A program made the translations under genes and the position numbers. Of a DNA stretch of 64,000 nt, positions 1-64,000 are shown in pieces. Numbering within the stretch: position 1 is the first letter of the stretch; each line of letters opens with the position of its first letter. The notes under the pieces are model-generated. The model was not told the DNA's origin. It searched no databases and saw nothing but the letters and a program-made list of their open reading frames with translations. Source of the DNA: Dehalococcoidia bacterium (GTDB lineage Bacteria; Chloroflexota; Dehalococcoidia; SM23-28-2; RBG-16-64-32); assembly GCA_963665775.2 (NCBI GenBank), contig CAXXTF010000002.1:1024001-1088000 (forward strand), read 5' to 3'.

Positions 1-220
1 GAGCGGGTGTCGGCCAAGCCATGGGTTATCTTGATTCCGTCTTCGCCGGCAGCTCATGGTCGCGTAGCTCGTCGTCAGGAGATAGCCTATAATCTCACCG
101 GACCAAGAAATAATCATCTGAGCACCGCCCTCTCCACGCCTCGGGCACTTCGGGCAAAGGGTGGACTCCGCGGCCTCGAGAACAGCAGATCCCCTACGAT
201 CTCCGACGGGAGTGCAGGCA

Positions 221-655
221 ATGAAAATTGAATCAATCCTAGCCACCATCACCTTAAGACTGATTACAATCCGCCCGGATCAGTCGCTCCAAGATGCCGT
301 GGACCTCTTGGCCGAGCAGAACGTCGGAGCGCTCATAGTCGTAGGCGAATCTGGGCGGCCACTTGGGATCATTTCTGAGCGCGATATTGTTCGCGAAGCG
401 TCTCGGTCTGAGGATTTCCTTGCCCAACCTGTTAGCCGTGTGATGACCTCTGACCTTATCACGGTCTCGCCGGAGGATGATGTGGAGCCAGTGATTCAGA
501 TAATGATGACCCGGCATATCCGCCACTTACCAGTTATCGACCAACAGCGCCTCATAGGAGTTGTGTCCATTCGGGACGTGCTCAAAGCCCATGTCAGCAA
601 TATTCAAGGAGAAGTTGACACGTTGCAAGCGCAGATTATGGAAGAACAGTTGTGA
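221..655 (+). CDS. CBS domain-containing protein
   Basis: Two CBS repeats (TIRPDQSLQDAVDLL..VGALIVV..GIISERDI; TVSPEDDVE..IRHLPVID..GVVSIRDV). ATG at 221 follows a GGAG. Confidence 0.9.
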   Translation: MKIESILATITLRLITIRPDQSLQDAVDLLAEQNVGALIVVGESGRPLGIISERDIVREASRSEDFLAQPVSRVMTSDLITVSPEDDVEPVIQIMMTRHIRHLPVIDQQRLIGVVSIRDVLKAHVSNIQGEVDTLQAQIMEEQL

Positions 656-747
656 CTTCCCCATACCGGACGCACGCTTCGGTTCAAGTTGCCGCCTCGG
701 CAGTACAACGGCGGATGACGAGCCTGGTTCGCGGCTGGTAAACATTC

Positions 748-2148
748 ATGCAATCGGTCGGTACTGACGCTAACCCTCTGCGAGTCGCCATTATAGGTTC
801 CGGGCCAGCCGCCTTCTATGCAGCCAGTCACCTGTTCAAGCAGGAGGGCCTGCAGGCTGAGCTGGACATGTTCGAGCGCCTACCGACACCATACGGTTTG
901 GTGCGGGCCGGCGTCGCACCTGATCACTACAAAATCAAGTCGGTGACACGCGTATTTAGCAAGATCGCGTCCCATCCGCGTTTCCGTTTCTACGGGTCCG
1001 TCGAACTTGGCAAGCACATCTCGGTACCAGATCTCAGGGAACACTATCACCAGATTCTGTACGCAACGGGGGCGCAAACTGACAGGCAGATGGGCATCCC
1101 TGGCGAAGAGCTCACAGGTATTCACCCCGCCACCGAGTTCGTCGGATGGTATAACGGCCACCCCGATTACGGGGACTGTACGTTCGATCTATCCCAGAGA
1201 AGCGCGGCGATCGTCGGAGTGGGCAACGTTGCCATCGACGTTGCACGTATCCTATGCCTCACTCCTGACGAGCTTGCCGTCACTGATATGGCCGGCCACG
1301 CTCGGGAAGCCCTCAGCCAGAGTAGTGTCCAAGAAGTGCATCTGCTCGCACGTCGTGGCCCTGCCCAGGCGGCGTTCACGAATCCAGAGATTAAGGAGCT
1401 TGGCAACCTGGCCGATGCGGAGATCTCCGTACTCCCGGAAGAGGCCCAGCTAGACGACCTGAGCCGCGCCGCGCTCACGGCTGAAGATGATCAGACTACC
1501 CAGCGGAAGGTCGCGATACTGCAGGGGTATGCCTCAAGGAAGCGCGTTGGGAAAAGGCGTCAAATATACGTGCGCTTCTTAGTCTCGCCGATAGAACTGG
1601 TTGGCTCGGCTGCGGGCCAACTTGTGTCTGTGCGCCTGGCGAAGAATGAACTCTACCAGACCGAAGCGGGGACGCTGAGGCCGAAAGCGACAGATCGGGT
1701 CGAAGAGTTGTCAGCCGGCCTGCTCTTCCGCTCCGTGGGTTATCGAGGAGAGGCACTACCGGGAGTGCCGTTCAACGATCGCTGGGGCGTAATCCTTAAC
1801 GAAGCCGGCCGCGTAATCGATCCAGTCACGCAACAACCTGTGGTGGGTGAGTACTGTTCGGGCTGGATAAAGAGGGGCCCGAGCGGTGTCATCGGCACGA
1901 ACAAAGCGGATTCGGTAGAATCGGTGAACTGCATGCTCGAAGATCTGGATAGTGGGTCCATTCTTCGACCCTCAGAGCCTGAGCCGAGCAAGATGGAGGG
2001 TCTGGTGCGTGAGCGCCAACCAAACTATTTCTCGTGGGCCAATTGGCAACATCTCGACGAAATAGAGAGGCGCAACGGTGAAGCAGACGGGCGCTCACGT
2101 GAGAAGTTCACACGAGTAAAGGACATGCGCGCGGCAATTGGGCGCTAG
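748..2148 (+). CDS. Ferredoxin--NADP+ reductase, FprA/adrenodoxin reductase type
   Basis: FAD motif VAIIGSGPAAFY, PYGLVRAGVAPDH, FVGWYNGHP, NADP motif GVGNVAIDVAR, GWIKRGPSGVIGTNK. Confidence 0.9.
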   Translation: MQSVGTDANPLRVAIIGSGPAAFYAASHLFKQEGLQAELDMFERLPTPYGLVRAGVAPDHYKIKSVTRVFSKIASHPRFRFYGSVELGKHISVPDLREHYHQILYATGAQTDRQMGIPGEELTGIHPATEFVGWYNGHPDYGDCTFDLSQRSAAIVGVGNVAIDVARILCLTPDELAVTDMAGHAREALSQSSVQEVHLLARRGPAQAAFTNPEIKELGNLADAEISVLPEEAQLDDLSRAALTAEDDQTTQRKVAILQGYASRKRVGKRRQIYVRFLVSPIELVGSAAGQLVSVRLAKNELYQTEAGTLRPKATDRVEELSAGLLFRSVGYRGEALPGVPFNDRWGVILNEAGRVIDPVTQQPVVGEYCSGWIKRGPSGVIGTNKADSVESVNCMLEDLDSGSILRPSEPEPSKMEGLVRERQPNYFSWANWQHLDEIERRNGEADGRSREKFTRVKDMRAAIGR

Positions 2149-2629
2149 CCACCCGAAGTCGACGCACAGCCCCACCCGGTCACCATCTGGAATCCGCGCA
2201 TCCCACGTAGCTTCTGTCCCGGTGCTCGTCCCCCTCGCCCGAACGACGGCGAACGAGTTCGGTATAGCGATGAGTGATCCCAGTTTCATGGTAGCTGTAC
2301 TTCCCTGCGAGCAATTGAGGGGCGTGCGTCGTTACGTGCAAATCACCGTGTTTCTCGATCCAAACCTTCGCCACGAGTACCGAATTCGGAGGTTGACCGC
2401 AGCCTGTGTAGAGTTCTAGGAGCTTCTTCGACGTGGCCGATCATGCCGCAAGAAACACGCCCAGGAGTTTATCACCACTGGACGAACATCGGCATCTATG
2501 TTCAATGGCGGCCAAATCGCATGCGTGCCATTCGAGCTAACCCTGGCCTTGAGCGCTTAGCCTGTGAGAGCGATGACAGGTGGCACGCCAGGCTGCCGGG
2601 CGCCTGTTTCTTGCTCGCCTTGATTTGTT

Positions 2630-2652
2630 GGGGGGGGGGGGGGGGGGGGGGG
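2630..2652. repeat. Poly-G homopolymer (23 nt)
   Basis: Uninterrupted G run, seen directly in the sequence. Confidence 0.95.
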
Positions 2653-2723
2653 CAGATTGCGGGTGACAGCCTCAGGGTCTGACTCTTGACAGACGTCGGA
2701 CCGACAACCTTTACGGTCGTGTA

Positions 2724-2761
2724 GACGACGATTGTCGGCGCTGGCGCCGACAATCGTCGTC
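2724..2761. repeat. Perfect 18-bp inverted repeat with 2-nt spacer
   Basis: GACGACGATTGTCGGCGC-TG-GCGCCGACAATCGTCGTC. Confidence 0.95.
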
Positions 2762-3090
2762 ACGTTGGCCTCCCCAGGCTGCCTCTCCGAGCTCTTGAGG
2801 GTGGCCGTGGCCTTACCAGCGCCGGAGTTTCCCAGCCCTAATCGGCCTCAACACTCACCCGCAGCAACTCGCCCCCGGCTTCCAGGCGCACCAGACCAAC
2901 GCGCCCGGGTAGAGTCTTAGCGACTTGCCCCGCTCCTTGGCCCACCGGCCAATGCGTTCGACGAGCTGGCTCTTGCGGTAAAGACGTGATAGACCGATTT
3001 GTACTCAGTCCGGGAGACCGCGGCTCAGCTTAGTCGTCAGGCCCAATAGACACCGATAAGACAGTTGTTGGGTCTGGCGAAGGGTGACAA

Positions 3091-4356
3091 TCAGGGCGCG
3101 AAGCGGTAGACGACGGGTAGCTCTGCAATGTCTGTGACTCTGGGATCGGTGTGGTGCGATATGTGAACGCGGCCGGTGCCGCAGTCGCCGAACTCGTCAC
3201 AGGAGATAACCCCGATGATGCCCCTAAAGCCGGTGGTACCGGTCAGCGCCTCCCGGAGCCTGGCCCGGTCGATGTAAAGGGTATCTCCGTCGACAACCGC
3301 GACCTCCTCGATGGCCCGAAGGAGGATAGTGGCTGCGTCATAAGCGTGGGCCAGGTAAGCGGATGTGGGCGTCTCGCCGTACCGCTCTCGATAGTCGGCG
3401 ATGAGCGTGTCGCCGCTCTTGCCGGTCGCCTCGTTGGTATTGTCGCCAAAGCTCAACTCGGGACCTGGGAAGTAGATGCCTTCCGACTCGGGGATGGCTA
3501 GGAACTCGGGGGTCAGCAGGGCCGCACCGCCAACGAGTGTCACGTCCTCAAGCCCAGCGATCTGGCCGAGCTGCCGGACGATGGATGCGCCTTCTTTTTG
3601 GAAAAGCGGAAAGAAGATGCCGTCCGGACTGCCAGCTGCAATCTGAGTGAGGACGGGGGCCATGTCCGTATCGCCCCTGCTGACAGTGGCGATGTCGACC
3701 GAGCCGCCAAGCTCTTCGAACGCGGTAGTGAAGGCGCCGGTCAAGCCGGAGGTGTACGGGTCGCCGTCATGGATGGCAGCCATGCTGCGCAGGCGGAGTT
3801 CGTTGTAGGCGAACTGAGCGACCGCCCGTGCCTTGTAGAGGTCGTTGCTGGCAGTCCGGTAGTAGCCGGGGTGGTAGTTGGAACCGGCGTTGCCGCGAAA
3901 GTCGGAGGTCAGCGAGGGGGACGTAGTGGAGGATGCAACCATCACCAGACCGGCTGCGCTGAGGATTGGCGAAGCAGCCATGGCAGCGACGGAGCAAGAC
4001 GGGCCAATTACGCCGACGATTCGGGGGTCGCCGGTCACCGTATTGGCGGCGGCACGTCCACCTTCCTCGGTGCAGAGAGAGTCAAGACCGGCAGCCATCG
4101 AGACATCGTGCCCTTTGATAGGGCCGTAGTCCGCCAACGCCAGCACAACTCCGCGGTGGCTGGGAACGCCTAGTTCGCCGAGACCCGTAAGTACGTGCAT
4201 CGAACGTATCTGGATAGCATCGCCGGGAGCCAACTCCACGGCTCCAAGCCGACCGGCTTCGAAATCCTGTCCGCCGCAGGAGACGGCCGCCAGCACAAGA
4301 GCTGAAAGCAAGCCAAGCCAGCGTAATGGTTTGGGACAGGGCCGGTATGTGATCAT
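3091..4356 (-). CDS. Branched-chain amino acid ABC transporter substrate-binding lipoprotein (LivJ/LivK family)
   Basis: Lipobox LAAVSC after a hydrophobic signal. VGVIGPSCS, STTSPSLT, YYRTASND, YLAHAYDA and GVISCDEFGD motifs. Confidence 0.85.
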   Translation of the reverse strand: MITYRPCPKPLRWLGLLSALVLAAVSCGGQDFEAGRLGAVELAPGDAIQIRSMHVLTGLGELGVPSHRGVVLALADYGPIKGHDVSMAAGLDSLCTEEGGRAAANTVTGDPRIVGVIGPSCSVAAMAASPILSAAGLVMVASSTTSPSLTSDFRGNAGSNYHPGYYRTASNDLYKARAVAQFAYNELRLRSMAAIHDGDPYTSGLTGAFTTAFEELGGSVDIATVSRGDTDMAPVLTQIAAGSPDGIFFPLFQKEGASIVRQLGQIAGLEDVTLVGGAALLTPEFLAIPESEGIYFPGPELSFGDNTNEATGKSGDTLIADYRERYGETPTSAYLAHAYDAATILLRAIEEVAVVDGDTLYIDRARLREALTGTTGFRGIIGVISCDEFGDCGTGRVHISHHTDPRVTDIAELPVVYRFAP

Positions 4357-4488
4357 TAGCGTTCTCCACTCTATCCCTACCTGAGACTAACTGCTTCCGC
4401 CGCTGTTCCGCTTCTTGCAACGTGCGGCTCGAGGATCGCGTGTTGCCAAGCAAACCGTACCACACCGCGGCGATCAGCGCACCTTTTG

Positions 4489-5680
4489 TGACCTGCCCCC
4501 CTAAACGCTACCACAGGCTATGATTAGTGTGGCCATCGCCGTAGTCTCCAGGGATGCCGCGGTGGAGCCCGGCCATGGCACGATCGCTTGCGGTGCTGGC
4601 GGCCGGTAGCCGAGAGCGCTATGCGGGCGCACCTCGTTGTAGTTCCGTCGCCACCGCTCGCAGAGGACCTGTGCTTCCAGCACCGTGTCGAACACCTCCC
4701 CATTCAATAGTTCATCACGTAGCTTCCCATTGAACGACTCGATGTAGCCGTTCTCCCAGGGGCTCCCGGGCTCGATATACAGAGTCTGCACGCCTACCCG
4801 CTCTAGCCAGGTCCGGAGCGCACGTGCCGTGAACTCTGGCCCGTTGTCCGAGCGCAGGTAGCCAGGCACTCCCTTGTGAACTCGTCCAGCACCGTCAAGA
4901 GCCGCAGGGGACGGCCGTCGCTGGTGCGGGTAAACACGAAGTCGTAGCTCCAGACGTGGTTAGGCTCAGTCAGCCTGAGCCTAACGCAGGAGCCGTCTGT
5001 CAACCAGAGCCGCCTCCGCTTCGGCTGCTTCGCCGGCACCTTCAGGCCTTCCCGCCGCCAGAGCCGCTCTACCCGCTTGTGGTTCACCCGAAAACCCTCC
5101 TCTCGCAGCAGGGCGGTCACCCGTCGGTAACCGTAGCGCCCGTACTCGGTCGCTAGCTCCACCATCCGCCTCAGCAGCCTCCCTTCATCGTCGGGAGGAG
5201 AACCCCACCGCCGCTGCGTCGATCGCTCCTGCCCCAGGGCCTGGCAGGCCCGGCGCTCCGAGATGACCGCGTGGCCCAACGCATTCCGCACCCAGACCAC
5301 CGCCTGTCGTCTCTTGGCCGGGCTCAGAAGTTTCCCTGCGCCGCCTCCTTCAGGATGGCGTTGTCCAGGGAGAGATCGGCTACCAGCTTCTTCAGCCCCA
5401 GGTTCTCCTGCTCCAGCTCCCGCAGCCGCTTGGCCTGCTCCCTCCTCAGGCCGCCCTACTCCTTCCGCCAGCGGTAGTAGATCTGCTCTGCCACGCCCAG
5501 CTTCCTGCAGACCTCGGGCACAGCCAGGCCCTTAGCCAGCCCGACCTCCGCCTCCCTCAACTTGTTGATGATCTCCTCTGCCGTGTGATGCTGCCTGCCC
5601 AATCCTTCTGCCCCCTTTCTCTGGCCCAGAACCCCTGATTACTAACATTGGGCCTGGACTCGTTTTCGGGGGCAAGGTCA
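4489..5680 (-). mobile_element. IS3-family insertion sequence (IS407-like), degenerate
   Basis: Imperfect terminal inverted repeats with TG..CA ends (TGACCTGCCCCCCTAAACG and TGACCTTGCCCCCGAAAACG). orfA/orfB organisation with a GGGAAAC slippery site at 5330-5336. No obvious target duplication. Confidence 0.9.
4501..5602 (-). pseudogene. IS3 transposase orfA/orfB pseudogene
   Basis: orfA 5602-5324 (MGRQHHTAEEIINKLREAE..YYRWRKE*GG..LDNAILKEAAQGNF) has an in-frame TAG at 5456-5458. orfB ([37 protein letters not shown]) is frameshifted at about 4861-4873. Confidence 0.88.
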
Positions 5681-7284
5681 CCGTAGGAGGAATGTGATAC
5701 AAGAACTCCGTTCGCATTGAAGCGGCAACCAGGCGGTGGGCGCATGTTTGCATTTCGTTTGCAAAATGGCCCTCCGGTGATTTGCAGAGCTTCTGGGCAA
5801 GTGCTAAATCGACCTGACTCAGATACGATTTGGGTGCCTCTGGCGGGGTCAGCGGAACCAGGTCGATGATTAGCTAGGGGAGTAAGAGACCGCTCCCTGA
5901 TGGCATTGTGCCTGGGAAGGGCCACGCAGAAGCTGCTGCCCTCTTTGCTGGCGCTCTCCACCCAGATGCGGCCGTTGTGCAGCTCCACCAGGGACTTGGC
6001 GATGGCCAGGCCCAGGCCGAGGCCGGACCGGTCACCGCGATAAAACGGTTCGAAGATGCGCTCCCGGTCCTCCGTGGCGACACCGGGTCCAGAGTCGATC
6101 ACGCTCACGATGACCTCTCCCTTCTCGACACGGCTGCACACCTCGACACGGCCGCCGCGAGGCGTATAGCGCTGGGCGTTGGAGAGGAGGTTAATCAACA
6201 CCTGCTCGAAGCGCAGGCGATCGACCAGGAGAGCGGTGTCGGGCGCGGCCAGCCGTATCTCCAGGGTCTGATGCTTGGCCGCGATGAGGGGCTGGATGAT
6301 GCCCGCAGCGCTGGCGACGATGTCGCCCAGGGTCGCCTCATCTAGCTCAAGCCGAGGTTAAAACTCGTCCTCTCGGGAGACGTTTACCAGATCAGCCACA
6401 AGGCTGGAGAGACGAGAAGCCCCCTTCACGATGTGGCGCACCAGCCGCGTGCGGGTGTCGCTGCCGGCGTCCCTCTCCTCCTCCAGAAGCATCTCAGCCG
6501 CCATCTTTATCGACGTGAGCGGCGTCCGCAGCTCGTGGGAGACGGTCGTCAAGAAATCGCTCTTCATGCGGTTGACCTGCTGTAGGTGATGGGCATGGGC
6601 CCGCTGGCCCTCGTACAGGCGGCAGTTGTCCAGAGCCAGCCCCATGACCATGCCCAGAGCGGCTAGCAACCTCTGATCGCGCGTCTCACCGTTACTTCGA
6701 TCGGCAGCCACGGCCAGCACACCCTCCGGACGCTCGCGGCCGACCAGGGGCACGTAGATTATCCGTTCCCCCTTGCCGAGGCTCTTGAACCAGGGGTCAT
6801 CACTGATCGAGGCCCTGCTTCCCTGCCGCAGCATCTCCTACAGCGAGCGCGGATCTAGGGACACCTGAGGAGCCCGCTCTAGCCATGCCGAGGGAAAGCC
6901 ACAGGCGGCTACGGGAAGCAGGGCCTCCCCATCCTCGCTCAGCCAGGCTACGACGACGGCTTCCGCGCGCAGCCAATGACCAACCAGCTCCGCGCCTCGC
7001 TGGCAGGCCTCGCGAAAGTCGTGGATAGAGGCCAGCTCATAGCCCAGGCGGTGGGGATAGGCGTAGCGGCGGCGCATGCGGTAGTCCCAGCGGGTGACAA
7101 GCTCTATGGCCATATAGGTATAGAGAGCAGCCAACGCTACCGCCAGGCCGGTCTGAAAGCCCGACAGTCCAAGAAGCAGGACGTATACGGGCGTGAGGCT
7201 GAGTATGGTCACCCCGAGCGCCAAAAGGGCCCAGCGCCTTAGAAGGCTGACTTCCCGTACGGGGTCCGAATGGAAATCTACCAT
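5557..7284 (-). pseudogene. Membrane sensor histidine kinase (2 TM, GAF-like, HisKA, HATPase) interrupted by two in-frame stops
   Basis: ORFs 7284-6838, 6834-6358 and 6201-5557 share one frame, with TAG at 6838-6840 and TAA at 6358-6360. H-box SHELRTPL, N-box NLLSNA, G1 DSGPG, G2 GLGLGLAI. The true 3' end is uncertain because the frame runs on into the IS. Confidence 0.85.
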
Positions 7285-7424
7285 GAGAAGAGAGCAGTTT
7301 CACAAAGTAAGGATGAGCTTTCATAGAGAGGAGTTACAGGACAGTCAGAAGAGATGGGAAAAACAGACGCCCCCAGAATTTGAATATTAACGTGGCAACG
7401 AGATGATGAGGGTGGAATTCCGTC

Positions 7425-8111
7425 CTAGACGGCGACGAACATATAGCCGACACCTCGCTCGCTGACGATGCGTCCGACGGTATCGGGATCGCCCTCTAGC
7501 TTCTGACGGAGGCGGCGGACATACACCTTGAGGTATTCCATCTCATCGGCGTACTCCCTACCCCAGACCTTGGCCAGCAAGGTGCGGTGAGACAGCACGC
7601 GGCCGGCGCTGCGGGTCAAGTGAAAGAGCAGCAGATACTCGGTGGGCGTCAGCCGCACTGGCTGACCGCGGAGGGTCACCTGGCGGCTGGCGTAATCGAT
7701 GCGGAGGTCGCCCGAGTCGAAGACCTCGCCTACGGCCGGGAGCTGGCTCTCGTAACGGCGAAGCACGGCCCGAACCCTGGCCAGAAGCTCCAGGTGGCTG
7801 AAAGGCTTGGTTACGTAATCGTCGGCACCCATCTCCAGGCCACGAACCTTGTCCATCTCGCCATCTCGGGCGCTCACCATGATGATGGGGACATCGGAGG
7901 AGCGCCGGACCTCCCGGCAGACCTGGAAGCCGTCACGATCCGGGAGCATGATGTCCAGCAGGATGAGATCGGGAGACGTCTCCTCAATCAAAGCGAGGGC
8001 CTCGTCTCCATTCTTGGCGGCGATGACCTCAGCCTCAGGCCAGCGCAGGCCGAAACAGAGGTTCACGACCTCGATGACGTCTGGCTCGTCGTCTACTACC
8101 AGTACCTTCAT
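7425..8111 (-). CDS. OmpR/KdpE-family response regulator
   Basis: MKVLVVDDE, LLDIMLP, GADDYVTKPF, winged-helix LTPTEY..LKVYVRRLRQKLE..GVGY. Start moved to the ATG at 8111. Confidence 0.93.
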   Translation of the reverse strand: MKVLVVDDEPDVIEVVNLCFGLRWPEAEVIAAKNGDEALALIEETSPDLILLDIMLPDRDGFQVCREVRRSSDVPIIMVSARDGEMDKVRGLEMGADDYVTKPFSHLELLARVRAVLRRYESQLPAVGEVFDSGDLRIDYASRQVTLRGQPVRLTPTEYLLLFHLTRSAGRVLSHRTLLAKVWGREYADEMEYLKVYVRRLRQKLEGDPDTVGRIVSERGVGYMFVAV

Positions 8112-8276
8112 TGCAGTCCTATCAGGGTCGGGCCCTCTCAAGATATGTAACAGGGCCGGACACACCGTTACAAAGGTAAGATTCCGCATACCCTCAGGTT
8201 GTTACAGGGGTGGCGGTGGCAGTAGACAGACGTAATGTAGCAGCACAGCTTTAACCGTAGTGCGCGGCGACTACTG

Positions 8277-8792
8277 TTACTGCCCGGAGTCCGGGACAGC
8301 TTCCTTAGACTGCCCGTTACGGCGCCCACATGGATGCCCGGTGGGATCTATGGGAAGACCGCAAAGCTGACATACCGGCCGGCCGGCCTCGACGATCTCG
8401 TCTAGCTGAACCGCAACGACTGAGCACTGCGCCAAGGTTAGTCGAACGCGCAGGGTGGGGTCATCCTCTTCGCCGAGACCGAGCTCGTGCACTTGCAGGG
8501 CGACAGTTTGGTTAGACTCATCGAACCCGACACCGATGATACCGACTCGGAACTCGCGCTCAGCGGCCTCGGGAATCTCCTCGGCAACTGCCATATCTGG
8601 CCGGTCTTCATACTTGAGCCCGGAGATGATCCGCCGGAATGCGAAGCCTAGCGCTCGCACATGCTCCTTCTCGACCCAAAGCCAGACGGTCTCGGACGCG
8701 GAGCCCAGTATGCGTATTCGGAAGGTCCGTTGGCCCGGCTCCCCGAACGATCGCACGTCAATGCGCCGTGCAACGCCAAAGTCGATCGACAT
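8277..8792 (-). CDS. DUF3090-family protein
   Basis: GEPGQRTFRI, WVEKEHV, and C-terminal AGRPVCQLCGLPIDPTGHPCGRRNG typical of this Actinobacteria/Chloroflexi family. Start at the ATG at 8792. Confidence 0.8.
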   Translation of the reverse strand: MSIDFGVARRIDVRSFGEPGQRTFRIRILGSASETVWLWVEKEHVRALGFAFRRIISGLKYEDRPDMAVAEEIPEAAEREFRVGIIGVGFDESNQTVALQVHELGLGEEDDPTLRVRLTLAQCSVVAVQLDEIVEAGRPVCQLCGLPIDPTGHPCGRRNGQSKEAVPDSGQ

Positions 8793-9048
8793 TCGTCCGC
8801 CCCCAGACAAACCACATTGGGCCGCCAGCCCACGATTTCTAACTGATGATAGCCCGGCAGCAAACTTCCGGTCAAAGGCGCACCGCGGTTTCGATGCCAA
8901 AACGGCCCCGGCGGGAGCGCGATTGGGCCGCCGTCTTCTCATCGCTGCCCCTTGCGGTCAGCGGCGACGGCGAGTAAGCTGAACCGAAAAAGCCCGTGTA
9001 TGCCACAGAGGGGGGCTGCAATTGTGAGCGCACCCTTACGCTGACGCC

Positions 9049-10332
9049 ATGACCAATCCAACAGACCGACCGTTAGCTGCGCCCGACCTCTCCGACCTGA
9101 CCATCGATGGGATGATCAGGGAGCGTTACGACGGCCGCGACGAGCGGGACATTTTCGCTAAGGCGTACGAGTTTACCCTGGCCGAGCAGGCGCGATCCGT
9201 CCAGCTCTACCCCTTCTTCCAACCGCTAGACAAGAACGACGGCCCAGAGGCCCAGATATACGGTCGCCAGGTCCTTATGCTGGGCTCCAACAACTACCTG
9301 GGCCTGACCCGCCACCCCAAGGTCATGGAGGCGGCCCGTGACGCCATCAGCCAGTACGGCAGCTCCATGACCGGATCCCGCCTCCTCAACGGCAGCACAC
9401 ACCTCCACGAAGAGCTGGAGGAGCGAATAGCCCGCTTCCTGGGCAAGGAAGGGGCCCTGGTGTTCACCACTGGCTATCAGGCCAACCTGGGCACCATATC
9501 GTCGCTCGTCGGCCGACACTCCGTCGCCGTCGTCGACAAGTTGGACCACGCCAGCATCTACGACGGTTGCCGTCTGGCCGACGGCGAGATGATCCGCTTT
9601 CGCCACAACGATGCCGACAACCTCGATTCGGTGCTCAAACGCGTGGACAAGGGGAAGGCCTGCCTGGTGATCGTGGATGGTGTATTCAGCATGGGCGGCG
9701 ACATCGTCGACCTGCCACGAATTGCCGAGGTGTGCCGGCGGCATGGCGCTCGGCTCCTGGTAGACGATGCCCACGCTACCGGAGTCCTCGGCCAGGGAGG
9801 GCGGGGCACCGCCAGCCACTTCGGTATAGAGGACCAGGTAGACCTGATCATCGGCACCTTCTCCAAATCGCTCGCCTCCATCGGCGGCTTTGTAGCCGGG
9901 CCCAAAGTCGTCCTGGAATGGATAAAGCACTTCGGCCGCGCTATGATGTTCAGCGCCAGTCTGCCGCCGGCCTCCACTGCGGCGGCCATGGCCTCCCTGG
10001 AGGTTCTGGAGGAGGAGCCGGAGCTGACGCAGAAGCTGCTGCGGCTGGCCGCCCTCCTCCGGGACGGTCTCCGCCAGATCGGCTTCGATGTCGGCGATTC
10101 CCAGACGTCCATCGTCCCCGTCAAAATCGGCGACGAATACGCCACCGTTCTCTTCTGGAAGCTCCTCCTAGAGCACGGCGTCTACACGAACCCCATCATC
10201 TATCCAGCCGTGCCTATCGGCAACGCGATGCTGCGCACCAGCTGCATGGCCACCCACACCCAGGAACAGATCGAGACGGCCCTGGAGCAGTTCCGAGCCG
10301 TCGGTCGCGAGCAAGGGCTCATCGCCGAGTAG
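9049..10332 (+). CDS. spt: Serine palmitoyltransferase (alpha-oxoamine synthase family, PLP-dependent)
   Basis: LYPFF, GSNNYLGLT, GSRLLNGS, TTGYQANLG, DHASIYDG, DDAH, PLP-lysine motif GTFSKS and FSASLPP. These variants fit bacterial Spt better than BioF or Kbl, and the gene context agrees. Confidence 0.82.
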   Translation: MTNPTDRPLAAPDLSDLTIDGMIRERYDGRDERDIFAKAYEFTLAEQARSVQLYPFFQPLDKNDGPEAQIYGRQVLMLGSNNYLGLTRHPKVMEAARDAISQYGSSMTGSRLLNGSTHLHEELEERIARFLGKEGALVFTTGYQANLGTISSLVGRHSVAVVDKLDHASIYDGCRLADGEMIRFRHNDADNLDSVLKRVDKGKACLVIVDGVFSMGGDIVDLPRIAEVCRRHGARLLVDDAHATGVLGQGGRGTASHFGIEDQVDLIIGTFSKSLASIGGFVAGPKVVLEWIKHFGRAMMFSASLPPASTAAAMASLEVLEEEPELTQKLLRLAALLRDGLRQIGFDVGDSQTSIVPVKIGDEYATVLFWKLLLEHGVYTNPIIYPAVPIGNAMLRTSCMATHTQEQIETALEQFRAVGREQGLIAE

Positions 10333-10355
10333 CCGAGAGCGGTACACGAAGGGCG

Positions 10356-11489
10356 ATGACGGCGACCGTAACCTCGGTCGACGGCAAAGGCGACCTGGAA
10401 GCCTTCCTCAGGCTGCCCTGGCGGCTCTATGACGGCGACCCGAACTGGGTCCCGCCCCTGCTGCGGCTCCTCCGAGAAGAGCTCTCGCCACGCCACAACC
10501 CGTTCTTCCAGCATGCCGATGTCCAGCTCTTCCTCGCCAGACGCGACGGTCAGGTAGTGGGCCGCCTCTCCGCCCAGATAGATCACGAGCACAATCGGTA
10601 CCACAAAGAGCGCACCGGCTTCTTCGGCTTCTTCGAGGCGGAGAACGACCCGGAGGTCGCCGCGGCCCTCCTGGGCAGGGCCGAGGAGTGGCTCCGCCAG
10701 CGGGGCATGGACCGGGTGCGAGGTCCCCTCAGCTTCTCCATAAACGGCGAGGTCGGCTTCCTGGTCGAAGGCTTCGACTCACCGCCGATGATTATGATGC
10801 CGTACACGCGGCCCCACTATCTCGACCTGCTCGAGCAGAGCGGTTATGTCAAGGCGCAGGACCTCTTCGCCTGGCGCTGGGAGCGTCAGCCGGTCCCTGA
10901 AGGTCCGGCCCGCATTGTGAAGGAGCTTCGTGAGAGGCCGGAGGTGAAGGTGCGGAGGGCCAACCTGCGCCGCTTCGATGAAGAGATGCACACTATCCTC
11001 GATCTGTTCAACGAGGCCTGGAGCGAAACCTGGGGCTTCGTCCCTGCCACTGAGGCCGAGGCGAAGAAGCTGGCCCGGGAGATCCGTCTCATCGCCGACA
11101 CCAATATCGTTCCCATGGTGGAGATCGACGGCAAGGTAGCAGCCGTGGCCCTCGGCCTCCCCAACCTCAACGAGGCGATCCACGACCTGAATGGCCGCCT
11201 CTTCCCCATCGGTTTCATCAAGCTCCTCTGGCGCCTCAAGGTGCGGCGGCCGAAGAACGGGCGTCTCATCCTTCTGGGGGTGAAGAAGGAGTTCCGCAAC
11301 CGACGCTACGCCGGACTGGCCTATCTCCTCTGCGACGAGATCTATCGCGGCGCCAAGGCGAGCGGCTATGAATGGGCGGAGTTCTCCTGGACACTGGAGG
11401 ATAACCGGCTCATTAACACCATGATCCAGAACGTAGGCTGCGAACGCTACAAGACTTATCGCGTCTACGAGAAGGCTCTGGCGACATGA
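10356..11489 (+). CDS. GNAT-fold N-acyltransferase, bacterial ceramide synthase (bCerS) family
   Basis: FLRLPWRLY..DPNWVPPL, NPFFQHA, GFFGFFE, RGPLSFSIN..GFLVEGFD..MMPY, YVKAQDL, FNEAWSETWGFVP, EFSWTLEDN. Starts 23 nt after the spt stop. Confidence 0.8.
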   Translation: MTATVTSVDGKGDLEAFLRLPWRLYDGDPNWVPPLLRLLREELSPRHNPFFQHADVQLFLARRDGQVVGRLSAQIDHEHNRYHKERTGFFGFFEAENDPEVAAALLGRAEEWLRQRGMDRVRGPLSFSINGEVGFLVEGFDSPPMIMMPYTRPHYLDLLEQSGYVKAQDLFAWRWERQPVPEGPARIVKELRERPEVKVRRANLRRFDEEMHTILDLFNEAWSETWGFVPATEAEAKKLAREIRLIADTNIVPMVEIDGKVAAVALGLPNLNEAIHDLNGRLFPIGFIKLLWRLKVRRPKNGRLILLGVKKEFRNRRYAGLAYLLCDEIYRGAKASGYEWAEFSWTLEDNRLINTMIQNVGCERYKTYRVYEKALAT

Positions 11490-12469
11490 GGGTGCTGGTC
11501 ACCGGCGCCACCGGCTTCCTGGGCTCACACATCGCGGAGCAGCTAGCCAGGGACGGCCACAGCGTCCGGACGTTGGTGCGCCGGAGCAGCAACCGCCGCT
11601 TCCTGGCAGCCTTCCCTCATGAAGAGGCGATAGGAGACGTGACCGACCCCTCGTCTCTGCCCCAGGCCCTGGACTCGGTCGATGTCGTAGTCCACGCCGC
11701 CGGTCTCGTGAAGGCCCGCAGCGCCGCCCAGTTCGATGCCGTGAACGCCGGTGGCACGGCCAACCTGCTGGCCGCCGCGGACGAGGCGACACCCGACCTT
11801 CGCCGCTTCGTCTATATCTCCAGCCTTGCCGCTCATGGCCCCAGCGAGGACGGCCGGCCCCGCCCCGTGGACGCCCCAGCCAATCCCCTCACCGCTTACG
11901 GCCGAAGCAAGCTCCGCGGCGAGGAGCTGGTTGGCGCCTGGAGCGGATCGAGCCGCGCCGTGATCATCCGGCCCGCGACGGTCTACGGCCCACGCGATCC
12001 TGGGCTACTGCCGTTCTTCAGCCTGACTCGCTGGCGGCTCGCCCCGCTGCTGATGGGCGGACGCAATCGCATCTCCATCATCTATGCGGAGGACGCCGCC
12101 CGCGCCATCGCCCAGACCTGCACCGCCGAGGCGGAGGTAGCCGGCAAGACCTATTTCCTGGACGACGGCAACGTCTACTCCTGGCGCGACCTCCTGGCCG
12201 CCGTCGAGGAGGCAGTGGGGCACAGGGCACTCCGCCTCAATTCCCCCCACTTTGCCTTCAATGCCGCCGCCCTGGTCAGCGAGACCTACGGCTTCATCCT
12301 GCGCCGCCCCGTCATGCTGACCCGCGAAAAGGTGCTGGAGATGAGCCAGCCCTACTGGGTCTGCTCCTGCGAGATGCTAAGGCAGGACATCGGCTGGTCT
12401 CCCCAGATCGATATCACAGAGGGAGCGAAGCTGACGGCCCAGTGGTATCGGCAGCAGCGCTGGCTCTAG
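11486..12469 (+). CDS. NAD-dependent epimerase/dehydratase (extended SDR), putative ceramide reductase (CerR-like)
   Basis: TGATGFLG Rossmann motif, HAAG, YISSLAA, catalytic YGRSK, RPATVYGP. ATGA overlap with the upstream gene. The CerR function is inferred from context. Confidence 0.72.
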   Translation: MRVLVTGATGFLGSHIAEQLARDGHSVRTLVRRSSNRRFLAAFPHEEAIGDVTDPSSLPQALDSVDVVVHAAGLVKARSAAQFDAVNAGGTANLLAAADEATPDLRRFVYISSLAAHGPSEDGRPRPVDAPANPLTAYGRSKLRGEELVGAWSGSSRAVIIRPATVYGPRDPGLLPFFSLTRWRLAPLLMGGRNRISIIYAEDAARAIAQTCTAEAEVAGKTYFLDDGNVYSWRDLLAAVEEAVGHRALRLNSPHFAFNAAALVSETYGFILRRPVMLTREKVLEMSQPYWVCSCEMLRQDIGWSPQIDITEGAKLTAQWYRQQRWL

Positions 12470-12486
12470 GCTCTAGAAGTCCCGCC

Positions 12487-13575
12487 CTACCGGCCAACAG
12501 GGGGCTCAGGGGCAGCCGCCTCCAGAGCGGAGGCCTCCCCAGGCCCACCAGCAGGCTTCCGCAGGGTGAGGATATCGGCGGGGCGCAGCCGTAAGCCAAA
12601 CGCCGCCATGGGCCCCGCAACGATGTAGGGCAGGACGAAGAACAGGTGCGCGAAGATGGCGTAGGCGGCGGCTTCCGCTTCCCCGACACCGAAGGCGAGC
12701 AGAAGCCCGGCGATCGCCACCTCGAAGACGCCCAGGCCGGCGAACGTAAAGGGCACCGAGAACGCCACAGCCGCGGCCACCACGACCAGCAAATAGACCG
12801 CCGGCGATATCTCCAGTCCCAGCGCTCGGCCAAAGCAGTAGTACATGAAAGCTTCCAGGAGCCAGGCTGCGTGAGCGCTCCAGCCTATCTGAAGGAGGGC
12901 AGATGGCCGGCGCAACGCCTGTAGTCCGTCCGCGAAGCCCTGGATCTCCCGTCCTACCCAGGCGCGCAGCCGTCCCTGCCCCGCTCGATCCGGCGAGACG
13001 GCCCAGCGCCCAGCGTGTGTTATCAGGTGACGAGCGCTAAAGGCGCCCGCAAGGATGAGCGCCCAATAGCCGATGGCCAGAGGCCATAGCATGGCCGCCT
13101 CCTCAAACAGCAGAAACCCCACCACAATGAAGGTGGAGAAGACGACCACATCCGCCAGCTTCTCGGTGACGATCGTCGCCGCAATGCTGGAAGCGTTGAG
13201 CCCAGTGCGCCTGCGCACAACCTGAACGCGAACGATCTCGCCGACGCGGAAGGGGAGAACGATGTTGGTGGATACGCCCAGCAGGGCCGTGCCGAATAGG
13301 AAAGTCACGCCCACATTTCGCATGGGCCTCAGGAGAGCCTGCCAGCGGATGGCACGGAACCAGTCGGAGGCGATATTAGCGGCGAAGGCCAGAGGCAGCC
13401 AGATAAGGTCAGCCTGCCCGATCTGCGCCCGAACAACGGCCCGGTCAACGCTAAGGAGGAGCGCCGTCAGGAGGCCGCCGGCCAGGGCCAGCTGCACCAG
13501 CAGGCGAAGGAGCGGATACACCCCTCGGTGCAGCCTAGGGGCCCCCTCGGCCGCGATCTCCTTCTGGTACTCCAT
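12487..13575 (-). CDS. Lysylphosphatidylglycerol synthase TM-domain / flippase-like membrane protein (UPF0104)
   Basis: Multi-TM protein with RAIRWQALL, NIVLPFRVGEIVR, TEKLAD and PFTFAGLGVFE motifs. Confidence 0.85.
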   Translation of the reverse strand: MEYQKEIAAEGAPRLHRGVYPLLRLLVQLALAGGLLTALLLSVDRAVVRAQIGQADLIWLPLAFAANIASDWFRAIRWQALLRPMRNVGVTFLFGTALLGVSTNIVLPFRVGEIVRVQVVRRRTGLNASSIAATIVTEKLADVVVFSTFIVVGFLLFEEAAMLWPLAIGYWALILAGAFSARHLITHAGRWAVSPDRAGQGRLRAWVGREIQGFADGLQALRRPSALLQIGWSAHAAWLLEAFMYYCFGRALGLEISPAVYLLVVVAAAVAFSVPFTFAGLGVFEVAIAGLLLAFGVGEAEAAAYAIFAHLFFVLPYIVAGPMAAFGLRLRPADILTLRKPAGGPGEASALEAAAPEPPVGR

Positions 13576-13763
13576 CTTGCTGGCATTCTAACCGGAGACA
13601 GCCTTACAGTCGATACGCTTCCGAGATACGCCCCCGTACGGGCGGGAAGGAGGTGGCGCCCGGCAAACTCCCCAGCCCCGGATCGTCGAACGTGTTCATG
13701 AGGATCGACCCGCCCGTAGCGTGCTCTCGAACCCCCACCCGATCGGCGGCGAAAATCGAGGGT

Positions 13764-14396
13764 CTATCGCGCCCGCAGGACGCGCTCGGCGGCGATGGCC
13801 GGGAGGAGGAGGAGAAGGGCCCAGGCATAGCCGCCCAGGATGTCGCTGGGCCAGTGGACGCCCAGGTAAACGTTGGCCGGCCCGTTGAAGAGCAGGACGA
13901 CGAGCGAGGAGAGAGCGAGGGGCCAGCGGGCCGCGGTGGCCAGAGGAAGCGCGAAGGATAAGTACAGCAAGAAACCGTACAGGTAGGTGCCGCTCATAAC
14001 GTGGCCCGACGGGAAGCTAGGGCTGGAGAAAGACGCTCGCAGCTCCACCACCTCCGGGTCCGGGCGCGGCCGGTCCACGAGATCCTTGACCCCGACCTGG
14101 AGGAGAGGCAGCAGGACGAGTGCCGCGGCTAGCAGTACCGCCTGCCGCCGATGCCCCCGAGCCCAGAGCACGAGAGCTACAGCCGCCCCGAGGCCGAGGA
14201 CCACCTCGGTGGCGGTGACGGCCCGGATGGCGTCCGAAAGAGGCTCACCGGGGAAAGCGAGGTCCTGAGCCCAGGTAGCAATGCCCGCGTCTCCAGGCAG
14301 CGTATCGTGGGCAGCAGCCAGGGAGGAGAGGGCCACAGTGAGGCTCAAGAGGACCAACCAGAGCCCGACAGCGATGGTCTGAACGGGCGGCGACAT
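13764..14396 (-). CDS. PAP2-family membrane phosphatase
   Basis: KDLVDRPRP, SFPSGH and NVYLGVHWPSD motifs. The usual SR of motif 3 reads AN here. Confidence 0.88.
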   Translation of the reverse strand: MSPPVQTIAVGLWLVLLSLTVALSSLAAAHDTLPGDAGIATWAQDLAFPGEPLSDAIRAVTATEVVLGLGAAVALVLWARGHRRQAVLLAAALVLLPLLQVGVKDLVDRPRPDPEVVELRASFSSPSFPSGHVMSGTYLYGFLLYLSFALPLATAARWPLALSSLVVLLFNGPANVYLGVHWPSDILGGYAWALLLLLPAIAAERVLRAR

Positions 14397-14489
14397 GAGC
14401 CTCTCCGGTCGACTTGAGCTGGACAGCGCTTAGGGCGGCGAGACCCCGTTCTCGATCCCCGGCCGGCTCGGGAAGTCGGCTTCCACCGA

Positions 14490-15917
14490 TCAGTGTTCGC
14501 CGCGCAGGCGGTGGATCTTCAGGAAGTTGGTCCAGCCTCGGGCCCGAATGGGGGACGAGCGCGCGACGACTACGGTATCGCGAGGGCGCAGGAGGCGGCG
14601 GGCGGTCAGCGAGGTGTCCGCGGCATCGATCATCTCCTCCGCGCTGCCAGGGAAGGGCAACAGTATAGGGACCACACCCCACGAGAGGGCCAACTGGTTA
14701 TACACCTGCCGGCTGGGGGTGAGGGCGAAAACGGGTACCCTGGGCCTCTCCTTGGACACGAGGCGGGCCGAGTAGCCGCTGCGGGTGAAGACGATGATCG
14801 CATCAGCGGCGATCTCCTGGGCCAGGGTGCAGGCGGCGCGGCCCATAGCATGGGCGTGGCCCAGGCGGCTGAGCTCGGTGTGGGCCGGGAGGGCATCTGC
14901 CGTCTCCGCCTGCACCGCGATCCGGCCCATCATGGCTACGGTCTGGGCCGGATAACGTCCGATCGCCGTCTCGCCGGAGAGCATGACCGCATCGGTGCCA
15001 TCAAGGATGGCGTTGGCCACATCGGAGACCTCGGCGCGGGTGGGCCGTGGACTCTCGACCATCGACTCCAGCATCTGGGTGGCGGTGATGACTAGAATGC
15101 CGGCCTGGTTGGCTCGTCGAATGATCTCCTTCTGCAGCAGGGGCACCTCCTCGAGAGGGAACCCGAGGCCGAGGTCGCCGCGGGCCACCATAACGCCGTC
15201 AGCGGCGGCTATGATCCCGTCCAGGTGATCGATCGCCTCTCGCCTCTCCAGCTTGGCGATGACCGGCAGTCGCCGGCCCCCATCGCTCATGGCCCGCTTG
15301 AGAAGGCGAACGTCGTCGGCGTTCCGGACGAAGGAGAGGGCCACATAGTCCAAGCCAAGGCTAAGACCGAACTTCAGATCAGCGATGTCCTTCTCAGTGA
15401 GGGGAGGGGCGCTCAAGGCCACGTCGGGTAGGTACAGCCCTTGATTCCCCTTGAGCGGGCCGCCCCGGGTCACGCGGGTGAGCACGTCCGGGCCGCTGAC
15501 TGAGAGCACCGTCAGCTCCAGCTCCCCATCGCCCAAGATGATGCGGTCGCCGGGGCTCACCTCGCGCGGGAGCGGCGGATAGCTTACGGGGATCGCGCTC
15601 TTGTCGCTGACGCCAGCTCTGGTTGTAAGGGTCGCCTCCGCCCCTTCCACCAGCAGCCTGGCCTCCCCAACCGAGGAGGCGACGCGGATCTTCGGTCCCT
15701 GAAGGTCCTGTATTATCGCTACCGGCCTCTCCATCTCCTGCGCTAGCCTTCGGACCAGGCGAACGGCGCGGCTGTGTTCGCTCTGGCTGCCGTGGGAGAA
15801 GTTCAGCCGCACCGCGTCGGTGCCGGCCTCGAGAAGGGCACGGACAGCGGCCTCGCCGGCGGTGGAGGGGCCCAGAGTAGCGACGATCTTCGTCCGGCGA
15901 GGGACGGTATCTTCCAT
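14490..15917 (-). CDS. pyk: Pyruvate kinase
   Basis: RRTKIVATLGP, RLNFSHG, DLQGPKIR, MVARGDLG, ATQMLESM, PTRAEVSDVANA, MLSGETA. Confidence 0.97.
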   Translation of the reverse strand: MEDTVPRRTKIVATLGPSTAGEAAVRALLEAGTDAVRLNFSHGSQSEHSRAVRLVRRLAQEMERPVAIIQDLQGPKIRVASSVGEARLLVEGAEATLTTRAGVSDKSAIPVSYPPLPREVSPGDRIILGDGELELTVLSVSGPDVLTRVTRGGPLKGNQGLYLPDVALSAPPLTEKDIADLKFGLSLGLDYVALSFVRNADDVRLLKRAMSDGGRRLPVIAKLERREAIDHLDGIIAAADGVMVARGDLGLGFPLEEVPLLQKEIIRRANQAGILVITATQMLESMVESPRPTRAEVSDVANAILDGTDAVMLSGETAIGRYPAQTVAMMGRIAVQAETADALPAHTELSRLGHAHAMGRAACTLAQEIAADAIIVFTRSGYSARLVSKERPRVPVFALTPSRQVYNQLALSWGVVPILLPFPGSAEEMIDAADTSLTARRLLRPRDTVVVARSSPIRARGWTNFLKIHRLRGEH

Positions 15918-15921
15918 GGGC

Positions 15922-16557
15922 TCAGGGGAGGCTGTCCAAGAGGAACACGCGGGCCGGTGCTCCGTCGGCGCCGACCACTTTCAAGGGGGCGCCGACCAGG
16001 AAGTAGGGGCCCGGCGCCACACGCCGCAGATCCAGCCCCTCCAGGATGACCACTCCCGCCTCCAGAAGGAGCTTGTGCACCTCGTGAGTAGGCGAGCGGA
16101 ACCGCTCGATGGAGAGGTAGTCGATGCCGACCAGGACAATTCCGCGCTGGAGCAGCCAGGGGGCGGCATCGCCGGCGAGGGCGACAAAGTCACTGTGAAA
16201 CTCGGTGTCATCCCAAAAGCGGCCATTGGTGGTCTTGAGGAGGAGGCGCCGGACGTCTGTGGGCAGCCCAGCGCCCTCCAGGTCGGCCGCCGTGATGTGG
16301 TCGGCCCCTGTGTGCTCCATAACGTGGGCGGGGCCCACCAGGGCGTCCAGAGGCAACGCCTCCACAGTTGAGGCACCATCGAGGAAGTGATGGGGGGCGT
16401 CAACGTGGGTGCCGGTGTGGGAGCCAAGGGAGAGGACGCTCACGTTGGCCGAGTCGCCGCGAGCCATACGCGAGGGGAAGTCGAGGCGAGGGCCGGGCTC
16501 GCCGGCGTAAGTCGGCATATCGGGGCGCAGAGCAACGGAGACATCGTAGACGGCCAA
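15922..16557 (-). CDS. Cyclase family metal-dependent hydrolase (kynurenine formamidase-like)
   Basis: HTGTHVDAPHH, GIDYLS, ILEGLDL, GADGAPARV. AAGGAGG RBS before a TTG start. Confidence 0.88.
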   Translation of the reverse strand: MAVYDVSVALRPDMPTYAGEPGPRLDFPSRMARGDSANVSVLSLGSHTGTHVDAPHHFLDGASTVEALPLDALVGPAHVMEHTGADHITAADLEGAGLPTDVRRLLLKTTNGRFWDDTEFHSDFVALAGDAAPWLLQRGIVLVGIDYLSIERFRSPTHEVHKLLLEAGVVILEGLDLRRVAPGPYFLVGAPLKVVGADGAPARVFLLDSLP

Positions 16558-16702
16558 GGGCAGCCTCCTTTACGTTCCTCCACCCATTATGGCATGGGCA
16601 GGGGACGCGTACTACCACTACCCTTGGGCGGGACGAGGGGAAAAGGCCCTACGTCAGGCAACTCCCAGACCGGCCGGCCGCCGAATCGAGCGCAAAAAAA
16701 AC

Positions 16703-16815
16703 GCTCCCCGAGTGACCTTTGGCTCCTCTGGTTGTCGGGTCTCGCCAGGACATCCAGTCGCCCTTCCGCTCGACGATTCCCTCCCGCTGGATTCGCCGCC
16801 GAACGCTCGGAGAGC
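16703..16815 (-). ncRNA. Candidate ~113-nt structured non-coding RNA, family unassigned (possibly short 6S-like)
   Basis: Begins 7 nt after a TTGACA-17-CACAAT promoter. The 5' GCUCUCCGAG pairs with the 3' CUCGGGGAGC (10 bp, one G-U) and is followed by U8. No credible ORF. Confidence 0.6.
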
Positions 16816-16821
16816 AGCGCT

Positions 16822-16850
16822 ATTGTGCTCTCAGTACGATAGCTTGTCAA
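16822..16850 (-). promoter_or_regulatory. Sigma70-type promoter of the candidate ncRNA
   Basis: -35 TTGACA (16850-16845), 17-nt spacer, -10 CACAAT (16827-16822). Confidence 0.65.
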
Positions 16851-16998
16851 GGACGTAGCGCGGCTTTCTGGAGGCCTGACCGCCAACGTTCGGCAGGCAT
16901 TCTCGCAAATCGTCTACCAGGCTGGTCCGTTCGCCAGGATGACGAGAGACGGTCACTACAAGAAATGCGAGCCGAACCCTTTTGAAAGCGCTAAGCCG

Positions 16999-18933
16999 CT
17001 AGGGCAGCTGCTCGTGCTTCAGCGCGGCGATGAAGGGGAGGCTACGGAACCTCTGATGAAAGTCCAGGCCGTAACCCACGACGAACTCGTCGGGGACCTC
17101 GAAGCCCACGTACTCCAGCGGCACATCGACGATGCGCCGGGCCCTCTTGTCCAGCAGGGCACACACTAGTATTGAGGCGGGACGCTTGGTATTGAGATAC
17201 TCCAGGATGTGATTGAGGGTCATCCCCGTGTCGACGATATCCTCCACTAGGATGACGTCACGACCCTTGATATTCTCATCCAGGTCCTTCAAGATGCGCA
17301 CCACCGGCGCCCCGTTCACATCGTAGGAGGAGATGGACATGAAGTCCACAATGGTGGGTACGGAGACGTGCCGCATCAGGTCCGCCATAAAGCAGAGAAC
17401 ACCCCGTAAAACACCGATGAGGATGGGCTCCTTGCCCGCGTAGTCACGGCTGATCTGCGCCCCCAGCTCCCCAACGCGCTGCTGGATGCGATTGGCGGTT
17501 ACCAGCACACGGCCGATTTCCGGAACCTGGTCCGGCGAGAGGGGGCCGTAGCCGTATTTGAGTAGAAGACGCAGGTAGTCGCGCTTCTTCAGCAGGATTA
17601 TATTGGTCTCCGGATAAAGCTCCTTGAGTAGCCTCATCTTGCGGTTCTTCTCTGCCGTGAGACCGGTCTTCAGGGTTGTGAGTTCCACGTACATGTTCAC
17701 GTCCGGCAGGTAGAAGTCCGGCGTGAAGGCCTCGGTGACCCGCCCGCGCTCCTGGCGCAAAGGGAAAGAACGGGGCTCGTAGTGCCAGTCGATACCGTAG
17801 AAGTCCAGGATGCGGGCGAACTCATACTCCGCCGGATGGGCGAAGGGCGGGGGTACCTCACCTTGCGGCGCGCCGGTAATTGGTGCCGGGAGTCGAGCCC
17901 TAGCGACCGGAGGACTAGGGCGGCGAGCCTCTGAGGCAGCCGCCTTCGGGACAACGACGTCGGCAGCGGCTTCCGGCGTCCGGCGACGCTGGCGGACGCC
18001 CCGCTGGCCACCAGCAGCCGCTTCGGGCGACGGCTCAGCAACCGCCGGACCGGCAGCCACCGGTTTAGGCGTCTCCTCCTTCTTCCTCCGACGCCCCCGG
18101 CTGGTGCGCGACGGCGCACGCTCCTCGACTTCCGCGACGGGAGCGGGAGTATGGAGAGCAATCGTCGGCACCGGCGAGGGAGCGGGCTCCGCCCCTGCCG
18201 CCTCCGAGGACCCACGATGACGGCGTCCTCCCCGACTACCCCGACGACGCTTCGGCTGCGCCTCTTGTTCGACGGGGGCGCCGGTATCCTGGGGCTGTGG
18301 CGCACGCTCCTCGACTTCCGCGACGGGAGTGGGAGTATGGAGAGCAATCGTCGGCACCGGCGAGGGAGCGGGCTCCGCCCCTGCCGCCTCCGAGGACCCA
18401 CGATGACGGCGTCCTCCCCGACTACCCCGACGACGCTTCGGCTGCGCCTCTTGTTCGACGGGGGCGCCGGTATCCTGGGGCTGTGGCGCACGCTCCTCGA
18501 CTTCCGCGACGGGAGTGGGAGTATGGAGAGCAATCGTCGGCACCGGCGAGAGAGCGGGCTCCGCTCCTACCGCCTCCGAGGCCCCACGATGACGGCGTCC
18601 TCCCCCGCTACCCCGGCGACGCTTCGGCTTCGCCTCCGGGGCCGACGGCGCTTCGGAGTCCTGGACTTGAGGCTGCCGTGGCGGGGTGTCCTGAGAATAC
18701 GCCGGAGCAGCCTCGGTAGGCGCCCCAGGCTGGTTGTGCCGGCGGCCGCCGCGCGCACCCCCACGTCGCCTGGGCTGCGGCTCAGATGGGGCTGCCGGCG
18801 CCGACTCGGGCAGCGCCGGCGGTGGAAGAGGAGGAAGGACGGGGTGACCTCTACGAGAAGCCAGACCTCTGATATCAGGGGCGGCGCTGGCGCCTCCCAC
18901 CGTCTCTATCGGATTATTAGTGGCACGTGCCAT
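16999..18933 (-). CDS. hpt: Hypoxanthine phosphoribosyltransferase fused to a PD-(D/E)xK-like domain and a long disordered N-terminus
   Basis: C-terminal HPRT motifs GVLRG, MSISSY, VILVEDIVDTGMTL, LLDK, FVVGYGLD. Middle domain FAHPAEYEFARILDFYGIDWHYEP..FTPDFYLP..YVELTT. N-terminal ~360 aa rich in Pro/Ala/Arg. Confidence 0.85.
   Translation of the reverse strand: MARATNNPIETVGGASAAPDIRGLASRRGHPVLPPLPPPALPESAPAAPSEPQPRRRGGARGGRRHNQPGAPTEAAPAYSQDTPPRQPQVQDSEAPSAPEAKPKRRRGSGGGRRHRGASEAVGAEPALSPVPTIALHTPTPVAEVEERAPQPQDTGAPVEQEAQPKRRRGSRGGRRHRGSSEAAGAEPAPSPVPTIALHTPTPVAEVEERAPQPQDTGAPVEQEAQPKRRRGSRGGRRHRGSSEAAGAEPAPSPVPTIALHTPAPVAEVEERAPSRTSRGRRRKKEETPKPVAAGPAVAEPSPEAAAGGQRGVRQRRRTPEAAADVVVPKAAASEARRPSPPVARARLPAPITGAPQGEVPPPFAHPAEYEFARILDFYGIDWHYEPRSFPLRQERGRVTEAFTPDFYLPDVNMYVELTTLKTGLTAEKNRKMRLLKELYPETNIILLKKRDYLRLLLKYGYGPLSPDQVPEIGRVLVTANRIQQRVGELGAQISRDYAGKEPILIGVLRGVLCFMADLMRHVSVPTIVDFMSISSYDVNGAPVVRILKDLDENIKGRDVILVEDIVDTGMTLNHILEYLNTKRPASILVCALLDKRARRIVDVPLEYVGFEVPDEFVVGYGLDFHQRFRSLPFIAALKHEQLP
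18113..18636. repeat. 186-bp (62-codon) tandem repeat, about 2.8 copies, within the hpt fusion
   Basis: Units start at 18113, 18299 and 18485 (GGCGCACGCTCCTCGACTTCC). The first two are nearly identical; the third is partial and more diverged. Confidence 0.93.
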
Positions 18934-19126
18934 CTGCCAGCATTGTACGGCACTGCCCGCTCAAATGCTATAGCGGTTTGATAAAACTTATCAACAGCTG
19001 CGGATGTACCGGCGGGCACTGAGGACGGCCACTCACCTTGGCTTGTCCCCCATTTTGGGCGATAATGGCGAGGCATCGCCAGGGATTGATCCCTGATGGA
19101 CCTACGATATCTGGAGACACGATCTG

Positions 19127-20197
19127 ATGGCTTCCCGACCTTGGAACGTAGAGGCCTACGTGCAGCGAGAGAAGATACGGACCATCCACTATGGCATCGG
19201 CGCAATAGGAGCCGATGTGGTCCGGCTGGTCTCGAGTCGGCCGGAGATCGAGATCGTAGGGGCGATCGATACTGACCCTGCTAAAGCCGGCAAGGACCTG
19301 GGCGAGGCCGCGGGCATCGGTCGTACCCTTGGCATCACTGTCTCCCACGACGCGGACCCCATTCTGAAAGAGGTGTACGCGGACGTGGTCATCCATGCCA
19401 CCAGTTCGTCTCTGCCGGAGGCTTACCCTCAGCTGAAATCTATCGTCTCCTCAGAGAAGAGCGTGGTCTCCAGTTGCGAGGAGCTGGCCTTCCCCTGGGC
19501 CCGCTACCCAGACATCTCGCGCGAGCTGGACCGGCGTGCCCGCGAGACGGGGGTTCTTGTGCTTGGCACGGGCGTCAATCCCGGATTTCTAATGGACCTC
19601 CTGCCCCTGATATTGACTACAGCCTGTCAACAGGTGAAATCCGTGCGCGTAAGGCGGACTGTTGACGTTGGCACCCGCAGGATCAGGTTGCAGAGGAAGG
19701 TGGGAGTGGGGCTCAGCGTGCAGGGGTTCCAACGCGGGGCGGCCGATGGCAGCATAGGCCACGTGGGCCTGCGAGAGTCCGCATTCATGATCGCCGATAC
19801 GCTGGGCTGGCGATTGGACGAGGTATCGGAGTCGTTGGAGCCGGTGGTGGCCCAGAAGCGCCGCAAGACCGAATACTTCCTCGTTGAGAAGGGCGACGTG
19901 GCCGGGCTGCGGCAATCGGCCCACGGTCTCATGTCCGGCCAGGAAGTGGTGCGCCTGGAGCTGGAGATCTCCCTGGGCGCCGAGAATCCCCACGACAGCA
20001 TCGAAATCGAGGGGCACCCTCCCATCAAGATGAACATCCCCGGCGGCCTGCAGGGCGACCTGGCCACAGCGGCGATAATGGCCAACTGCCTGCCCACCGT
20101 CGCCTGGAGCCGTACGGTGGGTCTGCTCTCCATGCGGGATATGCCCGCCGTGCCCTATTTTCGGTCGCGCCCCCAGCCTCCGGAAGAGCTGGGATGA
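19127..20197 (+). CDS. DapB-like / 2,4-diaminopentanoate dehydrogenase (Ord)-like NAD(P)-dependent amine dehydrogenase
   Basis: YGIGAIG, VVSSCEELAFPW, GTGVNPGFLMD, GHVGLRES, GGLQGDLATAA. Start codon uncertain. Confidence 0.78.
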   Translation: MASRPWNVEAYVQREKIRTIHYGIGAIGADVVRLVSSRPEIEIVGAIDTDPAKAGKDLGEAAGIGRTLGITVSHDADPILKEVYADVVIHATSSSLPEAYPQLKSIVSSEKSVVSSCEELAFPWARYPDISRELDRRARETGVLVLGTGVNPGFLMDLLPLILTTACQQVKSVRVRRTVDVGTRRIRLQRKVGVGLSVQGFQRGAADGSIGHVGLRESAFMIADTLGWRLDEVSESLEPVVAQKRRKTEYFLVEKGDVAGLRQSAHGLMSGQEVVRLELEISLGAENPHDSIEIEGHPPIKMNIPGGLQGDLATAAIMANCLPTVAWSRTVGLLSMRDMPAVPYFRSRPQPPEELG

Positions 20198-21540
20198 CGA
20201 TACTGGAGAGCTTCCAGCGTCGCCATCAGGGGTCGGCCCGACTTTACCAGGAGGCGATCAGCACCTTCCCCTCCGGTGTGACTCACGATACCCGCTACCT
20301 GGCGCCGTTCCCCATATTCGTAGAGCGGGCGGCCGGCAGCCGCAAGTGGGACGTGGATGGCAACGAGTTCGTCGATCTGGTGATGGGACATGGAGCGTTG
20401 TTCTTAGGGCACGCCCATCCGGAGATAACGCGGGCGGTCCTGGATCAGACGCCCAAAGGAACACACTACGGGGCCAGTCATGCCCTGGAGCTGGAGTGGG
20501 GGAGGCAAGTGAAGCGCCTTCTGCCCAGCGCCGAAAAGGTACGATTCACCAGCTCCGGTACGGAAGCGGTGATGATGGCGACCCGATTAGCTCGAGCCTA
20601 CACCGGTCGCGATAGGCTGCTGAAGTTGGACTTCCACTTCCACGGCTGGTACGACAGCGTGGTGGGGGCCCGGTTCGCGGAATCGGACATGCCGCGTTCG
20701 GCGGGCATACCAGCGATGACGTTGAGTAACACGCTGAGCGTCCCGCAGGATATCGGCCTCGTGTCGGAGAAGCTGGCCGAGGGCGATGTGGCGGCCGTCA
20801 TCGTGGAGCCCACGGGAGGCTCCTGGGGAACTCTCCCTCTCCGAGAGGGCTTCCTCGCCGACCTGCGAGAGGTGACCCATCGTTACCAGAGCCTCTTGAT
20901 CTTCGACGAGGTGGTTACCGGATTCCGGGTAGCGCCCGGGGGAGCCCAGGAGCGTTACGGCGTGACGCCGGACGTGACAACCCTGGCCAAGATACTGGCC
21001 GGCGGCCTGCCCGGCGGAGCCGTGGCGGGCAAGGCCGACATTATCTCCCTGATCGAGTTCCGTGACGATGTGGACTGGAACCGGGAGAACCGAGTGGCCC
21101 ATCCTGGCACCTTCCAGGCCAACCCCCTCTCGGCGGCGGCGGGCGTAGCGATGCTCTCGCTTATCGGCGACGGGCGGTACCACCGCCACGCCGACGGCCT
21201 CGTGACACGCCTGGTTCCCGCTCTCAACGAGGTGCTTGAGCGACGGCGAGCCCGCGGCTGTGCCTACGGCCTGTCGTCCTACTTTCACGTAGTTCTGGGG
21301 GAGGAGGTGCCGCGTCCCGAGGAAGGGATCGAATGGCCCTGGCGGAACGACGAGGCGCCGCCACGGATGGCCCTACCCCTGGTAATGGCGTTGAAGCGGG
21401 GCATGCTGAACCACGGTGTCGATCTAATGAGCGGCAGCGGCGGCTTCACCTCCGGCGTACATACCGAAGCCGATATCGACCGCACTATCGAGGCCTTCGA
21501 GGCGACCATCAGCGAGCTACAGGGGGAAGGAGCCCTGTAG
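20194..21540 (+). CDS. Class III PLP aminotransferase (glutamate-1-semialdehyde aminomutase-like)
   Basis: WDVDGNEFVD, FTSSGTEA, HFHGWYD, LIFDEVVTGFR, TTLAKILAGGLP, HPGTFQANP. ATGA overlap with the upstream gene. Confidence 0.85.
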   Translation: MTILESFQRRHQGSARLYQEAISTFPSGVTHDTRYLAPFPIFVERAAGSRKWDVDGNEFVDLVMGHGALFLGHAHPEITRAVLDQTPKGTHYGASHALELEWGRQVKRLLPSAEKVRFTSSGTEAVMMATRLARAYTGRDRLLKLDFHFHGWYDSVVGARFAESDMPRSAGIPAMTLSNTLSVPQDIGLVSEKLAEGDVAAVIVEPTGGSWGTLPLREGFLADLREVTHRYQSLLIFDEVVTGFRVAPGGAQERYGVTPDVTTLAKILAGGLPGGAVAGKADIISLIEFRDDVDWNRENRVAHPGTFQANPLSAAAGVAMLSLIGDGRYHRHADGLVTRLVPALNEVLERRRARGCAYGLSSYFHVVLGEEVPRPEEGIEWPWRNDEAPPRMALPLVMALKRGMLNHGVDLMSGSGGFTSGVHTEADIDRTIEAFEATISELQGEGAL

Positions 21541-21660
21541 AGGCGCGTCGTTCGCAATCAGGGGAAGATCGGATGAGGCTAGAGGGCCAACGTCAGGGTC
21601 AGGGTGCTCCGCTGAGGCCCGCGGCCACTTCCTCAGTTCCCGATGGCTACGCGCCTGGCG

Positions 21661-21689
21661 TTGAAGCAGTGCCGAGATTGTGGTATATT
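21661..21689 (+). promoter_or_regulatory. Sigma70-type promoter of infC-rpmI-rplT
   Basis: TTGAAG-17 nt-TATATT with a TG extension. Confidence 0.55.
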
Positions 21690-21731
21690 CGGACAATCGT
21701 GGCGAGAACGTTCACCAAGAGGGGCTAGCCT

Positions 21732-22295
21732 ATTCTCCGAGAGCTTCGGGTTAACGAACGGATCAGGGTCAGGGAGGTCCGTCTCATAGGGACGAGCGGA
21801 GAGAACGTGGGTATCGTTCCCATACCGGAGGCCCTGGAGATCGCCAGGGGGGTCGACCTCGACCTGGTCGAGGTCGACCCCAACGGAAATCCGCCAGTCT
21901 GCCGGATACTGGACTACGGCAAGTGGAAGTACCAGCAGGCGAAGAAAGGGCGGGACGCCCACAAGCACCAGCGCAGCACGATGATCCACGAGGTGCGAGT
22001 GCGCCCTCGCATCGGTCAGCACGACATGCAGATGAAGGTGCGAATAGCGGAGCGGCTGCTGGCTGGGGGGAACAAGGTGAGGCTTTCCGTAATGTTTCGG
22101 GGCCGGGAGATGTCACACCCTGAGATAGGGCACGAGGTGCTGGGGCACGCGCTGGACGGGCTCAAGGAGGTAGCGATAGTGGAGAGGCCACCGGCTATGG
22201 AGGGGCGCTTCCTATCGGTCATCCTGACGCCTACAGCGAAGAAGCCGGTTCAGGCCCAGTCTGAGGAGCAGGGGGAAGAGGAGCCCGTTGGCTAA
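21732..22295 (+). CDS. infC: Translation initiation factor IF-3 (ATT start)
   Basis: The frame extends upstream of the listed ORF as (I)LRELRVNERIRVREVRLIG. ATT at 21732 follows AAGAGGGG. DLVEV..PPVCRILDYGK and FRGRE motifs. Confidence 0.95.
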   Translation: MLRELRVNERIRVREVRLIGTSGENVGIVPIPEALEIARGVDLDLVEVDPNGNPPVCRILDYGKWKYQQAKKGRDAHKHQRSTMIHEVRVRPRIGQHDMQMKVRIAERLLAGGNKVRLSVMFRGREMSHPEIGHEVLGHALDGLKEVAIVERPPAMEGRFLSVILTPTAKKPVQAQSEEQGEEEPVG

Positions 22296-22500
22296 GTACA
22301 AGATCAAGACACACTCAGGGGCCAAGCGCCGTTTCTACATAAGCGGCCGTGGCAAGCTGCTCATGCGCAAGTGCCACATCAACAACTCCAGACGTAAAAA
22401 GCGGGGTGCCACCCTGCGCCAGTTCCCCCGCAAGCTCGCGGTGTCCGAAACCCACGTGAAGCGGCTCCGGAAACTGATGCCCTACGCGCGAGCTAGATAA
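22288..22500 (+). CDS. rpmI: 50S ribosomal protein L35
   Basis: KIKTHSGAKRRF motif; lies between infC and rplT. Confidence 0.93.
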   Translation: MAKYKIKTHSGAKRRFYISGRGKLLMRKCHINNSRRKKRGATLRQFPRKLAVSETHVKRLRKLMPYARAR

Positions 22501-22512
22501 GGGAGGAGAGAG

Positions 22513-22872
22513 TTGCCGAGGACCAGGGGCAGACCGACAGCCCGTAGACGGCACAAGAAGATACTCAAACTAGCGAAGGGGCATCGCGGCGGGCGACACC
22601 GGCTCTTCCGGCAGGCCAACCAGTCGGTCATGCGGGCCCTAAAATACGCATACGAGCACCGACGAGACCGCAAGGGCCAGTTCCGTAGCCTCTGGATCAT
22701 GCGGATCAACGCGGCCGCGCGGCTGCACGGAATCAGCTACTCCCGGCTGATCAGCGGCCTCAACACGGCGGGCGTGGAGATAGACCGCAAGGCGCTGGCA
22801 GACCTGGCAGTCACGGACGCCGACGCCTTCGCGCAGCTGGCGCAGACAGCCAATGGGGCACTGGCCCGCTAG
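22513..22872 (+). CDS. rplT: 50S ribosomal protein L20
   Basis: [47 protein letters not shown]. Confidence 0.97.
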
Positions 22873-22892
22873 CGCCGATCGTCGAGAACTCG

Positions 22893-22933
22893 AGAGTGGG
22901 CTTCAGGCCGCGGCTTGGAGCCCGCTCTGTTTT
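22893..22933 (+). terminator. Hairpin plus short T run after rplT
   Basis: AGAGTGGGCTTCAGGCCGCGGCTTGGAGCCCGCTCT folds on itself with G-U pairs and is followed by GTTTT. It lies between convergent genes. Confidence 0.55.
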
Positions 22934-23007
22934 CCCTGTAGCGGGGGTTTCACAGAGACCAGACTGGGGCTGGGATTCGACCCCGTCCAGAAGGCCTTGA
23001 CCAGGGG

Positions 23008-25413
23008 TCAGGCTCTAAGTTCGGCGCCTAACTCTCGTCGCAAGCGCTCAATGATGTGCTGGCGCTGGCGGCTGACCTCGGCATCCGTGAGGGTGTGCTC
23101 GGACGCCTGGAAGGAGAGGGAGAAGGCCAACGATTTCCTGCCCTCCGGCACCGGCGGCCCGGTGTAGACGTCGAAAATAGAGGCTCTGCGAACCAGGGGG
23201 AAACTTCTGATAATGCTGAGGGCCTCTCCCGCCGCGACGCCATCAGGGACGACCACGGCCAGATCCTCCTCCACCGATGGGAAGAGCGGAACGGGATGGT
23301 AGTGAACGGTGGGCGGAATATGCGGTAACAGGGCGTCCAGATTCAGCTCGAACATCGCCACTTCGGCTTCGATGTCGAAGGCGGCGGCAACCCGAGGGTG
23401 AATCTGCCCCACGAGGCCAACCTGACGCCCGTCCACGAGGACGGCTGCCGTGCGCCCAGGGAGATATGCGTAATCCACAGCCTCCTGAACCTCGGGGGAG
23501 ACTCCCAGCACGCTCAGGAGCCGCTCCATGTACGCCTTGGCATCGTAGAAGCCGACAGGATCACCCGTCGGCTGGCCCCAGCGATCGGGCCGGCGACCGC
23601 TGACCACGGCGCCAACGCTCTCGACTTCCTGCGGCAGGTCGTCGACCTGGGGCAGATAGACGCGGCCCCTCTCGAACAGGGCTAGCAGGCCGGTGTTGGT
23701 CCTGGCGTTAGCGGCCAGCGTGCCCAGGAGCGAGGCGCGCAGAGTCGTCCGGGCGTATTCCGCCTCGCGGCTCATCGGGTTGGCGATGCGCAGGGGCCGA
23801 TTGACGGCCAGCTCCTCCGGCGCCAGCACCTTGGCCAGGGTGTCCAGGCTGGTGAGGGAGTAGCTGATGACCTCCTGGAGGCCGGCCGCAGCCAGAGCAT
23901 CGGCGACCCGCTCCCGTAGACGGTATCTGGTCTGAGGCCAGGCAGTGGGGAGCTCGCCCCGGAGCAGCGACGTGGGGAGCTGATCGTAGCCGATGATGCG
24001 GGCGATCTCCTCGATGACGTCGTCAGGAATGGCGACATCGGTGCGCCAGTAGGGAACCCGGACGACGAACCGGTCCGGGGGCACCCAGCGGCAGCTGAAG
24101 CCCAGGGAGGTCAGAATCTGTCGCACCTGAGCGGTGGCCACCTCGATGCCGAGGATGCGGCGGAGCCGTTCCTGGGTCAGGGTGACACGCATATCCCTCT
24201 GCTTACCGGGGAACTCATCCGCCAGACCCTTGGCGGCACGACCGCCGCACAGCTCAAGGATCAGCTTCACGGCCCGCTGAGCTGCGATGGGAGGCAGCTG
24301 GCGGCTGAGGCCCTTCTCGAACCGGCTGGAGGCGTCGCTGCGGAGCTTGAGGGCCTGGCTGGTGCGCCGGATATTCGGAGCGTAGAAATTGGCCGATTCC
24401 AGCAGGACGGTGGTGGTCTCTGGATCCACCTCGCTCTCCAGGCCGCCCATGACGCCGGCCAAGGCGAGCGGCACCTCAGCGTCGGCGATGACCAGCATAT
24501 CGGACAAGAGCTCCCTCTCCGTGCCGTCCAGAAAATTGATCTTTTCGCCGGGCTCAGCACGACGCACGATGATCCTCTTCCGCCTGATCTTGGCGAAGTC
24601 GAAGGCGTGGAGCGGCTGGCCCAGCTCCAGCATCACGTAGTTTGTTATGTCGACTACGTTGTTGATAGGACGCATGCCGGCACTGATGAGCCGCTCCTGG
24701 AGCCAGGACGGCGACTCGGCGACCCTAACGCCTTCGATGAGGGCGGCGCAGTAGCGGGGACAGAGATCGGGATCAGGAATCTCCACCTTGACGCGACCCG
24801 TAATCTGTGGCCCGACCTCCTTATGTTCGAGGGAGGGCTCGCGCAGCGGTTGACCGGTGAGAGCCGCCACCTCGCGGGCGACGCCGACGATAGAGAGGAG
24901 GTCAGGCCGGTTGGGGGTGACTTCGAGATCGAACACGACCTCGCCCAGGAAGGACGCCAGGGGCAGACCCAGGGGGGCCCCTTCATCCAGGACAAGAATC
25001 CCCTCATGCTCATCGGAAAGGCCCAGCTCCTTCTCGGAGCAGATCATGCCGGCGGACTGCACGCCGCGGATGACGGCCGACTTGAGAACGGCCGGCTTCC
25101 CGGTGTGACCGTCGATCAGGCGGACCCCGGCGGCGGCGAAGGGCACCTTCTGGCCGGCAGCCACGTTAGGAGCGCCGCAGACCACAGTCTGACGCTCGCC
25201 GTTGCCGAGGTCGACGGTGGCGAGCACCAGCCGGTCGGCGTTGGGGTGACAAGCCACGTCCACAACCTGAGCCACGGTGATGCCTTCCCAATCGCCGGCG
25301 GAGGCGATGATCTCGCCCACCTCAATGCCGGCGATGGTCAGGCGCTCGGCCAGCTCCCGATGGCTCAGGGATAGATCTACGTATTCGGAGAGCCAGCGAA
25401 GGGGAAGACGCAT
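23008..25413 (-). CDS. pheT: Phenylalanyl-tRNA synthetase beta subunit
   Basis: MRLPLRWLSEYV, HPNADRL, VVCGAPNV, TPNRPDLLS, ELGQPLHAFD, SRFEKG, and C-terminal KSLAFSL..LGAELR. Confidence 0.97.
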   Translation of the reverse strand: MRLPLRWLSEYVDLSLSHRELAERLTIAGIEVGEIIASAGDWEGITVAQVVDVACHPNADRLVLATVDLGNGERQTVVCGAPNVAAGQKVPFAAAGVRLIDGHTGKPAVLKSAVIRGVQSAGMICSEKELGLSDEHEGILVLDEGAPLGLPLASFLGEVVFDLEVTPNRPDLLSIVGVAREVAALTGQPLREPSLEHKEVGPQITGRVKVEIPDPDLCPRYCAALIEGVRVAESPSWLQERLISAGMRPINNVVDITNYVMLELGQPLHAFDFAKIRRKRIIVRRAEPGEKINFLDGTERELLSDMLVIADAEVPLALAGVMGGLESEVDPETTTVLLESANFYAPNIRRTSQALKLRSDASSRFEKGLSRQLPPIAAQRAVKLILELCGGRAAKGLADEFPGKQRDMRVTLTQERLRRILGIEVATAQVRQILTSLGFSCRWVPPDRFVVRVPYWRTDVAIPDDVIEEIARIIGYDQLPTSLLRGELPTAWPQTRYRLRERVADALAAAGLQEVISYSLTSLDTLAKVLAPEELAVNRPLRIANPMSREAEYARTTLRASLLGTLAANARTNTGLLALFERGRVYLPQVDDLPQEVESVGAVVSGRRPDRWGQPTGDPVGFYDAKAYMERLLSVLGVSPEVQEAVDYAYLPGRTAAVLVDGRQVGLVGQIHPRVAAAFDIEAEVAMFELNLDALLPHIPPTVHYHPVPLFPSVEEDLAVVVPDGVAAGEALSIIRSFPLVRRASIFDVYTGPPVPEGRKSLAFSLSFQASEHTLTDAEVSRQRQHIIERLRRELGAELRA

Positions 25414-25420
25414 GGCGGCC

Positions 25421-26467
25421 TCAGAACTGCTGAAGGAAACGGATGTCGTTGGCGTAGAAGAGGCGGATGTCGTCAATGCCATGGCGGAGCATGGCGATGC
25501 GCTCGACACCCATGCCCCACGCGAAACCGGTGTAGCGCTCCGGGTCGTAGCCGGCGTTGGCGATGATCTCCGGGTGGACCATGCCGGCGCCCAGGATCTC
25601 GATCCAACCGCTGCCGCCGCAGGTACGGCAGCCCTGGCCGCGACAGAGAGTGCAGTCAATGCGCAGCTCCATGCCCGGCTCTACGAAGGGGAAATAGTCG
25701 CAGCGGAACCTGACCTGTCGTTCGCGGCCGAACATGCGGCGAGCGAACTCGGACAGAGTGCCCTTGAGGTCGGCCATGCTGATCCCTTCATCCACCGCCA
25801 GGCCTTCCACCTGCATCATCATCCACTCGTGGGTGGGGTCCGTGGCTTCGTAGCGGTAGCACTTGCCGGGTACGACGACGCGTATAGGCGGCTGCATCTG
25901 CTCCATGACGCGGATCTGGTTGGGCGAGGTGTGGGTGCGCAGGAGCATGGGCCGCTCGCCGTCGCGCTCGTAGTCGATCCAGAGGGTATCAAACATGTCG
26001 CGGGCCGGATGGTCCTTAGGGATGCGTAAAGTCTCAAAATTGTAGTGATCCCACTCGACTTCCGGCCCCTCCACCACCTGGAAGCCCATGCTCTCGAAGC
26101 AGCCCAAGACTTCTCGGACGGTCTGGGTGATGGGATGGAGGCGGCCTCGGGGTAGCGGCGGGGCAGGCAGGGTGACGTCCAGCTGCGCGCCCTCGATCAC
26201 CCGAGCCACGCGACTCTCCTCGAGGTGGGCGCGGCGCTCGTCGAAGGCGGCCTCCAGCCGAGTCTTGAGCCGGTTGGCAGCAGCGCCCACCTGTTTTCGC
26301 TCCTCGATCGGGATCTGCGCCAGACCCCGCAGGACCTGCGTAAGCCGGCCACTGCGGCCCAGGTAGGCCACCCGCCAGTCCTGGAGAGCGTCGACATCCG
26401 TGATGGCGTCCAGCCCCTCGCGGGCGGATGCCTCGAGGCCTGAAAGCAACTCTGATTCAGAAGACAT
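25421..26467 (-). CDS. pheS: Phenylalanyl-tRNA synthetase alpha subunit
   Basis: GRLHPI, HPARDMFDT, LLRTHTSPNQ, YFPFVEP, GWIEILGAGMVHP, GFAWGMGVER. Confidence 0.97.
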   Translation of the reverse strand: MSSESELLSGLEASAREGLDAITDVDALQDWRVAYLGRSGRLTQVLRGLAQIPIEERKQVGAAANRLKTRLEAAFDERRAHLEESRVARVIEGAQLDVTLPAPPLPRGRLHPITQTVREVLGCFESMGFQVVEGPEVEWDHYNFETLRIPKDHPARDMFDTLWIDYERDGERPMLLRTHTSPNQIRVMEQMQPPIRVVVPGKCYRYEATDPTHEWMMMQVEGLAVDEGISMADLKGTLSEFARRMFGRERQVRFRCDYFPFVEPGMELRIDCTLCRGQGCRTCGGSGWIEILGAGMVHPEIIANAGYDPERYTGFAWGMGVERIAMLRHGIDDIRLFYANDIRFLQQF

Positions 26468-26500
26468 AGGTCGGGTTGGCACGAATGAGGGCTGACCGCT

Positions 26501-26529
26501 ATTATAGGATGCAGCAGGGGCAAGAGCAA
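26501..26529 (-). promoter_or_regulatory. Sigma70-type promoter of pheST
   Basis: TTGCTC-17 nt-TATAAT on the minus strand. Confidence 0.55.
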
Positions 26530-26623
26530 CGCGTCTGAGCCCACTCCAACGCGGTAAACCGCATCATGATTCTCGGCAGCCGCGGGCCGCCGGCGCGGTG
26601 CGGCCAGAAGGAGGTGCCGGACC

Positions 26624-26869
26624 ATGCGGGCATACGTACTCATCGAATCCGCCGTAGGGGAGGCGAATGCCGTGGGGAATGGGTTAAGGAAACTGCAGCT
26701 CAAGGACACGGAGGTGATCTCCGTGGACGCGGTGACGGGTCCCTATGACGTTATCGCCCTTCTGGAATCGGAGGACCTGGACACGCTAGGGCAGGCGATA
26801 ACGGACGGCATCCAGCGGGTGGACGGAGTGCAGCGGACGAACACCTGCCTGGTGGTCAAGCTGGGCTAG
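26624..26869 (+). CDS. Lrp/AsnC ligand-binding-domain protein
   Basis: RAYVLIE..VDAVTGPYDVIA..IQRVDGVQRTNT. GGAGG RBS. Confidence 0.85.
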   Translation: MRAYVLIESAVGEANAVGNGLRKLQLKDTEVISVDAVTGPYDVIALLESEDLDTLGQAITDGIQRVDGVQRTNTCLVVKLG

Positions 26870-26977
26870 CGGCCCGACCTCTCGGCAGAAGCGCTAGAGT
26901 AGTGGTGGTGACGGCACCGATCTCCTCCGCTGGGGGGGGAATAGCGACTCGTGTGAAGGGATGAGAGGTGAACGCCT

Positions 26978-28273
26978 GTGATCAGCGTTGAAGAGGCTCT
27001 AGAGCGTATCCTCGGCTACGTAGATGTGCTGGGGCCGGAGGAGAAGCCCATCCTGGAGGCCCTGGGGCAAGTCCTGGACGAGGACGTCACGTCGTCCTTC
27101 GACATCCCGCCCCTGGACAATACGGCCATGGATGGCTACGCGGTGCGGGCGGGGGACACGCGGGGAGCCTCCCCCGAAGCACCCGTAGAGCTGCAGGTCG
27201 GGGGAGAGGTGGCCGCCGGCTACGTATTCGAGGGCGAGGTGACGCCGGGAACGGCGGTGCGCATCATGACGGGGGCACCCGTGCCCGCCGGCGCCGATAC
27301 GATCGTGCCCTTCGAGGAGACCGACGAGCCGTTCGAGAAGGCCCCGGAGCAGACCCGAAGGCTGGAAGCGGCCGCCGTGCAGGTGTTCAAGGAGGCGCGG
27401 CTCGGAGCGAACATCCGGCGGGCCGGGGAGGACGTGAACGAGGGGCAGACGTTGATGCGGCGAGGCACCGTGCTGCGCCCCTCCGAGACAGGCGTGCTCG
27501 CCTCCGTGGGCAAGGCCCGGGTGAGGGTGATCCGTCGGCCCGTGGTGGCCGTGCTGTCGACGGGGGACGAGCTGGTGGAGCTAGGCCAGGAGCGGCCCGC
27601 CACCAAGATCTACGATAGCAACGCTTACGGCGTGGGGGCGCTGGTGCAACGCTACGGCGGGGTGCCCCGGCTGTTGGGAATCGCCAAGGACACCGTGGAG
27701 GCGCTGACCGCCAAGATCCACGAGGGGATGGACGCCGACATGATCGTCACCTCCGCCGGGGTGTCCCGGGGCGACTACGATATCGTGAAGGACGTGCTGG
27801 CCCGGGAGGGTGAGATCGACTTCTGGACGGTGGCGATGAAGCCGGGAAAGCCGCTCGCCTTCGGCTGCTTCGAGAGTGACGGGCGGCGCGTCCCGCACAT
27901 CGGCCTCCCGGGCAACCCGGTGAGCTCCATGGTCACGTTCGAGCTGTTCGGGCGACCGGCGCTAATGAAGATGATGGGGAAGACCGACTGGCGACGGTCG
28001 GTGGTGAGGGCCATCGCCGAGGAGCGCATCGTCAACCGGAACGACCCGCGCCTGTTCTACGCCCGCTGCATCGTGACACAGAGGGACGGCAGCTATTACG
28101 CCTCCCTGACAGGGGCGCAGGGCTCCGGGATGCTCACCTCCATGCTCTCCGCCAACGCGCTGACGCTGATGCCGCCAGACGTGGACGTGGTGGAGCCGGG
28201 CGAGGAGATTGACGTCCTGATGCTGGACTGGAGCCGGGGCGAGGAGTGGGGCTCGCGAGGGCAGGAGGCGTAG
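26978..28273 (+). CDS. moeA: Molybdopterin molybdenumtransferase
   Basis: PPLDNTAMDGYAV, RIMTGAPVP, STGDEL, IYDSN, MKPGKP, GLPGNPVSS. Confidence 0.96.
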   Translation: MISVEEALERILGYVDVLGPEEKPILEALGQVLDEDVTSSFDIPPLDNTAMDGYAVRAGDTRGASPEAPVELQVGGEVAAGYVFEGEVTPGTAVRIMTGAPVPAGADTIVPFEETDEPFEKAPEQTRRLEAAAVQVFKEARLGANIRRAGEDVNEGQTLMRRGTVLRPSETGVLASVGKARVRVIRRPVVAVLSTGDELVELGQERPATKIYDSNAYGVGALVQRYGGVPRLLGIAKDTVEALTAKIHEGMDADMIVTSAGVSRGDYDIVKDVLAREGEIDFWTVAMKPGKPLAFGCFESDGRRVPHIGLPGNPVSSMVTFELFGRPALMKMMGKTDWRRSVVRAIAEERIVNRNDPRLFYARCIVTQRDGSYYASLTGAQGSGMLTSMLSANALTLMPPDVDVVEPGEEIDVLMLDWSRGEEWGSRGQEA

Positions 28274-28283
28274 GAGGATAGCC

Positions 28284-28457
28284 TTGGCCGAGGAGCAGAC
28301 GGCGTTGGAGGTTGAGGTGCAGGTCGATGGCATCCGGCGGAGGCTCGTACCCTTTGTCCGGGATATGCGGGCCGGCGCCGTTATCGGGATGATTACCACG
28401 CTGCGCGGGGCGGAAAACGCCCGCGAGATCGAGATCCGGGTGCGACGCCGCTCCTAG
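28284..28457 (+). CDS. 57-aa protein resembling the C-terminal extension of some MobB proteins
   Basis: AGGAGGA RBS, TTG start, MAEEQTALEVEVQVDGIRRRLVPFVRDMRAGAVIGMITTLRGAENAREIEIRVRRRS. Fills the gap after moeA and is below the ORF-track cutoff. Confidence 0.6.
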   Translation: MAEEQTALEVEVQVDGIRRRLVPFVRDMRAGAVIGMITTLRGAENAREIEIRVRRRS

Positions 28458-28768
28458 AAGGCGACCCCGAAACGATCATAGGCGTCGGTAGCTTCCCCCC
28501 ATTCGCTCTCGATGCCGGCGACGCGGGAAAGGCGGGGGCCCTCGCGCAGATACTCCAGTAGCTGCTCCAGCTTTGAGCGCTGGCCCTCAGCGATAACCTC
28601 CACAGAGAGACCGTCGGACAGATTACGAACGTAGCCCGTCACGCCCAGGATGCGGGCGCGGGTATAGACGAAGTCACGGAAGCCGACCGCCTGGACGCGG
28701 CCCCGCACGAGGGCGCGGAGCGACACGGCTTTCTGCCCCGACATCGACGAGCCGTCCGAGGTAGTCAT
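28454..28768 (-). CDS. acyP: Acylphosphatase
   Basis: VRGRVQAVGFR, GYVRNLSDG, LREGPRLSRV. Start at 28768 or 28744. Confidence 0.9.
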   Translation of the reverse strand: MTTSDGSSMSGQKAVSLRALVRGRVQAVGFRDFVYTRARILGVTGYVRNLSDGLSVEVIAEGQRSKLEQLLEYLREGPRLSRVAGIESEWGEATDAYDRFGVAF

Positions 28769-28784
28769 GAGCCTCAGGCGATCG

Positions 28785-30515
28785 CTACGGCCGAAGCACT
28801 TCGTCCAGCGCTTCTTCCACCACGGCGGGCGGCACGTCGTCCCGCAGGACGGTGCGCCCCACATCCTCCAGGAGCACCCAGCGGATCGCTCTGGCCTGGA
28901 CCTTCTTATCCAGAGCCATGGCGGCGGCGATCGCTCCGCGGTCGATGCCCTCCCCGCGGATGGGCAGGCCGAAGCGCTCCAAGAGGCGTCGCTGCCGCTC
29001 GACTACCGCCGGCGAGAGGAGGCCCAGGCGGCGACTGATGCTGGCGGCGGCGGCCATCCCGACGGCCACGGCCTCGCCATGGAGGAAACGGTCGTAGTGG
29101 GTCGCCGCCTCCAGAGCGTGGCCCAGGGTGTGGCCATAGTTGAGAACGGCGCGGCGGCCCGTCTCCTCCCGCTCGTCCTCAGCGACGACGGCGGCCTTGA
29201 TAGCGACGCTGCGACGGATCGCCTCGGTGGTGGGCTCCGGCTCCAACTCGAGGATGAGCTCGGCATTCTCCTCCAGATAGGAGAGGAGCTCGGCGTCGGC
29301 GATGAAGGCGTGCTTGATGACCTCAGCCCAGCCCGAAGCGACCTCGCGGGGGGAGAGGGTGCGCAGGGTGGCGACATCGGAGAGGACCAGGCGCGGCTGG
29401 TAGAAGGCGCCGATAAGGTTCTTGGCCTGCGGGTGGTTGACGCCGACCTTGCCGCCGATGGCCGCGTCGACCATGGCCAGGAGGCTTGTGGGCGCGTGTA
29501 CCAGCGGGAGGCCGCGGGCGAAGGTGGCGGCCACATGGCCGGCCATGTCCGTGATCACACCCCCACCCAGAGCGACGATCGTATGGCCACGCTCGGCCTT
29601 GCGCTCGACGAGCCAGTCGTAGATGGAAGCGGCGGTCTGCAGGGACTTTCTGGCCTCCCCGGCGGGCACGGTGTAGGAATCGACGGGGATGTCGGCCTGG
29701 CGCAGGGCGGCCTCGGCCTGGGGGCCGTAGCGGGCGAAGACCGTCTCATCGCTGATGAGGTAGGCCTGGCCGGTGAGGCCGGCCTCGCGCAGCCGTCGTC
29801 CCAGGTCGAGGAGGGCATCCCAGGCCACGAAGACAGGGTACGAGGCACTGGCGGCATGCACCATGCAGACGGCATCAGCCGGTGCGTAGGCCAGGCCGGT
29901 GACGGGCGCTCCGGCCAAGCCCTGTAGCCGGCCCGGGTCGGCCAGGGCCGTAGCCGAGAGGCGACGCCAGGCACGGACGACCTCCGCGGCCACCCCCTCC
30001 GGCGAGAGGCCGTCGGTGTGGACGGTGTGGTCGGCCAGGGCGTAGAACGGCTGGCGACCCTCCTTCAGCTCGCGGATGCAGCCCAGCGGGTCGGGACCGG
30101 TCAGAAGGGGGCGGCCCAGCGGCTCCTCTGCGGCCCCTTCGTTCAGGCGTTGGAGGATCGTCTCCGGCCTCGCCTCCAGGCAGACGACGAAGCCGCCCTC
30201 GGCCATCAGGCGGCGGTTCTCGGCGCGAAGCACGGCGCCGCCGCCGGTGGAGAGCACGGCGCGGGACTGACCGCAGGCTATGCGCAAGGCGTCTGCCTCC
30301 AGGCCGCGGAAGTAGGGCTCGCCGTCGCGGGCGAAGATGTCGGCGATGGATCGACCGGCGGCCTCCTGGATGAGAGCGTCGGTATCGACGACCGGCCAGC
30401 CCTGTCCTGAGCGAAGTCGAAGGGCTAGACGCCGGGCGACCAGGGGAGCGACGAGGCTCTTGCCGGTGCCCGAGAAGCCGGTGAGGACGATGCGGGTGGG
30501 ACGGCGGAGGGCCAT
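28785..30515 (-). CDS. aroKB: Bifunctional shikimate kinase / 3-dehydroquinate synthase
   Basis: N-terminal LTGFSGTGKS, GEPYFR, STGGG, RPLL. C-terminal ALGGGVITD, PTSLLAMVDAAIGGK, NYGHTLGHALE, HGEAVAVG, DKK. Confidence 0.94.
   Translation of the reverse strand: MALRRPTRIVLTGFSGTGKSLVAPLVARRLALRLRSGQGWPVVDTDALIQEAAGRSIADIFARDGEPYFRGLEADALRIACGQSRAVLSTGGGAVLRAENRRLMAEGGFVVCLEARPETILQRLNEGAAEEPLGRPLLTGPDPLGCIRELKEGRQPFYALADHTVHTDGLSPEGVAAEVVRAWRRLSATALADPGRLQGLAGAPVTGLAYAPADAVCMVHAASASYPVFVAWDALLDLGRRLREAGLTGQAYLISDETVFARYGPQAEAALRQADIPVDSYTVPAGEARKSLQTAASIYDWLVERKAERGHTIVALGGGVITDMAGHVAATFARGLPLVHAPTSLLAMVDAAIGGKVGVNHPQAKNLIGAFYQPRLVLSDVATLRTLSPREVASGWAEVIKHAFIADAELLSYLEENAELILELEPEPTTEAIRRSVAIKAAVVAEDEREETGRRAVLNYGHTLGHALEAATHYDRFLHGEAVAVGMAAAASISRRLGLLSPAVVERQRRLLERFGLPIRGEGIDRGAIAAAMALDKKVQARAIRWVLLEDVGRTVLRDDVPPAVVEEALDEVLRP
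30402..30425 (-). repeat. 24-bp palindromic-repeat unit inserted in frame in the aroK domain
   Basis: GCCCTTCGACTTCGCTCAGGACAG encodes ALRLRSGQ, splitting the conserved ARRL|GWPVVDTD. Same core as the elements in alaS and topA. Confidence 0.75.
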
Positions 30516-30519
30516 GGGC

Positions 30520-31689
30520 CTAGCCCCCTCGCGGGCCAATAGTCTTCTGGTACCCCTCGTAGTTGCGCTTCGTCTCGGCCAGTGAATCGCCGCCGAACTT
30601 CTCCAGCAGAGCGCGGGCCAGGACGATCGCCACCATCGCCTCGCCGATGACCCCGGCGGCGGGCACGACACAGACATCGGAGCGCTCGTAGTGGGCCTGT
30701 ATCTCCTCGCCGCTGTGGAGGTCGACGGAGGGCAGCGGCTTGGACAGGGTGGAGATGGGCTTCAGCGCCCCCCGCACGAGGACGGGCTCACCGTTGGTCA
30801 TACCGCCCTCCAGGCCGCCGGCGCGGTTGTCGGCCCGGCGCCAGGGGCGGTCGCCCCACTGCTGGGGCGGCAGGATCACGTCGTGGGCCTGCGAGCCGGG
30901 GCCCGCCGCGCCGGCGAAGCCGCCGCCGATCTCGACCCCTTTCACGGCGTGGATACTCATGACGGCCTGAGCCAGGTGGCCATCCAGCTTGCGGTCCCAC
31001 TGGACGTGCGAGCCCAGCCCGATGGGGACGCCGGCAGCCGACACCTCGAATACACCGCCCAGGGTGTCGCCGGCCTCGCGGGCGGCATCGATAGCCTCCA
31101 CCATGCGCTCGGAGGCCTGGGGGTCGGCGCAGCGGACGGGCGACGCCTGCACGGCGTCCCAGTCGGGCTCGCCGTCGGCGCGGGCGGCGACATCGCTGAT
31201 GCTTACGGTACGGGAGTGGACAGCGACGCCGAACTCCTCCAGGCAGCGGCGACAGACAGCGCCCACGGCCACCCGGGCGGCGGTCTCGCGGGCGGAGGCC
31301 CGCTCCAGGACGTTACGGGCATCGTCGAAGCCGTACTTCATGGCGCCCGCCAGGTCGGCGTGGCCGGGACGGAGGCGGGTGACCTTGTTCCTCTCACCCT
31401 CGTAGGGCTCGACTTGCATCACCTCGCTCCAGTCTTCCCACACCCGGTTGGCGACGAGGAGGGCGATGGGGCTGCCCAGGGTGAGGCCGTGCCGCACGCC
31501 GCTCATGATCTCGGCCCGATCCTCCTCGATCTGCTGGCGTTTGGAGCGGCCGTAGCCGCCCTGACGGCGGCGCAGGTCAGAGGCGATGAACTCCTCTGTC
31601 AGGGATAAGCCCGCGGGAATGCCCTCCACGATGGCGGTGAGGGCCTTGCCGTGTGACTCGCCGGCGGTTAGAAAGCGCAGCTCGGTCAT
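30520..31689 (-). CDS. aroC: Chorismate synthase
   Basis: LRFLTAGESHG, RRQGGYGR, RPGHADLAG, ERASARETA, GGLEGGMTNG, KPISTL, ERSDVC. Confidence 0.97.
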   Translation of the reverse strand: MTELRFLTAGESHGKALTAIVEGIPAGLSLTEEFIASDLRRRQGGYGRSKRQQIEEDRAEIMSGVRHGLTLGSPIALLVANRVWEDWSEVMQVEPYEGERNKVTRLRPGHADLAGAMKYGFDDARNVLERASARETAARVAVGAVCRRCLEEFGVAVHSRTVSISDVAARADGEPDWDAVQASPVRCADPQASERMVEAIDAAREAGDTLGGVFEVSAAGVPIGLGSHVQWDRKLDGHLAQAVMSIHAVKGVEIGGGFAGAAGPGSQAHDVILPPQQWGDRPWRRADNRAGGLEGGMTNGEPVLVRGALKPISTLSKPLPSVDLHSGEEIQAHYERSDVCVVPAAGVIGEAMVAIVLARALLEKFGGDSLAETKRNYEGYQKTIGPRGG

Positions 31690-32327
31690 CGGCCTAGAGC
31701 GGCCTTGTGGCCATTCCCGCTGGGTGCGACGATACCTCTGGGCTCGATGGGGAGCGGCTGGTCCGACTCGCCCAGGAGGTAGCGACCGCCAAAGGCTTCG
31801 ACGATCTCCGTGGCGGTCCACTCGTCCCACTCGACCTGCCGAGCGGCCTCGCGGGTGGCCGGGGTCGAGAGGATGCACTGCCGCTGCGTGGCGCCGTCGG
31901 GATCACGGAAGGTGGTATAGATGTCGATCTGGACCAGATCGGGCTTGAAGTGCGGCAGCTCATAGAAAATCATATCGGCAGCCCGAGCCGTGATCGCCAT
32001 GCCCCCCTGGAGGGGGTTGGCCGTCTCCACCCAGCGACCATCCAGCAACCGGTACTCGCTCTCGGCCGCGCAGGAGATACGAAGGGAGTCCGGCCCCACC
32101 TCCAGCAGCTCCATGCTCTGGATGCCGCGCCAGACTTCGGGAGGAACCTCCTTGGGTCGCCGCGACGATCGCCAAGCGCCGATGGCGTCTTCCAGAATCT
32201 GCCGGATCACCTCGACATCGCCGGCAGCGGCGGCCTTTCGCCAGGCCAAAGAGGCGCGCGTCCCCTGAATGACGACATACCCCACCACCAGGAAAATGAT
32301 GGCTATGACGATAACGCCCCACACCAT
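31686..32327 (-). CDS. Hypothetical protein with N-terminal membrane anchor
   Basis: Fills the aroE-aroC gap with tight spacing. One TM helix (WGVIVIAIIFLVVGYVVI) followed by a globular domain. Confidence 0.75.
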   Translation of the reverse strand: MVWGVIVIAIIFLVVGYVVIQGTRASLAWRKAAAAGDVEVIRQILEDAIGAWRSSRRPKEVPPEVWRGIQSMELLEVGPDSLRISCAAESEYRLLDGRWVETANPLQGGMAITARAADMIFYELPHFKPDLVQIDIYTTFRDPDGATQRQCILSTPATREAARQVEWDEWTATEIVEAFGGRYLLGESDQPLPIEPRGIVAPSGNGHKAALGR

Positions 32328-32328
32328 G

Positions 32329-33201
32329 CTACTGTCCCCCTCCCGATCCAACGGAGTCCAGGGCCTCACGCGCAGCGGCGAACATTAGGTCGAGCGGCGG
32401 CTCACGACCGGTCCATACCTGGAAGGAGGCCGCGCCCTGATATACGAGCATGGGAAGGCCACCCAGGACACGGGCACCGCGGCGGCGGGCAGCAGCCATC
32501 AGTTTCGTCTCCTGAGGACGGTAGAGCAGGTCGAAGATTAGAGCGCCCTCAGGTATGGCGTCTATAGGCACAGGCGATTCCTTCTCCTCCGGGATTCCGG
32601 CAAGGCCGACCGAGGTACAGTTTATCAGAAGCTGCCAGCCGACGCCGGAAGCCGTCCAGGAGGCATTCGTATACGGCAGAGCATCGAGCTGCGTGGGGCC
32701 GGCGATGGGCTGGATCTCCGCTACGAGGCGCTCGGCGCGGGCGAAAGTGCGGTTGATGACGGAGACGGACGCAGCGCCGACCTCGATGAGGGCGACCGCG
32801 ACGGCGCGGGCGGCGCCGCCGGCCCCTACTACCAGGGCACGGCAGCCGCTAGCCTCGAAGCCGGCGTCCTCCCTGAGGGCGCGAAGGAAGCCATCCACGT
32901 CAGTGTTGCTACCGTGGAGGCGCCCCCCTTGGTCGACGATGGTGTTCACGGCCCCCACGCGGCGGGCGACTTCGGTCAGGTCGTCAAGGTGAGGGATGAC
33001 AGCCTCCTTGTGGGGGATCGTGACGTTGGCCCCCAGGCAATCGCTCGCGCGCAGTCGTTGCATCCGCTCGGCCAAGCGATCCGGGGGCGTTTCCCAGGCC
33101 TCGTAGCGGATGTCGAGGCCCAGGTGGTCCAGGGCCGCCTGCTGGAAGAGGGGCGAGAGGGTATGCCCTAACGGGTAGCCGACGACTCCGATGTACTTCA
33201 C
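32329..33201 (-). CDS. aroE: Shikimate dehydrogenase
   Basis: GYPLGHTLSP, GANVTIPHK, GAVNTI, NTDVDGF, GAGGAARA, MLVYQGA. Confidence 0.96.
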   Translation of the reverse strand: MKYIGVVGYPLGHTLSPLFQQAALDHLGLDIRYEAWETPPDRLAERMQRLRASDCLGANVTIPHKEAVIPHLDDLTEVARRVGAVNTIVDQGGRLHGSNTDVDGFLRALREDAGFEASGCRALVVGAGGAARAVAVALIEVGAASVSVINRTFARAERLVAEIQPIAGPTQLDALPYTNASWTASGVGWQLLINCTSVGLAGIPEEKESPVPIDAIPEGALIFDLLYRPQETKLMAAARRRGARVLGGLPMLVYQGAASFQVWTGREPPLDLMFAAAREALDSVGSGGGQ

Positions 33202-34256
33202 TGGCCCAGATACCTGTTCACGTTCTCTAGATGCCCCTCGAACGTCTCGGCGAAGGCATGCGAGCCGTCCAACTTCGCCACGAAGAAGAGATATTCCGTA
33301 TCCGCCGGCCGGATAACGGCGATGATCGAGGCGAGGCCGGGACTCGCTATAGGACCCGGTGGCAAGGCTGGCACGCCGTACGTATTGTACGGCGAATCGA
33401 CCTCCAGGTCTTCCTGGGTCAGCTCACGCTTCCAGTAGCCGTATTCCGCGACGCTGTCCGGATCGGCAGCTATCGCGTACTGGACGGTGGGGTCGGCCTC
33501 CATGGGCATCCCCAGACTGAGACGGGCCAGAAACACCTGGGCGATGATGGGACGCTCCTCGTCAATCTGAGCTTCCCGCTCCACAAGGGAGGCGATGGTG
33601 AGAATCTCGTGGAAAGTGAGGCCACCCAGGGTGGCCTCCTCCCGCAACGCCGAGGGGATCTTATCATCGAATCTCTGAAGCATGCCCTCGATGAAGTCGC
33701 GGGCGGACGTGTCGCTGCGGCGGAAGGTGTACGTATCCGGAAACAGGAAGCCCTCCAGGCTCTGTCCCGGGCCGAGATCGGCAAGGAAATCGAAGTCATA
33801 CTCGCCGGCATGGGCAGCGGCCAGGAACTCCTCACGCGGGATGCCGTGCTCCGCCAGAGCGTCCGCGATCTGCTCCAGACGCCAGCCCTCGACGATCGTA
33901 ACCTCGCGGGTGGCGATGCTGCCGCGCCGCATGAGGTAGACGGCCTCCAGCGCCGGCATGCCGGACCGGAACTCGTAGTCGCCCGCCTGGAGCACCCGAT
34001 CGTAGCCGAGAAGGGCAACCAGGGCGCGGAACTGGACGTCTGATTCGATGACGCCCAGCTCTTCCAGCAGCTGGCCGATCTCCGCTGGACTCTGACCGGG
34101 CTCGATGGTCACGTCGATGGGCTGGCCGGGAGTCGCGGCGGGAACGGCTACGGGAGCATCCTCCGGGATCGTGTCCGGGCTTTCGCTGATCTGCCAGACG
34201 GCGATGGCAGTCACGAATACCACCAGGAAGCCGACAACGACAGGTAGTTGGCGCAT
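33198..34256 (-). CDS. mltG: Endolytic transglycosylase MltG (YceG)
   Basis: N-terminal TM, LQAGDY, LEGFLFPDTY, ASLVEREA, ADPTVQY, SPYNTY..LPPGPIASPG, YLFFVA. Confidence 0.93.
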   Translation of the reverse strand: MRQLPVVVGFLVVFVTAIAVWQISESPDTIPEDAPVAVPAATPGQPIDVTIEPGQSPAEIGQLLEELGVIESDVQFRALVALLGYDRVLQAGDYEFRSGMPALEAVYLMRRGSIATREVTIVEGWRLEQIADALAEHGIPREEFLAAAHAGEYDFDFLADLGPGQSLEGFLFPDTYTFRRSDTSARDFIEGMLQRFDDKIPSALREEATLGGLTFHEILTIASLVEREAQIDEERPIIAQVFLARLSLGMPMEADPTVQYAIAADPDSVAEYGYWKRELTQEDLEVDSPYNTYGVPALPPGPIASPGLASIIAVIRPADTEYLFFVAKLDGSHAFAETFEGHLENVNRYLGQ

Positions 34257-34257
34257 G

Positions 34258-34683
34258 CTAGTCAGAGGGCCGCCGGCTATCCAGGTAGGCCTGCAGGATG
34301 ATGGCGGCCGCCGCGGCATCGCGGCTGCCGACGGGGGCTCTGCGACCTCCCCTACGGCGTCGCTTCCCCTCGGCTGGACGACGTCCGGCCTGGACGCTGG
34401 TCAAGCGCTCGTCCCAGGTGTGGACGGGAAGGGTCAGGCGATCAGCCAGGGCGTCGACCAGGGCCTGGACGCGATCGGCCTGGGGACCGACGGCGCCCGA
34501 CAGGGAGAAGGGCATGCCGACGACGAGCGCATCGGCCTGCTGCTCCTGGACGAGCCGAGCGATCGCCTCGACCGGATCGCCCGCGACCGTCATGGTGTCG
34601 ATGGGGATAGCGATGCGGGTGCGGTCGTCGGCGGCGGCGACACCGATGCGCCGTTCGCCGACATCGATGGCCAGAATGCGCAT
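34258..34683 (-). CDS. ruvX: Pre-16S rRNA nuclease / Holliday junction resolvase-like YqgF
   Basis: MRILAIDVGERRIGVA, VVGMP, WDERLTS, DAAAAAIILQAYLD. Confidence 0.93.
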   Translation of the reverse strand: MRILAIDVGERRIGVAAADDRTRIAIPIDTMTVAGDPVEAIARLVQEQQADALVVGMPFSLSGAVGPQADRVQALVDALADRLTLPVHTWDERLTSVQAGRRPAEGKRRRRGGRRAPVGSRDAAAAAIILQAYLDSRRPSD

Positions 34684-34684
34684 C

Positions 34685-37669
34685 CTACGTTCGGGCCGCC
34701 ATCTCCCGGACGATCTCCGGTACTGCCGCCAGCGCCTCGTCCAGCTTCCGGGGGTCCTTGCCGCCGCCCTGCGCCATCTCCGGCCGGCCACCGCCGCCGC
34801 CGCCGGCGATTGTGGCGACCCGCTTCAGCAGCTGGCCGGCATGCTGGCCACGCTGAGTGAGATCGGGGCTCACTATCGCCACGAACTGCGGCCGACCCTC
34901 GATGGCACTGCCCAGCACGGCCACGCCGGAGGAGATCGCCTTGCGAACGCCGTCGCCGAGGTAGCGGAGGGCGTCCAGGCTGGGGGCGTCCACCCGGGCA
35001 GCCAGAACCCGAACGTCGCCCACCTCCACGGCACCCTGAAGAAGCTGCTCGGTGGTGGGGGCCGAGGCCAGGGAGCGCTCCAGCCGCTCAATGCGCTTGC
35101 GCTGAGCGTCGATCTCGGAGAGGAGGGCCTCGACCTTGCCTGGCAGGGCGTCCCGGGGAGCGCTCAGACGGCGGGCCATCTCGTCCAGGGCGGCCTGCTG
35201 GCCACGCACGTACTCCTCGGCGCCGCGGCCGGTGAGCGCCTCGATGCGGCGCATGCCGGCGCCGATGGAGGACTCGCCGGTGATGAGACAGTAGCCGATG
35301 TCGCCGGTGTGATGGCAGTGGGTACCGCCGCACAGCTCGGCGCTGAACCTGGGGACGACGGAGTTGACCTCGACGACGCGGACCTCCTCGGCGTACTTCT
35401 CGCCGAAGAAGGCGAGGACGCCCTCGCTCATCGCCTGATCGAAGCTGGTCAGCCGGGTCTCGACCTGGAGGTTCTGGCGAATCTTGTCGTTCACCAGCCG
35501 CTGCACCTCGGCGATCTGCTCCGACGTCATCGCCTCCGTATGGGTGAAGTCGAAACGCAGGTGGTCCGGCGCGACCAGGGAGCCGGCCTGGCGGACGTGG
35601 CTGCCCAGGACGCGACGCAGAGCCGCGTGGAGAAGGTGGGTGGCGGTGTGGTTGCGCATGGTGTCGGCGCGGCGCTGGGGGTCCACCTGAGCCTTGACCG
35701 TCTGGCCGACAGCGATGCGCCCTTCGACAACGCGGCCCCGGTGGACGATGAGCCGCTCGGCGACGCGCTGGGTGTCCTCCACGGCCATGCGACCCTGCGG
35801 CCCGACGATCTCGCCCTGGTCGCCCACCTGGCCGCCGCCCTCGGGGTAGAAGGGGGTCTCGGCCAGGAGAACCTCCACCTCGGCGGGTGGCTCGGCAGAC
35901 TCGATGGCCGCTCGTGGTTCGACAGGCTCACCATGAGCGGCCTTGTCCTCCGCTCGTCCTGAGCCCGTCGAAGGGCGAGTGGCGATGATACCGAGAACCG
36001 TGGTCTCGGTTTCCAGCGTCTCGTAGCCGCAGAAGGCGTTCTCCGTATCACCTAGGGAGGCGTAGACCGCCTCGGCAGCCACAGCCCCGGCGCCTTTGGC
36101 GGCGGCGCGCGCCCTCTCCCGCTGCCGCTCCATTAGCGCATCAAAACCGGCCTCGTCCACGGTGAAGTCGCGCTCGCGGGCGATCTCTCGTGTCAGCTCA
36201 ATCGGGAACCCGTAGGTGTCGTGGAGGAGGAAGGCTTCTCGCCCGCTTAGTGTCCGGCTTGGCGAACCACCACCCCTTAGGCTGTCCTCCAATTCGGGGC
36301 GGGTTATTTCGTCAATTATCGCGTTTCGCTGTGCTTTATCAGCGTAGCCCAATATCTCATTATGTCTATTTCCGAGCGACTCAGCTAAGCCAATAGCCAT
36401 AACCTTAAACGCCATTATCTCTGTCAGTAGCTGCTCGCCAGAAGTCAACGTCCTTCGAGACTGCTGCTCTTCGCTAATGATGGCTTCGAGGATGAATTCC
36501 CTCTGCCTTTGGATTTCCGGATACGCTGCCCGCACAGACTCTACAACTTGCTCCATTACCGGCACGAGGAACGAGTTCCCTGCTTCCCATTTCTGCTTTA
36601 GCTGTTTGACATGAATGCGCCGCGCGAGTTCCTCAACAGAGAGCTCATTAACCGCCCCTTCGCCGTCAGGATGGCGCACCCGTGCCAAATCTAGTAAATG
36701 GAGCTGATAGTACATGGTTCGCCTTAGGAGCTTCCGCACAACGTAGCCTTGCTCCTCCTTGGAGGGTAAAACTGGAGTCTGTTCATCGCCTATCAAGAAT
36801 GCCAGAGCCCTACTGTGCTCCGCCACGATTCGGATCGCGCGGTCGGTGGCCTCGTCCTCCCCGTAGCGCCTGCCGGACAGCTCCTCGATGCGACCGATGA
36901 TGGGCTGGAACAGGTCCGTATCGTAGACGGACGGGAGCCTGGACTTGTCCCAGCCTTCGCTCTCGAACAGGGAGGCCACCGCCATTCGCTCCAGGCCGGC
37001 GCCGGTATCGATGTTCCGAGAGGGCAGGGGGTCGCGCTTCTCGCCGTCACAGAAGTAGGACATGAAGACCAGGTTCCAGATCTCCAGGAAGCGGTCGCAC
37101 TCCTCGTGGTCGGGCTCGCAGGCGGGGCCGCAGCCGAACTGAGGGCCGAAATCGTAGTGGAGCTCGGAGCAGGGGCCGCAGGGGCCGACGTCCCCGGAGA
37201 ACCAGTAGTTATGCTCCTCCCCATAGCGACGGATGCGCTCCTCGGGCACGCCCACCTTGCGCCAGAGATCGAACGCCTCGTCGTCGTCCAGATAGACGGC
37301 CGGCCACAGCCGATCGGGGTCCAGGCCCAGCCAACGCTTGGAAGTGACGTACTCCCAGGCCCAGGGGATCGCCTCCGCCTTGAAGTAGTCGCCCACAGAG
37401 AAGTTGCCCAGCATCTCGAAGAAGGTGAGGTGGGAGGTATCGCCCACGGAGTCGATGTCGCTGGTGCGGAAGCACTTCTGGACGGTCGTCAGGCGGGGGT
37501 GAGGGGGCTTGGCCTGGCCCAGAAAGTACGGCTTGAACTGGACCATGCCGGCGCTGGTGAAGAGCAGCGTCGGGTCGCCGGCAGGCACGAGCGGGGCGCT
37601 GGGCAGCCGCCGATGGCCCCGCTCCTGGAAGAAGCGGAGAAAGGATTCGCGGACGTCGTAGGAGTTCAA
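34685..37669 (-). CDS. alaS: Alanyl-tRNA synthetase (with insertions)
   Basis: DPTLLFTSAGMVQFK, HLTFFEMLGNFS, EIWNLVF, IDTGAGLER, HDTYGFP, TPFYPEGGGQVGD, NHTATHLLH, ELCGGTH, GGGGRPEMAQGGG. Probable TTG start at 37669. Confidence 0.97.
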   Translation of the reverse strand: MNSYDVRESFLRFFQERGHRRLPSAPLVPAGDPTLLFTSAGMVQFKPYFLGQAKPPHPRLTTVQKCFRTSDIDSVGDTSHLTFFEMLGNFSVGDYFKAEAIPWAWEYVTSKRWLGLDPDRLWPAVYLDDDEAFDLWRKVGVPEERIRRYGEEHNYWFSGDVGPCGPCSELHYDFGPQFGCGPACEPDHEECDRFLEIWNLVFMSYFCDGEKRDPLPSRNIDTGAGLERMAVASLFESEGWDKSRLPSVYDTDLFQPIIGRIEELSGRRYGEDEATDRAIRIVAEHSRALAFLIGDEQTPVLPSKEEQGYVVRKLLRRTMYYQLHLLDLARVRHPDGEGAVNELSVEELARRIHVKQLKQKWEAGNSFLVPVMEQVVESVRAAYPEIQRQREFILEAIISEEQQSRRTLTSGEQLLTEIMAFKVMAIGLAESLGNRHNEILGYADKAQRNAIIDEITRPELEDSLRGGGSPSRTLSGREAFLLHDTYGFPIELTREIARERDFTVDEAGFDALMERQRERARAAAKGAGAVAAEAVYASLGDTENAFCGYETLETETTVLGIIATRPSTGSGRAEDKAAHGEPVEPRAAIESAEPPAEVEVLLAETPFYPEGGGQVGDQGEIVGPQGRMAVEDTQRVAERLIVHRGRVVEGRIAVGQTVKAQVDPQRRADTMRNHTATHLLHAALRRVLGSHVRQAGSLVAPDHLRFDFTHTEAMTSEQIAEVQRLVNDKIRQNLQVETRLTSFDQAMSEGVLAFFGEKYAEEVRVVEVNSVVPRFSAELCGGTHCHHTGDIGYCLITGESSIGAGMRRIEALTGRGAEEYVRGQQAALDEMARRLSAPRDALPGKVEALLSEIDAQRKRIERLERSLASAPTTEQLLQGAVEVGDVRVLAARVDAPSLDALRYLGDGVRKAISSGVAVLGSAIEGRPQFVAIVSPDLTQRGQHAGQLLKRVATIAGGGGGGRPEMAQGGGKDPRKLDEALAAVPEIVREMAART
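35911..35979. repeat. 69-bp imperfect palindromic element inserted in frame in alaS
   Basis: Arms CTCGTGGTTCGACAGGCTCACCATGAGCGG and CCGCTCGTCCTGAGCCCGTCGAAGGGCGAG (23/30 complementary). Encodes roughly RPSTGSGRAEDKAAHGEPVEPR. Confidence 0.8.
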
Positions 37670-37730
37670 CTTGAGTGGATTATAGCGTGTCCGCGGGGGA
37701 TGGGACACGGCGGGCGGCGGGCGGCTCCGC

Positions 37731-37760
37731 TTGACAGGCGGGCGGCCCTACCGCTAGCAT
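37731..37760 (+). promoter_or_regulatory. Sigma70-type promoter upstream of the glmU-like gene
   Basis: TTGACA-18 nt-TAGCAT, divergent from alaS. Confidence 0.5.
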
Positions 37761-37990
37761 GTTTGAAGGAGACCGAAATAGAAGCAGGTTGACCACCTTT
37801 GGATATCAGCGACGAACCTCCCCATAGTTGGGGTTCCCACGTCCTAACGCCTCTCTCCCCACTGCTGTCAGCAGGCGCACGCTTCGCGTCTGATCTGTCG
37901 AGCCGCCCTATTCCATCCGGACTGCTGGACTAGAGCCATGATCGCAGACCAGAGGCCCCGAGGGCCTCGGGGCCTGAGCAGAGGCCAGCC

Positions 37991-38731
37991 GTGACCAAGG
38001 CGACCACCAATGCCCAACGAGGCGCCAAGCGGTCGGCCGCCCTGGCGGCGCTGCGGGCGCAGACGGAAGAGCGACTCGCCCAGTGTCTCCGGCTAATGGA
38101 GTCCGGAGTGCGGATCGTGGATCCGGCGACGACGTACGTGGAGCCGACCGTGACCGTAGGCGAAGGCACGGTGATACACCCCAACACGACGATCGCCGGC
38201 GATAGCGCCATCGGGGGGCGCTGCCGCATCGGCCCCAACACCGTCATCACCGATTGCCGCATCGGGGACGACGTGGCGGTGGTGGCGTCGATGCTGGAGG
38301 GGGCAGTGCTGGAGGCGGGGACGGACGTCGGCCCCTTCAGCCACCTGCGGCCGGGCACTCACCTGGAGGCGGATGTACATATCGGTAACTTCGTCGAGAT
38401 CAAGGCCTCCCGCCTGGGCCGAGGAACGAAAGTGGGCCACTTCACTTACCTGGGAGACGCCCAGGTGGAGGCCCAGGTTAACATCGGCGCGGGGACGGTT
38501 ACCTGCAACTACGACGGCGAGAAGAAGAGCGAGACCGTGATCGAGGAGGGCGCCTTCATCGGCAGCGACACGATGCTTGTGGCGCCGGTGCGGGTAGGCC
38601 GCAACGCATCCACCGGTGCTGGCTCGGTAGTTACCCACGATGTGCCCGCTGGGACTCAAGTGGTGGGAGTGCCGGCGCGCCGCGCCGCTCGGATGCGCTC
38701 ACAAAGGCAGGTGCTTAAACAGCTTGGATAG
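37991..38731 (+). CDS. glmU: GlmU-like glucosamine-1-phosphate N-acetyltransferase (beta-helix domain only)
   Basis: [62 protein letters not shown]. No uridyltransferase domain; an in-frame stop lies upstream at 37931. Confidence 0.8.
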
Positions 38732-39992
38732 CGATAGCTGGCCAGGAGTCATCCTCCTGGTGTTCGCAATCATCGGTTTCACCTTCGTGGTGGCTGCCGA
38801 GGCGGGCGTCATCGCCGGCGTGCGGGCGCGAGCGTTGAAGGAGCCGGCGGAGTCGCGCCTGGAAGCGCTGCGTCGCTTCTCCCAGGAGCGCCAGGTGACG
38901 TTATCGTCGCTCGCTCTGGCCCGAACCCTCACGCTGGTGGGCATTACGGCCATCGTAGTGTTCCTGGTCCTCCAGGAGACCGGGCAGAGCTGGGCAGCCC
39001 TGGCGGCAGCGGCCTTCGCCACCCTCTTCGGGCTGATGCTACTGCAAGCCTTTCCGCGCCTGTTGGTGTCCCAGGACACGGAGCGCTGGCAGCAGCTACT
39101 AGAGCCGTTCGTCTCCTTCGTGCGGCTGGCCTTTAGAGTACCGGCGTCGCTCCTGGAGTTGCCGGTGGTGGCGCTCCTGCGCTGGTGGAGCCGAAGGTAT
39201 CCCCAGGCTGACGTCGAGGCGGAGGAGGTGATCCGCCTGGCGGCGCTGGAGGAGACGAACGGCGCCCTCCCGGAAGAGGAACGGCAGATGATCCGCGGCA
39301 TCCTAGAGTTAGAGCAGACGCCGGTGCGAGAGGTGATGGTGCCCCGAATAGACATGATGGCGGTGGAGGCGAACGACCACTTCGACGTAGCGACCCAGAT
39401 GATGGTGGACAAGGGGTTTAGCCGCCTCCCCGTGTACGAAGGGACGATCGACAACATCGTGGGCGTGGCCCACGGCAAGGATGTTCTCAAGTGTCTGGCC
39501 AAGGGCACCGGCCCCGTGAGCCTACGGGAGATATCGCGGCCGGCCTACTTCGTCCCAGAGAGCAAACGGGTGGACGAGATGCTGACCGAGATGCGACAAC
39601 GCCGCATATCTGTCGCCATTGTGGTGGACGAGTACGGGGGCACGGCGGGCCTGGTGACCGTTGAGGACCTACTGGAAGAGATCGTGGGTGAGATCCAGGA
39701 CGAGTTCGACGTCCAGGAGCAGGAAGTACAGATCGTCACGGAGAGCGAGGCCATCGTGGACGCCCGAGTGGGGATCGAGGCCCTGAACGAAATCTTTGAA
39801 GTGACGATCGAGAAGGACGACTTCGACAGCATCGGCGGGTTCGTCGTCCATGAGCTGGGACGCATGCCGAATGTGGGCGACGAGGTCAGGGTCAACGGGC
39901 TGACCCTGCGCGTGCTCAGCGTCACCGGTCGGCGCATCAAGAGGGTGCGAGTGACCAAGGTGGGAACGCCGGTGGAGCACGGGAGCTCTTGA
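38724..39992 (+). CDS. HlyC/CorC (CNNM) family transporter with CBS pair
   Basis: N-terminal TMs, [58 protein letters not shown] start overlaps the glmU stop. Confidence 0.92.
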
Positions 39993-40042
39993 CGCCGTCG
40001 CTTTAGTGGCCGTCCGGGGCTGTGCTAGAATGACCTGCTGAA

Positions 40043-41161
40043 ATGACAGCCCCAAGCGAGCTCAAGTACTGGGTCGCATTCCACCGCATCTCCGGCGTTG
40101 GCCGGGTGCGCTACTCCCTGCTGCTGAAACACTTCCGCACGCTGGGGGAGGCCTGGCAGGCCGGGCCAGGCGAGCTTCAGGCGGCCGGCCTGGAGAAACG
40201 GGTGGTTCAGCATATCCTGAGCGAGCGGCCGCAGATCGACGCCGACGAGGAGATGGAGAGGCTAAACCAGCACAGGGTGCGGGCCCTGACCTGGGACGAT
40301 CCGGCCTACCCGCCGCGTCTGAAGGAGATATACGACCCGCCACCGCTGCTTTACCTTCGCGGGGAGCTTTCCGAGAGCGATGAGTGGTCGCTAGCGCTGG
40401 TGGGGACCCGGCGACCCACGCCCTACGGCAGGCAAGTAGCCGAGGAGCTGGCCTTTGGCCTGGCGGGCAACCGCATCTGCGTGGTGAGCGGCCTGGCCCG
40501 CGGTATCGACGCCATCGTCCACAGGGCGGCGCTGGAGGCCAGAGGCCGCACGATCGCGGTCATGGCCTGCGGCCTGGACATCGTGTATCCGCGGGAGCAC
40601 GCCAAGCTGGCCCGGGAGATTATGGAGCGGGGCGTCCTGGTGAGCGACTATCCCCTGGGCACGCAGCCGCGAGGCGAATACTTCCCTCGGCGCAACCGCA
40701 TCATGTCCGGGCTAAGCCTGGGAACGCTGGTCGTGGAAGGCGACATGGGGAGCGGGGCGCTGATCACCGCCAAGCTAGCGCTGGAGCAAGACCGAGAGGT
40801 GTTCGCCGTGCCCGGGAGCATCTTTTCGGCCCAGAGCCACGGCACCAACTGGCTGATCCAGCAAGGGGCGAAACTCGTACTGCGAGTGGAGGACATCCTG
40901 GAGGAGCTGAACCTGACGATGGTGCCACAACAAACGGAGATGAAGGAGTTGATCCCGACCACCGATACTGAGACCGATCTCTTACGTTATATATCTAAGG
41001 AGCCTGTGCACATCGATGAAGTCTGCCGTCAGAGCGGCCTCCCCGCCTCGACCGTGAGCAGCGTGCTGACTATGCTGGAGTTGAAAGGGTTGGTGCGTCA
41101 GATGGGGCCGACGGCGTACGTGCGGGCCAGAGAAACGCAGACGGCATACGGAGGTAATTAG
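40043..41161 (+). CDS. dprA: DNA-processing protein DprA
   Basis: YPPRLKEIYDPP, VGTRRPTPYG, VSGLARGID, FPRRNRIMSGLS, SGALITA, REVFAVPG. Confidence 0.96.
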   Translation: MTAPSELKYWVAFHRISGVGRVRYSLLLKHFRTLGEAWQAGPGELQAAGLEKRVVQHILSERPQIDADEEMERLNQHRVRALTWDDPAYPPRLKEIYDPPPLLYLRGELSESDEWSLALVGTRRPTPYGRQVAEELAFGLAGNRICVVSGLARGIDAIVHRAALEARGRTIAVMACGLDIVYPREHAKLAREIMERGVLVSDYPLGTQPRGEYFPRRNRIMSGLSLGTLVVEGDMGSGALITAKLALEQDREVFAVPGSIFSAQSHGTNWLIQQGAKLVLRVEDILEELNLTMVPQQTEMKELIPTTDTETDLLRYISKEPVHIDEVCRQSGLPASTVSSVLTMLELKGLVRQMGPTAYVRARETQTAYGGN

Positions 41162-41164
41162 AGT

Positions 41165-43492
41165 TTGACGAAACGAAACAGAAAGGGTCCTTCGACAAGC
41201 CCTCGGGCTAAGGCCCTCAAGGCCGAAGGCTCAGGACATGCCCTGGTGGTGGTGGAATCGCCGGCCAAGGCACGAACAATATCACGGATCCTGGGCTCGG
41301 GCTACGAGGTGAAGGCCTCCATAGGCCATGTGCGGGACCTCCCCAAGTCCGCCCTGGGGGTGGACATCGAGAAGGGGTTCTTGCCCAAATATGTTGTGCC
41401 GCGAGAGAAGAGCAAGGCCGTGAAGGAGATCCGCGAAGCCGCCCGGCGAGCGGGCACCGTCTACCTTGCGACAGACCCCGACCGCGAGGGGGAGGCGATC
41501 GCCTGGCACCTTCTAGAGGCGGCTGGCTTGAACGGCCTGCCTCATAGTCGGGTGGTCTTCCATGAGATCACACCACAGGCCGTTCAGGAAGCTTTCCGTC
41601 ATCCCCGGGGGATCGACATGCAGCTAGTGGACGCCCAGCAGGCGCGTCGGGTGCTGGACCGGCTGGTGGGATACCGGCTGAGCCCCTTCCTCTGGAAGAA
41701 AGTTCGCCGCGGCTTATCCGCCGGCCGGGTACAGTCCGTAGCCCTGCGCCTGGTGGCGGAACGCGAGCGCGAGATCCAGGGCTTCGTGGCACAGGAGTAC
41801 TGGTCGATCGAGGCGGCTCTCGAGAAGGAGAACGCAGATCCCAAATTCCGAGCCAAGCTATCCGGTTACAGCGGAAGGCGGCAGAAGCTGGAGATATCCA
41901 GCGAGACCGACTCCAAACGGCTAGTCGACCTGCTGCAGACGGCGGCTTACAAGGTGCGAGGCGTCCAGAAGAAGGTCCAGCTGCGCCGGCCGGCGGCGCC
42001 CTTCATCACCAGCACCCTGCAGCAGGAGGCATCGCGCCGGCTGGGCTTCACGGCCCGGCGCACGATGGCGGTGGCTCAGCAGCTCTACGAGGGCGTATCC
42101 CTGGGCAGCAAGGGCGAGGTGGGCCTCATCACCTACATGCGGACCGACTCCACCCAGGTCGCCGCGTCCGCCCAGGAGGAGGCGCGCAGCTACGTCCGCG
42201 ACCGCTTCGGGGCAGACTTCCTGCCAGCCTCGCCCCGCGTTTATCGGAAGAAGGTGAAGGGCGCCCAGGAGGCCCACGAAGCGATCCGACCCACTTCGGC
42301 ATTCCGGACGCCGGAGAGCGTGAAACGGTCTCTGACCAACGATCAGTATCGACTGTATAACCTGATCTGGCAGCGCCTGGTGGCCAGCCAGATGGCCGAT
42401 GCCACGTTCGACGTGACGACGGCGGAGATCGAGGCGAGGCCAGTGCAGGACCGGGACGCGTACCTGCTCCGCGCCACGAACACCCAGTTGCGCTTCCCCG
42501 GCTACCGGCAGGTGTACGAGGAGGGCCGGGACGAGGAGGAAGAGGAAGCGCTGGGCACCAACCCCCTGCCCGAGCTGTCTGTGGACGACCCTCTCCGGCT
42601 TCTGGAGTTGCTCCCCGAGCAACACTTCACGGAACCGCCGGCCCGCTACACGGAGGCCAGCCTGGTCAGAGCCCTGGAGGAGAAGGGGATTGGGCGACCC
42701 AGCACCTACGCGCCGACGATGTCGACCATCCAGGAGCGGGGCTACGTCGAAAAGGACGGGCGCTACCTGCGGCCGTCCGATCTGGGCTTCGTCGTGAACG
42801 ATCTGCTGGTCGAGCACTTTCCGGACTTCGTCGACATGGGGTTCACCGCCGAAATGGAGGAGGAGCTAGACGAGATCGCCAGCGGAGAGCGGCCCTGGCA
42901 GCCGATGGTGCAGGAGTTCTACAGCCCCCTGGAGGAAGCCCTCACGCGCGCGGCAGCCGCTCCCAAGCAGGAGGAGGCCACCGACGAGCGGTGCTCCGAA
43001 TGTGGCCGGCCTATGGTGATCCGCTGGGGCCGACGGGGTCAGTTCCTGGCCTGTAGCGGTTTCCCGGAGTGCCGTGGCACACGGTCCCTGGATGGCGAGG
43101 AGGAAGCGCCCGAAGCCACAGACGAGACTTGCCAGGAGTGTGAAGCACCCATGGTGGTCAGGAGCGGCCGCTTCGGGCGGTTTCTGGCCTGCAGCCGCTA
43201 CCCGGAGTGCAAGGGCCGACGACCGCTGACCGCCAAGACCGGCGTGACCTGCCCTCGCTGCGGGGGAGAGATCGTGGAACGGCGCTCCAAGCGGAAACGC
43301 CTCTTCTTCGGATGTTCCAACTACCCCAAGTGCGAATTCACAGCCTGGAGCCGGCCGCTATCACAGCCCTGTACGCGATGCGGCGGCCTGCTGACGGCGG
43401 AGCGCGAGGGGAAGGCCAAATGCAGCGCCTGCGACTGGCGGGGCGAGGTAGGGGCGGAGGCCCCACAGCCGGAGCCCACCACCGTTACTTGA
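41165..43492 (+). CDS. topA: DNA topoisomerase I
   Basis: LVVVESPAKA, GHVRDL, ATDPDREGEAI, SAGRVQS, ITYMRTDS, AHEAIRPT, GIGRPSTY, and C-terminal zinc ribbons. Confidence 0.97.
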   Translation: MTKRNRKGPSTSPRAKALKAEGSGHALVVVESPAKARTISRILGSGYEVKASIGHVRDLPKSALGVDIEKGFLPKYVVPREKSKAVKEIREAARRAGTVYLATDPDREGEAIAWHLLEAAGLNGLPHSRVVFHEITPQAVQEAFRHPRGIDMQLVDAQQARRVLDRLVGYRLSPFLWKKVRRGLSAGRVQSVALRLVAEREREIQGFVAQEYWSIEAALEKENADPKFRAKLSGYSGRRQKLEISSETDSKRLVDLLQTAAYKVRGVQKKVQLRRPAAPFITSTLQQEASRRLGFTARRTMAVAQQLYEGVSLGSKGEVGLITYMRTDSTQVAASAQEEARSYVRDRFGADFLPASPRVYRKKVKGAQEAHEAIRPTSAFRTPESVKRSLTNDQYRLYNLIWQRLVASQMADATFDVTTAEIEARPVQDRDAYLLRATNTQLRFPGYRQVYEEGRDEEEEEALGTNPLPELSVDDPLRLLELLPEQHFTEPPARYTEASLVRALEEKGIGRPSTYAPTMSTIQERGYVEKDGRYLRPSDLGFVVNDLLVEHFPDFVDMGFTAEMEEELDEIASGERPWQPMVQEFYSPLEEALTRAAAAPKQEEATDERCSECGRPMVIRWGRRGQFLACSGFPECRGTRSLDGEEEAPEATDETCQECEAPMVVRSGRFGRFLACSRYPECKGRRPLTAKTGVTCPRCGGEIVERRSKRKRLFFGCSNYPKCEFTAWSRPLSQPCTRCGGLLTAEREGKAKCSACDWRGEVGAEAPQPEPTTVT

Positions 43493-44427
43493 TGGAAGCG
43501 CTCCTGGAGGCTTACGTCCGCTACCTAACAGCCGAACGCAACCTCTCGCCCTACACCCTGAGGAACTACCGCACGGACATCCGGGAACTGGGCCACTACC
43601 TGGCGGAAGTGGAAGAACTCGACCCGCTGGCGATCGATCGGCAGACGTTCCGTCGCTACCTAGCCCAGCTGCGCGGCCGCGGCGTAGCGTCCGCTAGCCT
43701 CACCCGCAAGGTGAGCACGATCCGCGGCCTCTATCGCTACCTGGCACAGGAGGGGAAGCTGCCGGCTGACCCCCTGGCCGGCCTGCGCGGACCCAAGCGG
43801 GAACAACGACTGCCCTCCGTGCTGACCAAGGAGCAGCTGACCGCCCTTATCGAGTCGGCGGACGCGGACACACCGCAAGGGCTGCGGGACCGGGCCATCC
43901 TGGAGCTAATGTACGCCGCCGGGGTGCGGCTGAGCGAAGTCGTCGGGTTGGACCTGACCCACCTGGACCTGGCCGAGCAGACCCTGCTGGTGCGCGGCAA
44001 AGGCAACAAGGAGCGGATGGTGCTGGTGGGCCGGCCGGCGGTGGAATCCCTGCGCCGCTACCTCTCCCAGGGACGGCCCAAGCTGGCCAGGGACCGGGAA
44101 CAGGCGCTGTTCGTCAACCGCGACGGGGGCCGCCTTTCGGGCCGATCGGTGCAGAAGATGGTTCGGCGGCATGCCTTGCGGGCCGGCCTGGACCAGCGCG
44201 TCTTTCCCCACCTGCTGCGCCACTCCTTCGCCACCCACCTGCTGGACGGCGGCGCCGAGCTGAGGGTGGTGCAGGAGCTGCTGGGCCACGCCAGCGCCAA
44301 CACCACCCAGATATACACGCACGTGACGGAGGAGCGGCAGCGGGAAGTCTACCTGCGGGCGTTCTATAATAAGGTGCACCAGCGCTCGCGGCGCAAAGTG
44401 TTACCGCATGCGAATCCTTCTAATTAA
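43492..44427 (+). CDS. xerC: Tyrosine recombinase XerC
   Basis: RDRAILELMYAAGVRLSE, GKGNKER, PHLLRHSFATHLLDGGA, VQELLGH, TTQIYTH. dprA-topA-xerC context. Confidence 0.88.
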   Translation: MEALLEAYVRYLTAERNLSPYTLRNYRTDIRELGHYLAEVEELDPLAIDRQTFRRYLAQLRGRGVASASLTRKVSTIRGLYRYLAQEGKLPADPLAGLRGPKREQRLPSVLTKEQLTALIESADADTPQGLRDRAILELMYAAGVRLSEVVGLDLTHLDLAEQTLLVRGKGNKERMVLVGRPAVESLRRYLSQGRPKLARDREQALFVNRDGGRLSGRSVQKMVRRHALRAGLDQRVFPHLLRHSFATHLLDGGAELRVVQELLGHASANTTQIYTHVTEERQREVYLRAFYNKVHQRSRRKVLPHANPSN

Positions 44428-44851
44428 CGGACCGAACCTGAACGCCCTGGGGCAACGCCAGCCCCAGATATACGGCTCCCTCGCGCTCAAGGAGATCGAG
44501 GAGCGGGTGGCCCAGCGCGGACGGGAGCTGGAGGCCGAGTTGCGCTGCTTCCAATCCAACAGCGAGGGCGCCATCATCGACTTTCTGCAGGCCAAGGCCG
44601 CAGGGGCGGACGGCGTCATAATCAACCCAGGCGCCCTCACCCACTACAGCCTGGCCCTGCGGGACGCCCTGGAGGCGACAGAGCTACCCATAATCGAAGT
44701 GCACATCTCCAACATCTACGCTCGTGAGGAGTTCCGTCACCACTCCGTCATCGCCGATATCGCCATGGGCCAGATCAGCGGCCTGGGCTGGCGGGGGTAC
44801 ATATCGGCCCTGGAGGCGCTGGTCGGGTCGCTACAGGAGGACGGCCAGTGA
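44408..44851 (+). CDS. aroQ: Type II 3-dehydroquinate dehydratase
   Basis: INGPNLNALG, FQSNSEG, INPGALTHYS, EVHISNIYAREEFRHHS. Confidence 0.96.
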   Translation: MRILLINGPNLNALGQRQPQIYGSLALKEIEERVAQRGRELEAELRCFQSNSEGAIIDFLQAKAAGADGVIINPGALTHYSLALRDALEATELPIIEVHISNIYAREEFRHHSVIADIAMGQISGLGWRGYISALEALVGSLQEDGQ

Positions 44852-45960
44852 GCGACAGGCTGACTCGGCTGCGCCAGCGAATGGCCGAAGCGAGGCTGGA
44901 GGGCCTCCTGGTGGGGGAGCCCGTGGAGGATACCTTCCACACCCGCTCCGCCCACCGGCGTTACCTCTCGGGCTTTACGGGCTCCGCGGGCTGGCTCCTC
45001 ATCACCCGGGAGCAGGCGTTCATCGCCGTGGACTTCCGCTACTTCGAGCAGGCGGAGCGAGAGTCGCCGGGCTTCTCCATATATCGGATCGCCGGATCGC
45101 TGGAGAAATGGCTGGGGCCGCTGCTGCGGGAGGCCGATCTGGCCGGCAAACGCGTCGGCTACGAGCCGGCGGGCGTCACCGTCGGCAGCTTCCAGGCGAT
45201 GAAGAAGGCGATCCAGGCGCTGCCCGCCGAGGAGCGTCCCAAGCTTCTGGCGGCGCCGCCCCTGGTGGAGGCGATGCGGGCCCTCAAGGAGCCAGGGGAG
45301 ATCGAGCTGCTGCAACGGGCCGTCGACCTGGGGGATGAGGCCTTCGCAGCGGTCGCGGGGTGCATCGAGCCAGGCTGGACGGAGCGGCAAGTAGCCTGGG
45401 AGATCGAGAAGTTCGCCCGCGAGCACGATGCGGAGGGCCTATCCTTCGAGACTATCGTCGCCGCCGGCCCCTGGGGAGCGATGCCTCACGCCCAGCCACG
45501 CGATCGGCCTATCGAGGCTGGCGAGCCCATCGTCATCGATATGGGTGTACGGGTGGAAGGCTACTGCTCGGACCTGACCCGCACGATAGTCGTGGGCAAA
45601 CCGGACCGGAAGTTCGAGCAGATATACGATATCGTTTTGAGCGCCCAACTGACGGCGGAGGAGCTGCTGCGAGGCGGGATGAGCGGCGAAGAGGCCCACC
45701 TGCTGGCCCACAACGTCATCAGCGAGGCAGGCTATGGGGAGAGCTTCGGCCACGGCCTGGGCCACGGCGTAGGCCTCCTCGTCCACGAGTTGCCCAGGCT
45801 GGCCAAGACGTCGAAGGATGAGCTGAAGGACGGCATGGTCTTAACCATCGAGCCGGGGATCTACCTGCCCGGCTGGGGCGGCGTCCGCATCGAGGATATG
45901 GCGGTGATCGAGAACGGCAAGGCGCGGGTGATGACCAGGGCGCCCAAGCTGACTCAGTAG
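44848..45960 (+). CDS. Xaa-Pro aminopeptidase (M24 family)
   Basis: YLSGFTGSAG, AMPH, IDMG..YCSDLTRT, FGHGLGHGVG..HE, TIEPGIY..GVRIED. Confidence 0.92.
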   Translation: MSDRLTRLRQRMAEARLEGLLVGEPVEDTFHTRSAHRRYLSGFTGSAGWLLITREQAFIAVDFRYFEQAERESPGFSIYRIAGSLEKWLGPLLREADLAGKRVGYEPAGVTVGSFQAMKKAIQALPAEERPKLLAAPPLVEAMRALKEPGEIELLQRAVDLGDEAFAAVAGCIEPGWTERQVAWEIEKFAREHDAEGLSFETIVAAGPWGAMPHAQPRDRPIEAGEPIVIDMGVRVEGYCSDLTRTIVVGKPDRKFEQIYDIVLSAQLTAEELLRGGMSGEEAHLLAHNVISEAGYGESFGHGLGHGVGLLVHELPRLAKTSKDELKDGMVLTIEPGIYLPGWGGVRIEDMAVIENGKARVMTRAPKLTQ

Positions 45961-45973
45961 GGAAAGGTACCGA

Positions 45974-46540
45974 ATGATCGAAACAGGCGACCTGAGGAAG
46001 GGAACGACTATCGAGATGGACGGCATCCTCTACCAGTTGCTGGAGGTCACGCACCTGAAGCTGGGACGAGGCTCCGCCCAGGTGCGCATGAAGCTGCGGG
46101 ACGTACGCGGCGGCCACACCATCGAGCGGACGGTGCAGGCTGGCTCCCGCTTTACCCGGGCGCGGGTCGAGCGACAGCCCGCCCAGTACCTGTACAACGA
46201 GGACGACCTGCACCACTTCATGAACACAGACACCTTCGACCAGTTCCCCCTCGACAGGGATCGGCTGGGGAACGCCCTGGACTACCTGAAGGAGAACAGC
46301 ACCTGTCAGCTCCTGATGTACGGGGATGAGCCGGTGGGGATCGAGCTGTCGGCGGCGGTGGAGCTGGCGGTAACGGAGACGGACTCCTGGGTGCGCGGCG
46401 ACACGGCCCAGGGCGGCACGAAGCCGGCCAAGCTGGAGACCGGGATCACGGTGCAGGTGCCCCTGTTCGTCAACAAGGGCGACATCCTCAAGGTGGACAC
46501 GCGAACGGGAGAGTATCTGGAGAGGGCGAGATTGGCTTGA
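45974..46540 (+). CDS. efp: Elongation factor P
   Basis: DLRKG, HLKLGRGSAQVR, QYLY, FMNTDTFDQ, GDTAQGGTKPAKLETG, VPLFV, VDTRTGEY. Confidence 0.97.
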   Translation: MIETGDLRKGTTIEMDGILYQLLEVTHLKLGRGSAQVRMKLRDVRGGHTIERTVQAGSRFTRARVERQPAQYLYNEDDLHHFMNTDTFDQFPLDRDRLGNALDYLKENSTCQLLMYGDEPVGIELSAAVELAVTETDSWVRGDTAQGGTKPAKLETGITVQVPLFVNKGDILKVDTRTGEYLERARLA

Positions 46541-46542
46541 CC

Positions 46543-46620
46543 GTCATTCGGAGCGCGGCGAGGGTTCTCAAGCGATACGGGAGACCCTGCCCCTTCGCTC
46601 CGCTCGGCGTGCCAGAATGA
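46543..46620. repeat. Degenerate REP-like palindromic element between efp and xseA
   Basis: (G)TCATTC(GGAGCG)..CTTCGCTCCGCTC..GAATGA complementary ends with an internal GGGTTCTC/GAGACCC stem. Confidence 0.5.
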
Positions 46621-46630
46621 GGCCCTGGAG

Positions 46631-47833
46631 ATGGTAAGCATGATCGAGGCGTATCGGGTCTCCTGGCTAAGCGGCTACCTGAAGGAGCTGCTGGAGAGCG
46701 ATCTCAGGCTCGCCGACATCTGGGTGGAGGGCGAGGTCTCCAACCTGAGCCGCTCCAGCGCCGGGCACGCCTACTTCACCCTTAAGGACGAGGAGGCGCA
46801 GATTCGCTGCGTCATGTTCCGCCGGCCTCATACCAGCGTTGATATGGAGAGCGGGACGCAGGTGCTGGCCCACGGCAAGGTATCCTTCTACCAGGCCAGA
46901 GGCGACCTCCAACTGGTGGTGGACTTCGTGCAGCCGGCGGGCGTCGGCGCCCGGCAGGCCGAGTTGGAGCGGCTGAAGGAGAAGCTGGAGGAGGAGGGCC
47001 TGTTCGATCCGGCCCGCAAGCGGCCGCTCCCTCCGTTCCCTCGCCGGATCGGCGTCGTCACCTCTCCCACCGGCGCCGTGTTCCACGACATCCGTAACGT
47101 TGTGGGCCGCCGCTGGCCGCTGGCCGAGGTCGTGCTGGCGCCAACGCCAGTGCAGGGGGCCGAGGCCACCGCCGGCATCTGCGGGGCGATCCACCGGCTC
47201 AATGGGGAAGCCGACATCGACGTTATCATCGTGGCCCGGGGCGGCGGCTCCCTTGAGGAGTTGTGGTCCTTCAACGAGGAGTCGGTCGCGCGCGCCATCT
47301 ACGGCAGCCGCCTGCCGGTGGTATCCGGAGTGGGACACGAGACCGACTACACGATTGCGGACTACGTGGCCGACGTGCGAGCGCCCACGCCCTCCGCAGC
47401 AGCGGAGACGGCGGTGCCAGAGCGGGCCGAGGTAACACGGCGCATCGAAGGGCTGGCGCTCTCGCTGCTGAGCGAGACGATGGGCCAACTGAACCGCAGC
47501 CGCGTCGACCTGGAGCGAACGTCGCAGCGGCTGCGCTGGGCCCTGCCCGACCCGTCGCGAGAGGGAGAGCGGCTGGCTGCCCTGATCAGGCACGCTCGGA
47601 GCGTCATGGGTCGGGGCCTGGAACAGCAAGCCGAGCGTCTGAACGGTTTCGCCCTGCAGCTGCGCTCCCTGGACCCGCAACGCACCCTGTCTCGAGGCTA
47701 CACCGTCGTCCAGCTCCGAGACGACAAGCAGGCGATAACCAGCGTGCGGCAGGTGAAGGGACGCGACCGGCTGGACATCCACGTGAAGGACGGACGGTTC
47801 CCGGCGGAGGTATCGCGCCAGTATGGGTTCTAG
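46631..47833 (+). CDS. xseA: Exodeoxyribonuclease VII large subunit
   Basis: WVEGEVSN, GHAYFTLKD, IGVVTSPTGAV, ARGGGSLEELWSFNEE, GVGHETD, APTPSAAAE. Confidence 0.96.
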   Translation: MVSMIEAYRVSWLSGYLKELLESDLRLADIWVEGEVSNLSRSSAGHAYFTLKDEEAQIRCVMFRRPHTSVDMESGTQVLAHGKVSFYQARGDLQLVVDFVQPAGVGARQAELERLKEKLEEEGLFDPARKRPLPPFPRRIGVVTSPTGAVFHDIRNVVGRRWPLAEVVLAPTPVQGAEATAGICGAIHRLNGEADIDVIIVARGGGSLEELWSFNEESVARAIYGSRLPVVSGVGHETDYTIADYVADVRAPTPSAAAETAVPERAEVTRRIEGLALSLLSETMGQLNRSRVDLERTSQRLRWALPDPSREGERLAALIRHARSVMGRGLEQQAERLNGFALQLRSLDPQRTLSRGYTVVQLRDDKQAITSVRQVKGRDRLDIHVKDGRFPAEVSRQYGF

Positions 47834-47852
47834 AGCCGGGACAAGGCGGTAG

Positions 47853-48158
47853 ATGGCTCCCAAAAAGAAGGAAGGATTCGAGGCGCTGTACCTCCACCTA
47901 GAGGAGGCCGTGGCGCGGCTGGAGGAGGGCGGCCTGACCCTTCAGGAATCGCTGGCCCTGTACGAGGAGGGGATGAAGCTGGCCCGCCGCTGCCAGGATC
48001 TACTACAGCAGGCGGAGCTGCGGGTGACGCGGCTGAAGGAGGCGTTCGCGGGGGAGCCGGAGGGTTCGGGCGAGGAGAGCGAGGGCCTCCTCCCGGAGGA
48101 AGGGGCGAGCACCGTTCAGGAAGAGACGCCCCTGGACGGCTCGACGGGATCGCTCTGA
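47853..48158 (+). CDS. xseB: Exodeoxyribonuclease VII small subunit
   Basis: FEALY..LEEGGLTLQESLALYEEGMKL..CQDLLQQAELRV. Confidence 0.92.
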   Translation: MAPKKKEGFEALYLHLEEAVARLEEGGLTLQESLALYEEGMKLARRCQDLLQQAELRVTRLKEAFAGEPEGSGEESEGLLPEEGASTVQEETPLDGSTGSL

Positions 48159-48159
48159 C

Positions 48160-48831
48160 ATGAGCGACGCGCGACTTCTCCATGCGGACCTGCACAGCCA
48201 CACCCACTACTCGCCGGACGGCATCATCTCGCCGCGGCGGTTCGTGGAAGCCTGCCGCCAGAAGGGGATCGACTGCGTGGCGGTGACCGACCATAATACG
48301 ATCCGGGGTGCACTGGCGGTGCGCGAGTTAGCAGACTTCCGAGTCATCGTGGGCGAGGAGATACGGTCAGCTGACGGCGAGATTATCGGCCTGTTTCTCA
48401 CGGAGGAGGTACCCCGAGGGCTGCCAGCGGAGGAGACCATCGAGCGGGTGAAGGGCCAGGGCGGTCTGGTCGGCATCCCGCATCCCTACGACCGGCTTCG
48501 CAGCGCCCTGCGACACGAGGAGATGCTGCGCCTGGCCGAACGGATCGACTTTATCGAGGCGCTCAACGCTCGCATAGTGTTCCCCGGCAATAACGATAAG
48601 GCGGGTCGCTTTGCCCAGGAGCATGGCCTGGCCATCTCGGCGGGCAGCGACGCCCACTCCCCTGGGGAGTTCGGGCGAACCTACGTCGAGATGCGGGAGT
48701 TCGACGGCGCACCGGATTTCCTGGAAGCGTTGCGCGGGGGCAGGCTCATCGGCAAGCTGTCGAGCCCACTGGTGCACTTCTGGACCCGCTACGCCGTCTT
48801 GCGACGAAAGCTGGGCTGGAGGCCGGCCTAG
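48160..48831 (+). CDS. PHP-domain metal-dependent phosphoesterase
   Basis: DLHSHTHYSPDG, AVTDHN, GEEI, PHPYD, GSDAH. Confidence 0.9.
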   Translation: MSDARLLHADLHSHTHYSPDGIISPRRFVEACRQKGIDCVAVTDHNTIRGALAVRELADFRVIVGEEIRSADGEIIGLFLTEEVPRGLPAEETIERVKGQGGLVGIPHPYDRLRSALRHEEMLRLAERIDFIEALNARIVFPGNNDKAGRFAQEHGLAISAGSDAHSPGEFGRTYVEMREFDGAPDFLEALRGGRLIGKLSSPLVHFWTRYAVLRRKLGWRPA

Positions 48832-49656
48832 ATGCTGACGCTGGGCTGGTTCTCCACCGCTCGCGGACCCACCTCGCGCCAGCTGCTGGCCGCCGCCCAG
48901 GACGAGATCGCGGCAGGGCGGCTGCAAGCGCGCATCAACGTCGTCTTCTGCAACCGCGAGCCGGGGGAAGACCCGCAGACGGACGCCTTCCTGGAACAGG
49001 TGCGGGGCTACGGCCTGCCCCTCGTCTGTTTGTCTTACTCCCGCTACCGCCGGGAGCGTGGCCTGCCGCTTGCCAGAAAGGGCGCGCCCCTGCCGGCCTG
49101 GCGTCACGACTATGACCGCGAGGTGATGCGGCTGCTGGAGCCTTACGCCTTCGATCTCGGCGTCCTGGCGGGCTACATGCTGATAAACACCGACATGATG
49201 TGCAACCGCTACGACATGCTGAACCTGCATCCGGCAGCCCCGGGCGGCCCCGCCGGGATGTGGCAGGACGTCATCTGGGAACTTATTGAGTCTCGGGCAC
49301 AGAAGTCTGGCGTGATGATGCACCTGGCGACGCCGGAGCTGGACGCGGGCCCGCCCGTGACCTTCTGCTCCTATCCCATCCGCGGCGATGCCTTCGAGGA
49401 GCGGTGGCGGGAGATCGAGAGTCGACGCGTCGCCGAGGTGCGAGCGGCGGAGGGGGAGGAGCATGCGCTGTTCAAGGAGATCCGCCGGCACGGCGTGGCG
49501 CGGGAGCTGCCGCTCGTGGTGGAGACGCTGCGGGCCCTCGCCGATGGCCACGTGCATCTCCGCGACAAACGACTCCTCGATGCCGACGGCCGCCACATCC
49601 AGGGCTACGACCTCACGGACGATGTCGAGCGGGTCGTGGCCTCGACGCTGGCCTAG
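48832..49656 (+). CDS. purN: Phosphoribosylglycinamide formyltransferase-like protein (long type)
   Basis: GWFSTARG, VFCNRE, LAGYMLI, LNLHPAAP, GVMMHL..ELDAGP, RELPL. Confidence 0.75.
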   Translation: MLTLGWFSTARGPTSRQLLAAAQDEIAAGRLQARINVVFCNREPGEDPQTDAFLEQVRGYGLPLVCLSYSRYRRERGLPLARKGAPLPAWRHDYDREVMRLLEPYAFDLGVLAGYMLINTDMMCNRYDMLNLHPAAPGGPAGMWQDVIWELIESRAQKSGVMMHLATPELDAGPPVTFCSYPIRGDAFEERWREIESRRVAEVRAAEGEEHALFKEIRRHGVARELPLVVETLRALADGHVHLRDKRLLDADGRHIQGYDLTDDVERVVASTLA

Positions 49657-49729
49657 GATCGTTTTTCGACGACCGGGCGGCTGCGGTATAATATCTAGCG
49701 CCGATCGGCGTTCTGCCCTGGAGGATTAC

Positions 49730-50089
49730 ATGAGATGTGCAGTCTGTGGAGCCTATGGAGCCCTGGAAGATAACTTCTGCCGCCGCTGCGGCGCTGGCCA
49801 GCACACCTCGCGCTTGCCCGTGAAACGGACGCCGGCCCTGCCGACCCCGTGGCGACAGGCGGCTCCGGCCCTGGCCCAAAGCGCCGCCCTCGTCGTGGCC
49901 GGAGTGGCCGCCGAGTGGCTCCTGCGCAGAGCGGCCACGCGAGTGCTGCGGCTGCCCCTGGATCTCCTGGGACAGCCCGCGCGCCCGAAGAGCAAGGCGC
50001 TGGCGCTGCGCGGGCGGAAGCCCGCATCCGAGGGCGCCCTGGCGATCAGCGAGACCGTGGTGATGCGCCGGATCATCCTCCGCCGCTAG
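49730..50089 (+). CDS. Small zinc-ribbon protein with central hydrophobic segment
   Basis: GGAGG RBS, MRCAVC..NFCRRCG, upstream TATAAT at 49687-49692. Confidence 0.7.
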   Translation: MRCAVCGAYGALEDNFCRRCGAGQHTSRLPVKRTPALPTPWRQAAPALAQSAALVVAGVAAEWLLRRAATRVLRLPLDLLGQPARPKSKALALRGRKPASEGALAISETVVMRRIILRR

Positions 50090-50145
50090 ATCCCCTACCG
50101 CCGAACCCCCCATAACGTCCGGTCTAAGTCCTCCTGCGCCCTTTG

Positions 50146-50173
50146 TTGACAAATTATCGGCTTCAGCTAGAAT
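50146..50173 (+). promoter_or_regulatory. Sigma70-type promoter
   Basis: TTGACA-16 nt-TAGAAT upstream of the surface protein gene. Confidence 0.55.
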
Positions 50174-50211
50174 GTACGTGACCAATCCTCCTGAAAGCCT
50201 CAGGCTCTCTA

Positions 50212-52428
50212 TTGAGCACACTCAGGTTTCTCGCTGTCGGAGTTGTCGCCGCCCTCCTCGCCGTCGGCTGGCAGTCGGCCAGGGCCGACGAACTGCTGAC
50301 CAACGGCGGCTTCGAGGCCGGCATCGCGGGATGGGAGGCAACCCAGGGAGAGCTCACGACAGTGGGATCGCCGGCACATGGCGGCTCGGCCGGCGGCCGG
50401 CTTAGCGGCGATTCCCCGCAAGTTCACGAAGTGTACCAGTGGCTGGAGGTGGCACCCGGTCAGACGTACACGTTCAGCGGCTGGGTCGTTCTCAACGACG
50501 CTACGGTCGAGCGGATATTCCTGCGGATACGCTGGTTCGACAACGGCGGCTCGCTGATCAGCTCCACGGATTCTCCGTGGTTGACGACCCTGGACAGTGC
50601 CTACCACTCCCTGAGCACCGGCCCACAGATATCGCCTCCGGCTGCGGTGACAGCACGAGTGGGGGTGATGATACAGCCCCTTAACGAGCTGTTCACGGTC
50701 TACCTTGATGACTTCTCGTTCCAGGGCCCGGCGCCACCCACCCCCACCCCCACGCCCTCTCCGACGCCAGCTCCAACGCCCACACCCGCGCCCACACCCA
50801 CGCCCACACCGACGCTTTCGCCTGTGCCCACGCCACCCGCCACGGTCACCCCCGCTCCTACATCCGCGCCCACACCCGCGCCGTCGCTCACGCCAACGTC
50901 CACACCCACACCCGCCCCATTGCCCACACCTGCACCTACAACCGCGCCCATGCCTACACCCTCGCCTTCTCCCGGCCCCACACCGGCACCGACGCCCACA
51001 CCCACGCCTACACCCCTACCTACATCGACCCCGACCGCCGCTCCCCCACCCGAGCCCCCCGTCTTCCCGGCGCTGGCCAACGGCGGCTTCGAGGAGATGC
51101 GACCCGACGGTACGCCCTTCGGCTGGCGAAAGTTCGGTGGTACGATGGCCCTCACCACTACCCCCCGCACCCAGGGCACATTCGCTCTCGCCTTCGCCTC
51201 CCAAACGAGCTCCACCAAGTGGGCCTACCAGGCGGTCGCCCTGCAAGGCGGCTCCTACTACAACCTGTCCGCCCAGGCGCTGATCGCCGACCCCGCTGCC
51301 GCAGCGGTATTCCTGCGCCTCTCCTGGTACAGCAGCCCGGACGGTAGTGGCGCAGCGCTAGGCTCGGTCGATTCCACGCACACCCTCAATTCAGACCAGC
51401 CGGCCTTCCGTCCACTCACCACCGGCTCCGTTCAGGCACCCGCCGAGGCCCGATCCGCCAGGATCAGGCTCATGCTCCGCCCGGCCTCGGCGGCGCCCAC
51501 CACCGTCTACTTCGATGCCGTGACCTTTCTCCAAACGGCCCCACCGACCTCCTCCTCGCCGATGTCCGAATCGACACCCACGGCCACTCCACAACCAACG
51601 CCCGCTCCTGAACCCGCCGTCTTCCCGGCGCTGGCCAACGGCGGCTTCGAGGAGATGCGACCCGACGGTACGCCCTTCGGCTGGCGAAAGTTCGGCGGCA
51701 CGATGGCCCTCACCACTACCCCCCGCGCCCAGGGCACGTTCGCTCTCGCCTTCGCCTCCCAAACGAGCTCTACCAAGTGAGCCTACCAGGCCGTCGCCCT
51801 GCAAGGCGGCTCCTACTACAACCTGTCCGCCCAGGCGCTGATCGCCGACCCCGCTGCCGCAGCGGTATTCCTGCGCCTCTCCTGGTACAGCAGCCCGGAC
51901 GGTAGTGGCGCAGCGCTAGGCTCGGTCGATTCCACGCACACCCTCGATTCAGACCAGCCGACGTTCCGGCCGCTGACCACCGGCTCCGTCCAGGCACCTG
52001 CCGAGGCCCGATCCGCCAGGATCAGACTCATGCTCCGCCCAGCCTCGGCGGCGCCCACCACCGTCTACTTCGATGCCGTGACCTTTCTCCAAACGGCCCC
52101 ACCGACCTCCCCCTCGCCAACATCGCCACCGACCGCAACAGCCGGAGAGGCGAGCACCCCCAGACCCACGCCGACCGAGGGTGGGTCGAGCGACCTCCTG
52201 CCATCGCCAATCGCGCCGTTGGGCGATGGTTCCACCCCAGGCCCGGTAGGATTGGCCAATCTGAGGGCAGAGGCACTTCCGCCGGCGCTGGAGCCGACGG
52301 CTACTGGAGGGAGAAGCTATGGCTGGGCGGTGGCACTGGCTGTGGCGGTGCCCCTGGCAACCATAGCCGTTGCGGCTGGCTACGAGCGCTGGCAGCGCCT
52401 TGCTGGCAGAGACAGGAAGAACCTATAA
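50212..52428 (+). pseudogene. Secreted, C-terminally anchored protein with three CBM4/9-like (galactose-binding fold) domains and Pro/Thr linkers, interrupted by TGA at 51778-51780
   Basis: Signal peptide, L(T/A)NGGFE..W starts and (V)Y(L/F)D ends for three domains, and a PT-rich linker. The frame continues past the TGA to a TM segment plus basic tail ending at 52428. Confidence 0.75.
51061..52118. repeat. Near-identical ~500-bp internal duplication (period 558 bp)
   Basis: 51061-51560 and 51619-52118 both start GTCTTCCCGGCGCTGGCCAACGGCGGCTTC. Confidence 0.93.
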
Positions 52429-52436
52429 TCGAGACG

Positions 52437-53171
52437 ATGGGCGAAACGGCGAATGCTCTCGGTGGAAGGAAGGATAAGCTTTCGCAGCCGTCGCTCCCTC
52501 GGGTAATCGCCCTGGACGGGCCCGCCGCCGCCGGCAAGAGCACCGTTGGCCGGCAGGTGGCAGAGGCCTTAGGTTATCCCTTTCTTGACACGGGCGCCAT
52601 GTATCGGGCCATCACCTGGACGGCGTTGCGGCGCGGGATCGACCTCGGCAACGAGGATGCCCTGACTCGGCTGGCGGCATCGGTGCGAATGGAGGTCGGC
52701 CCTCCCTCGCCCGGCTCTATAGAAGCGTGCACGATCAGTGTCGATGGCGAGGACGTGACGGAGCGGCTACGCCAGCCGGAGGTGGAGGCAGCGGTGTCCC
52801 AGGTGTCCAGCATCTCCGGGGTGAGACAAGCGCTGGTAACTCTCCAACGGGGGCTGGCCGGGCAACGGCCGGTGGTGATGGCCGGCCGGGACATCGGGAC
52901 GGTGGTGATGCCGGACGCGGACCTAAAGGTGTACCTGGACGCCTCCGTGAAGGAGAGGGCGCTTCGGCGGCACCGGGAGCTTTCGGCCCTGAAGCAAGAG
53001 ATCGCGCCGGAGACCGTGCTGGCGGAGCTGCGCCGTCGCGACCGAATCGACTCCCAGCGAGCGGAATCGCCGCTGCAGGCCGCTGAGGACGCCGTCGTCA
53101 TCAACACGGATAGCCTGTCTCTGGACGAAGTCGTACAGATGGTACTGGAGCAGCTGGAAGGTTTGCCGTGA
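52437..53171 (+). CDS. cmk: Cytidylate kinase
   Basis: IALDGPAAAGKST, LDTGAMYRA, GRDIGTVV, RRDRIDSQRAESPL. Confidence 0.95.
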   Translation: MGETANALGGRKDKLSQPSLPRVIALDGPAAAGKSTVGRQVAEALGYPFLDTGAMYRAITWTALRRGIDLGNEDALTRLAASVRMEVGPPSPGSIEACTISVDGEDVTERLRQPEVEAAVSQVSSISGVRQALVTLQRGLAGQRPVVMAGRDIGTVVMPDADLKVYLDASVKERALRRHRELSALKQEIAPETVLAELRRRDRIDSQRAESPLQAAEDAVVINTDSLSLDEVVQMVLEQLEGLP

Positions 53172-53857
53172 AGGACCGGCTGCACATCCTCTTCTACTGG
53201 CTCCATGTCCGGACCTGGGGCGGGTCAATCATCTGGCTGACAACCAACCGTGCTGCAAAAGGGCGAAAGAATATCCCCCGCGGGGGACCGGTGATCCTGG
53301 CTAGCAACCATCTCAACCTGGCTGATCCGCCCATCCTGATGTCGGTAGTACCGCGGCGCATAATCTGGATGACTAAGCAAGAGCTATTCGACGCCCCGGT
53401 AATCGGCCTCCTCTACTACTCGGTCGGCTTCATCCCTGTGCGCCGTGGCAGGACAAACCTGCGAGCCCTCCGCCAGTCGGAGCAGACCCTGCGCAAGGGA
53501 TGCCTGCTGGGGATGTTCCCGGAAGGGACGCGGGGCACTAATCGCGGCCTGCAAAAGGCCGAGGCGGGGACAGCCCTCCTGGCCCTACGGAGCGGGGCGC
53601 CGGTGTTGCCTGTGGCCATCTGGGGCAGCGAGGTCATCAAGCTGCCTGCGTCTTTCTTCAAGCGAACCCGAGTGAACGTAGTCTTCGGGGAGCCGTTCCA
53701 GTTAACGAAATCGGAGCGGCCTACGAAAGAGCAGGTGGCGGCGGGCGCGGATGAGATAATGAGGCGGATCGCCGCCCTGCTGCCCGTCGACTACCGGGGC
53801 GTATACGGAGAGGGTTCAGCCGATGCGGTCTCCACCGCTGATGGGAAAGCCCGATAG
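53168..53857 (+). CDS. plsC: 1-acyl-sn-glycerol-3-phosphate acyltransferase
   Basis: SNHLNLAD (HX4D), FIPVRR, FPEGTR, VLPVAI. Confidence 0.88.
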   Translation: MKDRLHILFYWLHVRTWGGSIIWLTTNRAAKGRKNIPRGGPVILASNHLNLADPPILMSVVPRRIIWMTKQELFDAPVIGLLYYSVGFIPVRRGRTNLRALRQSEQTLRKGCLLGMFPEGTRGTNRGLQKAEAGTALLALRSGAPVLPVAIWGSEVIKLPASFFKRTRVNVVFGEPFQLTKSERPTKEQVAAGADEIMRRIAALLPVDYRGVYGEGSADAVSTADGKAR

Positions 53858-53985
53858 GTAACCCGATGCTGCGGGCAGAGCTACGGTTCCGGCCTGAGCC
53901 GCAGGGATGGAAACGGACCGGCGGCAGCAACCACAAGCTCCTGGGGACGTTTCCTAAGAGGAACGTCGTCGGAGGGGGTTAGCTC

Positions 53986-55827
53986 ATGTGCGGAATCATC
54001 GGCTATGTGGGTACGCGAGAGGCCGCGCCTGTTCTCGTGGAGGGGCTGAAGCGACTCGAGTACCGCGGCTACGACAGCGCCGGCATCGCTGTTCTGGAGC
54101 AGAACGGCGGCCTCACACTCCACAAGCGGGTCGGGAAGCTGGATAGGCTCACCGCCGCCCTGTCTAACCGCTGGCCCCCTGGTCGCCAGGGGATCGGCCA
54201 CACGCGTTGGGCCACGCACGGCAAGCCCAGCGATATAAACGCTCACCCCCACACCGACTGCGGCGGAGGCGTGGTGGTGATCCACAACGGCATCGTGGAG
54301 AACCACCGGCAGCTGAAAGAGCGCCTACAGGCGGCCGGCCACCACCTAACCTCGGAGACGGACACGGAGGTGATCCCACATCTCATCGAGGAGCACCTGC
54401 GGAGCAGCAGCGACTTGGAAGCGGCGTTGGGCCAGGCCATCCGGGAGCTGTCCGGGGCCCACGCTATCCTGGCGATGAGCACCGCCGAGCCGGGCACGAT
54501 AGTGGCTGCCCGCGTGGGCAACGCCGGAGGAGTCGTGGTGGGCTATGGTCACGGCGAGAACTACCTGGCCAGCGACCTTCCCGCGCTGCTCCCCCATACC
54601 AGGCAAGTCGTCTTCCTAGAGGACGGCGATATCGCCCGCGTGACAGCCCGCAGCGTCTCCTACTCGCGAGACAAGCGCCACCTAGAAAGAGAGTCACAGC
54701 AGGTACCATACGACCCCGTCTCGGCGGCCAAGGGGAGCTACAAGCACTTCATGCTGAAGGAGCTGATGGAGCAGCCGGAGGCGATCCTGGACACGCTCAG
54801 GGGCCGAGCCCTCTTCGCGGAGGCGAGGGTCGCGCTGGAGGACGTGAAGCTGAGTCGCGCCCGGCTTCGCCGGATCAGACGGGCCATCCTGGTGGGCATG
54901 GGCACCAGCCTGAACGCCGCGACGGTGGGCCGCCACTATCTGGAGCGGATCGCTGGTATCCCGGCGGAGGTGGAGAACGCCTCCGAGCTGCGCGCCCGGC
55001 AGCCCCTCATCGGCCCGGACACCCTGGTCATCTCGGTCAGCCAGTCCGGGGAGACGGTGGACACCCTGGCGGCCATGGAAGAAGCGAGAGAGAAGGGCTG
55101 CCCTCAGGTGACCATCTGCAACGTCATCGGCAGCCAAGCCGCCCGGCTGGCAGATGGCACCGTCTACACCCGCAGCGGGCTGGAGATCGGGGTGGCCAGC
55201 ACCAAGACTTACACGGCCGCCATCACGGCCCTCTATCTGCTAGCCTGCTACCTGGGCCAGGCACGAGGCGTCATCGACCGGGAGCGCATGGGCGGGTTGC
55301 TGGAGCCGCTGGCCCGACTCCCCTTCCTGGCGGGAGAGGTCATCAAGCGCAACAACGAGTACGAACGCCTGGCTCACAAGATGTTTCGCTACAACAACTT
55401 CCTATACCTGGGCCGGGGCATCCAGTACCCGGTGGCTATGGAGGGGGCGCTGAAGCTGAAAGAGGTCAGCTACATTCACGCCGAGGGGTATCTAGCGGGA
55501 GAGATGAAACACGGACCCATCGCCCTCATCGATCGCGAGATGCCCGTCATCGCCCTCGCTCCGCGGGACGGCCTGTACGACAAGATGATAAGCAACATCG
55601 AGCAGATTAAGGCACGGGAAGGCACCGTGATCGCAATCGCGACGGAAGGCGATCGGGAGCTAGAAGCGAAGGCCGACCACGTATTGTACGTGCCGGCGAC
55701 GGTTCCCTTGCTCGCCCCGGTGCTCACGTCGATACCCCTGCAGATGTTCGCCTATCACGTGGCTGTGCGACGCGGTTGCGACGTAGACCAGCCACGGAAC
55801 CTGGCCAAGACAGTCACGGTAGAGTAA
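53986..55827 (+). CDS. glmS: Glutamine--fructose-6-phosphate transaminase
   Basis: MCGIIG, LEYRGYDSAG, GHTRWATHG, SQSGET, VASTK, EGALKLKE, KHGPIAL, DQPRNLAKTVTVE. Confidence 0.97.
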   Translation: MCGIIGYVGTREAAPVLVEGLKRLEYRGYDSAGIAVLEQNGGLTLHKRVGKLDRLTAALSNRWPPGRQGIGHTRWATHGKPSDINAHPHTDCGGGVVVIHNGIVENHRQLKERLQAAGHHLTSETDTEVIPHLIEEHLRSSSDLEAALGQAIRELSGAHAILAMSTAEPGTIVAARVGNAGGVVVGYGHGENYLASDLPALLPHTRQVVFLEDGDIARVTARSVSYSRDKRHLERESQQVPYDPVSAAKGSYKHFMLKELMEQPEAILDTLRGRALFAEARVALEDVKLSRARLRRIRRAILVGMGTSLNAATVGRHYLERIAGIPAEVENASELRARQPLIGPDTLVISVSQSGETVDTLAAMEEAREKGCPQVTICNVIGSQAARLADGTVYTRSGLEIGVASTKTYTAAITALYLLACYLGQARGVIDRERMGGLLEPLARLPFLAGEVIKRNNEYERLAHKMFRYNNFLYLGRGIQYPVAMEGALKLKEVSYIHAEGYLAGEMKHGPIALIDREMPVIALAPRDGLYDKMISNIEQIKAREGTVIAIATEGDRELEAKADHVLYVPATVPLLAPVLTSIPLQMFAYHVAVRRGCDVDQPRNLAKTVTVE

Positions 55828-56028
55828 GAGTAGCCCCAAGGCAGTACCTAGAGGGCACAGCGCCAGGCCCGGCAAGCCCTGCCCTTGCCGCAGACGCTCG
55901 CTGCTCTGGATAACGCTTCAGGGGGCACCTTGATCGCGCGAGCGCACCCGCCTTTTTTAGCCCTCCTCAGGCATCCTTCCCTTTCCAGCGATAAATCCTG
56001 TCTATGGCAGAGGATCACATCGATTCGG

Positions 56029-56057
56029 TGGACAGGCATTGACACCGCCGCTATAAT
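56029..56057 (+). promoter_or_regulatory. Sigma70-type promoter of ppsA
   Basis: TGGACA-17 nt-TATAAT. Confidence 0.55.
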
Positions 56058-56119
56058 TGGGCTGTTCTGCGCCTGGTGCTACGGCAGCGGAAGCGGGCAT
56101 CTTATCAGGGAGGGAGCTT

Positions 56120-58432
56120 ATGAAGCTGGTGGTCTGGTTCCCCGAGGTAGGCAAGGACGACGTAGGTCGTGTCGGAGGAAAGGGAGCAAATCTAGGGGAA
56201 CTAACCAGAGCCGGCATCCCCGTGCCGCCAGGATTCATCCTCACCGCCAACGCCTACTTTCAGCTCCTTGAGGAATCAGGTCTGAAGGCCAAGATCCAGG
56301 GCCTTCTCACCGGCTTGAATGTCGATGACAGTAACCAGCTCCAGGAGGTGGCTGCTGAGATCAAGGAAGCCATCATCGCTACTCCCATGCCCCAGAAAGT
56401 CGCCTCAGAGGTTACGCGGGCCTATCGGGAGATGGCGGGCGGCCTCGTCGCCGTAAGAAGCTCAGCCACCGCCGAGGACCTGGCGGAGGCCTCCTTCGCG
56501 GGCCAGCAGAGCACCTATCTGAACGTGACGGGCGAGGAGGCGGTAGTACAGGCCGTGCAGGCCTGCTGGGCCTCCCTGTTCGAGGCGCGGGCCATCTTCT
56601 ATCGGGAGAACGGTGGTTTCGACCACCTGGAGGTCGGGATCGCGGTGGTCGTCCAGCGCATGGTGCAATCGGAGCGCTCCGGCGTGATGTTCACGGTAGA
56701 GCCCGTGACCGGGACCCGAGACAAGATAGTAATCGAGGCCCTCTATGGCCTGGGCGAAGCGGTTGTCTCGGGCGCACTGACGCCCGATCTGTACGTGTTC
56801 GACAAAGCAACTTCATCGATCATCGAAAAGACGGCGGCCCGCCAGGAGAAACAACTGATTCGTAACCCGGAGGGCGGACCCGGACAGGAAGATAATATCT
56901 GGTCGCCGGTGCGACCGGAGGAGGCCAGCCTACAGAAGCTAAATGACCAGGAGATAATGTCTCTGGCCAAACTGGGACGTCGAGTGGAGGATCATTACGG
57001 CGCGCCCCAGGACATAGAGTGGGCAGAGGAGCACGGCGAGCTGTTCATCGTCCAGTCGCGGCCGGTGACGGTAACGGCGGCAGGTCCAGCGGAATCGGAA
57101 GCCAGCCTGGCCGCCGAGACGGCGCCGGTCTTGATGGAGGGTTCGCCGGCAGGCCCCGGCGTGGCTTTCGGCCCCGTGACAATCATCGTCGAACCGGCCC
57201 AGATCGACAGGGTACATGAGGGCGACATCCTGGTAGCGGAGATGACGACGCCGGATTTCGTGCCAGCCATGAAACGCGCGGCGGGTATCGTCACGGAGAA
57301 GGGCGGACGTACCTGTCACGCTGCCATCGTCAGCCGGGAGCTGGGAACCCCCTGCGTGGTCGGCGCCGGAATGGCCACAAGAAACCTATCGGAGGGGCAG
57401 CGGGTGACCGTTGACGGCTCACACGGGCTTGTCTACGAGGGGCGAGCGGAGACGCGGCTGGCCTGGGCACAGGAGGAGAAGACGCGATGGGATGCCGCCG
57501 CCAATATCCAGACTGAGACCAAGCTCTACGTGAACCTGGCCGAGGGGAGTGAGGCGAAGGAAGTGGCCAAGATGAACGTGGACGGCGTAGGCCTGCTGCG
57601 GGCCGAATTCATCATCGCCGACCACGTCAAGGAGCACCCGCGGCTGTGCCTCGAGGAAGGCCGGCCCGATGACTTCACCGATAAGCTGGCGGAGGGGCTG
57701 CGCGTCTTCGCCAAGGCATTTTCTCCGCGGCCGGTGATCTACCGGACCACGGACTTCAAGACGAACGAGTACCGCGGCCTGAAGGGCGGCGAAAAGTACG
57801 AGCAGATCGAAGAGAACCCGATGATCGGCTTTCGTGGCGCCTCCCGCTACATCCGTGAAGAGGAGGTGTTTCACCTGGAGGTGAGGGCGATCCAGAAAGT
57901 GCGGGAGCAGTGCCCAAACCTGTGGGTCATGATCCCGTTCGTGCGGACGCCGGAGGAGCTGGCCAGCGTGAAAGCGCTCATGGAGCGGTTCGGCCTGGCT
58001 CGCTCGCCGGATTTCAAGCTCTGGATGATGGCCGAGGTGCCGTCGAATGTATTCCTGCTCGACCGCTTCCTCGATGTGGGGATAGATGGCATCAGCATCG
58101 GCTCTAACGACCTTACCCAGCTCATCCTGGGGATCGACCGGGACAACGCCCGATTCGCGGCGGAGTTCGACGAGCGCAATGAGGCGGTGATGCAGGCCCT
58201 CAAGAAGCTGGTCACGGGGGCGAAGAAGCGCGGGGTGACGGTATCGATCTGCGGGCAGGCGCCGTCGGACTACCCAGAGATGACCCGGAAGCTGGTAGAG
58301 TGGGGAATCACCTCGCTATCGGTGAACCGGGACGTGATCAACAAGACACGACAGATTATCGCCAATGCGGAGGGCCTGCTAGAGGCGCAGGCGGCGGCCT
58401 CGCGGGCGCCCGCTGGCTCTCCGGCTTCCTAG
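56120..58432 (+). CDS. ppsA: Phosphoenolpyruvate synthase
   Basis: VGGKGANLGE, AVRSSATAED, SFAGQQ, QDIEWA, GGRTCHAAIVSRELG, GVGLLRAEF, EENPMIGFRG, SIGSNDLTQ, SICGQAPS. Confidence 0.97.
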   Translation: MKLVVWFPEVGKDDVGRVGGKGANLGELTRAGIPVPPGFILTANAYFQLLEESGLKAKIQGLLTGLNVDDSNQLQEVAAEIKEAIIATPMPQKVASEVTRAYREMAGGLVAVRSSATAEDLAEASFAGQQSTYLNVTGEEAVVQAVQACWASLFEARAIFYRENGGFDHLEVGIAVVVQRMVQSERSGVMFTVEPVTGTRDKIVIEALYGLGEAVVSGALTPDLYVFDKATSSIIEKTAARQEKQLIRNPEGGPGQEDNIWSPVRPEEASLQKLNDQEIMSLAKLGRRVEDHYGAPQDIEWAEEHGELFIVQSRPVTVTAAGPAESEASLAAETAPVLMEGSPAGPGVAFGPVTIIVEPAQIDRVHEGDILVAEMTTPDFVPAMKRAAGIVTEKGGRTCHAAIVSRELGTPCVVGAGMATRNLSEGQRVTVDGSHGLVYEGRAETRLAWAQEEKTRWDAAANIQTETKLYVNLAEGSEAKEVAKMNVDGVGLLRAEFIIADHVKEHPRLCLEEGRPDDFTDKLAEGLRVFAKAFSPRPVIYRTTDFKTNEYRGLKGGEKYEQIEENPMIGFRGASRYIREEEVFHLEVRAIQKVREQCPNLWVMIPFVRTPEELASVKALMERFGLARSPDFKLWMMAEVPSNVFLLDRFLDVGIDGISIGSNDLTQLILGIDRDNARFAAEFDERNEAVMQALKKLVTGAKKRGVTVSICGQAPSDYPEMTRKLVEWGITSLSVNRDVINKTRQIIANAEGLLEAQAAASRAPAGSPAS

Positions 58433-58524
58433 ACACTGATCGGGATCGCGCGCGGCGCCGGAAATGCCGGGGCCATCCCCAAAAACGAGGTTACTCTTTT
58501 TAGCGTAAGGGGCTTTCGGATACG

Positions 58525-59586
58525 ATGGCTTCCTCGATGGACATAAGCGTTGTCCGCCGCCGCCTGGAGGAGAGGGAGGATCAGCTCTCGCCGCAGGCGG
58601 CCAGGAGCTACCAGAGCCGCGGCCGGGAGCGCCCCGAGGAGCCATCGCCGGTGCGGACCGAGTTCCAGCGGGACCGGGACCGCATCATCCACTCCAAGGC
58701 CTTCCGGCGTCTGAAGCACAAGACGCAGGTGTTCATCGCGCCTACCGGGGACCATTTCGTGACCCGCCTGACCCATACGCTGGAGGTGGCCCAGATCGCC
58801 CGGACGATCGCCCGAGCCCTCAACCTGAATGAGGACCTTGTGGAGCCGATCGCCCTGGGTCACGACCTGGGGCACCCACCCTTCGGGCACGCTGGGGAGG
58901 AGGCCCTGGCAGAGCTGCTGCCGGAGGGGTTCCGGCACGCGGAGCAGAGCCTGCGGGTGGTAGAGAAGCTGGAGCGTCTGAACCTGACGTGGGAGGTCCG
59001 CGACGGGATATTGAACAGCTCCAAGGCGCGGGCGGACATGCTGGCCGAAGGGTTCGGCACACCCGCTACCCTGGAGGGGCAGATCGCCAAGCTGGCCGAC
59101 GCCGTCGCCTACATCAACCACGACATCTCCGACGCCATTCGCGCGGACCTCATCAAAGAAGATGACTTGCCACCCGCGGTACAGGAGACGCTGGGTCGCT
59201 CCCACTCCCAGCGGATCAACACCCTCGTATGCGACATCGTGGTGGAGTCCTGGGCAGTCTCCGGCCAGACAGAGGAGAACGCGCCCGAAACCGGGGAACA
59301 CGCTCAAATCGCCATGAGTCCGCCCGTCTCGGCGGCGGCCAACGCCCTGCGGGAGTTCATGTTCCAACGGGTCTACCTGTGGGAGGGACGCCGCGAGGAA
59401 GTGGACCGGGCGAAGCAGGTTGTGCGAGCCCTGCAAAATTATTATGTCGAGCATCCGGAGGAGATCCAGAGCGACTTCGTGATAGCGGCGGACCCGGCCT
59501 GGCGTCGTGCCGCCGACTACGTTGCCGGGATGACGGATCGATTCGCCCTGGCGACCGCGGAGAGGTTGCGAAACGTATTAAGATAA
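58525..59586 (+). CDS. dgt: Deoxyguanosinetriphosphate triphosphohydrolase-like HD protein
   Basis: FQRDRDRIIHSKAFRRLKHKTQVF, TRLTHTLEV, GHDLGHPPFGHAGE, AYINHD, DYVAGMTD. Confidence 0.93.
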   Translation: MASSMDISVVRRRLEEREDQLSPQAARSYQSRGRERPEEPSPVRTEFQRDRDRIIHSKAFRRLKHKTQVFIAPTGDHFVTRLTHTLEVAQIARTIARALNLNEDLVEPIALGHDLGHPPFGHAGEEALAELLPEGFRHAEQSLRVVEKLERLNLTWEVRDGILNSSKARADMLAEGFGTPATLEGQIAKLADAVAYINHDISDAIRADLIKEDDLPPAVQETLGRSHSQRINTLVCDIVVESWAVSGQTEENAPETGEHAQIAMSPPVSAAANALREFMFQRVYLWEGRREEVDRAKQVVRALQNYYVEHPEEIQSDFVIAADPAWRRAADYVAGMTDRFALATAERLRNVLR

Positions 59587-59613
59587 TGACCTCCGAAAGG
59601 GAATCATTCTTTT
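59585..59613 (+). terminator. Possible intrinsic terminator after dgt
   Basis: AATGA-CCTCC-GAAA-GGGA-ATCATT imperfect hairpin followed by CTTTT. Confidence 0.35.
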
Positions 59614-59785
59614 GGCAACCGGACGCAACTGTAACATTTTGCGTTGCCAAGTGTTCTATAATAGGATTGTCAACCTGGCGGGCGGTTACCGCTTGTTTTC
59701 GGTGTGTCCACGTTAGCTTGGGCGAAACAGACACGCGAACCTCAAATGCTACCTCAGCCTGCCCGCATGTAGGGATGCGAGAGTC

Positions 59786-61726
59786 ATGACGGAAGTCGAA
59801 GACGTTAAGGCGCGGCTGGATATAGTGGATGTCATTGGCCAGTACGTCCAATTGCAGCGGGCGGGCCGCAGCCTCAAGGCCCCCTGCCCGTTCCATAGCG
59901 AACGGACGCCTTCGTTCATCGTCTCGCCCGAACGACAAAGCTGGCACTGCTTCGGAGCCTGCGGCGCCGGGGGCGACGTCATCTCCTTCGTGATGCGCAA
60001 GGAAGGGCTGGAGTTCCCGGAGGCGCTGAGGCTGCTGGCCCAGCGAGCCGGGGTGCCCCTGCGCGAGCGCCAGGCCTCTGAGCAGGAGGACCGGCAGCGG
60101 GAGCGGCTACGGGCCGCGAACGAGGCCGCCGCTACCTGGTATCGGCAGCAGCTGCTGAGCGGCGATCCGGGTCGGGAGGCGCAGCAGTACCTGGCCGGGC
60201 GCGGCATCGACGGGCCTGCGGCGGAGGCCTTCCAGCTAGGATACAGCCCGGCGGCCTGGGAGGCGATGCGTAAGCACCTGGGGGAGCGGGGCTTTAGCGA
60301 CAGCGAGCTACTGGCGGCCGGACTCCTCGTCGAGGGCGACTCGGGGCCGCGCGATCGCTTCCGCGGTCGCCTGATGTTCCCCATCCGGGATGTCCGGGGA
60401 CGGATTACCGGCTTCGGAGGGCGGGCCCTGGACGATACCCTGCCCAAGTACCTAAACACGGCTCAGACCGCCATATTCGACAAGGGGAGCACCCTCTACG
60501 GTCTTGACCGGGCGGCGGAGGCGATTCGACAAGAAGGTGAAGCCGTGATCGTGGAGGGCTACATGGACGTCATAGCCGCCCACCAGCACGGGTTCACCAA
60601 CGTGGTGGCCGCTATGGGCACAGCGCTCACGGAGCGACAGGTATCGCTCCTGAAACGGCACGCCCGGAAGGCCATAGTCGCCCTGGACCCGGACCTGGCG
60701 GGGAGCGAGGCGACGCTGCGGGCCCTCTCCCTGCACGTGGAGATGGGGACGCGAGCGCAGCCGTTTAACCCTAGCCCCGCCTCGGCCAGCGAGGAGGAGT
60801 TCCAGGAGGACCTCTTCCGGATCCAGCGCGGCGTCGTGGCGGGGAACGTGGAGGTAGACGTCGAAGTGGCGACGCTGCCCCCCGGAAAAGATCCGGACGA
60901 GTTGATCCGAGAGTCATCGGAGGCGTGGCGAGAGCTGGTGGACTCAGCGAGGCCGCTAATGGAGTTCTGGTTTGAGACGGCCGCCAGCAGGCGGGACATC
61001 TCCATCCCCAAGGAGCGCTCGGAGTTGGCGCGGGAGCTGCTGCCCGTCGTGGGAATCGTACGGGACGCGGTAGTGCAGGCCCACTACCTGCAACGGTTGT
61101 CGAGGCTGGCCCTGGTGAGCGAGGGGGAGCTGGCAGCGATGCTGGCTGCCCAGCGCCGGGGGACGAAGCGCGGTGCGCCCGAGAGGCCAGGCCGCGCGGT
61201 CGGCACGGCGGACGCCCGTGGTAATACCAAGGAGGAGTTCCTCCTGGCGCTGCTATTGCAGCATCCTCAGTTGAGGCCGGAGGGGCTAGCGCTAGAGGAG
61301 GAGCTGTTATGGGAGAGCGAGAACCGGCAGCTGCTGGCTATCTGGAAGCGCAGGGAAGGGATAGAAGCGGTAAAAGGAGCACTGCCGGATGAAATACTGC
61401 CCCACCTGGAGCGTCTAATAAATCACAGGCTCCCTTCTTTCGGACCCAAGGAAGCCCGAGACGCGTTTGCCGACTGCCGCCAGCGGCTACAGCGACGCCA
61501 GCTTATGGTGGAGAAACAGGCCATAACGGCGCTACTGGCGGCCCGGGAGGAGGAGCTGGGGGCCTCGGCGCTGGCGGAGGCGGCAGTGTCCGCGGCGCCG
61601 GAGGACGAGAGTATGCGGGAGGTTGTTAGCCTCCACATCCGGGATATGGAGGCAGGACTAAAGTTGCACCGAAGGGAGAGGAGTGACGGCGGCGGCGAAT
61701 CCGTCGAGACAAGCATCGATGGTTAA
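59786..61726 (+). CDS. dnaG: DNA primase
   Basis: [63 protein letters not shown]. Confidence 0.97.
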
Positions 61727-63284
61727 CAAATTTGAGAAACAGAAAGAGCGGCTGGACCGGCGCCAGCTCCGGGGTCGTCTGGCAGACGACTTGCTGGAGG
61801 ACGTAGTCGATGAGAGCGAGAGCGAGAACGAGAACGAGACGGAGGAGGCACCAAGAGTATCTATCGAGCCCGATGGCGACGTGGTGAAGGAGCTCCCGCC
61901 GATATCGCGTGCGACCCCTCGCACGCCGCTGGACATAGAAGAATGGGGAGAACGGACACCGAAGAAGCTGGCAGAGGAGGCGGGGGTCGTCGAACTAGAC
62001 GATCTGGAAGAGGGGGTAGACGATCCCGTCCGCATGTACCTGCGGGAGATCGGCAAGGTAAGCCTCCTGACCGCACAGGACGAGAAACGTCTGGCCCGCG
62101 CTATGGAGGACGGAGATTACATCCGCCGCATCGAGAATCTGTACATCGAGGAGCGGGGCCGACGCCCACGCGCAGCCGACGTGCTGGTGGTGCTCCTGAG
62201 GGACCTGTACGACCTGCGCAAGACCGTTAACATCGTGACTAAACAGCTTGGTCTAAAGCGACTACTGGTCTCAGATCTCATCACCAACGAGCAGCTCCGG
62301 GGGGTCGTGGACGGAGAGATAGACCTGGAAATGTCGGCCCACCTCGTCTCGCTGCTGAAGATCGAGGAGATGGATGCCAACCGGCTGCTGGTGCGGACGT
62401 CCATAGTCACGCACATCTTGACGCCGGACCTGGTGTCGTGGGCAGCCGAAGCGACCGGCAGCGAAAAGAAGCTCCTGCCGCCGGCCGACGATCTCGCGGA
62501 CAGACTCACGAATCGCGAGGGCCGGATTACAGCCCACTTCCAGCGGCTAAAGAAAGAGGGGCTCCAGGCCGAGAAGCGGCTGACAGAGGCGAACCTCCGT
62601 CTGGTGGTTAGCGTAGCCAAGAAGTACATCGGCCGGGGGATGTCCTTGCTGGACCTGATCCAGGAAGGGAACATCGGCCTTATCCGGGCAGTAGAGAAGT
62701 TTGATTACCGGAAAGGCTACAAGTTCAGCACCTACGCCACCTGGTGGATTCGACAGGCCATCACCAGGGCGATCGCCGATCAGGCGCGGACGATCCGCAT
62801 ACCCGTACACATGGTGGAGACGATCAACAAGCTGGTGCGGGTGAGCCGTCGCCTGGTGCAGGAGTACGGCCGCGAGCCGACCAGCGAGGAGATCGGCAAG
62901 GGGCTGGAAGTGGGGACGGAGAAGGTGCGGGAGATCGTCAAGGTATCGCAGGAGCCGGTTTCGCTGGAGACGCCGATAGGGGAAGAGGAGGACTCCCATC
63001 TGGGAGACTTCATCGAGGACCAGGGGACGATGGCGCCGGCGGAGGCGGCCTCGCACCAGCTGCTAAAGGAGCAGGTGCAGGAAGTCGTGGGCAGCCTCAC
63101 ACCCCGCGAGCAGAAGGTGCTCGTCTTGCGCTTTGGCCTGGAGGACGGCCGCAGCCGGACCCTGGAGGAGGTAGGCAGGGAGTTCAACGTGACACGGGAA
63201 CGGATTCGGCAGATAGAGGCGAAGGCGCTACGCAAGCTACGTCATCCCAGCCGCAGTAACAAGCTGAAGGACTACCTGGAATGA
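61719..63284 (+). CDS. rpoD: RNA polymerase primary sigma factor
   Basis: [76 protein letters not shown]. Confidence 0.97.
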
Positions 63285-63290
63285 GAAGGG

Positions 63291-63623
63291 ATGCCGATGA
63301 AGATCCTGGTGACCGTTGAACGGGATGACGATGGCAAGTTCCTCGCCGAGTGCCCTTACTTGCCTGGCCTCATAGGCAAGGGGGAGACATCCGAAGAGGC
63401 CCTGGCTAAGGTCCAGAAGGCGATAGAGGACTCTGTCAACAAGCGCCGGCAGGATGGGCACGACCCCGCTCTCGGAATAACCGGACCATCAGACCTGGTC
63501 GACATGTCTGACGAAGCCATCGCGACCATCAAGGAGTCGATAGAAGGCCTCATCCAGGCGCGCAAAGCGGACGGGCTCCCTACGGCAGACCTCGAGGTCA
63601 CCGATATAGAGGTAACGGTCTAG
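63291..63623 (+). CDS. HicB-family antitoxin-like protein (no adjacent HicA)
   Basis: VTVERDDDGKFLAECPYLPGLIGKGETSEEALAKVQKAIE. Confidence 0.75.
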   Translation: MPMKILVTVERDDDGKFLAECPYLPGLIGKGETSEEALAKVQKAIEDSVNKRRQDGHDPALGITGPSDLVDMSDEAIATIKESIEGLIQARKADGLPTADLEVTDIEVTV

Positions 63624-63682
63624 CCCGGATTTACGGAGGATAGCAGCCCTTATCATCGAAAAGTGGAGGCTATGAGAAGAGG

Positions 63683-63907
63683 ATGCCGCTTTACGAGTAC
63701 TTCTGCCCAAAGTGCGAGAGTAAGTACGAGCTGTTGCGGCCCCTGAGCCGCATGGACGAGCCAGCCGTTTGTAAGGCCGGCCATACCAGGGGCGAGCGGG
63801 TGCTGTCTATGTTCGCCGTGATGACCAGAGGGGGCGACGGCGAGGTGAGCTCCGTGGGCGGTTGCGGCTGCGGCGCCGGCAATTGTGGCAGCTGCGGCCT
63901 GAACTGA
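63683..63907 (+). CDS. FmdB-family zinc-ribbon protein
   Basis: MPLYEYFCPKC..ELL..C..ERVLSMFA with a Gly/Cys-rich tail. Confidence 0.85.
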   Translation: MPLYEYFCPKCESKYELLRPLSRMDEPAVCKAGHTRGERVLSMFAVMTRGGDGEVSSVGGCGCGAGNCGSCGLN

Positions 63908-64000
63908 CCACTCGCGGCCCTGCTATCGAAGCGCACCCCGACGTCAGGCTCGCAACGTGACTTCGCCGGCCACAACCGTCACCCTGGACTCGTCCGCTCG

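Follow-up and report, generated by a model that had tools for sequence, protein, structure and literature searches.

The closest described relatives of the locus reported here belong to the Spt-bCerS-CerR pathway of Caulobacter crescentus and E. coli BL21(DE3) (PMC9386255, PMC11087976), and all three enzyme types of that pathway are matched by one compact operon in a Dehalococcoidia genome (43%, 42% and 30% identity to the BL21 genes, of which these are candidate orthologues). The BL21 homologues of our second and third genes are listed in PMC9386255 as required for dihydroceramide synthesis. The BL21 genes are flanked by acpR, aasR and lptF/lptG paralogues, whereas the operon here has none of these and forms a single tight spt-bCerS-cerR unit. 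In the Caulobacter model, CerR is periplasmic and ceramide is delivered to the outer membrane; because the host here shows no outer-membrane markers, that model cannot be transferred to it unchanged.

The highest-scoring solved structure for the first gene is the Bacteroidota-type SPT of S. multivorum (PMC10196870), from which our protein departs in its longer N terminus, its score below the NCBIfam CFB cut-off and its place in a separate Dehalococcoidia clade. For Chloroflexota themselves, sphingolipid production was suggested in 2024-2025: the Black Sea "Spt-like" MAGs of Ding et al. are of the same phylum, 218 MAGs having Spt-like proteins, with Anaerolineae and Caldilineae named among the candidates (PMC11334938, PMC12619533). 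The string "Dehalococc" is absent from the text of PMC12619533, and Dehalococcoidia MAGs may be present in the supplement of PMC11334938. Gram-positive sphingolipid candidates have also been mentioned in print. Plasmids of Rubrobacter radiotolerans RSPS-4 and Streptomyces sp. NBC_01001 carry the same trio, in the same order and on one strand, in monoderm hosts; these differ from ours in phylum, in their branches in all three trees and in bearing generic annotation names only. Stankeviciute et al. are said to have described, in 2022, both the Caulobacter ceramide pathway and ceramide in a Streptomyces; the Streptomyces finding we do not use as evidence.

What, then, is new? The novelty is modest: this is a described pathway, its occurrence in the phylum had been predicted, and the sequence-only reading of this DNA overstated its case in presenting a ceramide trio in a monoderm-like dehalococcoidian as a surprise, with the phylum already proposed and monoderm actinomycete plasmids carrying the trio. 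The trio reveals no new chemistry. We add three things: conservation of the trio across the family, a flippase-like gene that recurs beside it and, at another place in the genome, an enzyme that might attach an inositol head group. If our reading is true, several Dehalococcoidia families, and not just Anaerolineae, would have ceramide as a trait of the whole lineage, and the bacterial sphingolipids that make up >20% of Black Sea sediment lipids, according to PMC12619533, would have a wider range of candidate producers. A compact cassette in a host that shows no outer-membrane markers would also offer a clean test of whether reduction needs a periplasm, and the same cassette could serve as a test object for which proteins flip bacterial sphingolipids (both questions are raised in PMC11087976).

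Layout of the locus

The operon lies within the window (the whole 64,000-nucleotide stretch that was analysed) in a 1.49-Mb contig, amid housekeeping genes and flanked by a divergent DUF3090 gene and a convergent LPG_synthase_TM gene (Table 1). The ORF coordinates agree with the earlier description of three genes separated by a short gap and then an ATGA stop/start overlap, which joins the GNAT and SDR frames; the purine-rich stretch in the gap is a possible ribosome-binding site. All nine motifs that had been quoted are found in the translations of spt (GSRLLNG at 109, TGYQANLG at 141, DHASIYDG at 166, GTFSKS at 269) and of the GNAT (WVPPL at 31, GFFGFFE at 88, LVEGFD at 136, WGFVP at 226, SWTLEDN at 344), and the SDR has TGATGFLG at 6, a Ser near 112 and YGRSK at 138.

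Table 1. The operon and its convergent neighbour, in window positions
Feature	Position	Strand	Remarks
spt (PLP-dependent alpha-oxoamine synthase, serine palmitoyltransferase clade)	9049..10332	+	427 aa; Schiff-base K273; family-specific N-terminal extension
Intergenic gap spt/GNAT, 23 nt	10333..10355	+	purine-rich stretch just 5' of next ATG
bCerS / YghO-type tandem GNAT N-acyltransferase	10356..11489	+	377 aa
CerR / Epi-type extended SDR reductase	11486..12469	+	327 aa
LPG_synthase_TM / flippase-like multi-pass membrane protein, convergent neighbour	12487..13575	-	362 aa; PF03706

One DNA run, which may be the source sample, matches the stretch with a single difference, upstream of the operon. 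RNA contigs from three runs of one study (159-348 nt, depth 2-5, 0-1 differences) fall on all three genes, and one spans the GNAT-SDR junction; the same runs also gave contigs on both operon neighbours, and DNA carry-over is possible, so we have not counted them as expression evidence. A promoter scan of the + strand upstream of spt found no sigma-70-like site, and a terminator scan gave terminator-like matches near shuffle level.

The first gene among alpha-oxoamine synthases

The first gene had been read as an Spt, and a phylogeny places it in the Spt clade, away from BioF, Kbl and HemA, with the PDB ranking and the active-site residues in agreement. Against the PDB, its top match is S. multivorum SPT at 383 bits, ahead of Kbl (267), cysteate acyltransferase (263), BioF (217) and ALAS (at most 210), and the alignment to that SPT (PDB 8GUH/3A2B) is gap-free, with a PAVP loop common to both. 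Twelve active-site residues named for S. multivorum SPT in PMC10196870 (N52, G80, S81, H138, S185, D210, A212, H213, T241, S243, K244 and M271) are all identical in spt, about half of them being residues that occur in all alpha-oxoamine synthases. The G-S-R-x-x-N signature of spt is Spt-like; the BioF, Kbl and HemA rows read, respectively, A-S-R..C or G-S-G..S, S-V-R..C and G-T-R..S. The cysteate acyltransferases SulA/CapA (PMC9304779) share the fold family and reaction type of spt and differ not only in score: their Lys281 corresponds to Ala303 of spt, the Spt state.

In a quick IQ-TREE phylogeny of 125 rows (with one biochemically characterised Spt and a long-branch warning at the BL21 row), spt falls in a 103-row Spt clade (SH-aLRT 100, branch 0.66) together with that characterised E. 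coli BL21 SPT and with Sphingomonas, Roseomonas and Bacteroidota Spts, and 22 BioF/Kbl/HemA-type and other rows lie outside. Within the tree, the Spts of Dehalococcoidia gather in a separate, long-branched clade of 45 rows. The best NCBIfam model for spt is SerpalmtaseCFB, yet the protein stays below all three Spt cut-offs (NF047600 CFB, 481 bits of 640; NF047599 BetaP, 426 of 500; NF047603 AlphaP, 345 of 670). These models track lineage, because BL21 SPT passes BetaP alone (failing CFB at 340 bits) and a Bacteroidota Spt passes CFB alone.

The N-terminal extension, put earlier at ~33 residues, stands against S. multivorum SPT, where query residue 38 pairs with residue 9 (~29 extra residues), but comes to only ~11 extra against 2JGT, the next PDB SPT listed, where query residue 30 pairs with residue 19. 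Its core, I/F/V-x(5-6)-R[YF]-x(6)-D[ILV]F, is present in 18 of 18 family Spts examined (the window's own counted), and the stricter pattern [DE]R[YF][DEG] is present in 13 of them.

The second and third genes and the inheritance of the trio

The GNAT is 42% identical to E. coli BL21 YghO/bCerS along its full length (378 columns, E 3e-105), is single copy in the genome and is the single match of YghO there. Its AlphaFold model (pLDDT 93) has a fold that matches tandem GNATs; a sequence search of the PDB found no solved bCerS relative, and the fold search returned generic tandem GNATs only, at 12-16% identity. Identity and fold thus uphold the earlier assignment of this gene as bCerS-type. The SDR, earlier called CerR, is a reciprocal best match of BL21 Epi/CerR (ECD_02852; 30-32%, E 3e-35) with YxxxK and Rossmann motifs and conserved synteny, and we take it as a probable CerR orthologue; this is the weakest of the three assignments, resting as it does on 30% identity and synteny. 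It begins directly with the Rossmann motif, as does its BL21 orthologue, and the shared start therefore does not separate the models for where CerR is located. At the DNA level, blastn of the operon against E. coli genomes gave no match.

The genes are also inherited together, in counts where related genomes are not independent observations. The GNAT is present in 22 of 24 family genomes. In a class sample of 301 Dehalococcoidia genomes, 46 of the 47 with an Spt-clade match have the GNAT and 46 of the 48 with the GNAT have Spt, both being present in 10 families. Among the phylum genomes compared, all 41 with an Spt-clade match have the GNAT, and 35 of the 76 with the GNAT gave no Spt-clade match. 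The GNAT family is wider than the ceramide pathway. The trio stands together in 18 of 19 loci from other family genomes (the exception is a contig that begins inside the GNAT), so the arrangement is not chance; of 66 loci taken from other named genomes, 39 show it complete within the flanking sequence covered. When the GNAT lies elsewhere, the SDR remains with Spt (5/5 long loci of families f25 and f9). Flanking-ORF clustering of 40 loci found no head-group gene as a fourth operon member in family f1; beyond a few loci only the trio recurs, besides antisense shadow frames. The identification of the trio in a Dehalococcoidia genome is, at the level of sequence, solid.

Host, proposed route and competing readings

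The host had been described as Dehalococcoidia-like, and rpoD from the same window bears this out: RpoD is 69-72% identical, nearly over its full length, to that of five named Chloroflexi/Dehalococcoidia genomes (the matches start at residue 2-8 in four and at residue 99 in one), and in five genomes of other phyla its C-terminal half alone aligns. A search of the 91%-complete genome recovered neither BamA nor LpxC, which fits the suggestion of a lineage without a classical LPS outer membrane. PlsY, PlsX, PlsC, GpsA, CdsA and CDP-alcohol transferases are all encoded, and this glycerophospholipid set rules out ceramide as a replacement for glycerophospholipids as the membrane backbone. For acyl supply, the genome has AcpP, two FabF and a long-chain acyl-CoA ligase above its NCBIfam cut-off, so that both donors proposed earlier, acyl-CoA and the housekeeping ACP, are available. 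Its two PP-binding matches are AcpP and an Aas-like fusion; a tblastn search of the genome gave no match to AcpR and matches of only 24-26% to AasR. The cluster itself holds, as had been noted, no ACP or acyl-ACP synthetase gene and no rhodobacterial-type acpR/aasR beside spt.

Probably, then, the three genes form an operon through which the cell makes a membrane lipid of the dihydroceramide type de novo, along the route known from other bacteria. Ceramide production, like the chemistry and substrates of the three enzymes, we infer from sequence. Spt would condense L-serine with a long-chain acyl thioester to 3-ketosphinganine and CO2, the donor most likely being acyl-CoA or acyl-AcpP, because no dedicated AcpR/AasR was found. 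The tandem GNAT would add a second acyl chain to the amine and the SDR would reduce the 3-keto group with NAD(P)H, in an order of acylation and reduction that we infer. All three enzymes, none of which has a hydrophobic segment, would be cytoplasmic or act at the inner leaflet. The main product is most likely dihydroceramide, and it would supplement the ordinary glycerophospholipids of a single membrane.

How else might one read these genes? The same three chemistries might yield a non-standard product: a 1-deoxy (alanine-derived) or glycine-derived long-chain base, or another N-acyl amino-alcohol lipid. The amino acid substrate is not fixed by sequence, because S. multivorum SPT uses the same residues to bind Ala, Gly, Thr and homoserine. 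In addition, 1-deoxyceramides have been reported from the Black Sea together with candidate anaerobic producers, and the Dehalococcoidia Spts have a long-branched clade to themselves; nonetheless, the S. multivorum serine-contact residues N52, G80, S81, S243 and M271 are all identical in spt, and we regard such a product as unlikely. Doubts about the third gene carry about half that weight: the SDR would be some other lipid- or sugar-modifying reductase, leaving the operon to stop at 3-oxo-ceramide or to use a reductase encoded elsewhere. Its top library matches are indeed HpnA, OleD and 3-beta-HSD models, no ceramide reference compared gives it as high a score as the HpnA- and OleD-type models do, its identity to BL21 Epi is low, and in a tree built without an HpnA/OleD outgroup the branch joining the trio-associated SDRs is short (0.057). 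In that same tree, however, this SDR does not group with the four other extended SDRs of the genome, and its reciprocal best match and its persistence beside Spt where the GNAT has moved also speak for CerR.

Far less credible is that gene 1 is a BioF or Kbl in a cluster unrelated to sphingolipids. It is the sole alpha-oxoamine synthase found in the genome, and it scores 395 bits as BioF and 375 as Kbl; these scores are below the cut-offs of 426 and 460, the clade placement and signature residues are those of an Spt, and co-occurrence with the GNAT is near one-to-one. Separate BioF- and Kbl-like paralogues of other Dehalococcoidia branch elsewhere in the same tree, and, of the partners for biotin synthesis and threonine degradation, the 91%-complete genome gave no bioB or bioD and no close match to bioA or tdh (at best 28% and a partial 34%). 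We give equally little credence to the idea that the operon was recently inserted, or wrongly binned, from a phylum of known sphingolipid-making diderms. Outside Chloroflexota, the GNAT and SDR have their nearest relatives in a Polyangiales genome, nested among Dehalococcoidia sequences, so an ancient exchange with myxobacteria is possible, but the long contig with its housekeeping genes, the family-wide conservation and the RpoD of the same window all place the operon in its host, as does its GC3 (0.83-0.85, against 0.80-0.82 in four housekeeping genes).

Having kept dihydroceramide as the preferred product, might one decorate it? Elsewhere in the genome (G000:C1:73918-75966) lies a single-chain NTP-transferase / CDP-alcohol transferase / HAD fusion in which the three domains found in the unconfirmed Bacteroidota "alternative PI-DHC cluster" are joined, and a MIPS gene is also present. 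One can imagine a single membrane with inositol-phosphoceramide-like lipids, in which the trio would supply cytoplasmic dihydroceramide, the fusion would add phosphoinositol and LPG_synthase_TM would flip the sphingolipid or transfer its head group. Five full-length matches with all three domains were seen, each in a GNAT-carrying genome; against this, the fusion was found in only 6 of the 25 family genomes searched, is unlinked to the operon and fits di-myo-inositol-phosphate solute synthesis equally well, and we think the idea a long shot.

The neighbour itself possibly has an association with the pathway, judging from its distribution. It matches Pfam PF03706 at 129 bits and TIGR00374 above cut-off, and a close orthologue is found in 13 of 41 relative genomes, in nine of them within ~1 kb of the end of the SDR. 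A more distant homologue lies beside the trio in both loci of family f7.

The operon and its three enzymes

The sequence-only reading proposed three tightly coupled same-strand genes making up a ceramide operon, and its description is borne out: 23 nt separate genes 1 and 2, genes 2 and 3 share an ATGA overlap, and every motif that it quoted is found in the three proteins. What, then, do these genes encode? The top solved relative of gene 1 is the S. multivorum SPT (383 bits); other bacterial SPTs score 304–316 bits, Kbl-type enzymes 255–280, cysteate acyltransferase 263, BioF at most 217 and ALAS at most 210. The phylogeny that had been suggested as a check groups gene 1 with Spt: in an alpha-oxoamine synthase tree of 125 sequences (25 duplicate or near-duplicate loci and matches shorter than 250 residues excluded), it lies within a 103-row clade (SH-aLRT 100) alongside BL21 SPT and proteins of Sphingomonas, Roseomonas, Bacteroidota and Nitrospirota, with annotated BioF, Kbl and HemA branching apart; the search was quick, had one characterised Spt in the set and flagged a long branch at the BL21 row. 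All 12 active-site residues named in the available part of PMC10196870 are identical in gene 1, as are R82, N85 and R367, which we compared in addition. Residue 303 is Ala; 102 of 103 rows in the Spt clade have this residue and none of the 22 outside it do, whereas SulA has Lys there (PMC9304779). NCBIfam places its CFB and BetaP Spt models on top, with every model below cut-off; these models are lineage-bound, since BL21 SPT falls short of the CFB one and a Bacteroidota Spt of the proteobacterial ones. A role as BioF or Kbl would leave gene 1 without partner genes, because in the 91%-complete genome bioB and bioD were not found, nor was any close match to bioA or tdh.

The GNAT is 42% identical to E. 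coli YghO along its length (E 3e-105), and its AlphaFold model (88-row alignment, pLDDT 93) resembles tandem GNAT acyltransferases. The SDR, which keeps its Rossmann, Ser and YxxxK motifs intact, is 30% identical to Epi, and the two are reciprocal best matches between their genomes; according to PMC9386255, the Caulobacter genes required for dihydroceramide have BL21 yghO (ECD_02850) and epi (ECD_02852) as their orthologues. Of the three assignments, that of the SDR is the least certain. In library scans the top places go to HpnA and OleD models, both far below cut-off, and the 75-row tree, which groups the window SDR with Epi and the trio-associated SDRs and keeps it separate from the four further extended SDRs of the genome, does so on a short branch and leaves out an HpnA/OleD outgroup.

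The most likely route begins with Spt condensing serine and a long-chain acyl thioester; the GNAT would N-acylate and the SDR would reduce C3 to yield dihydroceramide (whether acylation or reduction comes first is contested even in Caulobacter, according to PMC11087976). Judged from sequence, the ceramide interpretation is supported, and a serine-derived dihydroceramide is the probable product.

Coordinates of the features discussed (G000, genome of the window; C1 and C2, its contigs; L numbers, fetched loci)
Feature	Location	Strand	Details
Gene 1, spt	window 9049–10332	+	427 aa
Gene 2, GNAT	window 10356–11489	+	377 aa
Gene 3, SDR	window 11486–12469	+	327 aa
Transposase in pieces	window 4501–5300	-	two overlapping ORFs; HTH_21 and integrase-core domains
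Phosphoribosyltransferase-domain ORF	window 16999–18933	-	644 aa; long Pro/Arg-rich repeated N-terminus, unnamed middle domain, C-terminal phosphoribosyltransferase domain
AlaS	window 34685–37708	-	~1000 aa
Secreted-looking protein	window 50212–51780	+	CBM_4_9 domain, long Pro/Thr linkers, second domain repeated
Acetate-CoA ligase-like gene	G000:C1:51199–52289 (L162)		seen in two frames
NTP transferase, CDP-alcohol phosphatidyltransferase and HAD fusion	G000:C1:73918–75966 (L238:5919–7967)	+	683 aa
Aas-like fusion	G000:C1:692–698 kb (L237)		AMP-binding, ACP and acyltransferase
Inositol-lipid set	G000:C2:631.7–636.2 kb (L239:1727–6244)		myo-inositol-1-phosphate synthase (MIPS), PHP phosphoesterase, GT4 glycosyltransferase, PIP-synthase-like
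MGDG-synthase-like glycosyltransferase	L118:3795–4946; L242:7518–8654		between GNAT and SDR; homologues in L116, L117
Polyangiales GNAT and SDR	L027:6001–8117
Two-reductase locus	L243:2808–7100		classical short-chain SDR, GNAT, extended SDR, Spt

Host, envelope and acyl supply

The genome (2.35 Mb, 2 contigs, 91% complete) has each trio gene in single copy, distant SDR paralogues (24–28%) aside, and operon GC3 (0.83–0.85) is near that of four housekeeping genes (0.80–0.82). The window RpoD is 69–72% identical, almost full length, to those of five named Chloroflexi/Dehalococcoidia genomes; its C-terminal half alone was matched in one genome each of Polyangiales, Nitrospirae, Gemmatimonadales, Acidobacteriota and Cyclobacteriaceae. 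With the Dehalococcoidia or Chloroflexi labels of the nearest named GNAT relatives (61–81%), these matches support the Dehalococcoidia-like host first suggested. BamA/Omp85 and LpxC were not found in the 91%-complete genome by searches positive in diderm controls, and LptF and LptG gave zero tblastn matches there, which fits a monoderm cell and is compatible with the proposed lineage lacking a classical LPS outer membrane. Likewise, the acyl-CoA or housekeeping ACP first suggested as donor has its counterparts: acyl-CoA or acyl-AcpP is likely, we infer, because the genome encodes AcpP (9 kb past the window, within a fabD-fabG-nusB-acpP run), an Aas-like fusion, two FabF copies and a long-chain acyl-CoA ligase that exceeds its cut-off; AcpR and AasR were not found in it. 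Since the glycerophospholipid route is complete, ceramide would add to glycerophospholipids. A CDP-alcohol transferase and a CdsA-acyltransferase fusion lie close to the Aas-like fusion, making this a second lipid cluster.

None of the trio proteins has a 19-residue window of hydrophobicity above 1.6. In PMC11087976, Caulobacter CerR is periplasmic, the flippase is not known and Gram-positive candidates are mentioned. Spt-like proteins in 218 Chloroflexota MAGs, and a tie between Anaerolineae and ceramides, are reported in PMC11334938, and PMC12619533 restates these findings and asks for culture work. The literature found to join bCerS with Chloroflexota was the Ding study (both versions); a Dehalococcoidia ceramide operon was the subject of no title or abstract opening found, in a search with most subscription journals outside its coverage. 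Pathway, phylum and monoderm host were each known before, and Rubrobacter and Streptomyces plasmids carry the same trio in identical order. The operon is a well-supported and useful test object.

Candidate head-group genes

A DUF3090 gene diverges from the operon on its upstream side; on the downstream side, the opposite strand encodes an LPG_synthase_TM protein as well as a PAP2 phosphatase. Of 41 relatives, 13 have a close orthologue of the former, a head-group candidate, and in 9 of these it lies no more than about 1 kb from the SDR end; distant homologues occur in most of the order. A second candidate is the MIPS/PIP-synthase-like/GT4 cluster, actinobacterial in style, with a likeness to PimA. 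The third is the NTP-transferase fusion. Of 25 family genomes, 6 have a match to it; the full-length form was seen in 4 of the 301 class genomes, each of which has GNAT and Spt, and genomes lacking the trio include some with two-domain forms. Its domain set is that of an unconfirmed alternative PI-DHC cluster of Bacteroidota (PMC9246714), but a role in di-myo-inositol-phosphate solute synthesis would be just as likely, because its best NCBIfam model (below cut-off) is IPCT/DIPP synthase. In other Chloroflexota trios, the MGDG-synthase-like glycosyltransferase is a candidate for glycosylceramide synthesis.

Distribution and minor observations

Does the trio travel together? The survey of synteny proposed earlier finds it conserved, in the same order, at 18 of 19 family loci (the 19 best-scoring fetched) and recurring beyond, inside the fetched flanks at 39 of 66 named-genome loci (L035–L100, almost all other phyla). 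The GNAT occurs in 22 of 24 other family genomes and in 0 of 16 from the order's other families. Among 301 evenly drawn class genomes, each at least 80% complete and the window's own among them, 52 had GNAT matches (48 at E < 1e-40) and 71 had alpha-oxoamine synthase matches (47 at 416 bits or more, the next score being 335); 46 genomes, from 10 families, belong to both stricter sets. Because kin are not independent, these co-occurrence figures are descriptive counts. Across 401 phylum genomes, all 41 with an Spt-clade match have the GNAT, but the GNAT alone is not diagnostic, since 35 more have it without such a match. These GNAT-only carriers, 35 of 76 phylum genomes with a YghO-type GNAT, include L216–L221 and L240 (family f95) and 29 others; at L246, a distant GNAT adjoins a lower-scoring alpha-oxoamine synthase.

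In the tree, families f1, f22, f25 and f34 share a 45-row Spt clade, and families f7, f9, f28, f35 and f57 share a second one. Families f25 and f9 keep spt and SDR as a pair, with GNAT at a separate site; in f25, that GNAT adjoins fakA/degV-type genes, and two small conserved genes (~197 and ~126 aa, without Pfam match) follow spt-SDR (L188, L189, L190, L192). The Polyangiales GNAT and SDR, with Spt absent from their 6-kb flanks, nest among Dehalococcoidia sequences in both trees, possibly reflecting an old transfer between myxobacterial and Dehalococcoidia lineages. One locus (L243) has two reductases. Within the window, the transposase is presumably IS3-type, and AlaS may carry an insertion, as suggested by its catalytic Pfam domain matching in three stretches.
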